64,000 nt of DNA. It comes from Neoechinorhynchus agilis. Its lineage: Eukaryota; Animalia; Acanthocephala. Under the pieces are notes generated by a model, which was given only the letters and a program-made list of their open reading frames with translations, was not told where the DNA came from and did no database searches. The stretch's first letter is position 1, and each line of letters opens with the position of its first letter. A program made the position numbers and the translations under genes. The stretch covers positions 14,362,784-14,426,783 of the forward strand of contig CM121341.1 of the NCBI GenBank assembly GCA_051530055.1, read 5' to 3'. Positions 1 through 64,000 of this stretch are shown here, one piece after another.

Positions 1-790
1 AACAGGTCGTGGTGTAAGCACTTCCATATACCGGAAACGTGGAATCTGTTGGCAAAGCACATCTTGGCTAACCAATTCCCCTCAAGCCTTTAAAATCGGG
101 GTAGCACGTTCTTTATTCCGGCGAGCCATCAAAATCTGCAACATTCGCAAGGACAGAGAACGTGAAATCGACAATATCAGGAAGATGCTGGAAAGAAGGG
201 ATTACCCATATTGGGCTATCCGACAGGCACTTAAGAAAGAGAGATATTCAAGACCCAATCGACCAACGGAAAGTCCAGCTACGACAATCATCAGGGCCGA
301 ATTCGTAGACGATTTTTGTTCTAATCTGATTCGCAGGACCCTAAGAAATTCAAAATGCCCTGTTGGACTTTATCACAAGAGATCTCCGACTATCGTGGGC
401 ATCTTCAAAAGAAAAACCGAACAAAAAACGGTTGCGAACGTAGTCTACCGCATCCCCCCGCAACGATTCCGAAATGTCCTACGTAGGTGAAACAATGCGG
501 TGTTTAACTACGCGGCTGCGGGAGCACAAATTAGCCTTACGATTTGGCGACACTACGTCGGCCAATTTTGAATCACTCTCACTTAACCACACACTCAATC
601 GAATTCGACAAGACCGACGTCCTCTGCAAAAAAGTAAATATATTGATCCTTCCTCCTCGACTACTGACGGTTCATTGTACAAAATTACCAATCTCATACA
701 AGGAAAGTTTCAATCATTTACCTGAGTAAAAAATCAGCAAAGACACTTGTATCAATTCCGACGGAAGGTCAGACCAAAATGAATGAGTTT
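1..790 (+). mobile_element. Penelope-like element (PLE) 3' remnant: RT thumb plus frameshifted GIY-YIG endonuclease, with a degenerate hammerhead-like motif at 758-780
   Basis: Frame reading TSIYRK...ARSLFRRAIKIC...EIDNIRKMLERRDYP matches the PLE RT C-terminus. It continues VVYRIP / SYVGETMRCLTTRLREHK (GIY-YIG) across a frameshift. Downstream CCGACGGAA-GGTC-A-GACC-AAAA resembles a decayed CTGAnGA...GAAA core. Confidence 0.85.
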
Positions 791-1530
791 AAATTGCTCC
801 GGTTTACTAAAACAATTCACAAACACAATGTTGCCTGGTTTTAGATATCCATGAACAATGTTCAAATCTTATAGTTTCTACCGCTATCAACATTTGGGGT
901 CACGAAGATAAAAAACGATCCATTTGCATTGGTCTAAATTTGTTCATAAACACATGAAGATGCATTGCATTGATGATCACAGTATTTGAAAATTTCGAGG
1001 GAAACTGCGATGAAGAAGCAAGGAAAAAAGGTTACAAGAAACTGTGAACACTGGGCCGTTAATGAATGCGACGTTCAAATCGGATTTATCGAGTTAGCAA
1101 ATCTACATCTCCTCGATCTTCTAACGGACTCCAGAGCTATGCGGCCCATTTCATTGGGAAACGATGGTATAAACGAATATACGATTAAAGAAAATCAATT
1201 AAGTCACTATCTAATGAAGAATGTGGTGAAATTCCAGCGCCTGACTACAAAATCATGGCACTTGCAACGTCGAAAGTTTTATGTGAGATTTTTCAAGAAT
1301 TTAATACAGTTGTATCGAGAATCCTAATCTGATTCGTATAAAGTGCAGCCTTGCAAGAAAGTCCCGCTAAACATCTAGATTATCACCATCCTTGGTTGAA
1401 TCTGACCTTTCGTGAAAAACGCGCCATAGAACGTAAAAAGCGCATTATGGAGGTCCGAAGACAGCAAATGCACAAGCATTCAATAATGCGATTAATACGG
1501 TGCACTGATGGAAAAAATTATGAATATATT

Positions 1531-1572
1531 AATCAGAATTTTCGACCAATGCGTTGGTCTTCTTCAGTCACA
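1531..1572 (-). ncRNA. Minimal hammerhead-ribozyme-like motif of the PLE 3' end
   Basis: Minus strand reads CTGAAGA-A-GACCAA-CGCA-TTGGTC-GAAA-ATTC, about 11 nt after the GIY-YIG stop codon. It has an intact core, a perfect 6-bp stem II and a palindromic AATT mini stem III. Stem I is imperfect. Confidence 0.65.
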
Positions 1573-2480
1573 TGCAATTAGTCTGGATTGAGTATCCACC
1601 CTTTCACCACAGCTTTAAAGGGTACACGTAAATTAAGTGTGTAGTCCGCTTTGTTATGCGTGAACGTGTTGCCGTGTTCAATCATGATGGCCTCCATTGT
1701 GATTCTGTCACGTTTGTTGTCGCATCTCGCCATTATTTCAGTGGCATCAAGATCAATTCGATATTTGTTTTCTTTAACGTGATGAACTAATGCTGAGTTG
1801 AGATCGGTCAACTTGCTGATGGCCCGTCTATGTTCGGTCAACCTTCTTCGGATGTTATTGGTTTGTCCAATAAATGATTGGTCACAATCGTTACAGGGTA
1901 TCCTGTACACACACCCGGAGACCTCGTCAGCCCTTCTGGGTCGGAACATGCCATCTAAGGTTCTCCTTTTTTTTGTTAAAAACCGTCACTTTTTTCTGTG
2001 AATCCTGCTGCTTTATGAGATTTTGCATATTCGTGTTCCACTGATCGTCTACATAAGGGATCTCAATGAATCATTTTTGGACTTCCTCGATATTCCGATT
2101 GTTCAATTTTATATATTGAGTATTTCTCATCGTTTTTGCAATCAGATCCCTCGGATAACCACCAATTTTCAGCAATCTCCAAATTGTGTCAAGTTCATTC
2201 TCAAGAACATCTTCATTCGAGCAATATCTGTATGCTCTCAAGAACATGGACCTCACTCTGGAGATTTTATATTTCGTCAGTTGTGCTGATATCCAAGGAC
2301 TCTTTTTTGCGAAAAGCATACTTTTTAAATTTAGAACACAGCAAGTGGCCATGGGTAAGGAGCGGTCCTTTTTCCTATAGTGACCATCCGAAGAGTAGAA
2401 CTATTCCCGTTTGAGCATAAGCGAATGGTACGAGCCTTCTTAATAGTGATATCAAAAGCCTGTCGTATTGGTAACTGTAG
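1531..2480 (-). mobile_element. 5'-truncated Penelope-like element (RT thumb plus GIY-YIG), frameshifted
   Basis: ORF 2071-2352 reads KISRVRSMFLRAYRYCSNE..LENELDTIWRLLKIGGYP. ORF 1578-1949 reads GCVYRIPCNDCDQSFIGQTNNIRRRLTEH...SALVHH...MEAIMI. Confidence 0.9.
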
Positions 2481-2489
2481 GATTTTAAA

Positions 2490-2700
2490 CGTGAAACTCG
2501 AATCCGTTGGAATGAAGGAATAAGCACATCATGACCTTGCATTCTTTTAACATAAAGGCACGCACCATTGCATTACTATGGAAGCTCAACATTATGAAGT
2601 AGCACAATGGGTGTCACAGTCCCACTTAAAATCGCAGTCGATGGAGCTAAGGAACTCGATTGGATAAATGGCTACACTCTCATTATGTACAACTGTATTA
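2490..2700 (-). pseudogene. Degenerate Helitron/PIF1-type helicase fragment
   Basis: Minus frames give YPIEFLSSI and, after a frameshift, PIVLLHNVELP**CNGACLYVKRM. These resemble the Helitron helicase motifs YPxEFLxS and PIxLLRNLxPxxLCNGTRLxV. Confidence 0.6.
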
Positions 2701-2729
2701 AAGGGCCAATTAACCAACCAAATTTAGCT

Positions 2730-3021
2730 CTCTATACCGGCGCTCCTTTTTTAATACCGCCCAATCTTCTCGAATACCGTGACAGGAAATGAACCGGAGG
2801 AAAGGCCAACCTCACAGGCTCTCCAAGAAACAGTAACCGCTGATATTCCCACCCGAACAAACTTCCGTCGAGCGGATCTTCCCACTCGATCAAAACACTA
2901 AAATACTCAATAATCAACATCCACATTCTTTGAACAACTCTGAACTGGAGTGCTTATGAGGACCCAAAGGTACATGGGTTCTATTCCTTGTATTTCAAAA
3001 AATAAACGTGCTATTATTATA
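2730..3021 (+). mobile_element. L2/CR1-like LINE 3' end (family copy 1) with stem-loop and (TTA)n tail
   Basis: Homologous to copies at about 10.8, 36.9, 38.0 and 43.5 kb. Ends GAGGACCC-aaaggtacat-GGGTTCT ... AATAAACGTGCTATTATTAT. Confidence 0.7.
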
Positions 3022-3503
3022 ATTGTGTTACATCTTATGGAATCATATCCAGGATGTTGCTGTTTATATCATTGATGGTATTATCTTGTGTAGCAAGGAA
3101 TGCACAACTAGCTGTGATCTGTATAATTCCGTGATATAGTAAAACTCTGAAATATTGGTCCAAAATGACACATCTCGTTTCAACTGCGTAAATTGCTAAA
3201 ATAAGGGCAATTGAAAAGATAATGTACAATTTAGAAATAAGTCGATAATCCACCAACTAATTTGAAGGGTTTGCGCGAACGCTTAGCAGTTGTATTTCCC
3301 ACAGTAAGCGGTTGAAGCGTTTAGGAAAGCATTAAATTTGTCAGCTATTATTGACTTGGGTATGACCGGACAAGTTTGCCTCAAGCTACCAGCTAAGAGC
3401 TTTGATAAATCGCAAAAATGGGATTGGAATGTCGAGTATGGACGAGCGGATGGATATTTTATATAATTAAGTGTAATTTTAAAAAATCGCTTCTCAAAAA
3501 GGA

Positions 3504-4930
3504 TTACTTTCTCACACCCAACTTCCACACGATTCGAGTTGTTGTTTGATCCAATAGGCCAGCAATTTCACTGAGCAGATCTTTGTTACGTACTGGCGAT
3601 CCAGATTTTGTCAACCATTTCCCGTTCTTATGCCACCCAATCAACCATTTGCTCAAACAATTGTAAACGTAGCCTTGAGAGACCCAAACTTCACATTCTC
3701 CCATACTCTCAATGGAATCGATTAAACGAATCAAATCAATAACCGCTCTAAATTCAGATCTACTTGCATTTGTCGAGTCCAGACGTTGTGTCTTTTGAAG
3801 GTTCGGATGATCACTCTGGATTTCGTATGATGTCTCCTTCCCTACTACATATACTTTTAGAACTCGATGTTTGTAAACGGCCTCTTTAGCCAATCGATCG
3901 GCTATTTCATTTCCATGAATTCCAAAATGTGCCTTCACTTGCGGGAAAGTGTATAAATGTCTCCCTTTTTTATCCACCTTCCCGCCTCACGTGAATCCAA
4001 TGGATCTTTAGTTGCTGTGACAAATTGTAGAGCTTATTAAGTTCTTCTTTGTTCTTCACACTATCACCGTCCGACTTTATCCAGCCGTTTTTTATCCATT
4101 TAGGAATCCATTCGGTCATACACTGAACAAGAAATAAGCTATCAGTATGAACATTTAAAATCGTAAAATTTTGTTCAATTGCTTGTCCCACAGCCCTAAT
4201 TGCGGCCAATATCTCAGCTTTGTTGTTCGTTACACCGTATGACGATAGAACCCGTTCCGTCACGTTCCATGGACTGCCTTCGGACCAATAAACACCAATA
4301 CCCGCTACTGCATCACCAGTTCCGTTCTGTAGACAACACCCGTCGATGTAGACATCGTTTTTATGGAGCATCTCAGTCGTACAATGCTTCTCAGCGCCTG
4401 CCTTGGCTAACCGGTCCGCCCATTCGTTACCCATGTCGAGTTTCTGATGAGCACGTACAAACTCCCATTTCAGATTAGGTATCTGGCTACACAAATAATC
4501 CAGTCTTACCAAATCATCCCGATTCTTTAAAAGGAAATAATTTGCACAAAGATTTTCTACCAATGCAAACGACCCTCAAATACACTTTCCTGTTTGCCGC
4601 CGATCCCACGTTTCCTCAACAACCATCCATTCTTTTTCCATCCACTAATCCATTTGGTCATGCAATCGATCATAAACTGACTATCAGTCCTAACTGTCAA
4701 ACTTTGCTTTCCTGCCTTCACGGCAATCTCTAATGCTCGAATAGCAGCGTTCAGTTCTGCTCTAATATTCGTTTGCTTTTCTTTTATACTCGATCCCAGT
4801 GGCTCTGATACGTTTGAGGGATGGTCCGGGCGACCCCAGTATACTCCAATGCCTGCTTTTGCTCCGCACCGCCCGTTTCCAAAGCAGCACCCGTCGGTGT
4901 AGACAATGTCTGGTAAACTTTCCACGGTGA
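3504..4930 (-). CDS. Multi-exon protein with three tandem RNase H1-like domains (two with complete DEDD sites, third degenerate). The 5' exon is not located, and a possible extra 3' exon ends at 3283.
   Basis: Domain 1: VYTDG, RAEL, TDSQ, GNEWADRLA. Domain 2: VYIDG, KAEI, TDSL, GNEIADRLA. Domain 3: VYVVG, RSEF, VSQG, WHKNGKWLTKSGSPVRNKDL. The ORFs are joined by intron-sized gaps at about 4530-4585 and 3939-3990. Confidence 0.88.
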
Positions 4931-5097
4931 CTGTAATAAAGTCAGAGAATCTATAAATCTTAGAGGATTTTAAAAAAGGTCAATAATATGTGGTGGTCTT
5001 AGTCCTAAAATTTATGTATCGTCAAAGGCAAACTATAAATTCATATTTTGCTTTTTGTTAAGTGCGAATTAAACACATTAACAACCTTGATAAAATC

Positions 5098-5180
5098 ACA
5101 AGTTTGTGCCGAAATATTGGGATCAATAAATTCTTTCAATTTTTCCGCCATATAAAAAACATGAATAGTTCAATCTTCAA
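5098..5180. mobile_element. MITE-like family B arm; other copies at about 12095-12180, 18035-18205, 31470-31683 and the split copy 43065-43091/43938-43994
   Basis: Recurrent motif gtgccgaaatattggat(c/t)taataaattcttt(c/t)aatttttxcgccata...atgaatagttcaatcttcaaa. Confidence 0.65.
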
Positions 5181-5225
5181 AAATCTAAATTCATATTTAT
5201 GCGTGGCTCAGCCGGTTGCCTTTTT

Positions 5226-5653
5226 ATCGATAAGTACAAGATGAGGATTTTTTACCACACACATATCTCCGTCCTTATTCTCAGATTGCTCACGAGGAGG
5301 CGGGACCCATCAGTCAGTTTCCTCCTCCCTTCAGCTTTATTTCGCCCCTTTCGTTGCGCGTCATCAGCTTTGGACATCTCCTAATCCCAGCTTGGGTGAA
5401 AGAGGTCAAATCCGTTACCGCCGATCACGCACAACCAAAGGGGACGAAATACCGCTAAAGGGAGGAAAAAACTCATTGATTACTCCCGCCTCCTCGTGAG
5501 CAATCTGAGAATCCGGACAGAGATGTACGAACTTAAATCGGCACGATTATGGGCATTGAGCTCAGACCAGCGCTTCCTGGACCTCGATCGGTAGACCGTG
5601 TGCCCATAATTCAGATGTGTATGGTAAAACATCCTCATCTTGTACTTATCGAT
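5226..5653. repeat. Nested foldback (inverted-repeat) element
   Basis: Outer arms 5226-5266/5613-5653. Perfect 29-bp arms 5277-5305/5484-5512 extend imperfectly to about 5368/5420. A small extra IR (attatgggca/tgcccataat) lies at about 5546-5610. Confidence 0.8.
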
Positions 5654-6096
5654 GCAAACTATAAATTTTATAACTCAAGAAACATAACAGCTATTGCAAA
5701 TCCGAAAACAACCTTGGGATCAGCGTACTTAATTTTAGCTACATATTTTATTAACGTGGTAAGTCGCGTTTCTTAACTTCGTTCGATTTCGCAAACATAA
5801 ATAATCCAATAAAAATAGAGTATTTCTGATCGATCATAAAACTACGTGAAAATCGGCGGCTACCAGGTCCAATGTGAATAAAAACGCAATTCTGACAAAC
5901 TAGTAAATCAACGTGATTACAAATGCATTACACTTTAGTTGATTTCGAAAAAAAGAAAATATTTTAACTCAGCGAGTTTATTTTCAATGTGGCTAAGAGG
6001 TTCTTTTAAAAAATATCCTGCAACGGAATGACTTGAACGCAATTTGCCTCAAAGCTCATGCATATTTTCAAATATCGACGTTTTTTAACAAGTCTG

Positions 6097-6240
6097 GGGA
6101 TTGTCTTTATCTAAGCAAGTCAAGCGGTTGAAACAAATGTCTATTTTGGATCGATATTTCAGAGTTTTACTCCTTCAGAGTTTTGAAACACACACGCAAT
6201 TGTGTTTCAACCGCGTATAGTGCTTAAATAAGGACAATCG
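6097..6240. mobile_element. MITE-like family C; other arms at about 3175-3225, 42796-42870 and 44246-44290
   Basis: Inverted arms gattgtctttatctaagca...gcggttgaaaca / tgtttcaaccgc...tgcttaaataaggacaatc, dispersed in four places. Confidence 0.6.
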
Positions 6241-6397
6241 AAAAAGTAACATGCGGTTGGGAAGTCAATCGATAAACCACCAACTAACCTACGCAGCCTG
6301 GCGGAAATACAAGCCAAGGCTTAATATTACAAGTGCTTAAAAGACTTACATTCGAGTTTGGAAGATCGAAACACCTTAAAGGACATTATGCGATTTA

Positions 6398-7051
6398 TCA
6401 GAGCAAAAGCATCAAATAAAGTGATTTTAAAAGGTTCTTGTTGAAAAGATCCATATAAGATAGTTGCCTAATGCGAGTAGGTATCGGATCAGAATCTGAG
6501 AACACGTATTCGAATAGTTTTTTAACAAAATTTCGGAATATACTCTCGTCTGCTTTTTCGAACACCTCAAAACATTTTCCATCGTCCATCACCGCTCGTA
6601 TTGAATCTACAAGTCCTCTACAACTTGTCCATTTAAGATATCCAAGACTTTGTGCTTTATCAGCAAGTTCGCATTGATGATTGTTCATGAGATCTTCATT
6701 GACAACAACAATAACTCGTTTGCACTTTGATTCAAGCGCCTCAATAACGGATCCTGCACCAGCGTGGCTTATTATGAGATCAGCTCCGTCCAGATATTCC
6801 TTTATGCTACTGTTCTGATAGCATTTCGAAAACCGAGCCACTCAGAATCGCATGTCGCAGTAGTCAAACGAAATACATTCTTCAAATCCACATGGTTCTT
6901 TGAATTCGTGAACGTTTCCATATTGTATGATTAACCTTGAAAATCCGAGGTCGTTTATTAAGAGCTTTGTGAAGCTGGAGTCAGAAGATATGAGATTAGT
7001 CAGTTTTGGAAAATTGGTTGTACCGACGGTTACGAATACAGTTCGACCCAT
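6398..7051 (-). CDS. ALG13: UDP-GlcNAc transferase catalytic subunit ALG13 (short form), with a probable 45-nt intron at 6815-6859
   Basis: Motifs VFVTVGTTNF, LIIQYG, ADLIISHAGAGSVIEAL, VIVVVNEDLMNNHQCELA. An in-frame TGA at 6842-6844 lies inside the putative intron. Confidence 0.92.
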
Positions 7052-7497
7052 GTGTAAAATCTGAAAATGATGAAAAATCAATAACAGCGGTTTTGATCAT
7101 TGTACCTACTGAATGATTTCTAGGTGGCTTAAAAAATTACCAGTCACTAAGCTACGATGCTTATGTGGCTTAAAAAAATATATTTCACGTTCTAAAAGTA
7201 GCATTTAAAAAAATCAGAGTTAACGTGACATTTTTTGGCATGCCCATTAATCTGTTGCCAATTCAGTTAGCACAAAAATTTTAAATCAATTATGTTTAAA
7301 ATGCAATCGCTAGCTCCGAAAACTTCCTGGTATTCACTTCTTCATTTTTAATGCTCCATTTTAAAATAAGAAGGCTACTTTAAACTTCCATTGCAGCATT
7401 AAGATACTCAACAAAAGAGAGAAATAGACTAAATGGGCATTAAAACACTCTTCTGCTTTTTTTTAATCCGGGGAACTTTATTTTAAGCCATAAGATC

Positions 7498-7600
7498 ATT
7501 CACACCACCGCTCTGGATCACTCAGCTGCCGTGCTGGTGTAACGGTCGAAAGGACGGATGCAGCGTTCCCTCGTTGCACAGCCATGACTTGTTTCAGTTA
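7498..7600 (-). mobile_element. CRE-clade non-LTR retrotransposon extreme 3' end
   Basis: Minus frame reads MAVQRGNAASVLSTVTPARQLSDPERWCE*, containing the C-terminal QRGNA motif. Confidence 0.7.
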
Positions 7601-7872
7601 TTATCGTTAGTATTATCGACTGAAATCTAAACTACCTCTTTCACTAATTTCAAAATTTGAACAATAAAGGGAACCTGACCTGACCTAGTTCGGACTAATG
7701 ACACTAATTCTCTAGATACAGGTCGTGACATTTATCATTACCACCATAAAAGGTCAAAGGCTTCTTCTGTAAGGGTAAAGTGAATCAGTGTGACAATTAG
7801 ACGATAAAAGAACATATAGACAACGAACATCTTTCAGCGACCTTCCAAACTCCAAGCTCAATCCATTCTAAG

Positions 7873-8196
7873 ATGGGAAACGCTAATAGCAGAGATATGC
7901 ACGAGATCTATGTTGAAGAACCGATGAAACCTGTGTCAAAGAAAATCAAAGGATCTAGGAAAAAGGATTTTGCCACATTCAATCCACCATATACGAGTGA
8001 ACTACAACAAATGAACTATCCTGTCCCAGCCTTTTATATACCGCCGCAACAATATATGATGCCAACTGCGCAACCTGCGATGATGGGTCCGTACTTGGGA
8101 CCAATGTACCCACAACCCATGATGTCGAATCCCATTTCACCACATGACTGTCTAGTCGGACGCTGGCATCAAGTCCCTGGAGTTTTCTACGCATAA
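7873..8196 (+). CDS. Small Pro/Met/Gln/Tyr-rich protein with a possible N-myristoylation start; function unknown
   Basis: 107-aa ORF starting MGNANS (MGxxxS). The ATG is directly preceded by ttctaag. Confidence 0.55.
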   Translation: MGNANSRDMHEIYVEEPMKPVSKKIKGSRKKDFATFNPPYTSELQQMNYPVPAFYIPPQQYMMPTAQPAMMGPYLGPMYPQPMMSNPISPHDCLVGRWHQVPGVFYA

Positions 8197-8213
8197 TAAA
8201 GTTTGGAAATGAA

Positions 8214-9870
8214 TCAATTTTTAGATATCTCCTTGAATGGGTCATATTGTTCACAAGAATCTTTAGACGTTACGCCGGTTAAAGCGAAACCAACCGCCTT
8301 CGATCCTTTCGCGCTGAAAAACCTTTTCCGTCTCCTATAATAGTGACTGCTATGATCGTCCTTCCAACCTTGTCTTCCTGAAGATTTTCTTCTAAACAAT
8401 CGACATGGATGCTGGTTCTTTTTATCTGCGCACATTATCCTAAGGTCTGCATTTTTTGAAACGTGAGGATCCTCAAAATACTATTCAAACCTCTTAGCTG
8501 TTGACTAATGTCGGCGAGTTTCTGATCCACCCTATCATCACGTTGAATACTATAAGGTGAGTTTGAGCGCTGATAATTATCCTGATTTTCTAATTTGCAC
8601 GACAAAGGTTTGAAAATCGGGTCTGAAGGGGAATCGAATCTTTAACTGAATTGAAATTAGACAAAATATTCTTAAGATTTGACCAAAAGGAAACTCTCGT
8701 AGCCACTAACCCAGTAAACACCTTGCAAGGTTGTCTTAAATCCAAAACTTCCTTTCTGGTATGTAAAGGCAAACATAGAGCAAGAATATATAATTTTGTT
8801 CGGCTATAAGACAAAGCCCGTTGAATTCGACGTCTTATGATACAACGATTACACTTTAATTGATACGCTTTAGACGATAACATTTTGTTTACCGCCTAGG
8901 CCCGGCACAGTTTATTAAATCTTATCGGCTACTAATTGAAGGATATCTCGCTAGTTCACTAATACTAGGAATTTTAGGATACAATTTGGAGGAGAACGAC
9001 GACGTTCATGGTCTAGTTGAAGGCTAGTTAAAAGGAAAATTATTTCATAAGCAGACCAGCCGATTTGAACAATTTAGAAAATCTCGGTGTTAAGAAATTC
9101 ACGCTAAAATCTAACACGTCAATTCTTTTCAAATGATAGGAAAGCTCACTAACGTGCAACTCAGATCTTAAGCTCCGGATATCTGTACGACAAAATTGAG
9201 CTCCCGTATGAACGGTAGCTTTCTTAAAGTTCTAGAGTTTAATATTTTTATAAGAAAATCAAATGCTACCATGAGTACGTCTGGAGGTACGTGATACATT
9301 ATCGCCAGTCGCATCATAGTGTGATAAAGCAAATCCTTTACTGTCTTTGGTTTCTACATTCATAATTATAAGACAATAGAAAAAAATTAAATTAAGAAGC
9401 TGACGTTTCTAATATCTTCTCTAGCTACTAGTCGTTTCAAGACATCGGCATCATTTAACTGTTATTGGTTTGCATTGATAACGCCGAAAATAGTTAACTC
9501 ACTGGAATTCGAACACGGCTTGTCTTTAAAATATGACCAATAGCTGCAAAGAAACCACGTAAATCTTTGCTCTGAGAAGATTCCATTTTTTGAAGCATTT
9601 CTTGTGTAATTCGACGATTTAAGTCGCCACTACGGAACTTATAAAAGAGAACATCGATAAACGGAATACCTGGCTCTATGAGCTACTCGGCTCATTTCTT
9701 CACTCTTAAACCTGGGCCAGTCAGACTTCGATAAAGAAATTAAAATTTACTTGCCTGATAAAAAGCGCAACGCTTCTTCCAACAGTTTGGGTTTTTGCAT
9801 GAACATCCTGATCGAACTTTTGTTTACAGAATCGTCATGGACGGCGGTAAACACACGAACACTTACAACA
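8214..9870 (-). CDS. Probable multi-exon gene of unknown function (exon structure unresolved)
   Basis: Several short minus-strand open stretches (8214-8435, 8590-8883, about 9480-9620 and 9750-9870) are bounded by GT/AG-like sites. No recognisable motif. Confidence 0.3.
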
Positions 9871-10149
9871 ATCACTCGGAAACATTATTTGAATAAAGGC
9901 ACATAGAAAGTGGGTGTACAAAAGGTTTCTATGGCAATAATTGTAGCACTTATCCTAAAAACAATTTGACATTATTAAACTTAATAAATTGACGCCCGCA
10001 ATTTTAAATTTATTTAAGATGTACAATATTGAGCATACTGCCCAACGACAAATCGCAATATAGGGTAAACCAACCATTTTAATGCCGGTATGTGAGGAGA
10101 TACCGGGTTATATGATCAGAAGTATTATTGGCAAATTTTAATAACAAAC

Positions 10150-10235
10150 AACCTGATGATGAACGTGACGAGGCTCAAAACGTATTAAATAAAAAATTAT
10201 TTACCGAGTGAATACTTCTAAATAATACTTCCTAC
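10150..10235 (+). repeat. Degenerate hammerhead-like/PLE terminal-repeat relic, homologous to 11870-11935 (minus)
   Basis: CTGATGA-T-GAAC-GTGACGA-GGCTC-AAAAC followed by ttaccgagtgaatacttctaaataatac. The 11.9-kb copy reads CCGATGA-T-GAATT-CGACGA-GGTTC-GAAACGTC...ctaccgggtaaatctaaacaacac. Confidence 0.5.
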
Positions 10236-10254
10236 CATTTTGTGACTGGGATTA

Positions 10255-10330
10255 TAATAACACGTTTTATTATCGAACAAGACAGGAAAACAATCTACCT
10301 CCGGGTCCTCGTGAACATTCGAACCAGATG
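10255..10330 (-). mobile_element. Short L2/CR1-like LINE 3' end relic
   Basis: Minus strand gaggacccgg...aataaaacgtgttattat matches the family terminus. Confidence 0.5.
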
Positions 10331-10442
10331 ATAGGTTAAATCAGAAATTTTCAATCTTGTGGTTGCGGCCCATTAAAAATGGTTAATAGCAGATTTCGAC
10401 GGCATTTTTCCATTCACGGAAAAACTCACTACATTATCACAA

Positions 10443-10527
10443 TATTACTATGTGAGAAGCACTGTCCGCCTACATTTTTGTTGTAGATGGCGCTCGTAGC
10501 CGAATTGGCCGGTTATCTGGCTCCATC
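10443..10527 (+). repeat. Dispersed ~85-bp repeat, near-identical to 36744-36828 (minus); probable element terminus
   Basis: ctatgtgagaagcactgtccgcctacatttttgttgtagatggcgctcgtagccgaattggccggttatctggctccatc is present at both loci. Confidence 0.75.
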
Positions 10528-10769
10528 ATTTTCTCTTTTTGCCTTCATTGCTAAGGAACTCGGAGCAGTGCGAGCAGTGGTGTCATCGGGAAGGTCGATC
10601 TACTGATCTGCTTCTTTTATCCCTTTTTTCTAATATGAGCTAGAACCATTAAATTAATTATATCAAGAGCAGGAATAACATTTTTTCTTAAGTATATTTT
10701 CGGTGAACGTGGTTGCTTATTTTGGAGTCGATAACGGGGCCGGCCGGGAGAGAAAGTTAGGGGTTATAG

Positions 10770-11060
10770 GCATAGGATTGAGAAACAGGGCAAAGAAGCT
10801 GACCCATGTACCTTTGGATCCTCATGAACTCTCGAGTTCTGATGGGATAAATGAATGTGACTATTGATTTTGGAGTGGATTACGAGTTCGATCGGGTTGG
10901 AGGGTCCGATCGGGGTTGGAATTGGTGTTTTATTGCATGCAGGAGCTCTTATGAGGTTGGGTCTTTCCTCAGAATCATTTCAGGTAATGATATCCGAGAA
11001 GATTGGACAGCATGGAAAAAGTAGAGGAGGTAGAAGGTAGTATGGAACGAATTGGGCTTA
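10770..11060 (-). mobile_element. L2/CR1-like LINE 3' end (family copy)
   Basis: Reverse complement aligns with 37870-38200 (tttttccatgctgtccaatcttctcggatatcattacctgaaatga...gaggatccaaaggtacatgggtc). Confidence 0.75.
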
Positions 11061-11744
11061 AAATTGTAGTGATAAGGTTTTAGAAAATCGAAATCCAATT
11101 AGGTGATCGGTACCTAGGAAGAACTAGCATCTTATTTAATTCAGTGCATGAAACGCGTGTCCTAAAATTTGAATTTCCAGCAAACTAGATGCAGGCGCAG
11201 TTATCTTCAGAACGTTTTAGACATTGTGGATATTAGTGATTCGGTTTTTGTTGTAGTTTTGGATACGCACTTTGCCAAATCTCTACTGGGAATGCACTTT
11301 TCGCGTCCAATAACTAAAACATTATTGATCCGTGGGTCCACCGATAAAACTGTCTCAAAGAAAGCACTACGATTAATTCATACACAAAACACCACTTAAG
11401 ATTTTGATAAAGGAACTCCCAAGATCGTCGTCGATTACGATTCTGAGGATGCCAAAGGACTTGGAATTCGGAAAACATGGGACAATGGATGAAACCTTCT
11501 CTAAAGACGATTTCAATCGCAAATCAGTCCGTAAAATCTACACGTTGAAAATTAGCACAACAATCAGCCATTTTGTTAAAAATAGGCCTCATAACTAACT
11601 GAACTAAATGATCAAAGATTGGTCAATGTATACGATTCTTCCAGCGTATTATTAAAAGCGATTACGTCAGATTTCAATGGAAATTAAAGATTAATTATCG
11701 ATATGTGAGTAATATTTATTTAAAGAACATAGTTTCGTTTTCTT

Positions 11745-11860
11745 CAAATGTTATGTTTGTTCGGCAGCTTCCTTGATGGCCGCGGCATTGCCGCGTTGGA
11801 TCGCCGCGCTGATTCACTGCAACAGGAAGCTGCTGGATCGCACATCGCCGGTGGAGAAGT
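11745..11860 (-). mobile_element. CRE-clade retrotransposon 3' end (subfamily shared with 30325-30420)
   Basis: Minus frame reads SAAIQRGNAAAIKEAAEQT*. About 70 bp are near-identical to 30345-30415. Confidence 0.75.
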
Positions 11861-13813
11861 GTTGTTTAGATTTACCCGGTAGAGAAAGTTTTTACTGACG
11901 ACGTTTCGAACCTCGTCGAATTCATCATCGGATTTTTTTACCATACGGCGAGGTTCGAAACGTCTTCAATAATTTTTTTGTAAGGATGTTGTCCATAGAT
12001 TGTTTTTGGTCAGGCGAAATAAAAAAAGAAATTTAATATTTCGTCCTAATTCTGAAGAATTAATGCGTAGAGGGCAAAATAGTAATAAAATTACTTTTCA
12101 TGCTTTTTCATGGCGTAAAAATAAAAAGAATTTATTAGATCCGGGCCATAAAAACCATGGTTAGTTCAATCTTCAAACAAACACTTGAAAAAATTCTTTA
12201 TGTATTTTTTTGGTGATAAAATAAAACACAAAAAAGTGGAACAACTGGTTCATAAAAATTCTCTAAGTTTGAAAACCAAACAAACACTTGTAAATATCAA
12301 TATTGTTCGCAAAGTACTTTCTGACTTCATTGACGTAACGATTTGTTGTTTCCATTTACATTCGCGGCAAGAATCCGAAAGAAACATAAATTTTGTGTGG
12401 GTGGATGAAATTGCGCAGTCGTCGTAAAAGTGCGCGCATCGTCGAGGTGAGGTAGTTAATTGGATGGTTTTGCAAAGGTAAACCTTTCAATTATCTAGCT
12501 CACCAGAAGACGTAGCGGATTTCCGGTTCAAGTGTTGGAGACTTTGTATGTGATCTGAAGAGGTTAATAAATTAATGATTGAGTTTTGTATTGGGCACTG
12601 CGAACACAAACACACCGATTTATAGACTCAATCGAAAGTTTTACTGAGTAAACGGCGATCGCGTTACTTTTAAACAGCTGCAAACCAACTCTTTGGTTTT
12701 TCAAAATGTTCAAACATACTCGAGATCTCAACGAAGTTTCTTTTTAAATCTGCGTCGACGTTCAGGATTTTGACGTACCTTGGAAAGTGATGAAGGGTCC
12801 TTTGAAATTCATATGTTCAAACTGTTCCATTTTATTAAAGGACCGAAAAAAATCGAAAAACAAGATCATTAATGAATTGAAGGCTATTAAGTCCCAATCT
12901 TTTTTCTTCTTAAATATGCCGCTGAAAATCGTCGACAAGATGATGATGATGATGACGAGGGGTAACGTTCGTGTTTATCTTTGATTCTACGGTTTCCTGT
13001 TAACCATTTTTCAAATGAGCCACGATTTCGCCAAACCGTTTCTTAAACTCTTATTACGGTAAAATGTAGCAATCCAAAGTTGTCAAATTCGTTGAATATG
13101 AACTCTTGAACGATTTGATTTTTCTCTACAACATTTTTAATGCTTTTGTTTTAAATTTAAGTCTTTGATGATCCGTTTTTAGAATATAATTCAGATTGTA
13201 GTCAAGCAACCTTTTTTTAGGTATCATTTCATTGAGATGTTCTTATTGTTTCATAATCATTATGTATACTTTTGGTGGGTGCTAATAAAACACTTTAACA
13301 ATGACTTAGGAGGCGAAGTTACCCCTTTCGAAATATTTCCCCTATAAATCAAATATGTGATGATATGGGGATTATTTTCACCAAAAGTATACTTGGATTA
13401 TCCTGAAGGATTTTCTCTGTCGATGAATAATCATTATGATTCGCTCGATTGACTGAGATACTTCTAGGTTTTTGCATGCGAAATCTTCTTTAATGAGTGC
13501 AACATACGACCTATCAAAAGATATCATTTTTCGATTTTTTTTGTAGGTTGTATCGAGAGTCCTAGAACACTTCGACTGGATATAAAACTTTCATTTGGCC
13601 GATTAGTCGTGCATTCTCTTGCCGTTTTATAGTGTTCGCTGAAGACATGAATATTTGATCTACGAGATGTGCCTCATGAAATAGAGGAGGACTCATTGTT
13701 TGCTAATGACGAATGTTTTCATTATTATTACTATTTTGACCGATCTTCGACACCTGAGAGAGAGGTCGATAAGTCGAATGCACATTACTATTTAGCTTAT
13801 GCGTGGCTCAGCC

Positions 13814-16800
13814 TACATGTTTTCGAAACCTGTTGCGGGTGGTAGCAAACGACCACCTAATGCTTTGAGGTTTTCTTTAACCTCGGAGTCTCAGCAGCAA
13901 TTAGTCACTGCTTCGGGATCGAATCCCTCTTCTCAGCTCCTATTGGATGGGTCTCAGATGAAAAAAAAATCCCCCAACAGTTGACATATGCAATCAATAC
14001 TCATGGATACTTAGTTTATCCAATCAAACGATGGCAACTGTTGGGGGGGATTAATAATGCTTGGCTAGCCAGTCTAAAAGACTTCGCAAGCTCCAATCTT
14101 CCGCGTGATGTCTACTCAGTTAAATCGGTCACTCAAAAAGTACAATTCCTTGCGAATGGACTGCAAGCAAATTTAAATTGTGACGAAAAAGCGGAATTTG
14201 AAAAGTTCTTCAACGTCACAATTAAGTTTTTTCTCAATTCACGCAGATCAGGCAAACCGATCTCGTTAGCCATGGTCAAGGGCTCTAGACAAGTTAGGGA
14301 TGAATTATGCGAAAACACGCACAGTGCTTTCAACTGCTTTGAAATACGTTTCACAAAAAATCTAGCAGTCATCAGGATGACTATATTTTTCCACAGTGCA
14401 ATATTTGTCATGGCTGGGGCCATTGGGCTCAACAATGTAGCTCGAACACTCCTAAATGTCGTTTCTGCGCGGAGACAGAACACTCCTCTCAGAATTGTCC
14501 AAACAAATCAATTAAATGTTGTGCAAACTGCGGAGGTCAACATTCGGTTTTCTATAAATGCTGTTCGGCCTTCAAAGACTATTGGTCTTGGGCTCAAAAA
14601 GGACAATTCAATAATAGCTCACGCTCTCGATTTATGCGTGAACCAATGGTCTCGGGGATTCCTGCTTCCAATTCTATGCATCCGGTATCTTCTCTTTTAG
14701 TGGACTCTACCTCAAGAAGTTCGGGCATTAATGTATCTCAAAGTACGGTCTCATCGCAGCTAATAACGATGGAACATCTAGAATGTCGTCTGGAGGAGGT
14801 CTGTAACAAGCTACTGACGGTTATGCAAGCACGTTTTACCGAAGCTATCACTACTTTTGAGAAGAAGATGTGTACCCTCATCTGCAATCTCCCAGATATA
14901 ATCTCTTCCAGCTTTCAATTTCCAAGAGATTTGAAACAAAAGAGACTCAATTCGTCCGATACGAACCCTCGATCGGCCAAAAAATCCAATATAACCTCCA
15001 ATGTGACTCGATCTGATAGTGATGATTCAATAATGGAATTGGATGAAACTGATTCTGACTTCGTCACTGCAATCATCAACGCTCAAACCGCGCTTATTAA
15101 TAATGGAACTGCGGCTCTTATTCCAGATGCAGCCACCAGAAAACTCTGATAGCTTAAAGGCTCAGGTAATGGTTTGGGATTTTCGGGTGTCACAGTGGAA
15201 CTGTGGTGGGGCGACCAACCATAACAGGCTAGCTCGTTTCTTATCATGGGTATCAATCATTTTGCTACAGGAAACGAAAAGTATTTTTACACTGGATCAA
15301 CTTTATAGCTATCTACCTCAATCGAACGTCTCAACGTTCACCTCTTTTATCACTGCTCCTTTAAGTCCCGCCTCACAGGGTCTTATTTCAATTTTTCACT
15401 CTTCGCTTAATCCTCTCTATTGTCTTCCTTTATTTCACCTTAAATGTCGTATTCCATTTTCAAAATCCTTGTAAATAAGAAATTTCTCACCTTTATCAAT
15501 TTATACATTAAACCTGGTTTTACCCACCGGGCATACATTGAAAGCAGAATCAAATGGCTTCTCAGAGCCAATATTGACATCATAGTGGGAGACTTCAATG
15601 ATCCATCTTTAAAATGGTCTAAGGCCAATGTCAACGCAGTTCAACCTTTTTACTCTTTAACCTATCCCTCTACTCCCTCTTTTCATAATCTCGCTTATAA
15701 TACGCACTCGTTTTTAAATCTGATCATTTATAAGAGACACATCAATTTCTTGATTCAATTCGATCGTCAGGTGTCTCTTTTCGACCTGTTAGGGCATGAT
15801 ATCCTAATTTGGTCCTTTGGTCCTAACTCTACACTACGAAAAACCTACCACATATCCCCACTCAACGTTGCCTTTTTCCGCCTAGTTAGTCAAAATCTTA
15901 TCTCTCTAGTATTTAATCAAAATAAGCCCTTTATCTCGTACCTTTCGTTAATAATGCTCTTAACGAGTTAGCTAATATTTTTCTATTTCGTACGGTGAGG
16001 ACCTTCTCTCGACCTTATGAAAGTCGCTCTCTATGCTTTCTTGGACGCCAACTCTTTTTGGCATCCCTCTCATCAAATCATTAACCAGTCATTTCTGGGC
16101 TGCTCACTGTCGACAGCAGTTACATCAGAGAACTAATTTACTTGCCGTCTTGAAACCTTATTCCTCGAGCTGGTGGCACACTCTTCAAAAGAAGAGCAAT
16201 CTTGCTTGGAAATCTAAAATAACAGGCTGGCTTAAGGTTTCGTCGTTTGAGGATATATTAAATTCTATTTTTGAATTTCACTCTTCGGGTTCCCTCAAAG
16301 ATATCCCTCCAACAATAATTTTTCGGAAAAAATCGCAAACAGAGTGGATTTGACTCTGGATGATATTCTTGAGGTCTGGTCAAATAATCCAAAATTGGCG
16401 TCTTCGAATTCCAGTTCTGGTACCAAAATTTTAAATTTACTAGCCCATGATAATATCGTTCACTTGATCCGAATGATACTAAGCTGCTCTCCTTACGCTT
16501 GGCGAGAGATTAATGTCTCACGGCGTATTTTCATTATCAAAAATAAGAAAAAATCAATTTCACAGCCAAAGGATCTGCGCCCCATTTCCCTACAGAATCC
16601 TTTTGTCACAATTTACGAGAGAGCTCTGGCGCGTCGTTTATTTTCATTTATATCGGAGCACAACTGTATATCGGCCAATTGCCATGGATTTCAAAAAGGA
16701 AAATCAGTACACTCCGCGCTTACTAGTATCTACGATAAATTTAGGAACTCCATTCTGCCTATGAAAGCCCTTCTGGCAGTGTAAATTTCACAGGCCATCG

Positions 16801-17605
16801 ACAAGATTTCTCTCCCTATTATAATTCGAATACTTAAAATTTTTAGTGTTCTACATAATTTGATCTCCAGAATTTATAATATCCTTTTTAAAAAATCTTT
16901 CTATTACGAAGATGATATCTCAAAAACTATTTTTTATCCGATCAACTGTGTACCTCAAGGGTCTCCGCTTTCCCAAATTCTCTTCTTACTGGCTTCGCAA
17001 TATATAGTTAAAAACTTCAAAATTCGTGCGCAAATAAACTGTTACGCAGATGATTTAACCTCCAATATTTCTGCTCACATCGCTGCAAAACTTAAACTTT
17101 TGATTAAACAATGTTTTGATTATCTAAATGAAATTTTACCACGTATTAGTTTATCTTTAAATCTATCAAAATCCTTATGCATCTTTAAAGTTTGTTCTTC
17201 CAAAATTCGAGAATACCTTAAATTATTCTTTAACAATTTAGTGAATCCCTCGAATAATTCAAAAATGGACAATGCGCCCTTGAAATTACGCGTTCTAGGG
17301 CACACCTTTAATGTCAACCTTTCACCTTATTACAGATATCAATAAAATGAAAAAGCTTCTTAAAGTAGGCAATAAAGTGGCTAGACGAGCCATGGAACTA
17401 GGCTTAAATGCCTCCCAAGCTCAAGCCACATGGAAAACCTGGGGTATTCCCGGCCAAATTTTCTTCTCAAGGGATCGCCCCCCTGAACTTAAGACTGCCT
17501 TTGTTCAGTCGTTTTTCAAACACCTAGAGTCTGCCGGCGCTGGTTGTTTATATGATTGCTGTCTAAAAACATCTTTATATGTTTAAATGATGAATAAATC
17601 TTGTT
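13814..17605 (+). mobile_element. Near full-length degenerate APE-RT non-LTR retrotransposon flanked by the 11-bp direct repeat GTGGCTCAGCC
   Basis: ORF1-like region about 13981-15149. APE motifs QWNCGG, ILLQETK, INLYIKP, IVGDFN, GHDIL. RT motifs DLRPISL, HGFQKGKS, VPQGSPLS, YADD, LRVLG. Multiple stops and frameshifts; AATAAA near the 3' end. Confidence 0.88.
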
Positions 17606-18450
17606 GTGGCTCAGCCGGCCACATTTAGCAATGTAAATTAAGTTTATCCTACACGGCTGAATAAGGGCACACCGCCCACCGATTTGGGTTAAGGAGGCGC
17701 TCGAAAGTAACAGAGTTTGTACCCCGAATCCCTGTTTTAAGGTGGTAAACGGGGTTCAAAATCTACAAACGCCAAGATTAGAGAGTGATGTTCTTAACTG
17801 CTACAGATCGACATGCTTAAAACCAGTCATTTCCAATACTAGATTTTAAAGCATCCTTTGTCGAAATCATTGGCCAATACTTCGACGAAAACTTCTGAAC
17901 TCATAAACGATTCGTGCTCATGTCCAATCGATGAAATCGACAGTTTTGGGTCTGGTTTAGGGTATTAAATGTTTTTATGCGCTTCCATGAACCAAATCGG
18001 TGTGCTGTGTGCCCAAATATATTTCGACTATTCAATTTTTTTGCTTGTTTATGGCGTTCAAACTGAATCTAAGTACAGTGTAAATGTAACCATCCCCACG
18101 TATGGATTTTAGACCTTGATATAGGCACAACATTGTGCCGAAATATCGGATCTAATAAATTCTTTTAATTTTTTATGCCATAAACAAAGATGGATAGTTC
18201 AATCTTTACATCAATTTTTTACCGGTGTAATTAGGGGTCCGATGAATCCACAGATTTGTATTTCCATTTTCAATTGTTTTCGGTTTATAAAGTATGTGAA
18301 TCTTGCGATCTGTTATTTGACATTGCATCGATTATTGTCTAAACGATTCCCCTCGAGTGTCGAGGACCGACTAAAATAATAACATGCCACCCGGATTTAA
18401 ATTCACTAATTTATTTCCGATCATAAACGTCTAATAAGTCCGACATCAAG

Positions 18451-19880
18451 CAGTGCGTGATCTTGAAATGTGATTTCAAAAATGAATTCAACACAGTTCA
18501 CCGAGCAGATTTGCTCGAAGTAGTTAGATTATTTGTTTCATTTGTCAGCTGATTTTCTCGACCGGGTGTATATATATTACTATTGATGTGCATTAGCAAT
18601 TTCGGCGGTCGGAGGAACTTTGTTTTTACATCAGAGACGTGATGTTACCACTTTAACTCGGATGAAACGTTAAGAGTTCGTACATCTCTCCAGATCATCA
18701 GATACCTCCAGGAGGCGGATCCGGAGAGATGTACGAACTCTTAACGTTTCATCCTAGTTAAAGTGGTAACATCACGTCTCTGATGTAAAAACAAAGTTCC
18801 TCCGACCGCCGAAATTGCTAATGCACATCAATAGTAATGAAGTAGTTAGAGATCACGCACCAGAAGCATTTCGCTATTTCGTTAATGCATATAGGACTTC
18901 AACACCCTTGTTGTTCAATAACCACGTTTTGTGGTCAGAAAGAGGAGTTCAACGAGGGGATCCTTTGGGCACAATAACCTTCTCATCAGCAGTTTTTAGT
19001 GACTAACTTGCTAACTATCGTGAAAGATTTTCAGAAGTTGGCTCCCGAAATAGAATTGATCATTCTAGACCGGTTGAGTCTTCTGGGAAGCTGCATTTTT
19101 GGTTCTAATGTCGAAGCAAAGATTGCCAATCTTCAACCGCAACATTCGGTGCTGTGCGAATGAGCTGATGAATTATCTTCCACGAGGCTCTGTTCCTGAT
19201 CACAAACACCCTCTTTATTCCAAAACTGCTGTATAAGCTGCGCACAGCATCTCTTTTAGACATAAGTATAAGCTCTGGACGAGGCCTGGCGTCAAGCGTC
19301 CTTGACTGTGTCATCCGGTGGTTTGGGTATTCGAAACGCAGCCGATATTTCTCTGCCAGATTGTCTGGGATCGTATAAAGTAAGCCGCAAAATAGTTCAA
19401 TCCGTTCTTGGCGAGAATTACACTTTGGATGAAGATTTCGTGGAGACGCCTAATCTTTGGTATGGAGATTCAGGCAGCGAGCAGCTACCCGTCAATGGTT
19501 GCAAACAATCAGTTTGGGACTCACCCCTGGTAACGAGGATTCATAGCTCTTTAATTTCAGATTCTCATGACTTGGTGATCGAACTCGATTGGCGACAGTC
19601 TCTACAAGAGAATCGGGTGCTTGTCTCAACGCTACCCCAATCGCTTCTGTGGGTACCCTTCTCTCCGACGAAACAGTAAGGATTGCAGTGTCTCTGAGAC
19701 TTTGGGTACCGATGTGCACATCCCATCGCTGCCGTTGATTAGCGATCATAGAACCATCGAGGTGCTATGGTCTCGTCTGTCGGCAATCAGGCGGAAGGTA
19801 CTCACGATACGCCAAAGTGAATGCAATTCTTAGCCGTGCCCTGAATACTGTGATTGTACCCCCGCCTTTAAACCAGGGAG
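18451..19880 (+). mobile_element. Internal fragment of a CRE-clade (RLE-type) non-LTR retrotransposon, degenerate
   Basis: Motifs CDFKNEFNTVHRADLLEVVR|DHAPE, GVQRGDPLG, SSGGLGIRNA, KQSVWDSPL, ILSRALN. Confidence 0.85.
18529..18838. mobile_element. 310-bp foldback insertion with 116-bp inverted arms and a 12-bp target-site duplication
   Basis: Arms 18576-18691 and 18723-18838 differ at one position. GAAGTAGTTAGA occurs at 18517-18528 and 18839-18850. Removing the insert restores the RT frame. Confidence 0.9.
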
Positions 19881-20471
19881 TTCGTGTAGGCCCAAAACTT
19901 CCAAGCAATGAAAAGCTTTGATAATGTCGGAATTATCCGACGTGAAACATTGGAAATAAATTTGTGAATTTAAATCCGGAATGTATTTTTCTTGAATGCG
20001 ATCTTTTGTAAGATGTTATACGGAAATCGATCACAAATTATATATAAGAGTACTAAATGATTACAACGATAGAGGTACTATTATTCAGATCGTTTTCTCA
20101 TAGTTTTTTTGTGATTATAGTCTGTACTTGTTAAGAAAAACTGTAAAAAAAGAGAACTATGATCAAGGCAAGAGCTTTAACTTAAAGTATCGAATTTTGC
20201 GCTGACGACAATATTTGGTTTCTTACAAGATCTAAAGAATGGCGACTGGTGAAGGTTAAGAAGATTTGTACGACGAGATCACTGGACAGACAACAACAGG
20301 CTGCAGAAAGTTAAACTATTGGGAAAAAATAGAATAAACGGTCTAAGCCCTTTGATCGATTATAGACAAACATTTGCTAATATCTTCCCACATGCACTTT
20401 TCACTCATTTCTTTAATTCATATTTCTGTCACAAGAAATCATTTCACACAATTCATCGTTTGTGATTAAGG

Positions 20472-22730
20472 TCACTTGGTTTGCCGATGTAAAGCCAATT
20501 TCTTCATGAGCTCTATTGGCACCTTACTGATTTTGCCGATATCGCCACTTCTGAGAGCTCGCTCTTTACCCGGTGAGATAGTCTCATCAGTGGGATATAC
20601 CGACCTTAAATGCGGCAAACGTTTCGCGTTTCGGTCCATTAAATCAGCCAATCGTTCAAACTCATGTTGAACCTTAACAAGGCCAGCGATATTAACCTTT
20701 GGGGGTGAGGGGTTCTCGGGGGACTCATTCTCTGGTTTATATCGCATTCTGTGATTATCAACCTGAGGTCTCGTAGCTCGAATCGGTTGGATGGATATTG
20801 GAAATGATGCCCGCGGTTCAATAGTTGCAGGAGCACGCGGACAATAATTTTCGTTGCGATCTCTACAGTAAACCTCAAATGCTTCTTGTAAATCCACTCT
20901 CGGTGTATTGTTTGTCGACCTGTGTGATCGCCTCGGCCTCCTAATGCCCACTTGCTGCTTCTGTGTTGCTTCCAATTGCTCAATTATCCTGTCAATACGT
21001 TCCGTCTCGCTGCAGGTCTCGAGTTTTTTTTCGCATTGCTTAATTTTCTCTTTTAAAAGCTCTATTTCTTGTTTATACGACAGCTCCTGCTTTGCCCATG
21101 AATCTTTCTTCTTGTCATAATGAGCTTTAAAGGAGGCTGCGTGTTCTTCGTAAACCTTAAGATGGTCGTAACTTGTCTTTAGCTTTTGTTTCAAAAGATC
21201 AATCTCTTCGCCCATTCTACATAGTTTCTCGTTCCACTCACGATCCGAATCTCTTCCGGAACGTTCTACTCGGTCCCGCATTCGACTTAGTCGGCCTCGA
21301 AGCTCTTCAATATATTGCCTATCCTGCATGTAAATATTCGGCGGAATCCAAGTGTTTTTCACTACATCTAATTCATCCCGTAATTCCCGTAATCGACTTT
21401 CAGGAATAAATCCCAAAGCTTCATATGGTATTGGAGATGTCGTGACCTCACTTTCATCCGCCGGAATATGCTCAACAACTATTTTCTGAGCTTCCAATTT
21501 CTCTTCTCGTATTCTTACCCTTTCGTCCTCGAGCTGCTTTACAGTCGCAGTTAATGTTTCATTTTCCGACTTACAGTGATCAAACATAAACTCAAGCTCA
21601 CGGACTTTGCATTCAAGGCGCTTGTTCTTGTATTCGACATCTTCTTTGTCTTTCAACTTCCTCTCGAGAACTTCCATTTTCTTCTCGCAGGAATTTCTCT
21701 CATTTCTAAGTTCTTCACATTGCTTATGCGAAAGCTTTACATCATTCTTCAGATTCTTTAGTTCAACTTGCGTCTCACAAAGCTTTGCCAAAACACTTTC
21801 TTGTTTTTCGTTATGTATCTGATAATCATTAATTTCTTTTTCCAAAGCATTTTTCTTCTCTATTAACTCATTCATCTTTTTTGAACATTCAGATTTCGCA
21901 TCCTGCAGCTTTTTCATAAGATCTTCCTTGTCGATCAATAATTCATCCTGACGATTCGCAAGCATTCGAACCTTCGACTCAAGATCTTCCTTCACCTTTA
22001 ACTGTCTAACCTCCGCATCTTCCTTGCTCTTCAACTTTAATATCAAGTTAGCATTCTCGTCTTCTAGTGTCTTTAACTGTTCAGATAAAAGCCCCTTGTC
22101 GGGTTGACCATTATTGTCTTCGTATGCGCCAGCTATAACCTCAAGAAAAGAATCGACACTCTCGTCTTCTTTAGACGCGAGTGATCGGTTGATAAACGGC
22201 GATTGCAAAAACTCCGCTATCGTGGCATTCGCTAATGATGAACAACTATCATCAAGACTGGATTCATTAACTGCTCTTGTTGTCAACATCTTTATTAATT
22301 TCTGTTCCAAGTCAACCTTACCACCATCACTCAACAAAACGGTGAACATTGGGACAATCAATCGCTGCTCGGATTCACTTAAATTCATGGCTATATCCAT
22401 GAAGAATTTACAGACGCAATCAATAGACACTCCATAGGCAAAGCAGCATATTATGAAAATTGTGCGATTTACTGGATTATCATCTTTGATATTCAAGTTA
22501 AAATGGTGCTCCAAGATTTCTTTGATCTCTTCAGCACTCTTACCTGCCAATTTGAACTTTTCTTGATCGCTACTAGGACTTGGCGCTAATGAACACAATT
22601 TAACGATCAATTCGTTTGTATGAGTGGCATTTGATAGGGGCGAAGGATTATTGGACTGGGAATTATAACCTGGAATTTTCCCAATTAAACTTCGTATCAT
22701 CTTCGACATGTCTTTCTCCAGCGAATTCAT
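20472..22730 (-). CDS. 752-aa long coiled-coil protein with a HOOK-domain-like N-terminus
   Basis: Uninterrupted ORF rich in E/K/L heptads. AMNLSESEQRLIVPMFTVLL resembles the HOOK motif IMTLEESVQHVVMTAIQELM. The family call is by motif resemblance only. Confidence 0.7.
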   Translation of the reverse strand: MNSLEKDMSKMIRSLIGKIPGYNSQSNNPSPLSNATHTNELIVKLCSLAPSPSSDQEKFKLAGKSAEEIKEILEHHFNLNIKDDNPVNRTIFIICCFAYGVSIDCVCKFFMDIAMNLSESEQRLIVPMFTVLLSDGGKVDLEQKLIKMLTTRAVNESSLDDSCSSLANATIAEFLQSPFINRSLASKEDESVDSFLEVIAGAYEDNNGQPDKGLLSEQLKTLEDENANLILKLKSKEDAEVRQLKVKEDLESKVRMLANRQDELLIDKEDLMKKLQDAKSECSKKMNELIEKKNALEKEINDYQIHNEKQESVLAKLCETQVELKNLKNDVKLSHKQCEELRNERNSCEKKMEVLERKLKDKEDVEYKNKRLECKVRELEFMFDHCKSENETLTATVKQLEDERVRIREEKLEAQKIVVEHIPADESEVTTSPIPYEALGFIPESRLRELRDELDVVKNTWIPPNIYMQDRQYIEELRGRLSRMRDRVERSGRDSDREWNEKLCRMGEEIDLLKQKLKTSYDHLKVYEEHAASFKAHYDKKKDSWAKQELSYKQEIELLKEKIKQCEKKLETCSETERIDRIIEQLEATQKQQVGIRRPRRSHRSTNNTPRVDLQEAFEVYCRDRNENYCPRAPATIEPRASFPISIQPIRATRPQVDNHRMRYKPENESPENPSPPKVNIAGLVKVQHEFERLADLMDRNAKRLPHLRSVYPTDETISPGKERALRSGDIGKISKVPIELMKKLALHRQTK

Positions 22731-22752
22731 CTAAACAATAAAAATCACTTAA

Positions 22753-23807
22753 CTAAGGCTCGATCATTAGTATTCCAAACAAGGAATGAAAATAAATATA
22801 CGGCTTTAAATTACGCCTACTGCCCGTACTTGCTCGGAATTTCTCGAGTATCAAAAGTGTCAAGCCAAATTCGTGCAGTATTGTCGCTTTTGCTCTAATC
22901 CGCATAATATTATCCCACCCACAATCGTGAGATAAAAAAAATCCCGGACCTTGGATTTGTATCCACAGAGCTGCCACATCGGATTTATTTTCAACGGTAA
23001 GAATTTCCCAAACATTTTTTAATTATCATAAATGACTATAAAATAAAATTGTTTAATGTTTAAACATCAAACTTTCACTATTGGTAAGCATTCATTTTGA
23101 ATCAAGAATTTATATCGACGAGAATGGAGGAGCATCTTTATCCCAGCATTGCCAAAAATCATCTCTTTGAATCTTGTAGAATTCTTAACAAAAAAGCTTA
23201 AAATCAAGGCAACACTGGACCGTATTAAATGACTCGTCTTAGATCAAAAGCAGATGAGTATCAATCTTAAGCGGTCGCCACTTGAGAGCCAAAATAATGG
23301 CCACTAATGTGCGCTTAATTCTGACCTGAACATTCGTGAGATTCTCTCTTTCAAATGTACAAAAACCGAGTTATTTCATTTTTAATAAAATGGATTTCAA
23401 GTTAATATCGATAGAACCCATATATAGCCACATTTAATATCGGCAAAGTACGCTTTATTCCGCGAAACTAATTATAAAATAAACACTGGAAGCAAAAAAC
23501 GAAAAAAAAGCGCACAATGGAAAAGAATTCCACAAAAGATGAAGTGCCCTCAAATCCGTTGCCAACTTGATCGCGTCAAACAAAACATTGCAGTTATAAA
23601 ACGGGTTTTGTACACATTTCTACGCAAGTGGAAGAAAGGTATAGGAACCGTTTCACAACATTTGAAGTGCAATTGGCATTCATCGAACCAATAACCAATA
23701 AATACCTTATTCTGCGTCTTCTTACCCATCGCTGCGTATCTGAAGGGAAGGAAGCGAAGGTAATGGTGCAAACTACAGCACGCAGCAAGCAACAACAATG
23801 TCAGCAA
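22753..23807 (-). CDS. Possible multi-exon gene of unknown function immediately upstream of the coiled-coil ORF
   Basis: Open stretches 23550-23807 (hydrophobic N-terminus) and 22753-22977. No recognised motif. Confidence 0.3.
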
Positions 23808-23824
23808 AGATAAACCGTCATCGA

Positions 23825-24630
23825 TAAAGACTAAAGATCTTTATAGTCCCGTATCTGGATTAATAGATTCTATAACAAAAATATTTTGAGATTTCGGAAG
23901 CGGAAATTTTATTTATTAGAGTAAAAATTTAGCGAAGATCAAGCTTCATTTAATTGCTTTTCCACAAGCGATAGAGTCTAAAGATCTTTATAGTCCCATC
24001 TGGATTAATAGATTATTTAACAAAAATATTTTGAGATTTCGAAAGAGGGGATCTTATTTAGGAGATTAATACCTTTAGCGAAAATAAAGGTTCATTTAGT
24101 GGTTTTTCCACAGTCGATTGATACTTTAAATTTTTCATAGTCCCATATCTTGATTAATAGATTCTATAGCAAAAGTATTTTGAGATTTCGAAAGAGGGAA
24201 ATTTATTTATAAGAATAAAACCTTAAGCGAAAATCAAGGTTCATTTTGTTGCTTGTCTGCAATGGATGGAGACTAAAGATCTTTTTAGTCCCAAATCTGG
24301 ATTAATAGATTCTATAACAAAAATATTTTTAGATTTCGGAAGCGGAAATTTTATTTATTAGAGTTAAACATTTTGCGAGAATCAAGGTTCATTTACTATC
24401 TTTTCCACTCTTTATAGTCCCAAATCTGTATTAATAGATTCTTTAAGAAAATTTTTTGAGATTTCGAAAGAGAGGATTTTATTAGAGTAAAACGTTTAGT
24501 TAAAAATCAAGGTTCATTTAGTTGTTTTTCCACATTCGATAGAGACTTAGGATCGCTTGGGTTCGGTTTCTGGATTAATAGATTCTCTAAAAAACATTTT
24601 TGGATGTCAGAAGCCTAAATTCTATTTATA
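23825..24630. repeat. Tandem array of ~147-bp units (about 5.5 diverged copies)
   Basis: The anchor tagtccc ends at 23850, 23997, 24144, 24292 and 24421 (spacings 147, 147, 148, 129). A more degenerate final unit lies near 24540-24630. Confidence 0.9.
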
Positions 24631-25164
24631 CAGTAGTACTTGAAGCAAAGTCGAAGGCTTACGTATTTTAGAACTTGTGGTCGACTTGATTTATCTTCGC
24701 ATAAAAATGGACTTGCATGTTTAAATTCAATGAAACTCAACTGTATTTTCCTAGTTTTTAAATTATTCAATCACTTACCTGACCCATATCGGTGGGCTTT
24801 CTTCCCAAGGAAAACTATTTGCCGTATGAGGGATTTAAACATATGAAAATGTTACCGGCTACCCAGACATAAGATAAAAGCAACCAATACTTTAAGATAA
24901 AACAAAGTGATTACCAAAATTAGAATCGTTAGGTCATATCAATGCGTTATTGAATCTCTTAAATCAGTGCTGAATAACCTTTGACCCGTGCTTGCAGTAC
25001 TAGTGAAATATCAACTTCTTAATTATTAAAGCTGCAAAATATATATTTGTGTTGTAATCTCTTCACTTTTTTGAAGAAATTTTAAATTTAAAATCCATTC
25101 AATCTTCCAACTGTCTTAATATTTTTGGATAATTAGGTTTATTTAATTATACTCGTAACATCAA

Positions 25165-25560
25165 TCGCGTCCAATCTCACCGCTGGTCGAGATCGTGCCC
25201 ATGACGGCCTTCTCTCCTTGGACAGTCACGTTTATCTTCTGTATGGGTAAAGTCTTACTCCCGTGATCGCCGATCGCTTGCCTCATAAGACGGCGTAATT
25301 CGTCGCATGGTTTAAGGTGGACTCCCCGAGCGCCCCTCGTATTTTTTTATTTTTTACCCGCCGCGAACGGCACCGAGGAAACGTTGCTTTGGTTACTTGT
25401 TGCCACTGAATCGACGCACTTGGCGTCCCAGACTGTATTTTAAATGACACCAAGGGAAAATTGGCATTGCATCCGATCACTTGCCCCAGAGCGGAATAAA
25501 TGCCAGGACTCGTGAATATTAGGGGCGCTGACTGAATTCATCCAAGCTCCGTACACCTTC
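25165..25560 (-). mobile_element. Degenerate CRE-clade RLE domain and C-terminus
   Basis: Minus frames read TVWDAKCVDSVATSN (cf. LVWDATCVDTLAPS) and LPIQKINVTVQGEKAVMGTI* (cf. FLxQRISIAVQRGNAAxVxGT). Confidence 0.6.
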
Positions 25561-25592
25561 GTCGTGCTAACTACTGGTCGTGATTGAGAAAC

Positions 25593-26052
25593 CTAGCCGG
25601 GTCGGCCTTTAAGTGAATCCCACGCCTTAGCGAGGAATGTGTCCCAATCCGACTTCTTGTGGCCACTTCTTAAACTTTTCCGTGAATCGTTTTCGGAAGC
25701 CATTCCAACACGTCTCCTTCCGTATCCTTTTTGTCTTTCTAATGAAGAGAAGAATGCTGGGACCGAGATTTCGGCGACACTTCGAATGCCACTCCATGCT
25801 GTATCCGAGATGGAGATATATTCGATCGGAATTTGTCGTCCAGCTTTTCCAAAATTGCCAAGTGCTCCAAATGGGTGGCAGCTCGTAGATATATAAATTA
25901 TTTCGGACGAGGAACATGGCTCCATGTGCTTTAAGATCGCGAACGCGTTGACAGAACAATTCCTTTCGACCATTACACCAGAATGGCCGCTGAGTGATCC
26001 AGATCGATGGTGTTGATGTTTTTCCAACTCCTTTTGTCCAGAAAAATATCAC
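25593..26052 (-). CDS. Unidentified coding-like exon(s)
   Basis: Two overlapping ORFs of about 140 aa (25593-26027 and 25627-26052). The correct frame and family are not determined. Confidence 0.3.
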
Positions 26053-26363
26053 TCACCGTTTAAATACTTAAATTTCAATTAGTGGTAGCATAAATTTTGT
26101 CGATCGTTGCAGATACTACGTTTAATTCTGAATAGTAACCTACAGTGGATTTTTTTGCTTCACAATAATTCACCTGCAGATATTTACAAAAATCGGAGTT
26201 CAGCAATCTTAAGATCAAGAAGTTAGGGAGAATTTCTTGTGGATGACTTTGGTTTCGCTTTATTTCATCCGTGGCTTAAAGTTCATTGAAACGTCTACAG
26301 ACATTTATTTAAGTATATTTTGACTGATTAAATGAATATTAATTGGCCGAAAACATTCCTTGA

Positions 26364-27465
26364 TCAACCACATTTAGGGCAGACGATATTATCTCCTTCC
26401 AAAATGAACTTTTTATTCGCCAATACGTCTTTGCATTTAGAACAAATGAAGCATTTACTATGCCAATTTTTACCATTGAAGTTTATATATTTACCAGTTC
26501 CTGAACCTGTACTACGGCGACGAACATTAAAAGTTGGTAATTTCTCTGATACAAACTGGTAATCAGATCTTTGCAAGCAAAACAACGTTCGCTGAATTTA
26601 GTTAAATAACAATTATTGCAATAAGCTTCTCCGTCTCGTGAGAAAAACTTGATTTTCGAAAGATTGCAATCACATTCCTTGCAGCGAAAACATTCACGAT
26701 GGAACGGCAGCTCACGGAATGCAACCCCGCCTGTCTCGATGATCTAAATGAGTCGGATACTAAAGTAAGTTCAGAATATTTATATCACCTTCCCACATCG
26801 ATGACATTTTGTTGCGAAAAGTTCCTCATTGCATAACGTACAGCAAACCTTTCCGTCCTTGATCAGGAATGAGGCACATGCAACTGGATTCTCACAGAAA
26901 TCGCACAGAAAGCAATTTTCGTGATATTGATTTCCTTTGTAGCTCAGTTTCTTGACTCCTAACATAATAGTAAAGTGACGATGATTTTCTTTTAATTGTT
27001 TCAGAAATTAATTTTACTCAAAGTGTCGATTTTATTATTTGGAAGAATATATGATGGTTTTACTTAAAAAGCTTACCTGGTTCAAAGATCTTCTTACACT
27101 TGAAGCAGCGAGCTGCGTAGTGTTCGTTGAAGCATTCAGTACAGCAAAGGCTATCCACGTGAAATACGAACGGTTGTCCAATAAGTGATTTGTCGCACCT
27201 TATACAATAAAAGCAAGTCCCATGCCAATGTTTGTTTTGATATGCAATGTTCTACATCGGGATTTAGCGAAAACACGAAGAATTTTCTACGTACTTTCAT
27301 ATCAGCGCCGATCCTGATCTTGCATTTTTCACAATTATGGCAAAAGTTTTCTCCGAAGCAATCAACACAATAAGTCCGGTCATCTTTCATGATCATTTTA
27401 TTTCCAGCCAGGGTTTTGTCGCACCACCAACAACTAAGATGTTCAACATGCCACCGGTTGTCCAT
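26364..27465 (-). CDS. Four-and-a-half-LIM (FHL-like) protein; partial tandem paralog of the adjacent PET-LIM gene
   Basis: Five exons with canonical GT-AG introns: WHVEHLSCWWCD...YCVDC, KHWHGTCFYCIRC, YHENCFLCDFC, FHRECFRCKEC, NWHSKCFICSKC...CPKCG*. No PET or LIM1 found upstream. Confidence 0.85.
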
Positions 27466-28586
27466 GGAATGTTTGAGGGAACTTAGAGTTGTCTAGTAGT
27501 TCGCGCGATTGGATTTATCTTCTGGCACATCCAACTGAAAACTCCGGTACCATTGTTGTGCATTATTGATATATATACTCTTATAGTCCGTAAATGTGAG
27601 TTATTGCAATGTCGGTTGTGTCTGCTCTGCCTCGGGGGAGAATAAAGAATATAACTTTGTCGGTCTTGTTTTGAGAGACTCAAGCAGATTTAAACGGCAC
27701 ATTAGGTAAAAACTTTATTAAACGAAACTCGTAGTTTGCATGATCCAGTTCTCACCTTTTTATGTGAGTGGTCCTTCATCAGACTACTGGATCGTTAGTA
27801 TAAAAAAAAGCGTATCCGTAAGTGGTTAAATGTCACATTTACCCAAAGCTGATCATTAGTCTATGCTGGAAAATGATGGATTCTTCGAATCGTGATGAAG
27901 GTTGTTATCTGGGCAAAATACTTATTAGAATTATTGTTTAGGTCTTTACTTGGTAAATAATTTTTTATTAAAAACTTTTCGAACCTCAACGGGTTTATCA
28001 TCAATTGCATTCGTACGCCGATAAAGCTTTTTGCAAGATATTATATGAAAATCTTTAGCGTATTAGTAACACAATTTTGTTTTGTAAGCGTAAATAAGCA
28101 CATTGTGAAATTACGTCGAAATTCAAAGGTTGAAAAAAATAGTTTCTTGCAAAATTTACTTTAGTGGAATAAAGAGAAGTCAAAAAGCTCCCTGAGAATC
28201 GCCTAACAAATGATCAAAGAGCGCTTTTAAATACGCAAATGAAACAAAAATATTTTTTCATATAATATCGCTCTTAGCCGTGTAAGTTAAACCCGAACAA
28301 AAGTTGTTTTTATTCACAAAAGGTCTTTTTCGACAATTCGATAATATCTGGCGTTTTTCTTAAGTACCAAAATTTACTTTTTGATAGCGAATTATAATAA
28401 TTGAATTTTTTGATAATTTTCGGCCTTCGCGTAGGCCTTCTTCAGTTTATTGTTTGAAAGTAATAATTCGCTATAAAAAAATAGAAAAGTAAATGATGAA
28501 CTTCTTTACACCAAAGTGTCTAATTTTTTTAAACCTGTATAATTTTTGAAATTCAATCAATCTTCATTTCTCGACAATTAACGCAC

Positions 28587-28730
28587 TCACCACATCCCGC
28601 CAAATTCCAGCTTTTGTCCTTCCTCGACCGTCGCCATCACGCTGGCAGCATTGCCCCGTTGTACTGCTAGCGAGATATTTTGTCGAAGGAATACGCCTGC
28701 TCTTGAGTCTCCGGTTGCCTCATAAATGCA
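28587..28730 (-). mobile_element. CRE-clade retrotransposon 3' end
   Basis: Reads EATGDSRAGVFLRQNISLAVQRGNAASVMATVEEG. Confidence 0.8.
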
Positions 28731-30324
28731 CAGTCGAATGTTAGGACTGATAATTATTGCTGCTTTTTGATAATGCGCTTTTAAGATATTTTTGAACTTT
28801 TCCCTATTTCGCATGCTGAATTATTAATGCCATTAATAAATAAGTTTCGTCGTTAATTAAAATACATAAAATCTTACATACTGATCGAGTTTTTCGTCGC
28901 TTATTAAATTTTTCAGATTTCATATATTTGCTCGGAAACCGCAAGTTGCGAAAATTATACAGTTCTTAAATAAAACGTCCTATCGACCTTACTTTGCAAT
29001 ATTGAGCCGAAATGCTTATTTAAAAATTCTATGTTTAAGTTAAGTTTTCTAAAGTTTTAACTTCAAACTACTCGCAGACTTGATTTATTGTTATGTCGTA
29101 TGCAACGGAATTTTCTTATTTCGATTTTTAGTATATGAAGAATTCATCATTTGGAAAAAAATTTAATAATGAGACTAAATACATCTTTTCGCTTATGTAG
29201 ATTAAACGGAAATGAATACATTTTCATGAAAAACAGCCAATCGGAATACATTCTGAATAAAAATTACATTTTTTCGACAAAAAAGAATTAAGAAAATAAA
29301 ACTGAAGTTTTTAATGTTCGACTTATTTGTAGGCTATTTAATTAATACAACAAATTGAACAGAGGCTAACGGATCTTCTTTTTCTTGGTGAACATTTTGA
29401 GAAATGAGACACTGATAAAGTTTGTCAATCTTTGCGCCTTGTTCTCCGTATTTTCTAGCACCAAATAAAATTATGTAAAATGCTAAACAATTCTTCATCA
29501 CCTTTCCCCATATTAGGACACATAAATTGACTTCGGTAAAGTTTAATCAAATGCTGAGAAATAGCTTTCTTGGTAAATAGTCAAGTCACTTCTTTAACGT
29601 GTCATTTCAACACTCTCGAATACTCACGGTAGGTAAAGCTAAAAATTCACCTTTGCGCCTTCCGAGCTCCTGGCTCCGATTCTACTCACAAACTGGCTTT
29701 GTCTCAACCATCAGGTGCTGTGTTTTCACAGTGATGGACTTTAGTTTGGTAGACTTCACTTTTTTACTGAATCGTCTTCAAAAGTGCAATCCGGTCCTTC
29801 GTATTCTTCTCAAAACTTTTTTATTCATCTTACCAATTAAATTAAAACGAATATTGAATAAAAACATTGATGAATATGAACGAGCCTTATTTTTGGATTA
29901 CTTGATTACTAATCTATCGAAAAGAATCGTGTTCGAACCTGAACAGCGTGGGACTGTTCCCAAAACGTTAAAGGCAAGAGAAGTGGATTTATAGTTCAGA
30001 TGTGATTGGAGTTTAATTCTTAAGAGCATAAACGGACGAATGATGGAACTTGAATGTAAGCAACATGAATAGTCCTATTTGAACGATGTTAATAATCACT
30101 TAGATTAGCTCTATCTCTTTTTAAAAAAATTTTGGCAATGATATTTATTCAAAATTGAATTAAACTTATAAATTTTTGTGTCGATTTATGTCGTAAATGA
30201 AATCGATAATTTTGATATGTTTTCACTTTGTTCAACTCAGTTAATCACTACCTTGAAATGGCACTTAAAGGATACCGTTAAAAATGAAGAAACAGCTTAA
30301 TCCGATCGAAACTAAAACTCGTGA

Positions 30325-30420
30325 TCACCGGCGATATGCGATCCAGCCAGCGCGGCGATCCAACGCGGCAGTGCCGCGGCCATCAAGGAAGCTGCCGAAC
30401 AAACATAACATTTGGAGTGT
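30325..30420 (+). mobile_element. CRE-clade retrotransposon 3' end (same subfamily as 11745-11860)
   Basis: Reads SAAIQRGSAAAIKEAAEQT*. Confidence 0.75.
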
Positions 30421-30780
30421 AGAATTACTCAAAATTAAATAAGTCGATGGAAATCAGAATAGAATTTAAGTAAAACGAAACATTGATTCGCAGAAAACTT
30501 TCGAAATATATATTTAAGCTACCTGTTTTTCTATCTCAACTTATTGTAGGGCCAGTTATTAGTACACGTTTGATTTAAAAATTCATTTGCTTTTTCCATC
30601 GCACGCAGTGTTTTAAATCGTTATCCAAAATGTTCAAAGTTCCTCGGAAAATGTTTTTGTGCTTAGAAATCTACATTGTTGCTAACTCTTAGATATTCAA
30701 TAAGACAGACATTTATTAATCTAATGATATACGGATAAACTAATTTAATTCGTAAATCTACCATATAGGAGTATAGGCTC

Positions 30781-33496
30781 CTAATAAGCGCACTTAGGAC
30801 AGATAATATCGACCCCTTCGACTAGAAATGTTCTATTGGCTAACGACATTCTGCATTTGCAGCAAACAAAGCAATGGCTATGCCAATTTTTGTCCTCGAA
30901 ATTGATATACTTTGATCCATCGTCACCTGCATTCAAACGATCGTTTGATAAGCCCGTTATTATTCAGATAAACTGACCAGTTATGGGATCACTGCAGGCA
31001 AAACATCGCTTGCAAAAGTTGTTCGAATAGCAAGTGTTGCAGTAAGCTTCGCTTTCATGCGATAAAAACTTTATCTTCGATAGGTTGCACCCACAAAGTT
31101 TGCAAATAAAACATTCCTGGTGAAATGGCACTTCTCGAAATACAACTCCACCATTCTCAATCACCTAAATGATGCCATTTTCTCTTCTATGCTTAATATT
31201 GTCATCGGCACCTTTCCACATCGATGGCATTTTGTGGCAAAGACATTATCATAACACTGCTTGCAGCAAACTTTTTCATCTTTTATCGAAAATGATGAAC
31301 TTGATATTGGATTTTCACAAAACTCGCATATAAAGCAACTCTCGTGGTATTCATTGCCCCTATAGCCGAGCTTCTTTGCGCCTTAAAAAATGTGAATTAG
31401 ACGCAAAACACGCACAAGTAAAAAGTTTTATAATTTGATAAATTAATTCTACAAACGATGAGTTCCCAGTTGAAAATAGAATTCTTATTGCTTGTTTATG
31501 GCGTGGAAATTAATTTTTTTTATAAAATCTGATATTTCGGCACTATCTTGTGCCTCACATATTTAAAAACTTACAAGCAACCTTGTGATAAACGTGTACA
31601 AGATTGTACCTCCGAAATATTGGATTTAATAAATTCTTTTAATTTTTACGCCATAAACAAGCATGAACAGTTCAATCTTCAAACATAATTATTATTCTTT
31701 ATGGTCACATGTATCGAAATAAACCACTTTGGAGGAGACTAGCATACCATTACAGTACGAAAGGCAACATTCATTTTCGAGAATTGCTTTTCTGCTTCGC
31801 GAAAATCATAATGTATTTCATCCCGCAATTTCGTTTGATCAGCACTCAAATTCGCGACAACGCCCTAAAACATCATCCAAATGACATGAAATGTGATGAA
31901 ATAATTGCCTTTTCTAGTCACAAGGGCACATATTAGCACCATGTCTATTTATTTTCCAATTAAAAATCTACATATCAATTATCATGGTTCAAAAGTTTCA
32001 AATCGAAAATGATAGGTCATTAAGTCGCCTTTTTTTAATGATTTGTGCTTAGTTACAAACCTGGTTTAAAAACTTTATTACATTTGAAGCATCTTGCAGC
32101 ATAATGCTCGTTGAAGCAATCGATACAGCAGAGACTTTCCAAGTGAAATACGAAGGGTTGTCCAATAAGTGATTTGTCACATCGAAAGCAATAAAAACAA
32201 GCTCCGTGCCAATGTTTGTTTTGATATGCAATGTCCTAATTCATTAGAAAATGAGAAATAACTTTAAAAAATACCTTCATGTCGGCACCGATTTTTATTT
32301 TGCATTTCTCGCAAGTATGACAGAAATTTCCTTCAAAGCAATCCAGACAGTAAGTCCGGTCCTCTTTCATGATCAATTTATTGCCAGCCAAAGTCCTATC
32401 GCATCTCCAACAACTGAGATGCTCTACGTGCCAATGATTGTTCATACTTGATATGAAGTTGGTTTGGCAAATGATCTTTTAAAAAAAGGAAGTGAAAGCG
32501 AGATGAGTGAAATCCGAGACAGCACCACATATATAAATGACGGGTAACGCATTATTATGCCCACATTAATTTTCCTTCGCTGAATACTGAAATCCCTCGA
32601 GTCGAGGATTTAGTTGCACTAACTCACCTCATCGCAAGTATAGCAGCGGCTTCGTAGATTGTCATTAAAATGTCGAACGCAATAAAGTGAAAATCCTATT
32701 CGACAATACGCCAAGTCAGCAAGCAAATCAGAACATTTTCTGCATTTAAAACAGTGGGGATGCCAATAAGCCGTTTGGTTGCCGACGTTTACGATAGCTG
32801 CCAATTTTCCAATACCAAGCAAGCCTTTACATTCTTCACATATCTACAAAAAAACGAGCGCATTAAAGTGTCAATGATTTCCACATAGAGATTATTTACT
32901 CACATATTCATCAGTTAAACGAGTGACTTCTGCCAGTCCGAACTTCATTAACATTTCGGATTTAAACTTGGTAAAAATTTCACGCTCATCTTGCGTTACC
33001 ACAGATTCACAAAAATCTGGATCGATATCTTGTAAAGGGATTTGAAACATCAACGATTTTATCCGAAAAATTGCTCCTTGTCCTTGAATTTTAGGAATCT
33101 CCTCTTCGTTGAAATCGGCAAAATATTCATCGATCTAAATTTCGAGCATTGAAGAAAATGAAAAGACAAATGAAGACTATACTTCGTTTTCACGTAAACC
33201 GCAAGGCAGCCAAGTGTATCCAGCATCGAGACATTTCGAGTGAGCGTCCTCATTGGGCTTAAGAGTAGTTCTGTCCTGTAATACTTTATCCAATGTTATA
33301 TCTATCGGGACTTTAGCCAAATGGAAATTTTTGAAGCATTTGCAACTAGCACACGATAACCTACATAAGTTACGGATGCCCCAGTCAAAATTTAAAAATT
33401 TAGTACTGACTTATTGGTTTTTCCAGGTTCAAACCCAACGCATGTTTCACATGCTCGACATTTTTGGAGTCTAAACTCGAACATTTGATTGCTCAT
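30781..33496 (-). CDS. Lmpt: LIMPETin/Limpet-type protein: Cys-rich N-terminus, PET domain and six LIM domains
   Basis: Exon 1: MSNQMFEFRLQKCRACETCVGFEP. PET domain: YTWLPCGL...IDEYFADF...KSLMFQIPLQDIDPDFC. Six LIM domains follow in exons with canonical GT-AG introns. Stop at 30781-30783. Confidence 0.9.
31470..31683. mobile_element. Two-armed MITE (family B) inside an intron of the PET-LIM gene
   Basis: Perfect 16-bp inverted repeat 31489-31504/31648-31663 within longer imperfect arms. Confidence 0.75.
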
Positions 33497-35079
33497 TAGT
33501 TTTTAAATCTAACAATGGAAGCTAAACAATATTGGGTCGACTTCACTTGTACTTTGGAGCGGGGTACACCAGCTTTTAAAAGAACTCAATGAATTATTCA
33601 AGGAATTAAATGCGACGTTTGTCACCGGTTAACCTAATCCAATTGTCCTCCTTTGCTAAGGGAGCTAAAGAACTAACATGATTCCATCAGCCTGCTATGC
33701 ATCATAGATCATAGGCATAGAAGGCATTTTACGGCAAAATGCATAACTTATTGTATAAGGAAGACGTGCCTTTGTGAAGCAAAGGATCGATCTGTGATTA
33801 CATTTCGGTCACGGACAATATATCCAAGCAACCAGGGCGTGATTTGAGAAGAGTAGCGTGGAGTGTCTTAATTAAATCACTAAAACAAATACTTCAACGA
33901 CGCAGAACTTCCTTCATAGACTCAATTCCAAGTGAAGCGAGAGTTCGATTGAGAAGGTGTTTGCTAGCGAGGAGAGCGCGCTGACTATTAATGAGTTAAA
34001 ACTTCAATATCACAAATCCTCAGAAGATAACCGACGCTTTTTTGAAACTCATAAAAGCGCAGCTTGTTTTATAAGCGAAATTCAAAGAATGCTTAAATAC
34101 TCTTATTAACAGCTGAATTCGAAACCGATTCGTGTCTAATATGGCTACAGTCGCAAGTATTCAGTCGAGACTTTAGTATCTACTAATAAAAGTTCACTAT
34201 TTACTCATCAGACATTTTAATTTAGTCGTTTTCATGAATTACGGTCTCATTTGTGCGAATTAAACCGAGATACTGCTTCCGGTTTAAAGACTTTCAATCG
34301 TTTTAGTAAAGCTAGAAAGTAACGCTGCGTCGTGAGTTCTTTAAGGAAAATAGGTTAGAAGCACGTGATTTTTCTGTTGTGCCCTGAACTCTCGTGCCTG
34401 ATTTATTTCTCCATTATCGCAGAAACACGAGGACGCCAACCACAATACTACTTTCAGTTTATCTCATTTTTTGCGTTTTGTGATAACAAAGTTATGATTA
34501 TTAACGTTGTAAGAAAGACAGGATTAATCCCAGTAGCAAAGACTAAATGCTCTAAGACAAAGATGGCATTGTGGACTCTTATTGATGTGTCACATTGCTT
34601 TGAATCTTAAAGTTCGAAGTTTTCGATGACTCCCGCATAAATCTTTACACTAAAACGGAATATATTTAATAAAGTTTGGCATTTTCATATCTCGAGATAT
34701 ATATGAAAAATAAGTAATGCATCATAAAACATTACTGAGGAGCTTACGACAAAGATGATGCACCCGAGTGTAAAATTAAATGAAGACTTTCTGAACGCGA
34801 TTTGGACATTTGCTGATATCTTGAGGAATTTTAATTGCTTACCTATGGCTGTTTTTCCGGTTACAAAATGTTAAAATATATAATTACATGCGGATTTCAG
34901 AGCACATGAGTTTGAAAAGGGAAGTGTTTTTTTCAAGAGACGATTGTTTGATGCAAGAATATGATTTGTTCTCCATTTAAGTTTTATAAGGTCGCTGTAC
35001 CTGACCAACAGTGATTTTGCGCAACCCTTTATTGTGAGCGTGGCACCTTCAATCAAATATTTAATTGCAAAGAAATCGA

Positions 35080-36298
35080 TCACAAAGCGTCATCCTCTCT
35101 AATACGCCTTGTAATGGCCATTGCACATTCACATGCGGAGTTTTTGGGTAACTTAAAATGACTGGTCAAATGACATGCGAATCCCTTCCAATCTTTGAAT
35201 CCTCCGGTTTTATATAGATTGTAAACATCCTGAACACCGTTCACCCCTTCATTTCTGAAATTTTGAACTGTTCGGCCAACGCCAGGAATGTCACTGAGTT
35301 TTAGACTATTTAAATCAGCCTTTAAAAAATTTTTGAATTTTTTCGATTGAAATAATTCGTTTTCTAAATAAAACATTGAAAGTTTGTCACTAATGAAAGT
35401 TATTTCACCTTCTCTTGACTCCAACTGAAGATCCTCTTTCATTTTCTCTTTCTCATCAGTCAAATGGTCGTCAAATGGATCGTGCTTTATAAACTCTTCC
35501 TTTTTAATATCCTTAGTTAGAGGTTCTTTAGCTTCTAAATTAAAATAATGAACCGAATTCGGTATACGTTTAAAAATAGTACCTGGGATTAGATCTGGAC
35601 TCTTTGGCGGTTGTTTTAATTTAGGAACCCTGTTTCCAATATTTTTACTCACTGCTTCCTTCCCCGGGTACACTAAACAAAAACCATCAATCGAGCACTA
35701 TATTTACCTGCGTACCCTGCGGTTCCTTTCTGAGCTCCATTTGTGGAATTATCGAAACGTGCTTTGTATTGATGGCTTCTGGAACTGTATCAGGTTTTAG
35801 GTTTGTTTTCTTTTTACTTTGGTCTATTTTAACATTTTCCTTCTTGATTGTATCACTTACAAGATCTTTAGGAGATTCCAAGCGATTATTCTCAATTTCT
35901 TGGAAATGTCGCTTAGTAGTTTGCGCCACTTCTTTGTTCGAATCATCACTCTTGACAGTAAACGGGACTGCTGAATTCAAAACCTTTTCCTTCTTAGAAT
36001 CAGTGTTTTCTTCCAAAATTGGATTCGTGTCCTTTTTAACCAGTTTCTGGAAGAGGTTTTTAAAACCATTTGGTCTATCCTGATTGTCTTTGCTAGTCAC
36101 GCCCTTATTTTGCTCTTCAGTGAGATTATCCTTTATCGCTTTCTTCGATGTGATGCCCATACTAGGTGCTGCTCTATCCACTAGATCGTATTGTTGGTAA
36201 CAAATCGTCATTCCTGCTTTATCATCATCCAATATCATTTCGACTCCCAGTGGACTCTTATCAACCTTCTTTTTCTTTTGCTCATCCAATTTCGGCAT
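35080..36298 (-). CDS. ~390-aa protein: K/E/D-rich low-complexity N-terminus plus a C-terminal barrier-to-autointegration-factor (BAF)-like domain
   Basis: ORFs 35687-36298 and 35080-35673 can be joined by a phase-1 GT-AG intron (gtacgc...gtttag). The C-terminus SKKFKNFLKADLNSLKLSDIPGVG...EGVNGVQDVYNLY...SACECAMAI aligns by eye with BAF [24 protein letters not shown]...QSRDCFGCL. Confidence 0.7.
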
Positions 36299-36825
36299 TT
36301 CCTAGTCAAACAGGTTTAAATTAGTGTACATAACAAGACGTTGTCATGGAAATCAGCTTGAGTTGAACTTTTTAAAGCTAATCCTTATTTGGTATCATAC
36401 TTTGATGTCTACGTTTTGGAAATTAGAATTCAACCTTTCCGCATTAGTGCGCTGTTGTGCTTCAATTCACGTGCGAATTGATCCAAGAATTGCTTCTATA
36501 TAGGCTGTAAATTCATCGAAGCTGATTTCTCTTTTCTAATCTGCACGAGAAATTCGTGCGGAATCCGGATTATGACATATCAGATAACGGTTTAGGCTAC
36601 CAAAAAGCACATATAATTGCAAAAAATAGTCCCAACGTTGTCCAGATTCAAATTCGTTACTGGCGGAGACGATGATGAGCTCCAAACGTCTGAAGCCGTC
36701 GTCAATTTCAATGGTCCCACACTTCTTTGACCAAAGAGAGGAGGATGGAGCCAGATAACCGGCCAATTCGGCTACGAGCGCCATCTACAACAAAAATGTA
36801 GGCGGACAGTGCTTCTCACATAGCA

Positions 36826-37110
36826 ATATAATAATAACACGTTTATTTGATAGTAAAAAAAGAAAAGGACTCTTGTATGTTTGAGTCCTCATAAAAACTC
36901 GGATTCAGATTTGTTAAATGAATGCGGTTGTTGATTTTGGAGTGGATTACTGTTTCGGTCGGGTTGGGAGGTTTGTTCGGACGGAGATTGGTGGTCATTG
37001 TGTGCAGGAGAGCTTGGGTCTTTCCTCAGGTTCATTTCAGGTCATGATACCCATGAAGACTTGGCAGTATGGAAAAAGGAGCGGAGCGAAGTTGTGGGAA
37101 GGATTAAATT
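36826..37110 (-). mobile_element. L2/CR1-like LINE 3' end (family copy)
   Basis: Minus frame reads LILPTTSLRSFFHTAKSSWVS*PE. Stem AGGACTC/GAGTCCT; tail aaataaacgtgttattattat. Confidence 0.8.
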
Positions 37111-37789
37111 AATTGGATTACGAGTGTGATTGGAAATGTAGTGAGTTTTTCCGTGGATAGAAACATGCCGTCGAACAGGCAACATTGATTTAAAAATAAA
37201 ATCATATCAATTTCTTCGTCATTAAACAACCTATAATTAGATCACAAATCGAAATTGATCAATAATCTTTATGAAAATCCCTACACAAAAACACCAAAGA
37301 TCAAGTTGTAGGGTATTATTTGAAAAAAATTTAAACAAAAAGATCGTCATATTGCTCTTCATACTCCGAAAATTAATTATAGGAAAGGTATTATCGTTAT
37401 TTAATCAGCGTTCAATATACATTCGTAAAAGAACTGAAAATTATTATCAGAAAATCAATTTTTCGACTTCTTCAACTGACTCTTAACAATGCGTTCGTCC
37501 TGTTTGCCCATTGAATCTTTAATTGTTGCCGTGGATTGATTGGCATCGACATAATGGAGGAGAATAATAATGCCGAAAACGACAAATCCGAGAACGTTGC
37601 ATCCCAGAACAACTTGAGCATCGGAAATCATTTTGATCGAATTAGCAATGCCGATGGCAATCTTTAAGTTTTATTTCTTCCGTGTCAAACGCATGCCTCA
37701 GGAAGGCATTAATGGTTGCAATGATCTTTTGAAAGGCATGAACACGGAAGTGTTTCAAACTATTTTCCAGGATGATGATGTAAAATATT

Positions 37790-38237
37790 ATTGGAATTCT
37801 TAGCGGCGAATCGCTCCCTCTTCACATGAGCACAACACTTGTAATCCTAATTCGTTTCATCTTCCTATACCTTGCACCCCACTATACCTACGCTCCTTTT
37901 TCCATGCTGCCCAATCTTCTCGGATATCATTACCTGAAATGAACCAGAGGAAAGAACAACCTCATAAGAGCTCCTGCAAGCAATAAAACACCAATTATCA
38001 CCAGAACTGACCTTCCAAACCGACTGGATATTGCTCCTGCAAGCAATAAAACACCAATTATCACCAGAACGGACCTTCCAAACCGACTGGATATTGCCAC
38101 CCGCCCGGACTCGTAATTCACTGCAAAATCAATAACCAGTTTCATTTATCCAAACAGAACTCGAGCGCTTATGAGGACCCAAGGGTACATGGGTCCTCTT
38201 CTTTGTGAATCAACAAATAAAACGTGTTATTATTATA
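37790..38237 (+). mobile_element. L2/CR1-like LINE 3' end with an internal ~58-bp tandem duplication
   Basis: Reads FHLPIPCTPLYLRSFFHAAQSSRISLPE. The segment gctcctgcaagcaataaaacaccaattatcaccagaac... is duplicated. Stem GAGGACCC/GGGTCCTC; tail TTATTATTAT. Confidence 0.8.
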
Positions 38238-38421
38238 CTCTCGTGGGATTTTAATTGACTAATTTATTACCGATATTTCACGTATAAATTAGTCAATTTA
38301 AATCCCACGAGAGTGGTATAACTAAGAGAAAAAGAAAGTATAATGGTAGCTATTTGTGTGTGAAAGCTCAGTAGAGTTCAAAATAGTGTAATATCCATAA
38401 AAATAGTCAAATCCTTTTTCT

Positions 38422-38667
38422 TCATTCGTACTCCTGTCGCTCAGTCTTGGACGACCGGGTATTATCCTTTTTTTTATCTTTTCCACTTTTCCATCCGAAA
38501 GCCGGGAAGATTTGTTTGCATCCATTGACACATCCGATCATATCGGCACCCATTACTTGTACTCCCCCGCCGTACGGACCTTCTTCAGAGCTGTTGGGAT
38601 TCCGAACAGGTCGTCCAAAGCAAGTCGTAATAATCGATGTTGAACATAGTAACACAACGACGAGCAT
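38422..38667 (-). CDS. Small (81-aa) putatively secreted protein of unknown function
   Basis: Hydrophobic start MLVVVLLCSTSIITTCFG, a CVNGC motif and a basic C-terminus. Begins about 146 nt after the NOA1 stop on the same strand. Confidence 0.4.
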   Translation of the reverse strand: MLVVVLLCSTSIITTCFGRPVRNPNSSEEGPYGGGVQVMGADMIGCVNGCKQIFPAFGWKSGKDKKKDNTRSSKTERQEYE

Positions 38668-38812
38668 TTCGGGATGATGTTTCCTAGTGAACAGGATGCA
38701 CTTATGTATTAGTGTGAAGAAACAATGTGACTCGTAGCATATGATTATTGCATAAAAGGAAACATCGGATAATGAGCTAGTGGAAAAGAAGCAAATAACA
38801 TTGACGGTTTTA

Positions 38813-41563
38813 TTATCGCTCAAGAAGACATGGCTCCAGCAATCGTTTCAGTCGCTTAGGTACATTGCCTGGTTCTTCGAATACGGGAATTCGTGGCTCA
38901 TATACCGGAGTTCCTTCAATCAATTCAGCACAAGTGCGACGCGGGTATCTCGAAAGGGGAGCACGCAAACACGTAACCGGGCCCACGTTTGATCGGGCCT
39001 TGATTTGCATTCTCTTGTTGGGTTTACAGATCGTTATCCATCCAATCATATTGATCACGATATCAGCAATCGCTCTTTTATTCGATTCTATTGGCTGGAT
39101 ATCGTGGATACATTCATGCTGGAAATTGCTCAATGCCATATGATCTGATCGAACAAGAGAAACCGGAACAGTTGATGGAAGGAACATGCTCAAACAAATG
39201 CTCTTTATATCTTCGGATATTCTCTCAATTGAAATAATGTCGTCAATCAACAGGCACCAATTTGGTCGAAGAAGGACGGTACACGGAACCGTGACTCCTT
39301 GGAAAGTCGTGACGGCATTTACTTTTTCACATAACTAAAAATATTGAGCAGTTTTGGTCCTAACAGAAACTTCGATCGGTTATTTGATGTAATGATTCGC
39401 TTCTAATCAACAGCCAAACTTAACTAGTTTTTTAAAAGACAAGCACAGGAAAATATAAGTGCCCGAATTAATCTAACAAAAAAATGTTTTGACAATTCAA
39501 TACTCAAAGCTTGTTGGCAATCAAAATTTTAAGCGGATTTAATCACTACATTCAAAAGGCGAAACTTTTTACTTGTAATTTGGTGGCATTTCGATTCATT
39601 CGCAAAAATAAAAACCAACATATTTGACTTTTTCAAATTGCCCGTATTACATAGAAACAAGATGTACGGACGAAATGTTTAAGAATAGCAGAAACAGTTA
39701 CAAACAATTTAAACGAATTACCTTTTGATTAGTAATGAATCCTGAAGTATCGTTGCACCACTTATACCGATCTTTTCCCAAAATAGCCGCCTTATCCAAA
39801 GTTTTGACTCTCCGGTTCCAATTTGTGTTAACTAGTTTAACTCTATGATCGTTCTGAGAGTGAAAACAGTTCAAGGCCTCTGTCATTGATTTGCTCGAAC
39901 TGTCATATGAGTACTGACATTCTGGCATCATTGGAAATTCGGATAGGACAGAAGGACTAGAAGTCGATCTTATGATACCTATTAAACCATATAATAATGC
40001 AGGATGACAAAAGAACCTACCTCGAATGCTCTCAACGTTTGTTCCGTCGCGTGAACGATTTCGCTGCATTGATTGCTTCACCTTCTCTTCTTTTTGTTGC
40101 TCAACAATGCGCTTATGTCGAGCTGCCGATATCGATCGAGAAGATCGTATTGGAAATCGTATTTCGTTTATAGTTGTTCCTTCGCGAGATTTTTAGCGTT
40201 AAACAGTGGTTAATCGTTATTTTTGCATATTAAATTCATATCTTATGGATATTTAACAATGCAGCAAAAACCCCATAAGGTTTCCAATTTCAAAAAATTT
40301 CGCTTTCTTGTTAAGCCCGATATTTATCTAATACTGCCTCCCAACGCAAATCGTTGAAAATTTAAAGTGGTTTAAACTTCTTTCAAAATCTTACTATATC
40401 GATAAATGCTCGAAAGGAATGAATTGCATGAGTAACCAGTAACTTTGAGGTAAAAAACATGATTTCATTAGATTGCTAACAATGAAATATTTTTATATTT
40501 TAGTCCAAAATGGCAATGTATTGATCTCGAAGGTTGGGTGTTAACAAACCTGGAATACTCGAGACGGTTGCCGGAAGGAGACAATGAAGTGCCAAACGTA
40601 GGCACAGATCGGACCTTTGTAGGGCATTGAAGAGTTCAGACTTTCCGGAATTCACATGCCCTAGTATAGTTAAAGAATCTAAGCATCAGTATAACAAAGA
40701 CCTGTTACCGTTTGCTATTTTTACCTGCGAATCGTACTGCTTTTAGGAGTTCACTAACAAGTAGTTCCACTCTATAAGCTGTCTTTGCGCTTATCAGACT
40801 CACGTGAGACACTTTATCTCTCATGATTCCTTTAGATTCCATGTTCTCAATCAAGCATTTTTCAATGTGCTTTTGGTAATCCCGCGAATCCTTAATAAAT
40901 ACATCGAACTTGTTTCCAACGACGAATATGGACATTTTCGCATTATTGTGTCTACAAAGCCTTTTCCAATTGTCAGAAATCGAAAATGGCATGTTTGTGA
41001 GATCGACGAGCAAAATGATAATGGGACTATGTGCGATCGATCAATCAACGAGCAATTTGATTGACTTAATCGGTTTTACTTGAAGTCACTAATTTCTCAA
41101 CGACATCCTTATCATCGTCTTCATAATTCCTGAGGTGATAATCCTCATTTATAACATGAGAGACTTGAGGACTGCTCAAAAGAAAGCATCGACGACATAA
41201 CATTAGACCGTTTAGATTTATCTTGCTAGTCATGTTCAGCTTATCGGCATCAATAAATCCAGGATCGTGTCGAGAGATAGGTTGGAACTTAGCGCCACAT
41301 CCAGAACAGGTTGCGTTTTTCCATTGAAATCCATTTTGAACTCGGCCTTCTTTAAGCCCACGTGGAGTCTCACGCATAGGATTGAGAATCGACGGAACAA
41401 ATAAATCACGCGGTATATACAACTCCTTCACTGACTCTTCGGTCGTTTCTACTGCATTTTGAGCTTTTGAGAAAGATGATCGAAAAGCCATATTTAATAA
41501 ACAAGGGCGAGGAGCGGATAGAGCTCGCTTTATTGAATTTAATGCAGCACTCTTCGCCAACAT
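38813..41563 (-). CDS. NOA1: Nitric oxide-associated protein 1 (mitochondrial circularly permuted GTPase), multi-exon
   Basis: Motifs CSGCGAKFQ...CRRC (Zn finger), LLVDL, VVGNKFD (G4), ISAKT (G5), ILGHVNSGKSELFNAL (G1), TVSSIPG|TTINEIRFP (G2), NDTSG (G3), IADIVINMIGWITI and LRAPL. Confidence 0.92.
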
Positions 41564-43090
41564 TTGTCTACAATTCCCGGGGATTTTCTACAACATAAAG
41601 TATATTGCGATCTAAAAGACTAATTTAAATACAGTGAAACTTCAATTATCCGAACGTCAATTATCTGGATCCCTAATGTTGTTCTGCTCAATTTCTGTTG
41701 CTAGAAAAGAACGAGAGACCTTGCAACGAAAAAAACGTACAGAAATCAAATAAGTGATTATTTTTAACAATAAAGCTAAAATTATGTAATTCTACCCCAA
41801 TTTCGCCTTCTTCTAAGACCACTTCCAAACGGGTTTTCGGTTATCCTTAAAAAATCTACTATCAAAAATGCTGTCCAGTCAAAATTAATTCGCGTCTAAA
41901 AACAATGGTTCTATTGTACTTTTAAAATCACAATTATTTTGGCAAACAATTTATCGATTTGTGAAAAAATCTATTCGATTATGGCGAAAAACTTAAAGTC
42001 GCTGTTTCTTCAATCCACTGCAACTGTGAAGATTCGAAAATCAATCGTACTGCAATAACTTTCATTAATCGATCTTGACTGAACAACCAAACAAATACCC
42101 AACGGTTTAAGGTGCCAATCTACACAGAAATCAAATATTTTCTTAAGAGCGGCGACACACCGCATACCAAAGTGCAAAATCTCAAATGTATCGAAACGCC
42201 GACTAAAATCTAATTTCCGAATTCAATCTTTCTGAGGAAATGGCGTTTTCGGAGACAAATTCATTAATCAAAGAATTATTTCTTCCGGTTACGCGTCCAT
42301 GTTTTCCTCGTTTCTTTTCAGCTTTAAGATACGTTATTCAAGTTTGGAATTTGGACGTAAGACTTGTTGCTTTCGTGGTTTTTTATTTTCATGTTTGCTA
42401 CTAGCTTTTCTTGCGGAATATTTCGCTCACTCGTGATGTTTTCACAACATTCTGAAAAGTTCATAAATTTTCAAGCTTTACTCCTTTGAGCTTTCCTTAA
42501 AGTGAAGTTTAGACAATAAAATCCTCATATTGTCGAAAATACTACTCACTATTGAAAATGGAAGCGTAGGCATTTAATCTTTTTTTTTCTAGTTTCGAAT
42601 TTTCAAAACAAGGTGATAAGCAATGCTTCTGCAAATGAAAGTTCCAATGATTCCCTGGCTTGGTACTTCCTTGATCTGGGTGGAGCCCTGAGTGGTGTTT
42701 GGCACCAACAAAACGGGTTGACTTGCTCACTTGCTTTGTTCTAACTCTACCTTTGTAGATCGCGTGTTTCGGAAATATCGGTCAAAAATAAACACTTGCT
42801 TAGATAAGTATAATCGAAAAGATAACATGCGGTTGAGAAATCACTCGGCAATCGCTTAGATAAAGACAATGGGAAAAAATATTCATTGAGGATGAACATT
42901 TTGTATTAAAAACAAAACTTAATTGTATTTAACTCAGCAAAAATTTGTGTGGTTATAGCGGAAAATTTGAAGAAATTTTATGATAACCGATATATTGGCA
43001 CAATCTCATGCCTTTATCAAGGTTGATTGTTAGTGTCTGCAGCGTAGATATGTACTTGGCACGAGATTGTGCCTTCGAAATATTGGATTT

Positions 43091-43937
<847 letters not shown>

Positions 43938-44546
43938 AATAAAATTCTATCAAATTTTCCGCCCAAATAAACATGAATCATTAAATCTTCAAAGAAAAAA
44001 TTGGTCTGAAGAAGTACCACGTAGAGGGCGAAACATTAAATTATTTTTCTTTATTTCGCCTTCATGAAAACAATCTATGGATAACATCTTTACAATTTTA
44101 ACTTGATTGACTCGTACGATTAACTCTCATTTTTTCATTTCATTGTCACAGCTCAATTTTCGGTCGAAATGTATCGATTCAAGCGTGATTCGGAGTACTC
44201 GAAATCCCAGTTTTGGTATTCGCTGAAATATTATTCCAAAATAAATTTGTTTTCAACCGCGTAAATTGCTAAAATAAGGACAATCGAAACGAAAACCGAA
44301 TGCTAAAAAGTATAAAAATTATATTTTATCTTTTAAACCACTTTTCATTTGTTAGGGTACGAAGAGGAGTAATTTAGGGTTAAACTGCTCATGGAATTCG
44401 TGACAATACCAGGGAATCTAGTATTTAGTTTCCCACTTAGAAATTCACTGAATTTTCATCGTTTTGTGCATTCTTCTAATAAAACTTATGAACAGAGGCG
44501 ATGTAAAATTTCATTTCGAAATCACATTTGCTTTTCAGATCGCTCG

Positions 44547-44789
44547 ATGAATAGTATAAGTCCCAATTGTCAAAGGATGAAGGAAGAATATGATCAATGT
44601 TTTAACGAATGGCTGTTGAATCATTATCTAAAGGGAGATTTCAGCAATCAAAACCCGTGCCGCGAACTCTTTACAAAATATCAGAAATGCGTGAAAGACG
44701 CTCTCAAGGAAAAGCACATAAATCTGAGCGGATTTGACAGTTTTGATACAATTAATGAATATGCTTCTCGTAGAAAGAGTAACAATTAA
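44547..44789 (+). CDS. TRIAP1: TRIAP1/Mdm35 twin-CX9C mitochondrial intermembrane-space protein
   Basis: Reads MNSISPNCQRMKEEYDQCFNEW...YLKGD...PCRELFTKYQKCVKDALKEK. Confidence 0.93.
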   Translation: MNSISPNCQRMKEEYDQCFNEWLLNHYLKGDFSNQNPCRELFTKYQKCVKDALKEKHINLSGFDSFDTINEYASRRKSNN

Positions 44790-44984
44790 CTGTTGTGAAA
44801 CCGATACAAAACAAAGTCGCCTTGTTTGCCCGTTATTTATGTGATTGCCTCAAAGAAACATTTGTGATATTGTTTTACCGACAGGAACTCTAATCTCGGA
44901 CAAAAGCTTGTACCTTTGGATATTCGTCACTTGTGTTACAATTTGCAGATCATATATAGAAATGAGGGTCGCTTTTTGGTTTAC

Positions 44985-45215
44985 TCAGCCCACGGCCATT
45001 CCCTCGATTAAAATACCATCATTGAACGATAAAAGTTCACATCGTTCAGCGAGTCCGTCGGGAAACAATTTTGATACGAATATGCCTTTGCTAACATGCT
45101 TAAACCTTGACCTTTTAAAATGTAACATCCAAGATTCATTTTAGTGTCATCCCTGTAAAGATGCACTTTGCGGCAAGTGGGAGGAAGAGTTCTAATGACA
45201 GAACCTACCACTTGG
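44985..45215 (-). pseudogene. Diverged inverted relic of the Par-6-like PDZ region
   Basis: Reverse complement aligns with 55290-55560 (cttgccgcaaagtgcatctttacagggatgacactaaaatgaatcttgg...) with indels. Confidence 0.8.
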
Positions 45216-45439
45216 AGATCATAAAGAAGCCGAATTGGAAGGAATGCTTAATATTAATTTATTAGCTGTGAAATTACTCTATCAATGATGTAATTTCAAT
45301 CTTTTGTCACGCCCTCCTGCACGTCAAACAAAATTCGTATAACACTAGTTTTTTGTGCGTATGTGACAGTGTGAAAATTTCTTTAAAAAATTCGTTTTAT
45401 TGCAAGAGCGAGTTAAAAAAATCGTAATTCTACTTAAAG

Positions 45440-45718
45440 ATGCAAAAGTGCATCGACTCCATCGCTATTCAACCGTAGCGGTCTAAAACGTGCAGCGAAT
45501 CAGAATGAAACTTATCTTCATCTCCGATCGCGTTTGGTTTCAGTGAAAAGTCGCTTTAACAATGAGTATTCACGATTCGCCGTAGACTTTAATCAATTTT
45601 CTGATTTCGAGGAGTTTAATCGATATGTTTGCGGTATGAATGGGATAGACATGGACACCTATGAATCAAAGAACAGCAGTTTTCATGTGTTTTACTCGGA
45701 TATTCGAAATCAGTCATC
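45440..45718 (+). pseudogene. Truncated Par-6-like 5' fragment (PB1 only)
   Basis: Copy of 54821-55098 with 2 nt missing from the A-run after the ATG. It ends by joining a diverged piece of the Cys-module gene 3' end (45717-45810). Confidence 0.85.
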
Positions 45719-46240
45719 GTTTTGATGCTCTTCATTCTCATCATCAATCTAAGCTACATCACCATTTTTAAATCTTTATTTTAAAACCCAGTGGTCGATA
45801 GGGTACCAAAAATATGTTCCAAAATTTGCAACGAATTTATGCTACAGAAACGATCAACAATTTCGCACAATGTTTTTTTATAAAGACTTCAAATTTATGG
45901 TACGATGGCTCAAATGTCTAGAAATGCAATAATTTATATATTGTTGAATTTATTGAACAATTATTTATGTAAGTTCGATCTCAGTGAATACTTAAAATTA
46001 AATTCCAAACCAATTTGACCATTGGATTGTGTTTCGTGGCTGCCGTTTCTTCATTTTCGAACAGTGGGTTAAACCTCGCTTCCAACTTCTAAGACTGGTA
46101 TTTTCCAATGTGCTATCAACAATGGTGATTTGTTTTGCATGAACAATATGATACATGTTTCCAATTATCGGAAATTGGGGATAGCCCCTCCTGTAACCAC
46201 CTAAGCGGTGCTGGTGATCCGAGAAATACAACCAGAATGC

Positions 46241-47359
46241 ATGTCTGCCGAGCATAATATTGTTGATGGAGTAGAGGGAGATAATGCATTGGATGCCCAG
46301 AGTAACCAACCATACATTGTCGCGAGAACGACTGTTGCAAATGCGAGGACTCGAGTTCGAAATAATTCATGGGGTCCATTTACGTACGCGGATTTAATCG
46401 AATCTGCAATATTAAAATTGTCAAAAATCTATTCATGGTTCGCCACAAATATTCCATACTTTTCTGAACGAACAACTGTGCAAGCCAGTAAACAGTGGAA
46501 GGTAAGCGTTGAAAATCATAGAGCACAAATATCGATTATTTTAGAATTCAATAAGGCACAATCTTTCTGGTCGCGATATGTTCAGAAAAATTCCGAATAG
46601 CAGGGGGATTGGTCCGTCACTGTGGATTATAGATCCTGAATACATCGCGAGCGGAACGACGAAGAGAACATGGAAAAGACCATCGAGAAATATACGTAGA
46701 AGAGGTCCATATGGATCCGTGTTTTCTCGACGTAGAGGAACAAGAGCTAATGAACGTAGAGTTCCAGCAAATCAAATACATGCCAGTGCTCCAAATCAGA
46801 CGAATCCGCCGGGTAAATTTGAATATCGTATTCACCGTATATTTAAATCTACATTTTAGGCTCGTATTATACTTCATGGACTCCATTGGAACAAGTAAAT
46901 ACTGCGGCTATGGGACAAAACATCCCATATATTCCACAACAAATGCCATTGCCGCATTTTAGTCAGCAAGCACCTCCATTAATAACAACATGGTTTCCTT
47001 ATGGCAGTGGTGGACTGCATCCGGTCGTTCATGGAGCTGTGCCAACCAATGACCTGTTTCAAGAACAAGGTCAGAATTGGTATGTACAACCGACGAACTA
47101 CGTCCACAATCAAAACTTAAACTACAATTTCGTTCAAAATGGACAACTGCACGTGAATTCAGCTGTGTCGTCGGCGAATACGTTCGAAGGTGGATATGTT
47201 TATCCGAATAACGCTGACCATTTCGTTTCTCGAGCAAACATGCACACCGGAGTTGAAGCCGAAAGGAACGCGCCCGAAAACGTTAACATTGCAGGATCTC
47301 TTTTCAATCGCAATCAACCAACTGTTTATTATCAAACCGATGGAGACACACGCCGATGA
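46241..47359 (+). CDS. FOXO: FoxO-like forkhead protein copy 1 (21-bp in-frame deletion in the forkhead domain)
   Basis: Reads RNNSWGPFTYADLIESAI-LKLSKIYSWF...WK|NSIRHNLS...LWIIDPE. Three exons with canonical introns. Lacks the QSSPQRA segment present in copy 3. Confidence 0.8.
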
Positions 47360-48109
47360 ACAGATCCAATGAGCACAAGTGACAAGATAACCAGGACGTA
47401 CTCGATTCCTACGAGGAAGGATGGTATTTTAGTAGCCCGAATAAATGTGGAAATTCATACAGATTCACTTGAGGCTTGTAGAGAGCATGGAATAGTTAAC
47501 CGATGGCTATCGCGATAAACTCATGATAGATTTACATGAATTCGAAAAAACGAATAACAGTTCAAAGCGTTTTTTTTATTAAAAAGAACAATGCAACGAC
47601 CGATATTAGGTGGAATCACAGAAAATAATACAATTATTAGCAATAAATGATCGATTTTAAATTATATCAACACTCGAAATCCGAGTTTTGGTATTCGCTA
47701 ATCTCATTATACGATCTCCATGTTGCACTTGAAGTTCTGACCTATATTGACGAAAATTTACTATCATTTGTCCTTCACTTTAACGGCCGTTAAAAAGACG
47801 CTGCTTATTTTTCTTCGCATTGAGTTTTAATGAATACTATAAAGTACCTTCACTCCTACGTTTTTCTTAATTGAACCTTATTCCTAATTTAAATTCCCAC
47901 TTCCTCATTCTTTTATACACGGTGCTAATTGCCAAAAAATAATATCGCATATTGCCGAATTCTGTACAAGTCGTAAGCCCTTAAAATCTGTTGTTTGTTG
48001 TCATATCTATGATTTAAATCACCAGTGGAAACCGGTGACAGTTTTAACCACTTAGTGTTTCACATAATTAACGTGCAAACAATTCTTATTTAATAAAGCG
48101 CAAATAACA

Positions 48110-51100
48110 TCACGATCGGCCGGAAAATAACTTCACGATATCGCTCCAATTTAGCTTGAAACGTAGTGAATCGCTTTGATGCTCTTCATTATCATCATCA
48201 ATCTTAGCTACATGACCATTTTTAAATCTTAATTTTAAAACCCAGTGGTCAACAGGGTGCCCGTGCTTATCTATACACATTCCTTTACACGCTTTCCTAC
48301 ATTGTGACAAATCAAATGATCTGTCGCTGTCCTTTTTAGTTTTACAGTCACGATCGCATTCAGTCTCGCATTGATTGTGATTTACGTATTGATTGATTTG
48401 TTCGGTGGCCGCTGTGCTTTTAGTACTTTGTTCTTCATCTACTTTATCTTCTTCAATCGTCCCTTCGCCTTTAAATGTACTTCTGGCTGGTTCCTCGTTA
48501 TTAGCCAATGTATTCATATCCTCACTATTACACTTTTCTTTACAAGATTTCATGCATATTGGCAAATCAAATGATCTGTCGCTGTCCTTTTTAGTTTTAC
48601 AGTCACGATCGCATTCAGTCTCGCATTGATTGTGATTTACGTATTGATTGATTTGTTCGGTGGCCGCTGTGCTTGGAGTACTTTGTTCTTCGTCTACTTT
48701 ATCTTCTTCAAGCGCCCCTTCGCCTTTAAATATACTTCTGGCTGGTTCCTCGTTATTAGCCAATGTATTTATATCCTCACTATTACACTTTTCTTTACAA
48801 GATTTCATGCATATTGACAAATCAACTGATTTGTCGCTGTCCTTTTCAAATTCACAATCACGATTGCATTCAGTCTCGCATTGATTGTTATTTCCTTCTT
48901 GATTGATTTGTTCGGAGGCTGCCGTGCTTGGCGTACTTTGCTCTTCGTCTACTATATCTTCTTCAATCGTCCCTTCGCCTTTAAATGTACTTCTGGCTGG
49001 TTCCTCGTTATTAGCCAATGTATTCATATCCTCACTATTACACTTTTCTTTACAAGATTTCATGCATATTGGCAAATCAAATGATCTGTCGCTGTCCTTT
49101 TTAGTTTTACAATGCCGATCGCATTCAGTCTCGCATTGATTGTGATTTACGTATTGATTGATTTGTTCGGTGGCCGCTGTGCTTGGAGTACTTTGTTGCT
49201 CGTCTACTTTATCTTCTTCAAGCGCCCCTTCGCCTTTAAATATACTTCTGGCTGGTTCCTCGTTATTAGCCAATGTATTTATATGCTCACTATTACACTT
49301 TTCTTTACAAGATTTCATGCATATTGACAAATAGACTGATTTGTCGCTGTCCTTTTTAAATTCACAATCACGATTGCATTCAGTCTCGCATTGATTGCTA
49401 TTTCCGTCTTGATTTATTTGTTCGGAGGCTGCTGTGCTTGGCGTACTATGCTCTTCGTCTACTTTATCTTCTTCAATCGTCCCTTCGCTCCTTTAAATGT
49501 ACTTCTGGCTGGTTCCTCGTTATTAGCTAATGTTTTCATATCCTCACTATTACACTTTTCTTTACAAGATTTCATGCATATTGGCAAATCAAATGATTCG
49601 TCGCTGTCCTTTTTAGTTTTACAGTCACGATCGCATTCAGTCTCGCATTGATTGTGATTTACGTATTGATTGATTTGTTCGGTGGCCGCTGTGCTTTTAG
49701 TACTTTGTTCTTCATCTACTTTATCTTCTTCAGCGCCCCTTCGCCTTTAAATGTACTTCTGGCTGGTTCCTCGTTATTAGCCAATGTATTTATATCCTCA
49801 CTATTACACTTTTCTTTACAAGATTTCATGCATATTGACAAATCAACTGATTTGTCGCTGTCCTTTTTAAATTCACAATCACGATTGCATTCAGTCTCGC
49901 ATTGATTGCTATTTCCGTCTTGCTTTATTTGTTCGGAGGCTGCTGTGCTTGGCGTACTTTGTTCTTCGTCTACTTTATCTTCTTCAAGCGCCCCTTCGCC
50001 TTTAAATATACTTCTGGCTGGTTCCTCGTTATTAGCCAATGTTTTCATATCCTCTACCTATTACACTTACAAGATTTCATGCATATTGACAAATCAACTG
50101 ATTTGTCGCTGTCCTTTTTAAATTCACAATCACGATTGCATTCAGTCTCGCATTGATTGCTATTTCCGTCTTGATTTATTTGTTCGGAGGCTGCTGTGCT
50201 TGGCGTACTATGCTCTTCGTCTACTTTATCTTCTTCAATCGTCCCTTCGCCTTTAAATATACTTCTGGCTGGTTCCTCCTTATTAGCCAATGTATTTATA
50301 TCCTCACTATTACACTTTTCTTTACAAGATTTCATGCATATTGGCAAATCAACTGATTTGTCGCTGTCCTTTTTAATTTCACAGTCACGATCGCATTCAG
50401 TCTCGCATTGATTGTAATCGCCCTGTTTATTGATTGTTTCCAAAGAAGTTATGAATGGTCCACGTTGTACGTCTTCACTTTTACCATTTTTTGTCACCTG
50501 ATTACTACCAAATATTTTTTCGACCGATTTGCCTCGATCTTTATAATTAGCAATACATTGCTTAATGCAAGGCCTAGAGCAATGAATGAGGTTCTCATTT
50601 GGAGACCACAAACATTTTTTTCTGCATTGATCTTTACATTTCTTAAACGTGTGCATTTGTTTACCTCTGGGGTAGTGTTTGAGGTGACCTAATAGTTTCA
50701 AATTCATTCGTTTCTTCTCCAATGATTCACTTAAATCGTTTTTGGTTGCTTTTGCGTTTTCGCAATGAGGCTGGCAGATTTTTTTTCTAGTGATTCTCAT
50801 ACAAGCAATAACGCAAGGATTTGAGCAGCCTATAAGATCACCGAATACGAAGGCATGGCATTTTGCCTCGCATTTTGAGTTGCAATTCATCAACCTTTTG
50901 CGGTTGTATTCAAATACATACCCAAGATCTCTTTCGAGTGGACTAATATATTGAAGATTTGATTGCGAATCATAGGTTCGTGATATGCCACTCAAGATGT
51001 TCTCAGTAAAACCTCTTCGTGAATTCTTTGCTTGCAAACTTCGCTTACTTCTCTGTGATACCTGCATTTTATCATAATATATGCAATCTTCGAAGCATGT

Positions 51101-51397
51101 GAGTAAACAATTGATCCATTCATCTAAATATTCTGTCCTGTTCAGGTGTTTTTTGTTCAAATGTTCGCAGTTTTGTTTACAGGTGCCATAACAAGGATGT
51201 CGTTTTGAACCACCCATTATGTTTGTTTCTCGTTGCTTTTCAAGAAACGTATCCGTCCTTCGCCCTGCTGAAGTTATGTCCCCCGCGTTTTCGATTGTAT
51301 CTCTCCATATATTTCTTCCTATATCTTGCGCCATTCCTGCTTGAAAAATTATGCAAAAACTGGTAAGCATATAAAACGCAATAATGCAAAATCTCAT
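48110..51397 (-). CDS. Secreted Cys-module repeat protein copy 1 (3 unique plus 9 repeated CX3CX3C-Xn-CX3CX3C modules), frameshifted in this assembly
   Basis: Signal-like start MRFCIIAFYMLTSFCIIFQAGMAQ; RSKR site. Repeat anchors (~255-bp period) at 48361, 48616, 48871, 49126, 49381, 49638, 49892, 50143 and 50398. Indels near 49500, 49730 and 50060. Confidence 0.8.
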
Positions 51398-53133
51398 GAT
51401 GTTCAAGAAATTTCTACCAAATGACGAGAGCTCGTTCTCTAAAACATATACCGTTACCATGGTGAAAGTCCACAAAATTTTGGTTTCATAACTTAGATAT
51501 GCAGAATAAAGATTTTTCTCCTTTCTCATCAGAACGTTTACAACATACGTTAAAGTGTTGAAGTAATAAAGTAACTTATGGGAATTCTAATAAAAAATTT
51601 TACTAACGAATAAGTTGAAGGTCTCGGTGATCACTAGTTTCAAAAGATAGACATGTGATAAATACTTCTGCAACCTTCTGTTCGTAAATATATGTTCAAC
51701 GTCCTTAACTCATCATTTGAAAGCGATTAGTTCAAAATCAATTGATGCGACGAAAAATGGGTGTTAAAACCCACGAAACTGAATCATAGATTAAATAGCG
51801 AATACAACAGTTTTCAATGCACTTAAAAAAATTTAGCGTGACTTTTTACAACAACGAAGATCAACTCTGCGGCGACAAGTCGGACGATCGGTTAAATATC
51901 AAAGCTATCCATTTCGAAAAGGCTGCTTAGGACGCGACTCATCGAAACTCGAGTTGTTGTTCGTGTAATATCATTTACGGGTACAAATGCCACCATCGGT
52001 ACGTGCAATTCGCGAAGGGAATACTCTAGTATTTGAATGCTTTTAAAATAAAACTGTTAAAATTTATAAAATTATTTGATTTAATAAACAATCCTTTATC
52101 ATAACATCAAAATGCGCTCGATATGTAGATTATTCAAATCCGCTGGTTGCTGAGTTTAACGGGGGGGTTGCGAGGCTGCTGTAAGGGTAAGGGGTCAAGT
52201 TTGAGATTACCCATAGGCCCAAGAAGAAGGTTGGCCCTGTCCCTTCGAGTTAGGCTTTGCGCCTCCGAAATGTGTGAGTTAGCCGAGATCATCCCAGAGA
52301 ACGATAAAAGGATCCCAAAAAGACATGCCGTAAGGCTATGAGTGTATGCGACCTAAGATAAATCAAAAATAAATACCATAAAATATTTTGAATAGGAAAT
52401 TAATAAATGGAGATTTCATATGAATTATCGTCAGTTCCGTTGTTAACGATCTAAACACCCAATTTAAGATTCGTGTGATGGGTAAGGAAATTGAATAGTT
52501 TCTTTACCATTATTTTCAAAACTAGTGATCTGTCACAAAATTCTTTATAAATTTTTCTATTGCTCTAGTATTTTTCAAGATGTATGGAATGGCCAACCAA
52601 CTATTTAATTCTACTATAGATATAAATGGATAATGTCTCTTTGACTTCGATTTGCACTCATCAAAAATCTTGAATTACAAAAGAAATTGTTCCAAAATTT
52701 GCAACGATTTTATGTTCCAGAAACGATCAACAATTTCGCACAATGTTTTGTTATAAAGACTTCAAATTTATGGTACGATGGCTCAAATGTCTAGAAATGC
52801 AATTATTTATTAGAAATCTCAAAAGTTGAACAATTGATAACTTTGTGTTACTTTTCATTGGCAATGTTGAATTTATTGAACAATAATTTATGTAAGTTCG
52901 ATCTCAGTGAATACTTAAAATTAAATTCCAAAACCAATTTGACCATTGGATTGTGTTTCGTGGCAACCTCGCTTCCAGCTTCTAAGACTGGTATTTTCCA
53001 ATGTGCTATCAACAATGGTGATTTGTTTTGCATGAACAATATGATACATGTTTCCAATTATCGGAAATTGGGGATAGCCCCTCCTGTAACCACCTAAGCG
53101 GTGCTGGTGATCCGAGAAATACAACCAGAATAC

Positions 53134-54252
53134 ATGTCTGCCGAGCATAATATTGTTGATGGAGTAGAGGGAGATAATGCATTGGATGCCCAGAGTAACC
53201 AACCATACATTGTCGCGAGAACGACTGTTGCAAATGCGAGGACTCGAGTTCGAAATAATTCATGGGGTCCATTTACGTACGCGGATTTAATCGAATCTGC
53301 AATATTAAAATTGTCAAAAATCTATTCATGGTTCGCCACAAATATTCCATACTTTTCTGAACGAACAACTGCGCAAGCCAGTAAACAGTGGAAGGTAAGC
53401 GCTGAAAGTCATACAGCACAAATATCGATTATTTTAGAATTCAATAAGCCACAATCTTTCTGGTCGCGATATGTTCAGAAAAATTCCGAATAGCAGGGGG
53501 ATTGGTCCGTCACTGTGGATTATAGATCCTGAATACATCGCGAGCGGAACGACGAAGAGAACATGGAAAAGACCATCGAGAAATATACGTAGAAGAGGTC
53601 CATATGGATCCGTGTTTTCTCGACGTAGAGGAACAAGAGCTAATGAACGTAGAGTTCCAGCAAATCAAATACATGCCAGTGCTCCAAATCAGACGAATCC
53701 GCCGGGTAAATTTAAATATCGTATTCACCGTATATTTAAATCTACATTTTAGGCTCGTATTATACTTCATGGACTCCATTGAAACAAGTAAATACTGCGG
53801 CTATGGGACAAAACATCCCATATATTCCACAACAAATGCCATTGCCGCATTTTAGTCAGCAAGCACCTCCATTAATGACAACATGGTTTCCTTATGGCAG
53901 TGGTGGACTGCATCCGGTCGTTCATGGAGCAGTGCCAACCAATGACCTGTTTCAAGAACAAGGTCAGAATTGGTATGTACAACCGACGAACTACGTCCAC
54001 AATCAAAACTTAAACTACAATTTCGTTCAAAATGGACAACTGCACGTGAATTCAGCTGTGTCGTCGGCGAATACGTTCGAAGGTGGATATGTTTATCCGA
54101 ATAACGCTGACCATTTCGTTTCTCGAGCAAACATGCACACCGGAGTTGAAGCCGAAAGGAACGCGCCCGAAAACGTTAACATTGCAGGATCTCTTTTCAA
54201 TCGCAATCAACCAACTGTTTATTATCAAACCGATGGAGACACACGCCGATGA
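53134..54252 (+). CDS. FOXO: FoxO-like forkhead protein copy 2 (same 21-bp deletion plus R-to-S in the recognition helix)
   Basis: As copy 1, but exon 2 starts aat tca ata agc cac aat = NSISHN. Confidence 0.8.
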
Positions 54253-54820
54253 ACAGATCCAATGAGCACAAGTGACAAGATAACCAGGACTTACCGATTC
54301 CTACGAGGAAGGATGGTATTTTTAGTAGCCCGAATAAATGTGGAAATTCATACAGATTCACTTTGAGGCTTGTAGAGAGCATGGAATAGTTAACCGATGG
54401 CTATCGCGATAAACTCATGATAGATTTACATGAATTCGAAAAAACGAATAACAGTTCAAAGCGTTTTTTTTATTAAAAAGAACAATGCAACGACCGATAT
54501 TAGGTGGAATCACAGAAAATAATACAATTATTAGCAATAAATGATCGATTTTAAATTATATCAACACTCGAAATCCGAGTTTTGGTATCCACTTGGAGAT
54601 CATAAAGAAGCCGAATTGGAAGGAATGCTTAATATTAATTTATTAGCTGTGAAATTACTCTTTCAATGATGTAATTTCAATCTTTTGTCACGCCCTCCTG
54701 CACGTCAAACAAAATTCGTATAACACTAGTTTTTTGTGCGTATGTGACAGTGTGAAAATTTCTTTAAAAAATTCGTTTTATTGCAAGAGCGAGTTAAAAA
54801 AATCGTAATTCTTCTTAAAG

Positions 54821-55633
54821 ATGCAAAAAAGTGCATCGACTCCATCGCTTTTCAACCGTAGCGGTCTAAAACGTGCAGCGAATCAGAATGAAACTTATCT
54901 TCATCTCCGATCGCGTTTGGTTTCAGTGAAAAGTCGCTTTAACAATGAGTATTCACGATTCGCCGTAGACTTTAATCAATTTTCTGATTTCGAGGAGTTT
55001 AATCGATATGTTTGCGGTATGAATGGGATAGACATGGACACCTATGAATCAAAGAACAGCAGTTTTCATGTGTTTTACTCGGATATTCGAAATCAGTCAA
55101 TGCTTCCTGTCACAAATGAACATAACTTTGCACGAATGGTCAATCAATATGTAGATAATCACGAACGTCGACTTCTTCGTATTTATGTGGTTAATATTGA
55201 TCTCGGTTCCACTTCGGTCGGCAACGCTATGCCAACATCAAAATACATAAGGTTCAGGCAGAACCTTCCTATTCGGTGTCTTAATGATCTCCGAGTGGTC
55301 GGTTCTCTCATTAACGACAACACTCTTCCTACAAATTGCCGCAAGGTGCATCTTCACAGAGATGACCCTAAAATGAATCTTGGCTTTTACATTCGAAAAG
55401 GTCAAGGTTTGAGCAAAGAGTCCCTTCTGTCCGAAGTTAGCGAAGGCATATTCGTATCAAAACTGCTTCCCGGCGCACTCGCCGAACGATGTGGCCTTTT
55501 ATCGATCAATGATGAAATTATTGAAGTGAATGGTATTTTAATCGACGGAATGGCAGTGAGTGAAGTAGCCGATCTTCTGTCTCAATACAAAAACGACGTT
55601 AATCTCATTATACGATCTCCATGTTGCACTTGA
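54821..55633 (+). CDS. PARD6: Divergent intronless Par-6-like polarity protein (PB1, degenerate semi-CRIB, PDZ)
   Basis: Motifs VSVKSRFNNEYSRF, LPVTNEHNF, RKVHLHRDDPKMNLGFYIR, GIFVSKLLPGALAERCGLLSINDEIIEVNGI. Confidence 0.88.
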   Translation: MQKSASTPSLFNRSGLKRAANQNETYLHLRSRLVSVKSRFNNEYSRFAVDFNQFSDFEEFNRYVCGMNGIDMDTYESKNSSFHVFYSDIRNQSMLPVTNEHNFARMVNQYVDNHERRLLRIYVVNIDLGSTSVGNAMPTSKYIRFRQNLPIRCLNDLRVVGSLINDNTLPTNCRKVHLHRDDPKMNLGFYIRKGQGLSKESLLSEVSEGIFVSKLLPGALAERCGLLSINDEIIEVNGILIDGMAVSEVADLLSQYKNDVNLIIRSPCCT

Positions 55634-56010
55634 AGTTCTGACCTATATTGACGAAAATTTACTATCATTTGTCCTTCACTTTAACGGCCGTTAAAATGAC
55701 GCTGCTTATTTTTCTTCGCATTGAGTTTTAATGAATACTATAAAGTACCTTCACTCCTACGTTTTTCTTAATTGAACCTTATTCCTAATTTAAATTCCCA
55801 CTTCCTCATTCTTTTATACACGGTGCTAATTGCCAAAAAATAATGTCGCATATTGCCGAATTCTGTACAAGTCGTAAGCCCTTAAAATCTGTTGTTTGTT
55901 GTCATATCTATGATTTAAATAACCAGTGGAAACCGGTGACAGTTTTAACTACTTAGTGTTTCACATAATTAACGTGCAAACAATTCTTATTTAATAAAGC
56001 GCGAATAACA

Positions 56011-58507
56011 TCACGATCGGCCGGAAAATAACTTCACGATATCGCTCCAATTTAGCTTGAAACGTAGTGAATCGTTTTGATGCTCTTCATTATCATCATC
56101 AATCTTAGCTACATGACCATTTTTAAATCTTAATTTTAAAACCCAGTGGTCGACAGGGTGCCCGTGCTTATCTATACACATTCCTTTACACGCTTTCCTA
56201 CATTGTGACAAATCAAATGATCTGTCGCTGTCCTTTTTAGTTTTACAGTCACGATCGCATTCAGTCTCGCATTGATTGTTATTTCCTTCTTGATTGATTT
56301 GTTCGGAGGCTGCCGTGCTTCGCGTACTTTGCTCTTCGTCTACTTTATCTTCTTCAAGCATCCCTTCGCGTTTAAATGTACTTCTGGCTGGTTCCTCGTT
56401 ATTAGCCAATGTATTTATATCCCTGCTATTACACTTTTCTTTACAAGATTTCATGCATATTGGCAAATCAAATGATCTGTCGCTGTCCTTTTTAGTTTTA
56501 CAGTCACGATCGCATTCAGTCTCGCATTGATTGTGATTTACGTATTGATTGATTTGTACGGAGGCTGCCGTGCTTCGCGTACTTTGCTCTTCGTCTACTT
56601 TATCTTCTTCAAGCATCCCTTCGCCTTTAAATGTACTTCTGGCGGGTTCCTCGTTATTAGCCAATGTATTCATATCCTCACTATTACACTTTTCTTTACA
56701 AGATTTCATGCATATTGGCAAATCAACTGATTTGTCGCTGTCCTTTTTTATTTCACAATAACGATTGCATTCAGTCTCGTTGCGTTGTGATTTCCGTCTT
56801 GATTTTTTTGTTCGGAGGCTGCTGTGCTTGGCGTGCTTTGCTCTTCCTCTACTTTATCTTCTTCAAGCGCCCCTTCGCCTTTAAATATACTTCTGGCTGG
56901 TTCCTCGTTATTAGCCAATGTATTTATATCCTCACTATTACACTTTTCTTTACAAGATTTCATGCATATTGACAAATCAACTGATTTGTCGCTGTCCTTT
57001 TTAAATTCACAATTACGATCGCATTCAGTCTCGCATTGATTGCTATTTCCGTCTTGATTTATTTGTTCGGAGGCGTCTACTTTATCTTCTTCAATCGTCC
57101 CTTCGCCTTTAAATGTACTTCTGGCTGGTTCCTCGTTATTAGCCAATGTATTCATATCCTCACTATTACACTTTTCTTTACAAGATTTCATGCATATTGG
57201 CAAATCAAATGATCTGTCGCTGTCCTTTTTAGTTTTACAGTCACGATCGCATTCAGTCTCGCATTGATTGTGATTTACGTATTGATTGATTTGTTCGGTG
57301 GCCGCTGTGCTTGGCGTACTTTGTTCTTCGTCTACTTTATCTTCTTCAAGCGTCCCTTCGCCTTTAAATATACTTCTGGCTGGTTCCTCGTTATTAGCCA
57401 ATGTATTTATATCCTCACTATTACACTTTTCTTTACAAGATTTCATGCATATTGGCAAATCAACTGATTTGTCGCTGTCCTTTTTAATTTCACAGTCGCG
57501 ATCGCATTCAGTCTCGCATTGATTGTAATCGCCCTGTTTATTGATTGTTTCCAAAGAAGTTATGAATGGTCCACGTTGTACGTCTTCACTTTTACCATTT
57601 TTTGTCACCTCATTACTACCAAATATTTTTCGACCGATTTGCCTCGATCTTTATAATTAGCAATACATTGCTTAATGCAAGGCCTAGAGCAATGAATGAG
57701 GTTCTCATTTGGAGACCACAAACATTTTTTTCTGCATTGATCTTTACATTTCTTAAACGTGTGCATTTGTTTACCTCTGGGGTAGTGTTTGAGGTGACCT
57801 AATAGTTTCAAATTCATTCGTTTCTTCTCCAATGATTCACTTAAATCGTTTTTGGTTGCTTTTGCGTTTTCCCAATGAGGCTGGCAGATTTTTTTTCTAG
57901 TGATTCTCATACAAGCAATAACGCAAGGATTTGAGCAGCCTATAAGATCACCGAATACGGAGGCATGGCATTTTGCCTCGCATTTTGAGTTGCAATTCAT
58001 CAACCTTTTGCGGTTGTATTCAAATACATACCCAAGATCTCTTTCGAGTGGACTAATATATTGAAGATTTGATTGCGAATCATAGGTTCGTGATATGCCA
58101 CCCAAGATGTTCTCAGTAAAACCTCTTCGTGAATTCTTTGCTTGCAAACTTCGCTTACTTCTCTGTGATACCTGCATTTTATCATAATATATGCAATCTT
58201 CGAAGCATGTGAGTAAACAATTGATCCATTCATCTAAATATTCTGTCCTGTTCAGGTGTTTTTTGTTCAAATGTTCGCAGTTTTGTTTACAGGTGCCATA
58301 ACAAGGATGTCGTTTTGAACCACCCATTATGTTTGTTTCTCGTTGCTTTTCAAGAAACGTATCCGTCCTTCGCTCTGCTGAAGTTATGTCCCCCGCGTTT
58401 TCGATTGTATCTCTCCATATATTTCTTCCTATATCTTGCGCCATTCCTGCTTGAAAAATTATGCAAAAACTGGTAAGCATATAAAACGCAATAATGCAAA
58501 ATCTCAT
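56011..58507 (-). CDS. Secreted Cys-module repeat protein copy 2 (3 unique plus 6 repeated modules), frameshifted in this assembly
   Basis: Repeat anchors at 56262, 56517, 56772, 57026, 57254 and 57509. One T is missing from a T-run near 57625, and there is a further shift near 56780. Confidence 0.8.
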
Positions 58508-59914
58508 GATGTTCAAGAAATTTCTACCAAATGACGAGAGCTCGTTCTCTAAAACATATACCGTTACCATGGTGAAAGTCCACAAAATTTTGGTTTCATA
58601 ACTTAGATATGCAGAATAAAGATTTTTCTCCTTTCTCATCAGAACGTTTACAACATACGTTAAAGTGTTGAAGTAATAAAGTAACTTATGGGAATTCTAA
58701 TAAAATTTTTTACTAACGAATAAGTTGAAGGTCTCGGTGATCACTAGTTTACAAAGATAGACATGTGATAAATACTTCTTCAACCTTCTGTTCGTAAATA
58801 TATGTTCAACGTTTGAATGCTTTTAAAATAAAACTGTTAAAATTTATAAAATTATTTGATTTAATAAACAATCCTTTACCATAACATCAAAATGCGCTCG
58901 ATATGTAGATTATTCAAATCCGCTGGTTGCTGAGTTTAACGGGGGGGGTTGCGAGGCTGCTGTAAGGGTAAGGGGTCAAGTTTGAGATTACCCATAGGCC
59001 CAAGAAGAAGGTTGGCCCTGTCCCTTCGAGTTAGGCTTTGCGCCTCCGAAATGTGTGAGTTAGCCGAGATCATCCCAGAGAACGATAAAAGGATCCCAAA
59101 AAGACATGCCGTAAGGCTATGAGTGTATGCGACCTAAGATAAATCAAAAATAAATACCATAAAATATTTTGAATAGGAAATTAATAAATGGAGATTTCAT
59201 ATGAATTATCGTCAGTTCCGTTGTTAACGATCTAAACACCCAATTTAAGATTCGTGTGATGGGTAAGGAAATTGAATAGTTTCTTTACCATTATTTTCAA
59301 AACTAGTGATCTGTCACAAAATTCTTTATAAATTTTTCTATTGTTCTAGTATTTTTCAAGATGTATGGAATGGCCAACCAACTATTTAATTCTACTATAG
59401 ATATAAATGGATAATGTCTCTTTGACTTCGATTTGCACTCGTCAAAAATCTTGAATTACAAAAGAATTGTTCCAAAATTTGCAACGATTTTATGTTCCAG
59501 AAACGATCAACAATTTCGCACAATGTTTTGTTATAAAGACTTCAAATTTATGGTACGATGGCTCAAATGTCTAGAAATGCAATTATTTATTAGAAATCTC
59601 AAAAGTTGAACAATTGATAACTTTGTGTTACTTTTCATTGACATTGTTGAATTTATTGAACAATAATTTATGTAAGTTCGATCTCAGTGAATACTTAAAA
59701 TTAAATTCCAAAACCAATTTGACCATTGGATTGTGTTTCGTGGCAACCTCGCTTCCAACTTCTAAGACTGGTATTTTCCAATGTGCTATCAACAATGGTG
59801 ATTTGTTTTGCATGAACAATATGATACATGTTTCCAATTATCGGAAATTGGGGATAGCCCCTCCTGTAACCACTCTAAGCGGTGCTGGTGATCCGAGAAA
59901 TACAACCAGAATAC

Positions 59915-61054
59915 ATGTCTGCCGAGCATAATATTGTTGATGGAGTAGAGGGAGATAATGCATTGGATGCCCAGAGTAACCAACCATACATTGTCGCGAG
60001 AACGACTGTTGCAAATGCGAGGACTCGAGTTCGAAATAATTCATGGGGTCCATTTACGTACGCGGATTTAATCGAATCTGCAATTCAAAGTAGCCCCCAA
60101 AGGGCATTAAAATTGTCAAAAATCTATTCATGGTTCGCCACAAATATTCCATACTTTTCTGAACGAACAACTGCGCAAGCCAGTAAACAGTGGAAGGTAA
60201 GCGTTGAAAGTCATAGAGCACAAATATCGATTATTTTAGAATTCAATAAGGCACAATCTTTCTGGTCGCGATATGTTCAGAAAAATTCCGAATAGCAGGG
60301 GGATTGGTCCGTCACTGTGGATTATAGATCCTGAATACATCGCGAGCGGAACGACGAAGAGAACATGGAAAAGACCATCGAGAAATATACGTAGAAGAGG
60401 TCCATATGGATCCGTGTTTTCTCGACGTAGAGGAACAAGAGCTAATGAACGTAGAGTTCCAGCAAATCAAATACATGCCAGTGCTCCAAATCAGACGAAT
60501 CCGCCGGGTAAATTTAAATATCGTATTCACCGTATATTTAAATCTACATTTTAGGCTCGTATTATACTTCATGGACTCCATTGGAACAAGTAAATACTGC
60601 GGCTATGGGACAAAACATCCCATATATTCCACAACAAATGCCATTGCCGCATTTTAGTCAGCAAGCACCTCCATTAATGACAACATGGTTTCCTTATGGC
60701 AGTGGTGGACTGCATCCGGTCGTTCATGGAGCAGTGCCAACCAATGACCTGTTTCAAGAACAAGGTCAGAATTGGTATGTACAACCGACGAACTACGTCC
60801 ACAATCAAAACTTAAACTACAATTTCGTTCAAAATGGACAACTGCACGTGAATTCAGCTGTGTCGTCGGCGAATACGTTCGAAGGTGGATATGTTTATCC
60901 GAATAACGCTGACCATTTCGTTTCTCGAGCAAACATGCACACCGGAGTTGAAGCCGAAAGGAACGCGCCCGAAAACGTTAACATTGCAGGATCTCTTTTC
61001 AATCGCAATCAACCAACTGTTTATTATCAAACCGATGGAGACACACGCCGATGA
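59915..61054 (+). CDS. FOXO: FoxO-like forkhead protein copy 3 (complete forkhead domain), 349 aa
   Basis: Exons 59915-60196, 60240-60507 and 60555-61054. Reads SWGPFTYADLIESAIQSSPQRALKLSKIYSWF...WKNSIRHNLS. Confidence 0.88.
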
Positions 61055-62259
61055 ACAGATCCAATGAGCACAAGTGACAAGATAACCAGGACTTACCGAT
61101 TCCTACGAGGAAGGATGGTATTTTTAGTAGCCCGAATAAATGTGGAAATTCATACAGATTCACTTTGAGGCTTGTAGAGAGCATGGAATAGTTAACCGAT
61201 GGCTATCGCGATAAACTCATGATAGATTTACATGAATTCGAAAAAACGAATAACAGTTCAAAGCGTTTTTTTTATTAAAAAGAACAATGCAACTACCGAT
61301 ATTTGGTGGAATCACAGAAAATAATATAATTATTAGCAATAAATGATCGATTTTAAATTATATCAATAAATGTTTTCTAATAAAATTATTTTGGGTACGA
61401 ATACAAAATGAAGTGATATTTCGAGCGTAAAACGTCTCGGTATGATATCAGGAGTTGTAGGAGATTTTTAAATTCATTGAGGTTATGTATCGCTACAGCT
61501 TGCGCTAGTATTTATAATATAAGCCTATTAAAAGTTCGCTTCAAAGTTTAATACAATTTTTGTCTGTTGGTTAAAGAAAGACACATCAAATGTGTAAGAA
61601 ATTAAAATCTCTCCGCTGAAATAAACCCTAAATTATGTGTTTTCTAATTTTATTAAGCAGAGGAAATTTCATGTTAATTTGCAACTTTGTTCGTCAAAGC
61701 GCTTTGCAATATAATATTTAATTTTTGAGCATACATTATCTACGATAAGGACCAGGATTGTTTATTTGCCGTCAATTTACTGATACTGATTAAGGTTTTT
61801 GCTTGGCCACTCATTGAGATAAGTTAGAAGCTCCGTTTTGACTGACCAATTTTATTTAATGCGATTTGAAATTATATCATAAGTAAAATTTGCACTTAAC
61901 TTAGCAAGACCATTCAAACAAAAGAAAAGTAATTATGTGCTTTTAGTTTTACCCTTATTTTAAATGTTGAGAAATATGAAAAATTTGATCAGAATTCATT
62001 TATATTAGTTTGACCAAATAATATAACTCCTGTTGCTTCAAATTCGACTAATTTAATTAAACGTTATCTGCAAGAGCATCAGAGTGATACATTGCTTTTT
62101 TGTTATTTTCGTAATACCATTTTTAGGAATTCTTTTATTTCAAACAAAGTTCACAGGAAAAAGCTGTCTGATATGCGATTCACTTTGAGTCATCACTTAC
62201 CAGGTCTATTTGAAAAGAAAACATCACTTGTATGGAATGAACATCCAACTCAGAAACGA

Positions 62260-63236
62260 ATGGTGTCATCATCTGATGCAAGTGAATCTTTTTTCCAAAG
62301 AATATCCCGTATTCCATTGGTCAGATCATGGAACCGGAAGGCGTCGCATGTGTACTGCAGGATGAAAACGGTACATCCGTTGGTGGAGAGATCTAGTAAA
62401 TATTTTAAAGGCATAACCGGATCTGTCATATCTTCGGTCTCCCCTATATTGAGCAATATTGAGCCTCTAGGTATACTCCGTTTCTTTGTAAATAAAAACT
62501 TAATTTTTTACATAGCAAACACTGGCTTAGACAATTTAGAGAGAAACTATCCGAATATGTTTTCGCCACCCGAAAAGGTCAGATAACACCTTTTCTAGGC
62601 AGCTAGAATTGTTATTATTCTTAGATATTAAGGACAGTGTCCGAGGAGGTCACCACAGTTACCAGAAATGGACTCCAACGGGCTTCGCACGCTCTGGAAT
62701 TTATAAATAATTCTCTCTGGGGAGAAAAATCAGTGTCTAAAGTCGAGAACTCCGTGTACAATAGTGCTCCAGATAATGTTGAAAACATCGATTCAGGAAT
62801 ATTGTCCGATACTCAAGATAGAATTCAAACAGCGCTTACCTTAATAATTGAACTCATAAAGTTCATTGAAAAATCACAAGAAAACCACGACGTGAACGTT
62901 TTTTATCTATCCTTAACTGCAGATGAGCAATCGCAAATCGAAAGTTCGACCACTTTAGAGATGAAGAGAGAGAAAACGGTCACTTATGTTCTAGGTAAAA
63001 TTAAGACCGACCTTGAATATGTTAGTCACACTCTCCGAAACGTTTTGCCGGGTGTCCTTAAATCTGGTTATATCACTGCGATCACAATATGCAATGATGC
63101 CAATAAGGAATTTATGAACGAATCAGTCGAGGATGCTGGAAAAGTCAATTTCGTCACAATACAAAAACTACAATCCCTTCAAAATTTCCTGATCCGTGCT
63201 ATTTCATGGAATAAAGAAGCTTCTTCGACAGTTTAG
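62260..63236 (+). CDS. PLIN: Perilipin-family lipid-droplet protein
   Basis: PAT-domain-like sequence FQRISRIPLV...YCRMKTVHPLV...ANTGLDNLERNYPNMFSPPEK. Canonical introns 62471-62515 and 62578-62624. Confidence 0.75.
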
Positions 63237-63245
63237 CATGTGATA

Positions 63246-63629
63246 TTACTTAAGTAAATCAAACGTATATTTTAACTTAATGAACCTTGTAACATCGTCC
63301 GTAACGAAAGTTGCGTACCGGATTAAAAATAAAGGAAATTGTTGCATTCTTGTCTTTGATCGTTTGGGCTGCTTGATTCTACTTGGTAATGCAACGTCGG
63401 CTAAGAGTTTAAAGCAAACTAAATGTGGTTTGTTACCAATACCTTTTGTTATATCACCAAAGACTATTTGTCTACTTGAACCAAAGTAAAGTTTTACAAT
63501 ATGTGCCACTAACGATATCTGATTTTCATAATTGCTAATATTCGCCAGAATGTCGAAGCCATGCAAACTATTGAAACAGGGAGTCACATCATGGCTCTCG
63601 CAGACCGGTCTGCAACAAGCTCCAACCAA
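63246..63629 (-). CDS. Possible terminal exon of an unidentified gene convergent with the perilipin
   Basis: 127-aa open frame ending 10 nt from the perilipin stop. No motif recognised. Confidence 0.3.
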   Translation of the reverse strand: MVGACCRPVCESHDVTPCFNSLHGFDILANISNYENQISLVAHIVKLYFGSSRQIVFGDITKGIGNKPHLVCFKLLADVALPSRIKQPKRSKTRMQQFPLFLIRYATFVTDDVTRFIKLKYTFDLLK

Positions 63630-64000
63630 CGCGCACGAACAATCTGCTTGGGATAATCCCTTAATCCTGACGGCTCACAACAAACTAAAAGGCCAGATGG
63701 ATGAGATGTCTCAAGCTAGACTTGTGGCCAGTTCCTCGAAAAAGTCAGACGCATGGTTGAACGTTTTGCCAATTGGTACTTTGGGAACTTTGCTGGACGA
63801 CGAGACAGTTCGAATAGCCGTCGCTCTACGTTTAGGACTTCCAACCTGTGCCCCACACCAGTGCCGATGTGGAATAAAAGTTGACGTGCTCGGGAGACGT
63901 GGACTCTACTGCAAGAGATCGAGCGGTCGTTTCCCAAGGCACGCAGAGCTCAACGCGATCATTAGCAGAGCTCTGAACTCGATCCACGTTCCAACCATCC
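63630..64000 (+). mobile_element. CRE-clade non-LTR retrotransposon fragment (pre-RLE region), running off the window
   Basis: Open frame QSAWDNP...ARLVASSSKKSDAWLNVLPIGTLGTLLDDETVRIAVALRLGLPTCAPHQCRCG...GRFPRHAELNAIISRAL. Confidence 0.9.

Follow-up and report, generated by a model that had tools for sequence, protein, structure and literature searches.

A triple-domain RNase H1 gene without a hybrid-binding domain in the acanthocephalan Neoechinorhynchus agilis

Introduction

RNase H1 clears R-loops, and animals need it to replicate their mitochondrial DNA; its hybrid-binding domain (HBD) is held to give the enzyme its affinity and processivity. The human representative, RNASEH1 (PDB 2QK9/2QKK), consists of an N-terminal HBD (PF01693), a connection domain and one catalytic domain (PF00075) that includes the basic protrusion. 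A second system that bears comparison with the one described here is the dual RNase H of retroviruses, in which a dead fold helps to hold the nucleic acid. Retroviruses and some Ty3/Gypsy elements carry a degenerate "tether/connection" RNase H fold together with an active RNase H (PMC4408406, PMC9040795), the dead fold being retained beside the active one in the same polypeptide. For tandem cellular RNase H1 domains we found nothing in the literature, nor did we find that any of the arrays present in databases had been studied.

Here we describe a locus of the thorny-headed worm (acanthocephalan) Neoechinorhynchus agilis, which has a genome of ~46 Mb (PMC12690905), assembled into 46.2 Mb and 102 contigs. 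All positions are given within the window, the whole stretch of 64,000 nucleotides of contig CM121341.1 that was analysed. The gene found in it encodes catalytic domains of the same type as the human enzyme, basic protrusion included, but three in tandem instead of one, without HBD or connection domain, and with a third domain that is dead and truncated. Compared to the retroviral arrangement, where the dead domain is N-terminal, belongs to another RNase H lineage and forms part of a reverse transcriptase (RT) polyprotein, there is no RT here, the dead domain is C-terminal and the apparently active domain is present in two copies.

Results and Discussion

Gene structure

Three Pfam RNase_H matches (PF00075, cut-off 25.8 bits) were found in three exons of a single N. 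agilis gene on the minus strand (Table 1), supporting the first-pass annotation in its claim of three consecutive RNase H domains on one strand; they are referred to here as D1, D2 and D3. The exons were profile-searched one by one, and the spliced D2 and D3 were taken from the annotated database protein KAL7677156.1 (P0001, a hypothetical protein). Against an in-house RNase H1 profile, exon A scored 139 bits over positions 10-104, while exon B matched positions 111-154 and then 10-133, Pfam RNase_H also appearing there in two stretches. The middle open piece matched the human RNase H1 catalytic domain (2qk9) with an E-value of 5.8e-29.

Two intron-sized gaps had initially been placed between the domains, which turned out to be wrong: both introns, with canonical GT-AG borders, lie inside domains, the first within D1, in the loop immediately ahead of the Asn equivalent to human N240, and the second within D2, between beta5 and the catalytic His. 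Reading through intron 1 leads to a stop codon. As for the small size of intron 2, a GT-AG intron of 40 nt also restores the frame of the RNase H2A gene, which is present elsewhere in the genome; the first small intron of that gene was considered as a further size example and dropped, being 46 nt long and out of frame.

Exon sequence runs uninterrupted across the D1-D2 and D2-D3 junctions, where the domains are connected by linkers of 10 and ~5 residues respectively, and KAL7677156.1 joins the three domains via the identical two introns. Because both junctions fall inside exons, the three domains form part of a single transcription unit and separate single-domain genes are excluded, so that the first reading of the locus as one gene is borne out and the triple-domain RNase H1 array is confirmed as real. 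Some multi-domain proteins in databases do resemble merged duplicates (P0004 consists of two identical units), and the same could be imagined here, as separate genes or as an artefact in which the assembly collapsed or duplicated copies and annotation merged them. Besides the exonic junctions, the identity among D1, D2 and D3 is only 26-48%, so they are not assembly duplicates, and we consider any such origin very improbable. A single mRNA with at least three coding exons would encode the three RNase H1 domains in a protein of ~430-450 residues.

Table 1. Coordinates of the RNase H1 gene of N. agilis and of neighbouring features in the window.
Feature	Position	Strand	Details
First open piece	4560-4925	-	Pfam RNase_H 75.6 bits, E 5.8e-21
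Middle open piece	3973-4563	-	Pfam RNase_H 103.2 bits, E 1.7e-29
Last open piece	3507-3977	-	Pfam RNase_H 47.8 bits, E 2.1e-12
RNase H region	3504-4930	-	Three Pfam RNase_H matches in three exons
Exon A	4584-4930	-	N-terminal two thirds of D1, beta1 to basic protrusion; ends ...GKQES
Intron 1	4525-4583	-	59 nt, GTATTT...TTTTAAAG, phase 0
Exon B	3978-4524	-	C-terminal part of D1, linker, D2 beta1 to beta5
Exon B, rest of D1	4384-4524	-	alphaD, beta5, His, GNEWAD, alphaE
Exon B, linker	4354-4383	-	10 residues, CTTEMLHKND
Exon B, D2	3978-4353	-	beta1-beta5
Intron 2	3938-3977	-	40 nt, GTGGAT...CGCAAG, phase 1
Exon C	3504-3937	-	End of D2, D3, stop
Exon C, end of D2	3867-3937	-	KAHFGIHGNEIADRLAKEAVYKH
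Exon C, D3	3507-3866	-
Stop codon	3504-3506	-	TAA
Candidate 3' splice sites	4931, 4951	-	Upstream of exon A; ttattacag/ and tttatag/
Candidate first exon	5100-5151	-	ATG 5151 (MAEKLKEFIDPNISAQT); phase-1 donor CTT/GTGATT at 5099
Alternative short start	5310		ATG in the MITE-like element
Annotated first coding exon	5294-5377		MSKADD...; inside the MITE-like element
MITE-like element	5200-5660		High-copy inverted repeat just upstream of the gene; at least 108 genome matches
Inverted repeats of the element	5265-5351/5438-5524 and 5221-5264/5615-5658
Penelope-type GIY-YIG fragment	1578-1949	-	~1.6 kb downstream of the gene
Glycosyltransferase ORF	6398-6841

Two conserved domains

Alignment to the RNase H1 profile (hmmalign) recovered the motifs YTDG, RAE, RTDSQ, AHQ and GNEWAD in D1 and YIDG, KAE, HTDSL, AHF and GNEIAD in D2. 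The earlier claim that these two domains keep all four acidic residues thus stands, and taking human D145, E186, D210, D274 and the flexible-loop His as reference, each presents the complete Asp-Glu-Asp-His-Asp set, with all ten catalytic residues conserved. Judging by this conservation, D1 and D2 are apparently catalytically active. D2 is ~45-53% identical to the catalytic domains of metazoan RNase H1, and D1 up to 58%. The basic protrusion (W...W.KNGW) and the Asn of the phosphate-binding pocket were found in D1, D2 and D3 alike, and the exon C residues W98 and W102 show no variation in an alignment of 60 sequences.

The 5' end of the gene

On the 5' side the RNase H frame stays open only as far as ~4979, with no in-frame ATG between there and D1, and hence the 5' exon is still missing. 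The GenBank model of the gene is wrong at this end: KAL7677156.1 reads 4811-4930 in another frame, leaving the start of D1, including its first catalytic Asp, out of frame, and its first coding exon sits inside the MITE-like element. From a systematic scan of ATG and GT combinations we obtained two simple candidates, the short start within that same element, which with a donor at 5293 would be in frame via the acceptor at 4951, and a separate first exon nearer to the gene, which would keep the RNase H frame if spliced to the acceptor at 4931.

The absence of an in-frame ATG, an annotated first exon located within a repeat of which there are at least 108 copies and a genome from which 44.7% of metazoan BUSCOs are missing (PMC12690905) could be taken together to indicate a pseudogene, or a locus whose translation departs from the model, left as a relic amid repeats where many core genes have been lost from the genome. 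Against this, ~430 codons are intact across three exons with canonical splice sites, D1 and D2 retain every one of their catalytic residues, the two in-frame 5' exon solutions are available, RNA-seq evidence went into the BRAKER models (PMC12690905), and this is the sole type-1 RNase H found in the genome. We regard a pseudogene as improbable. Being the only such gene in the genome, it is presumably a functional RNase H1 orthologue.

The missing hybrid-binding domain

PF00075 was matched in the N. agilis assembly at this locus only. A profile search for the HBD (PF01693, Cauli_VI) gave no genome match, although a domain of 44 aa split by short introns could escape it, and neither did a search with the HBD-bearing homologue P0007 as query (E<=1). 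The domain was equally absent from P0001 and from a three-frame reading of the upstream region 4926-6400, so that the initial observation that no HBD was visible holds at the locus and, by profile and homologue search, genome-wide. RNase H goes unmentioned in the supplement of the N. agilis paper.

Relatives and tandem arrays in other organisms

The closest named relative, found by a word-based search with exon A, is GJ496_003080 (P0156) of Pomphorhynchus laevis, another acanthocephalan protein without HBD. It has 151 aa and is 63% identical to D1 but, as annotated, it is a single-domain protein, with a stop two residues past the "GA" of alphaE, and it is not known to have a part resembling D2 or D3. 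D1 clusters with P0156 and a bryozoan RNase H1 in trees and is the orthologue of P0156. The placement of D2 and D3 was left unresolved by trees of 176 and 53 rows. An enforced clade of D1, D2, D3 and P0156 was 18 lnL better than a quick free tree; analysed under LG+G4 with 22 rows, it was 10.8 lnL worse but not rejected (p-AU 0.32). A word-based protein search with P0001 returned four matches, none of them an orthologue. Neither this search nor those with exons A and C turned up any RNA-derived peptides.

The best matches of the domains are cellular RNase H1 proteins (52-63% identity), and together with the single PF00075 locus and the grouping of D1 this agrees with the first-pass annotation, which had considered it a host gene. 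The region is, however, rich in repeats and a Penelope-type fragment lies nearby, which could suggest that the domains derive from the RT-linked RNase H of a retroelement and not from the host RNase H1. We find this hardly credible: the domains possess the basic protrusion that cellular enzymes typically have, and the flanking ORFs scanned gave no Pfam match to RT or integrase, with no further RNase H pieces nearby. To our knowledge, Penelope elements carry no RNase H. A proposed action of the enzyme on retroelement intermediates found no evidence in our analysis. On the other side of the gene, the window also contains an ORF for a glycosyltransferase.

Among the 150 nearest cluster representatives, 14 are multi-domain proteins; nine of these include dead domains, and none of the nine has an HBD. 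When counted by independent lineages, an HBD was found in none of the ten arrays with a dead domain versus four of the five all-active arrays, a correlation that is post hoc and based on a small sample of automatic gene models. The HBD-less arrays resemble the N. agilis protein in having two to three RNase H1 domains, with catalytic residues missing from at least one of them. Three domains each are found in ENA P0002 (active-dead-dead) and Logan P0005 (dead-active-dead), and other HBD-less arrays come from Gnathostoma (P0074), Ditylenchus (P0008 and P0148), Notodromas (P0039), a chytrid (P0037) and a bacterial-type sequence (P0021). They differ from N. agilis in lineage and in the order of active and dead domains, and divergence among the three domains of N. 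agilis is far greater than among those of the database arrays. Where the tree resolves, the domains of any one protein fall together, an indication that the duplications were intragenic and independent. The first-pass annotation had named two findings that would tell against its reading, an HBD exon upstream and a wide occurrence of the architecture; no such exon was found upstream, while tandem arrays of RNase H1 are no rarity in databases and often include dead domains, and the architecture of N. agilis is not unique.

The degenerate third domain

D3 had been described as keeping only the Glu and the protrusion segment. This is correct as far as it goes, but the domain is more degenerate than was stated. 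Its aligned motifs (hmmalign) are YVVG, RSE and VSQG, followed by the retained KWLIGWHKNGKW...PVRNKDL, and the catalytic columns (-/E/S/-/-) hold V, E and S, leaving the Glu alone. In addition, ~13 residues of the beta2-beta3 hairpin are absent (GIGVYW is missing), and since the frame stops after RIVWKLGVRK the domain has neither the His nor the last Asp nor helix alphaE. No alphaE-like exon for D3 emerged when every minus-strand frame of 1-3530 and 4926-9000 was searched with a relaxed profile, and a "SHF..." similarity in frame +1 was dropped as a continuation of the domain, there being no acceptor AG ahead of it.

The reading frame of D3 is open over 116 codons, the other two frames containing 8 and 10 stops, a degree of openness that was reached by only 0.04% of shuffles and by none of 2164 flanking windows. 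An AlphaFold2 model, guided by an RNase H alignment, gave a pLDDT of 86.5 and the strand and helix order of RNase H without the alphaE that is not encoded, and it compared to human RNase H1 with a TM of 0.65-0.69 (Foldseek). The equivalents of W221, W225, N182, T181 and N240 are retained, and those of N151 and R179 are missing. In the human catalytic domain, mutations of N151 and R179 are the ones that reduce heteroduplex binding most (PMC6846478). As far as can be read from its residues, D3 is catalytically dead yet kept in frame.

These losses can also be explained if D3 is a functionless C-terminal tail, a decayed duplicate that is tolerated, in which case the protein would be an HBD-less RNase H1 with two heads, or effectively one, that gains no avidity from D3. 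Three of the four carboxylates, the His, alphaE and the hairpin residues are gone, as are two residues relevant to binding; the branch of D3 in the tree is very long, and a word-based protein search with exon C found no D3-like relative in other species. However, an unselected sequence so diverged, with an identity of only 25-31% to any other domain, should carry stops or frameshifts, the fold is predicted with confidence, the Trp-rich basic protrusion has been selectively retained, and dead domains recur beside active ones in other HBD-less arrays. On this evidence a functionless D3 appears unlikely, though it deserves to be taken seriously.

A putative self-anchoring enzyme

The explanation that we favour, and consider probable, is a single cellular RNase H1 gene without HBD in which the catalytic domain has been multiplied, with D1 and D2 cleaving and D3 acting as a pseudo-nuclease under selection. 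We infer that D1 and D2 would both cut the RNA of RNA:DNA hybrids, using the usual two-metal mechanism, and that D3 would be maintained as a non-cleaving module. Its basic protrusion (pI 9.4, with the Trp, Asn and Thr equivalents listed above) may allow it to bind either the DNA strand or the hybrid, and among the conceivable roles of D3 this seems the most likely one, though we can put it forward only tentatively. Such binding could anchor the enzyme and plausibly take the place of the lost HBD, and the array would gain affinity or processivity on R-loops and primers, both in the nucleus and in mitochondria. A wider generalisation, that dead RNase H1 domains serve as surrogate hybrid- or DNA-binding modules replacing the HBD and arose convergently in several HBD-less lineages, N. 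agilis (active-active-dead) being one case, is more speculative and at present doubtful.

Significance

The N. agilis gene is an uncharacterised variant of a well-known enzyme, and its importance is moderate because the knowledge of how RNase H works stays unchanged. If dead domains do serve as surrogate binding modules in this convergent way, the acanthocephalan enzyme would be a two-headed, self-anchoring RNase H1 in charge of all the nuclear and mitochondrial RNase H1 work. The sole RNase H1 of an animal that lacks an HBD and carries two intact domains plus a dead one represents a natural experiment in alternative ways of achieving substrate affinity, and the occurrence of comparable arrays in organisms unrelated to it suggests a recurring solution. 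The divergence from the RNase H1 of the host could also be of interest in the search for parasite-specific targets.

Gene structure and RNase H domains

The three RNase H folds that a first-pass annotation had read on one strand are recovered in a Pfam scan of three open minus-strand pieces, all of which exceed the RNase_H (PF00075) cut-off of 25.8 bits. The middle piece also matches the human RNase H1 catalytic domain (2qk9, E 5.8e-29), which outranks E. coli RNase HI and, by a wide margin, retroviral RNase H, and together these matches indicate that the three-domain observation is real and far above chance. From the minus-strand reading and the mapping of the database protein KAL7677156.1 (P0001), the gene has three coding exons (A, B and C), and its introns, rather than separating the domains as had been proposed, sit inside the first (D1) and the second (D2). 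The 40 nt of intron 2 is a normal intron size in this genome, since in the RNase H2A gene, located on another contig, a 40-nt GT-AG intron also brings back the conserved frame. That gene (C2:2421400-2422400, minus) contains, besides this clean intron (GTAAAC...CTTTAG), a second short interruption after 'DSK', of 46 nt, for which no canonical in-frame sites were found.

Both domain junctions are unbroken exon sequence, ...GNEWADRLAKAGAEKH-CTTEMLHKND-VYIDGCC... between D1 and D2 and ...GNEIADRLAKEAVYKH-RVLK-VYVVG... between D2 and the third domain (D3), so that three separate single-domain genes are ruled out. With the exons searched singly and the spliced D2 and D3 taken from P0001, a single gene, as first proposed, very probably encodes an RNase H1 with three tandem domains and no N-terminal hybrid-binding domain (HBD; PF01693, Cauli_VI).

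Features of the RNase H1 locus and its surroundings (window positions)
Feature	Position	Strand	Details
RNase_H piece 1	4560-4925	minus	122 aa, 75.6 bits, E 5.8e-21
RNase_H piece 2	3973-4563	minus	197 aa, 103.2 bits, E 1.7e-29
RNase_H piece 3	3507-3977	minus	157 aa, 47.8 bits, E 2.1e-12
Exon A	acceptor (4930 or 4950) to 4584	minus	sequence reading and P0001 mapping
Intron 1	4583-4525	minus	59 nt, GTATTT...AAG, phase 0, inside D1
Exon B	4524-3978	minus	sequence reading and P0001 mapping
Intron 2	3977-3938	minus	40 nt, GTGGAT...AAG, phase 1, inside D2
Exon C	3937-3504	minus	TAA stop included
Candidate 5' exon	ATG 5310, donor 5293		GTGAGC, same donor as annotated; acceptor 4951, 20 nt upstream; in frame
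Candidate 5' exon	ATG 5151, donor 5099		GTGATT; acceptor 4931; in frame
Inverted-repeat (MITE-like) element	5200-5660		at least 108 genome matches, across three large contigs
ALG13-like glycosyltransferase ORF	6398-6841	minus	Glyco_tran_28_C, E 3.5e-14; directly upstream of the RNase H1 gene
GIY-YIG nuclease ORF, Penelope type	1578-1949	minus	Pfam E 8.6e-6

Database model and 5' end

Among 1.84 billion cluster representatives, scanned in full with HMMER, the top match was P0001, a 453-aa protein (GenBank KAL7677156.1, 'hypothetical protein ACOME3_003401 [Neoechinorhynchus agilis]'); the published assembly (46.2 Mb, 102 contigs) carries a BRAKER annotation with RNA-seq (PMC12690905). Introns 1 and 2 are common to this model and to our sequence-derived anatomy. 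The model's first exon (5377-5294) is spliced to 4930, from which 4930-4811 (40 residues) is read off frame as a non-homologous SPWKVYQTLSTPTGAALETGG... over the start of D1, the RNase H frame being regained via an extra 51-nt 'intron' (4761-4811). Since the RNase H frame stays open through all of D1, the first catalytic Asp is missing from the model only by mis-framing and, judging from the reading frames, its 5' part (4811-5377, minus strand) is wrong. The annotated first exon sits in the high-copy MITE-like element, with its nested inverted repeats (5265-5351/5438-5524, 83%; 5221-5264/5615-5658, 91%). The frame opens near 4979, and from there to D1 no in-frame ATG occurs; two candidate 5' exons would join in frame.

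Genome context and apparent loss of the HBD

PF00075 matches only this locus in the whole assembly, the HBD profile has no match there, and the genome matches of an HBD-bearing relative (P0007) are confined to the catalytic domains of this locus. No RT or integrase was found in the scanned flanking ORFs. The GIY-YIG ORF shares the strand of the RNase H1 gene and lies about 1.6 kb downstream of its stop; it probably represents the 3' end of a Penelope-like retroelement with a truncated 5' part. The ALG13-like ORF upstream leaves about 1.45 kb for the missing 5' exon. In agreement with the earlier reading, the locus is a host RNase H1 gene, and N. agilis RNase H1 appears to have lost the HBD.

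Catalytic residues and the nature of D3

In an alignment to an RNase H1 profile made from nine relatives with one domain each, D1 retains a complete catalytic set of Asp (YTDG), Glu (RAE), Asp (RTDSQ), His (AHQ) and Asp (GNEWAD), and D2 all five as well (YIDG, KAE, HTDSL, AHF, GNEIAD), the acidic residues having already been noticed. These complete active sites make it likely that both are active hybrid nucleases. In D3 the first three catalytic positions are occupied by Val, Glu and Ser; as described before, it keeps the Glu and the basic protrusion (KWLIGWHKNGKWLTKSGSPVRNKDLL), but it is more degenerate than that description: its beta2-beta3 hairpin is shorter by about 13 residues (no GIGVYW), and it stops after beta5 (RIVWKLGVRK-stop), which leaves it without the His, the fourth carboxylate and helix alphaE. 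When all minus-strand frames over 1-3530 and 4926-9000 were searched with a relaxed profile, no other piece of RNase H turned up.

The AlphaFold2 model of exon C (pLDDT 86.5, pTM 0.77), computed from a 60-sequence alignment that itself biases it toward the RNase H fold, has the order beta1-beta2-beta3-alphaA-beta4-alphaB/C-alphaD-beta5, and Foldseek matches it to E. coli RNase HI (E 9e-9) and human RNase H1 (TM 0.65-0.69, rmsd 2.2-2.8 Å). The D3 frame is open over 116 codons, with 8 and 10 stops in the other two frames; such openness was reached in 0.04% of shuffles and in none of 2164 equally long flanking-DNA windows. An old, in-register domain that stays open despite strong divergence (its identity to every other RNase H domain is only 25-31%) speaks for selection on a property other than catalysis, and frame maintenance and the fold prediction make retention of D3 by selection reasonably probable.

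A role of D3 in nucleic-acid binding, replacing the HBD, is a tentative proposal to which we give somewhat less than an even chance. D3 is basic (pI 9.4) and, with human numbering transferred from the 2qk9 alignment, keeps the equivalents of T181, N182, E186, W221, W225 and N240, with Tyr for F213. The kept protrusion, including the equivalent of the human Trp that stacks on deoxyribose (PMC8960830), favours binding; against it, among the lost equivalents (D145, C148, N151, R179, D210, S233, H264, D274) are N151 and R179, the two positions in the human catalytic domain where mutation weakens heteroduplex binding most (PMC6846478). The remaining probability falls to D3 as a structural or regulatory partner of D2, or as a tolerated tail.

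Origin of the extra domains

Another acanthocephalan, Pomphorhynchus laevis, likewise has an RNase H1 without HBD in the Pfam scan (P0156, GJ496_003080; 151 aa, starting MPSARLLNVVYTDG), although with a single domain. On profile columns D1 is 63% identical to P0156 and 48% to D2, while D2 and P0156 share 52%. D1 clusters with P0156 and a bryozoan RNase H1, P0030 (SH-aLRT 90 in one tree, UFBoot 94 in another), which fits vertical descent. D2 and D3 take no stable position. With a C20 mixture model a tree uniting D1, D2, D3 and P0156 was 18 lnL better than a quick free tree (p-AU 0.79); with 22 rows and LG+G4 the same constraint was 10.8 lnL worse and not rejected (p-AU 0.32), and neither was D1+D2+D3 without P0156 (p-AU 0.12). 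The economical reading would be that the domains were duplicated within the gene, after which D2 and D3 evolved fast.

Tandem arrays in other organisms

The absence of an HBD exon here agrees with the first-pass annotation, but the architecture is not unique, as 14 of the nearest 150 cluster representatives contain more than one RNase H1 domain (two or three). Five are all-active (spider P0003, ctenophore P0004, and fungal or fungus-like P0006, P0009 and P0016), and nine have at least one degenerate domain (P0002, active-dead-dead; P0005, dead-active-dead; bacterial-type P0021; chytrid P0037; ostracod P0039; P0105; nematode P0074, P0008 and P0148). For most of these proteins, the tree groups each one's own domains with one another, which points to independent duplications as the source of the arrays. 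The second-best match to the window protein, P0002, is an intronless three-domain array of 538 aa on an ENA metagenome contig of 1810 nt (DEDHD / VESHR / HEDHE). In P0074 (Gnathostoma spinigerum) and P0008 and P0148 (Ditylenchus destructor), with two or three RNase H1-like domains, every domain has lost catalytic residues and there is no HBD; they are a putative, unstudied family of pseudo-RNase H arrays.

The Pfam scan found an HBD in four of the five all-active arrays and in none of the nine with a degenerate domain, N. agilis being likewise without, an association that is post hoc, drawn from a small sample and reliant on automatic gene models. Such a pattern is what an HBD-surrogate role of degenerate domains would predict. 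Our literature search turned up no account of cellular RNase H1 catalytic domains in tandem; the published arrangement that comes closest is the dual RNase H found in retroviruses and certain Ty3/Gypsy elements (PMC4408406, PMC9040795).

Overall, the feature was correctly spotted and, from its sequence, is real: this acanthocephalan has a single RNase H1 gene, which lacks an HBD and encodes an active-active-dead array. It is of moderate importance and not categorically new, representing a known enzyme in changed form that belongs to a recurring, unstudied class of tandem arrays.
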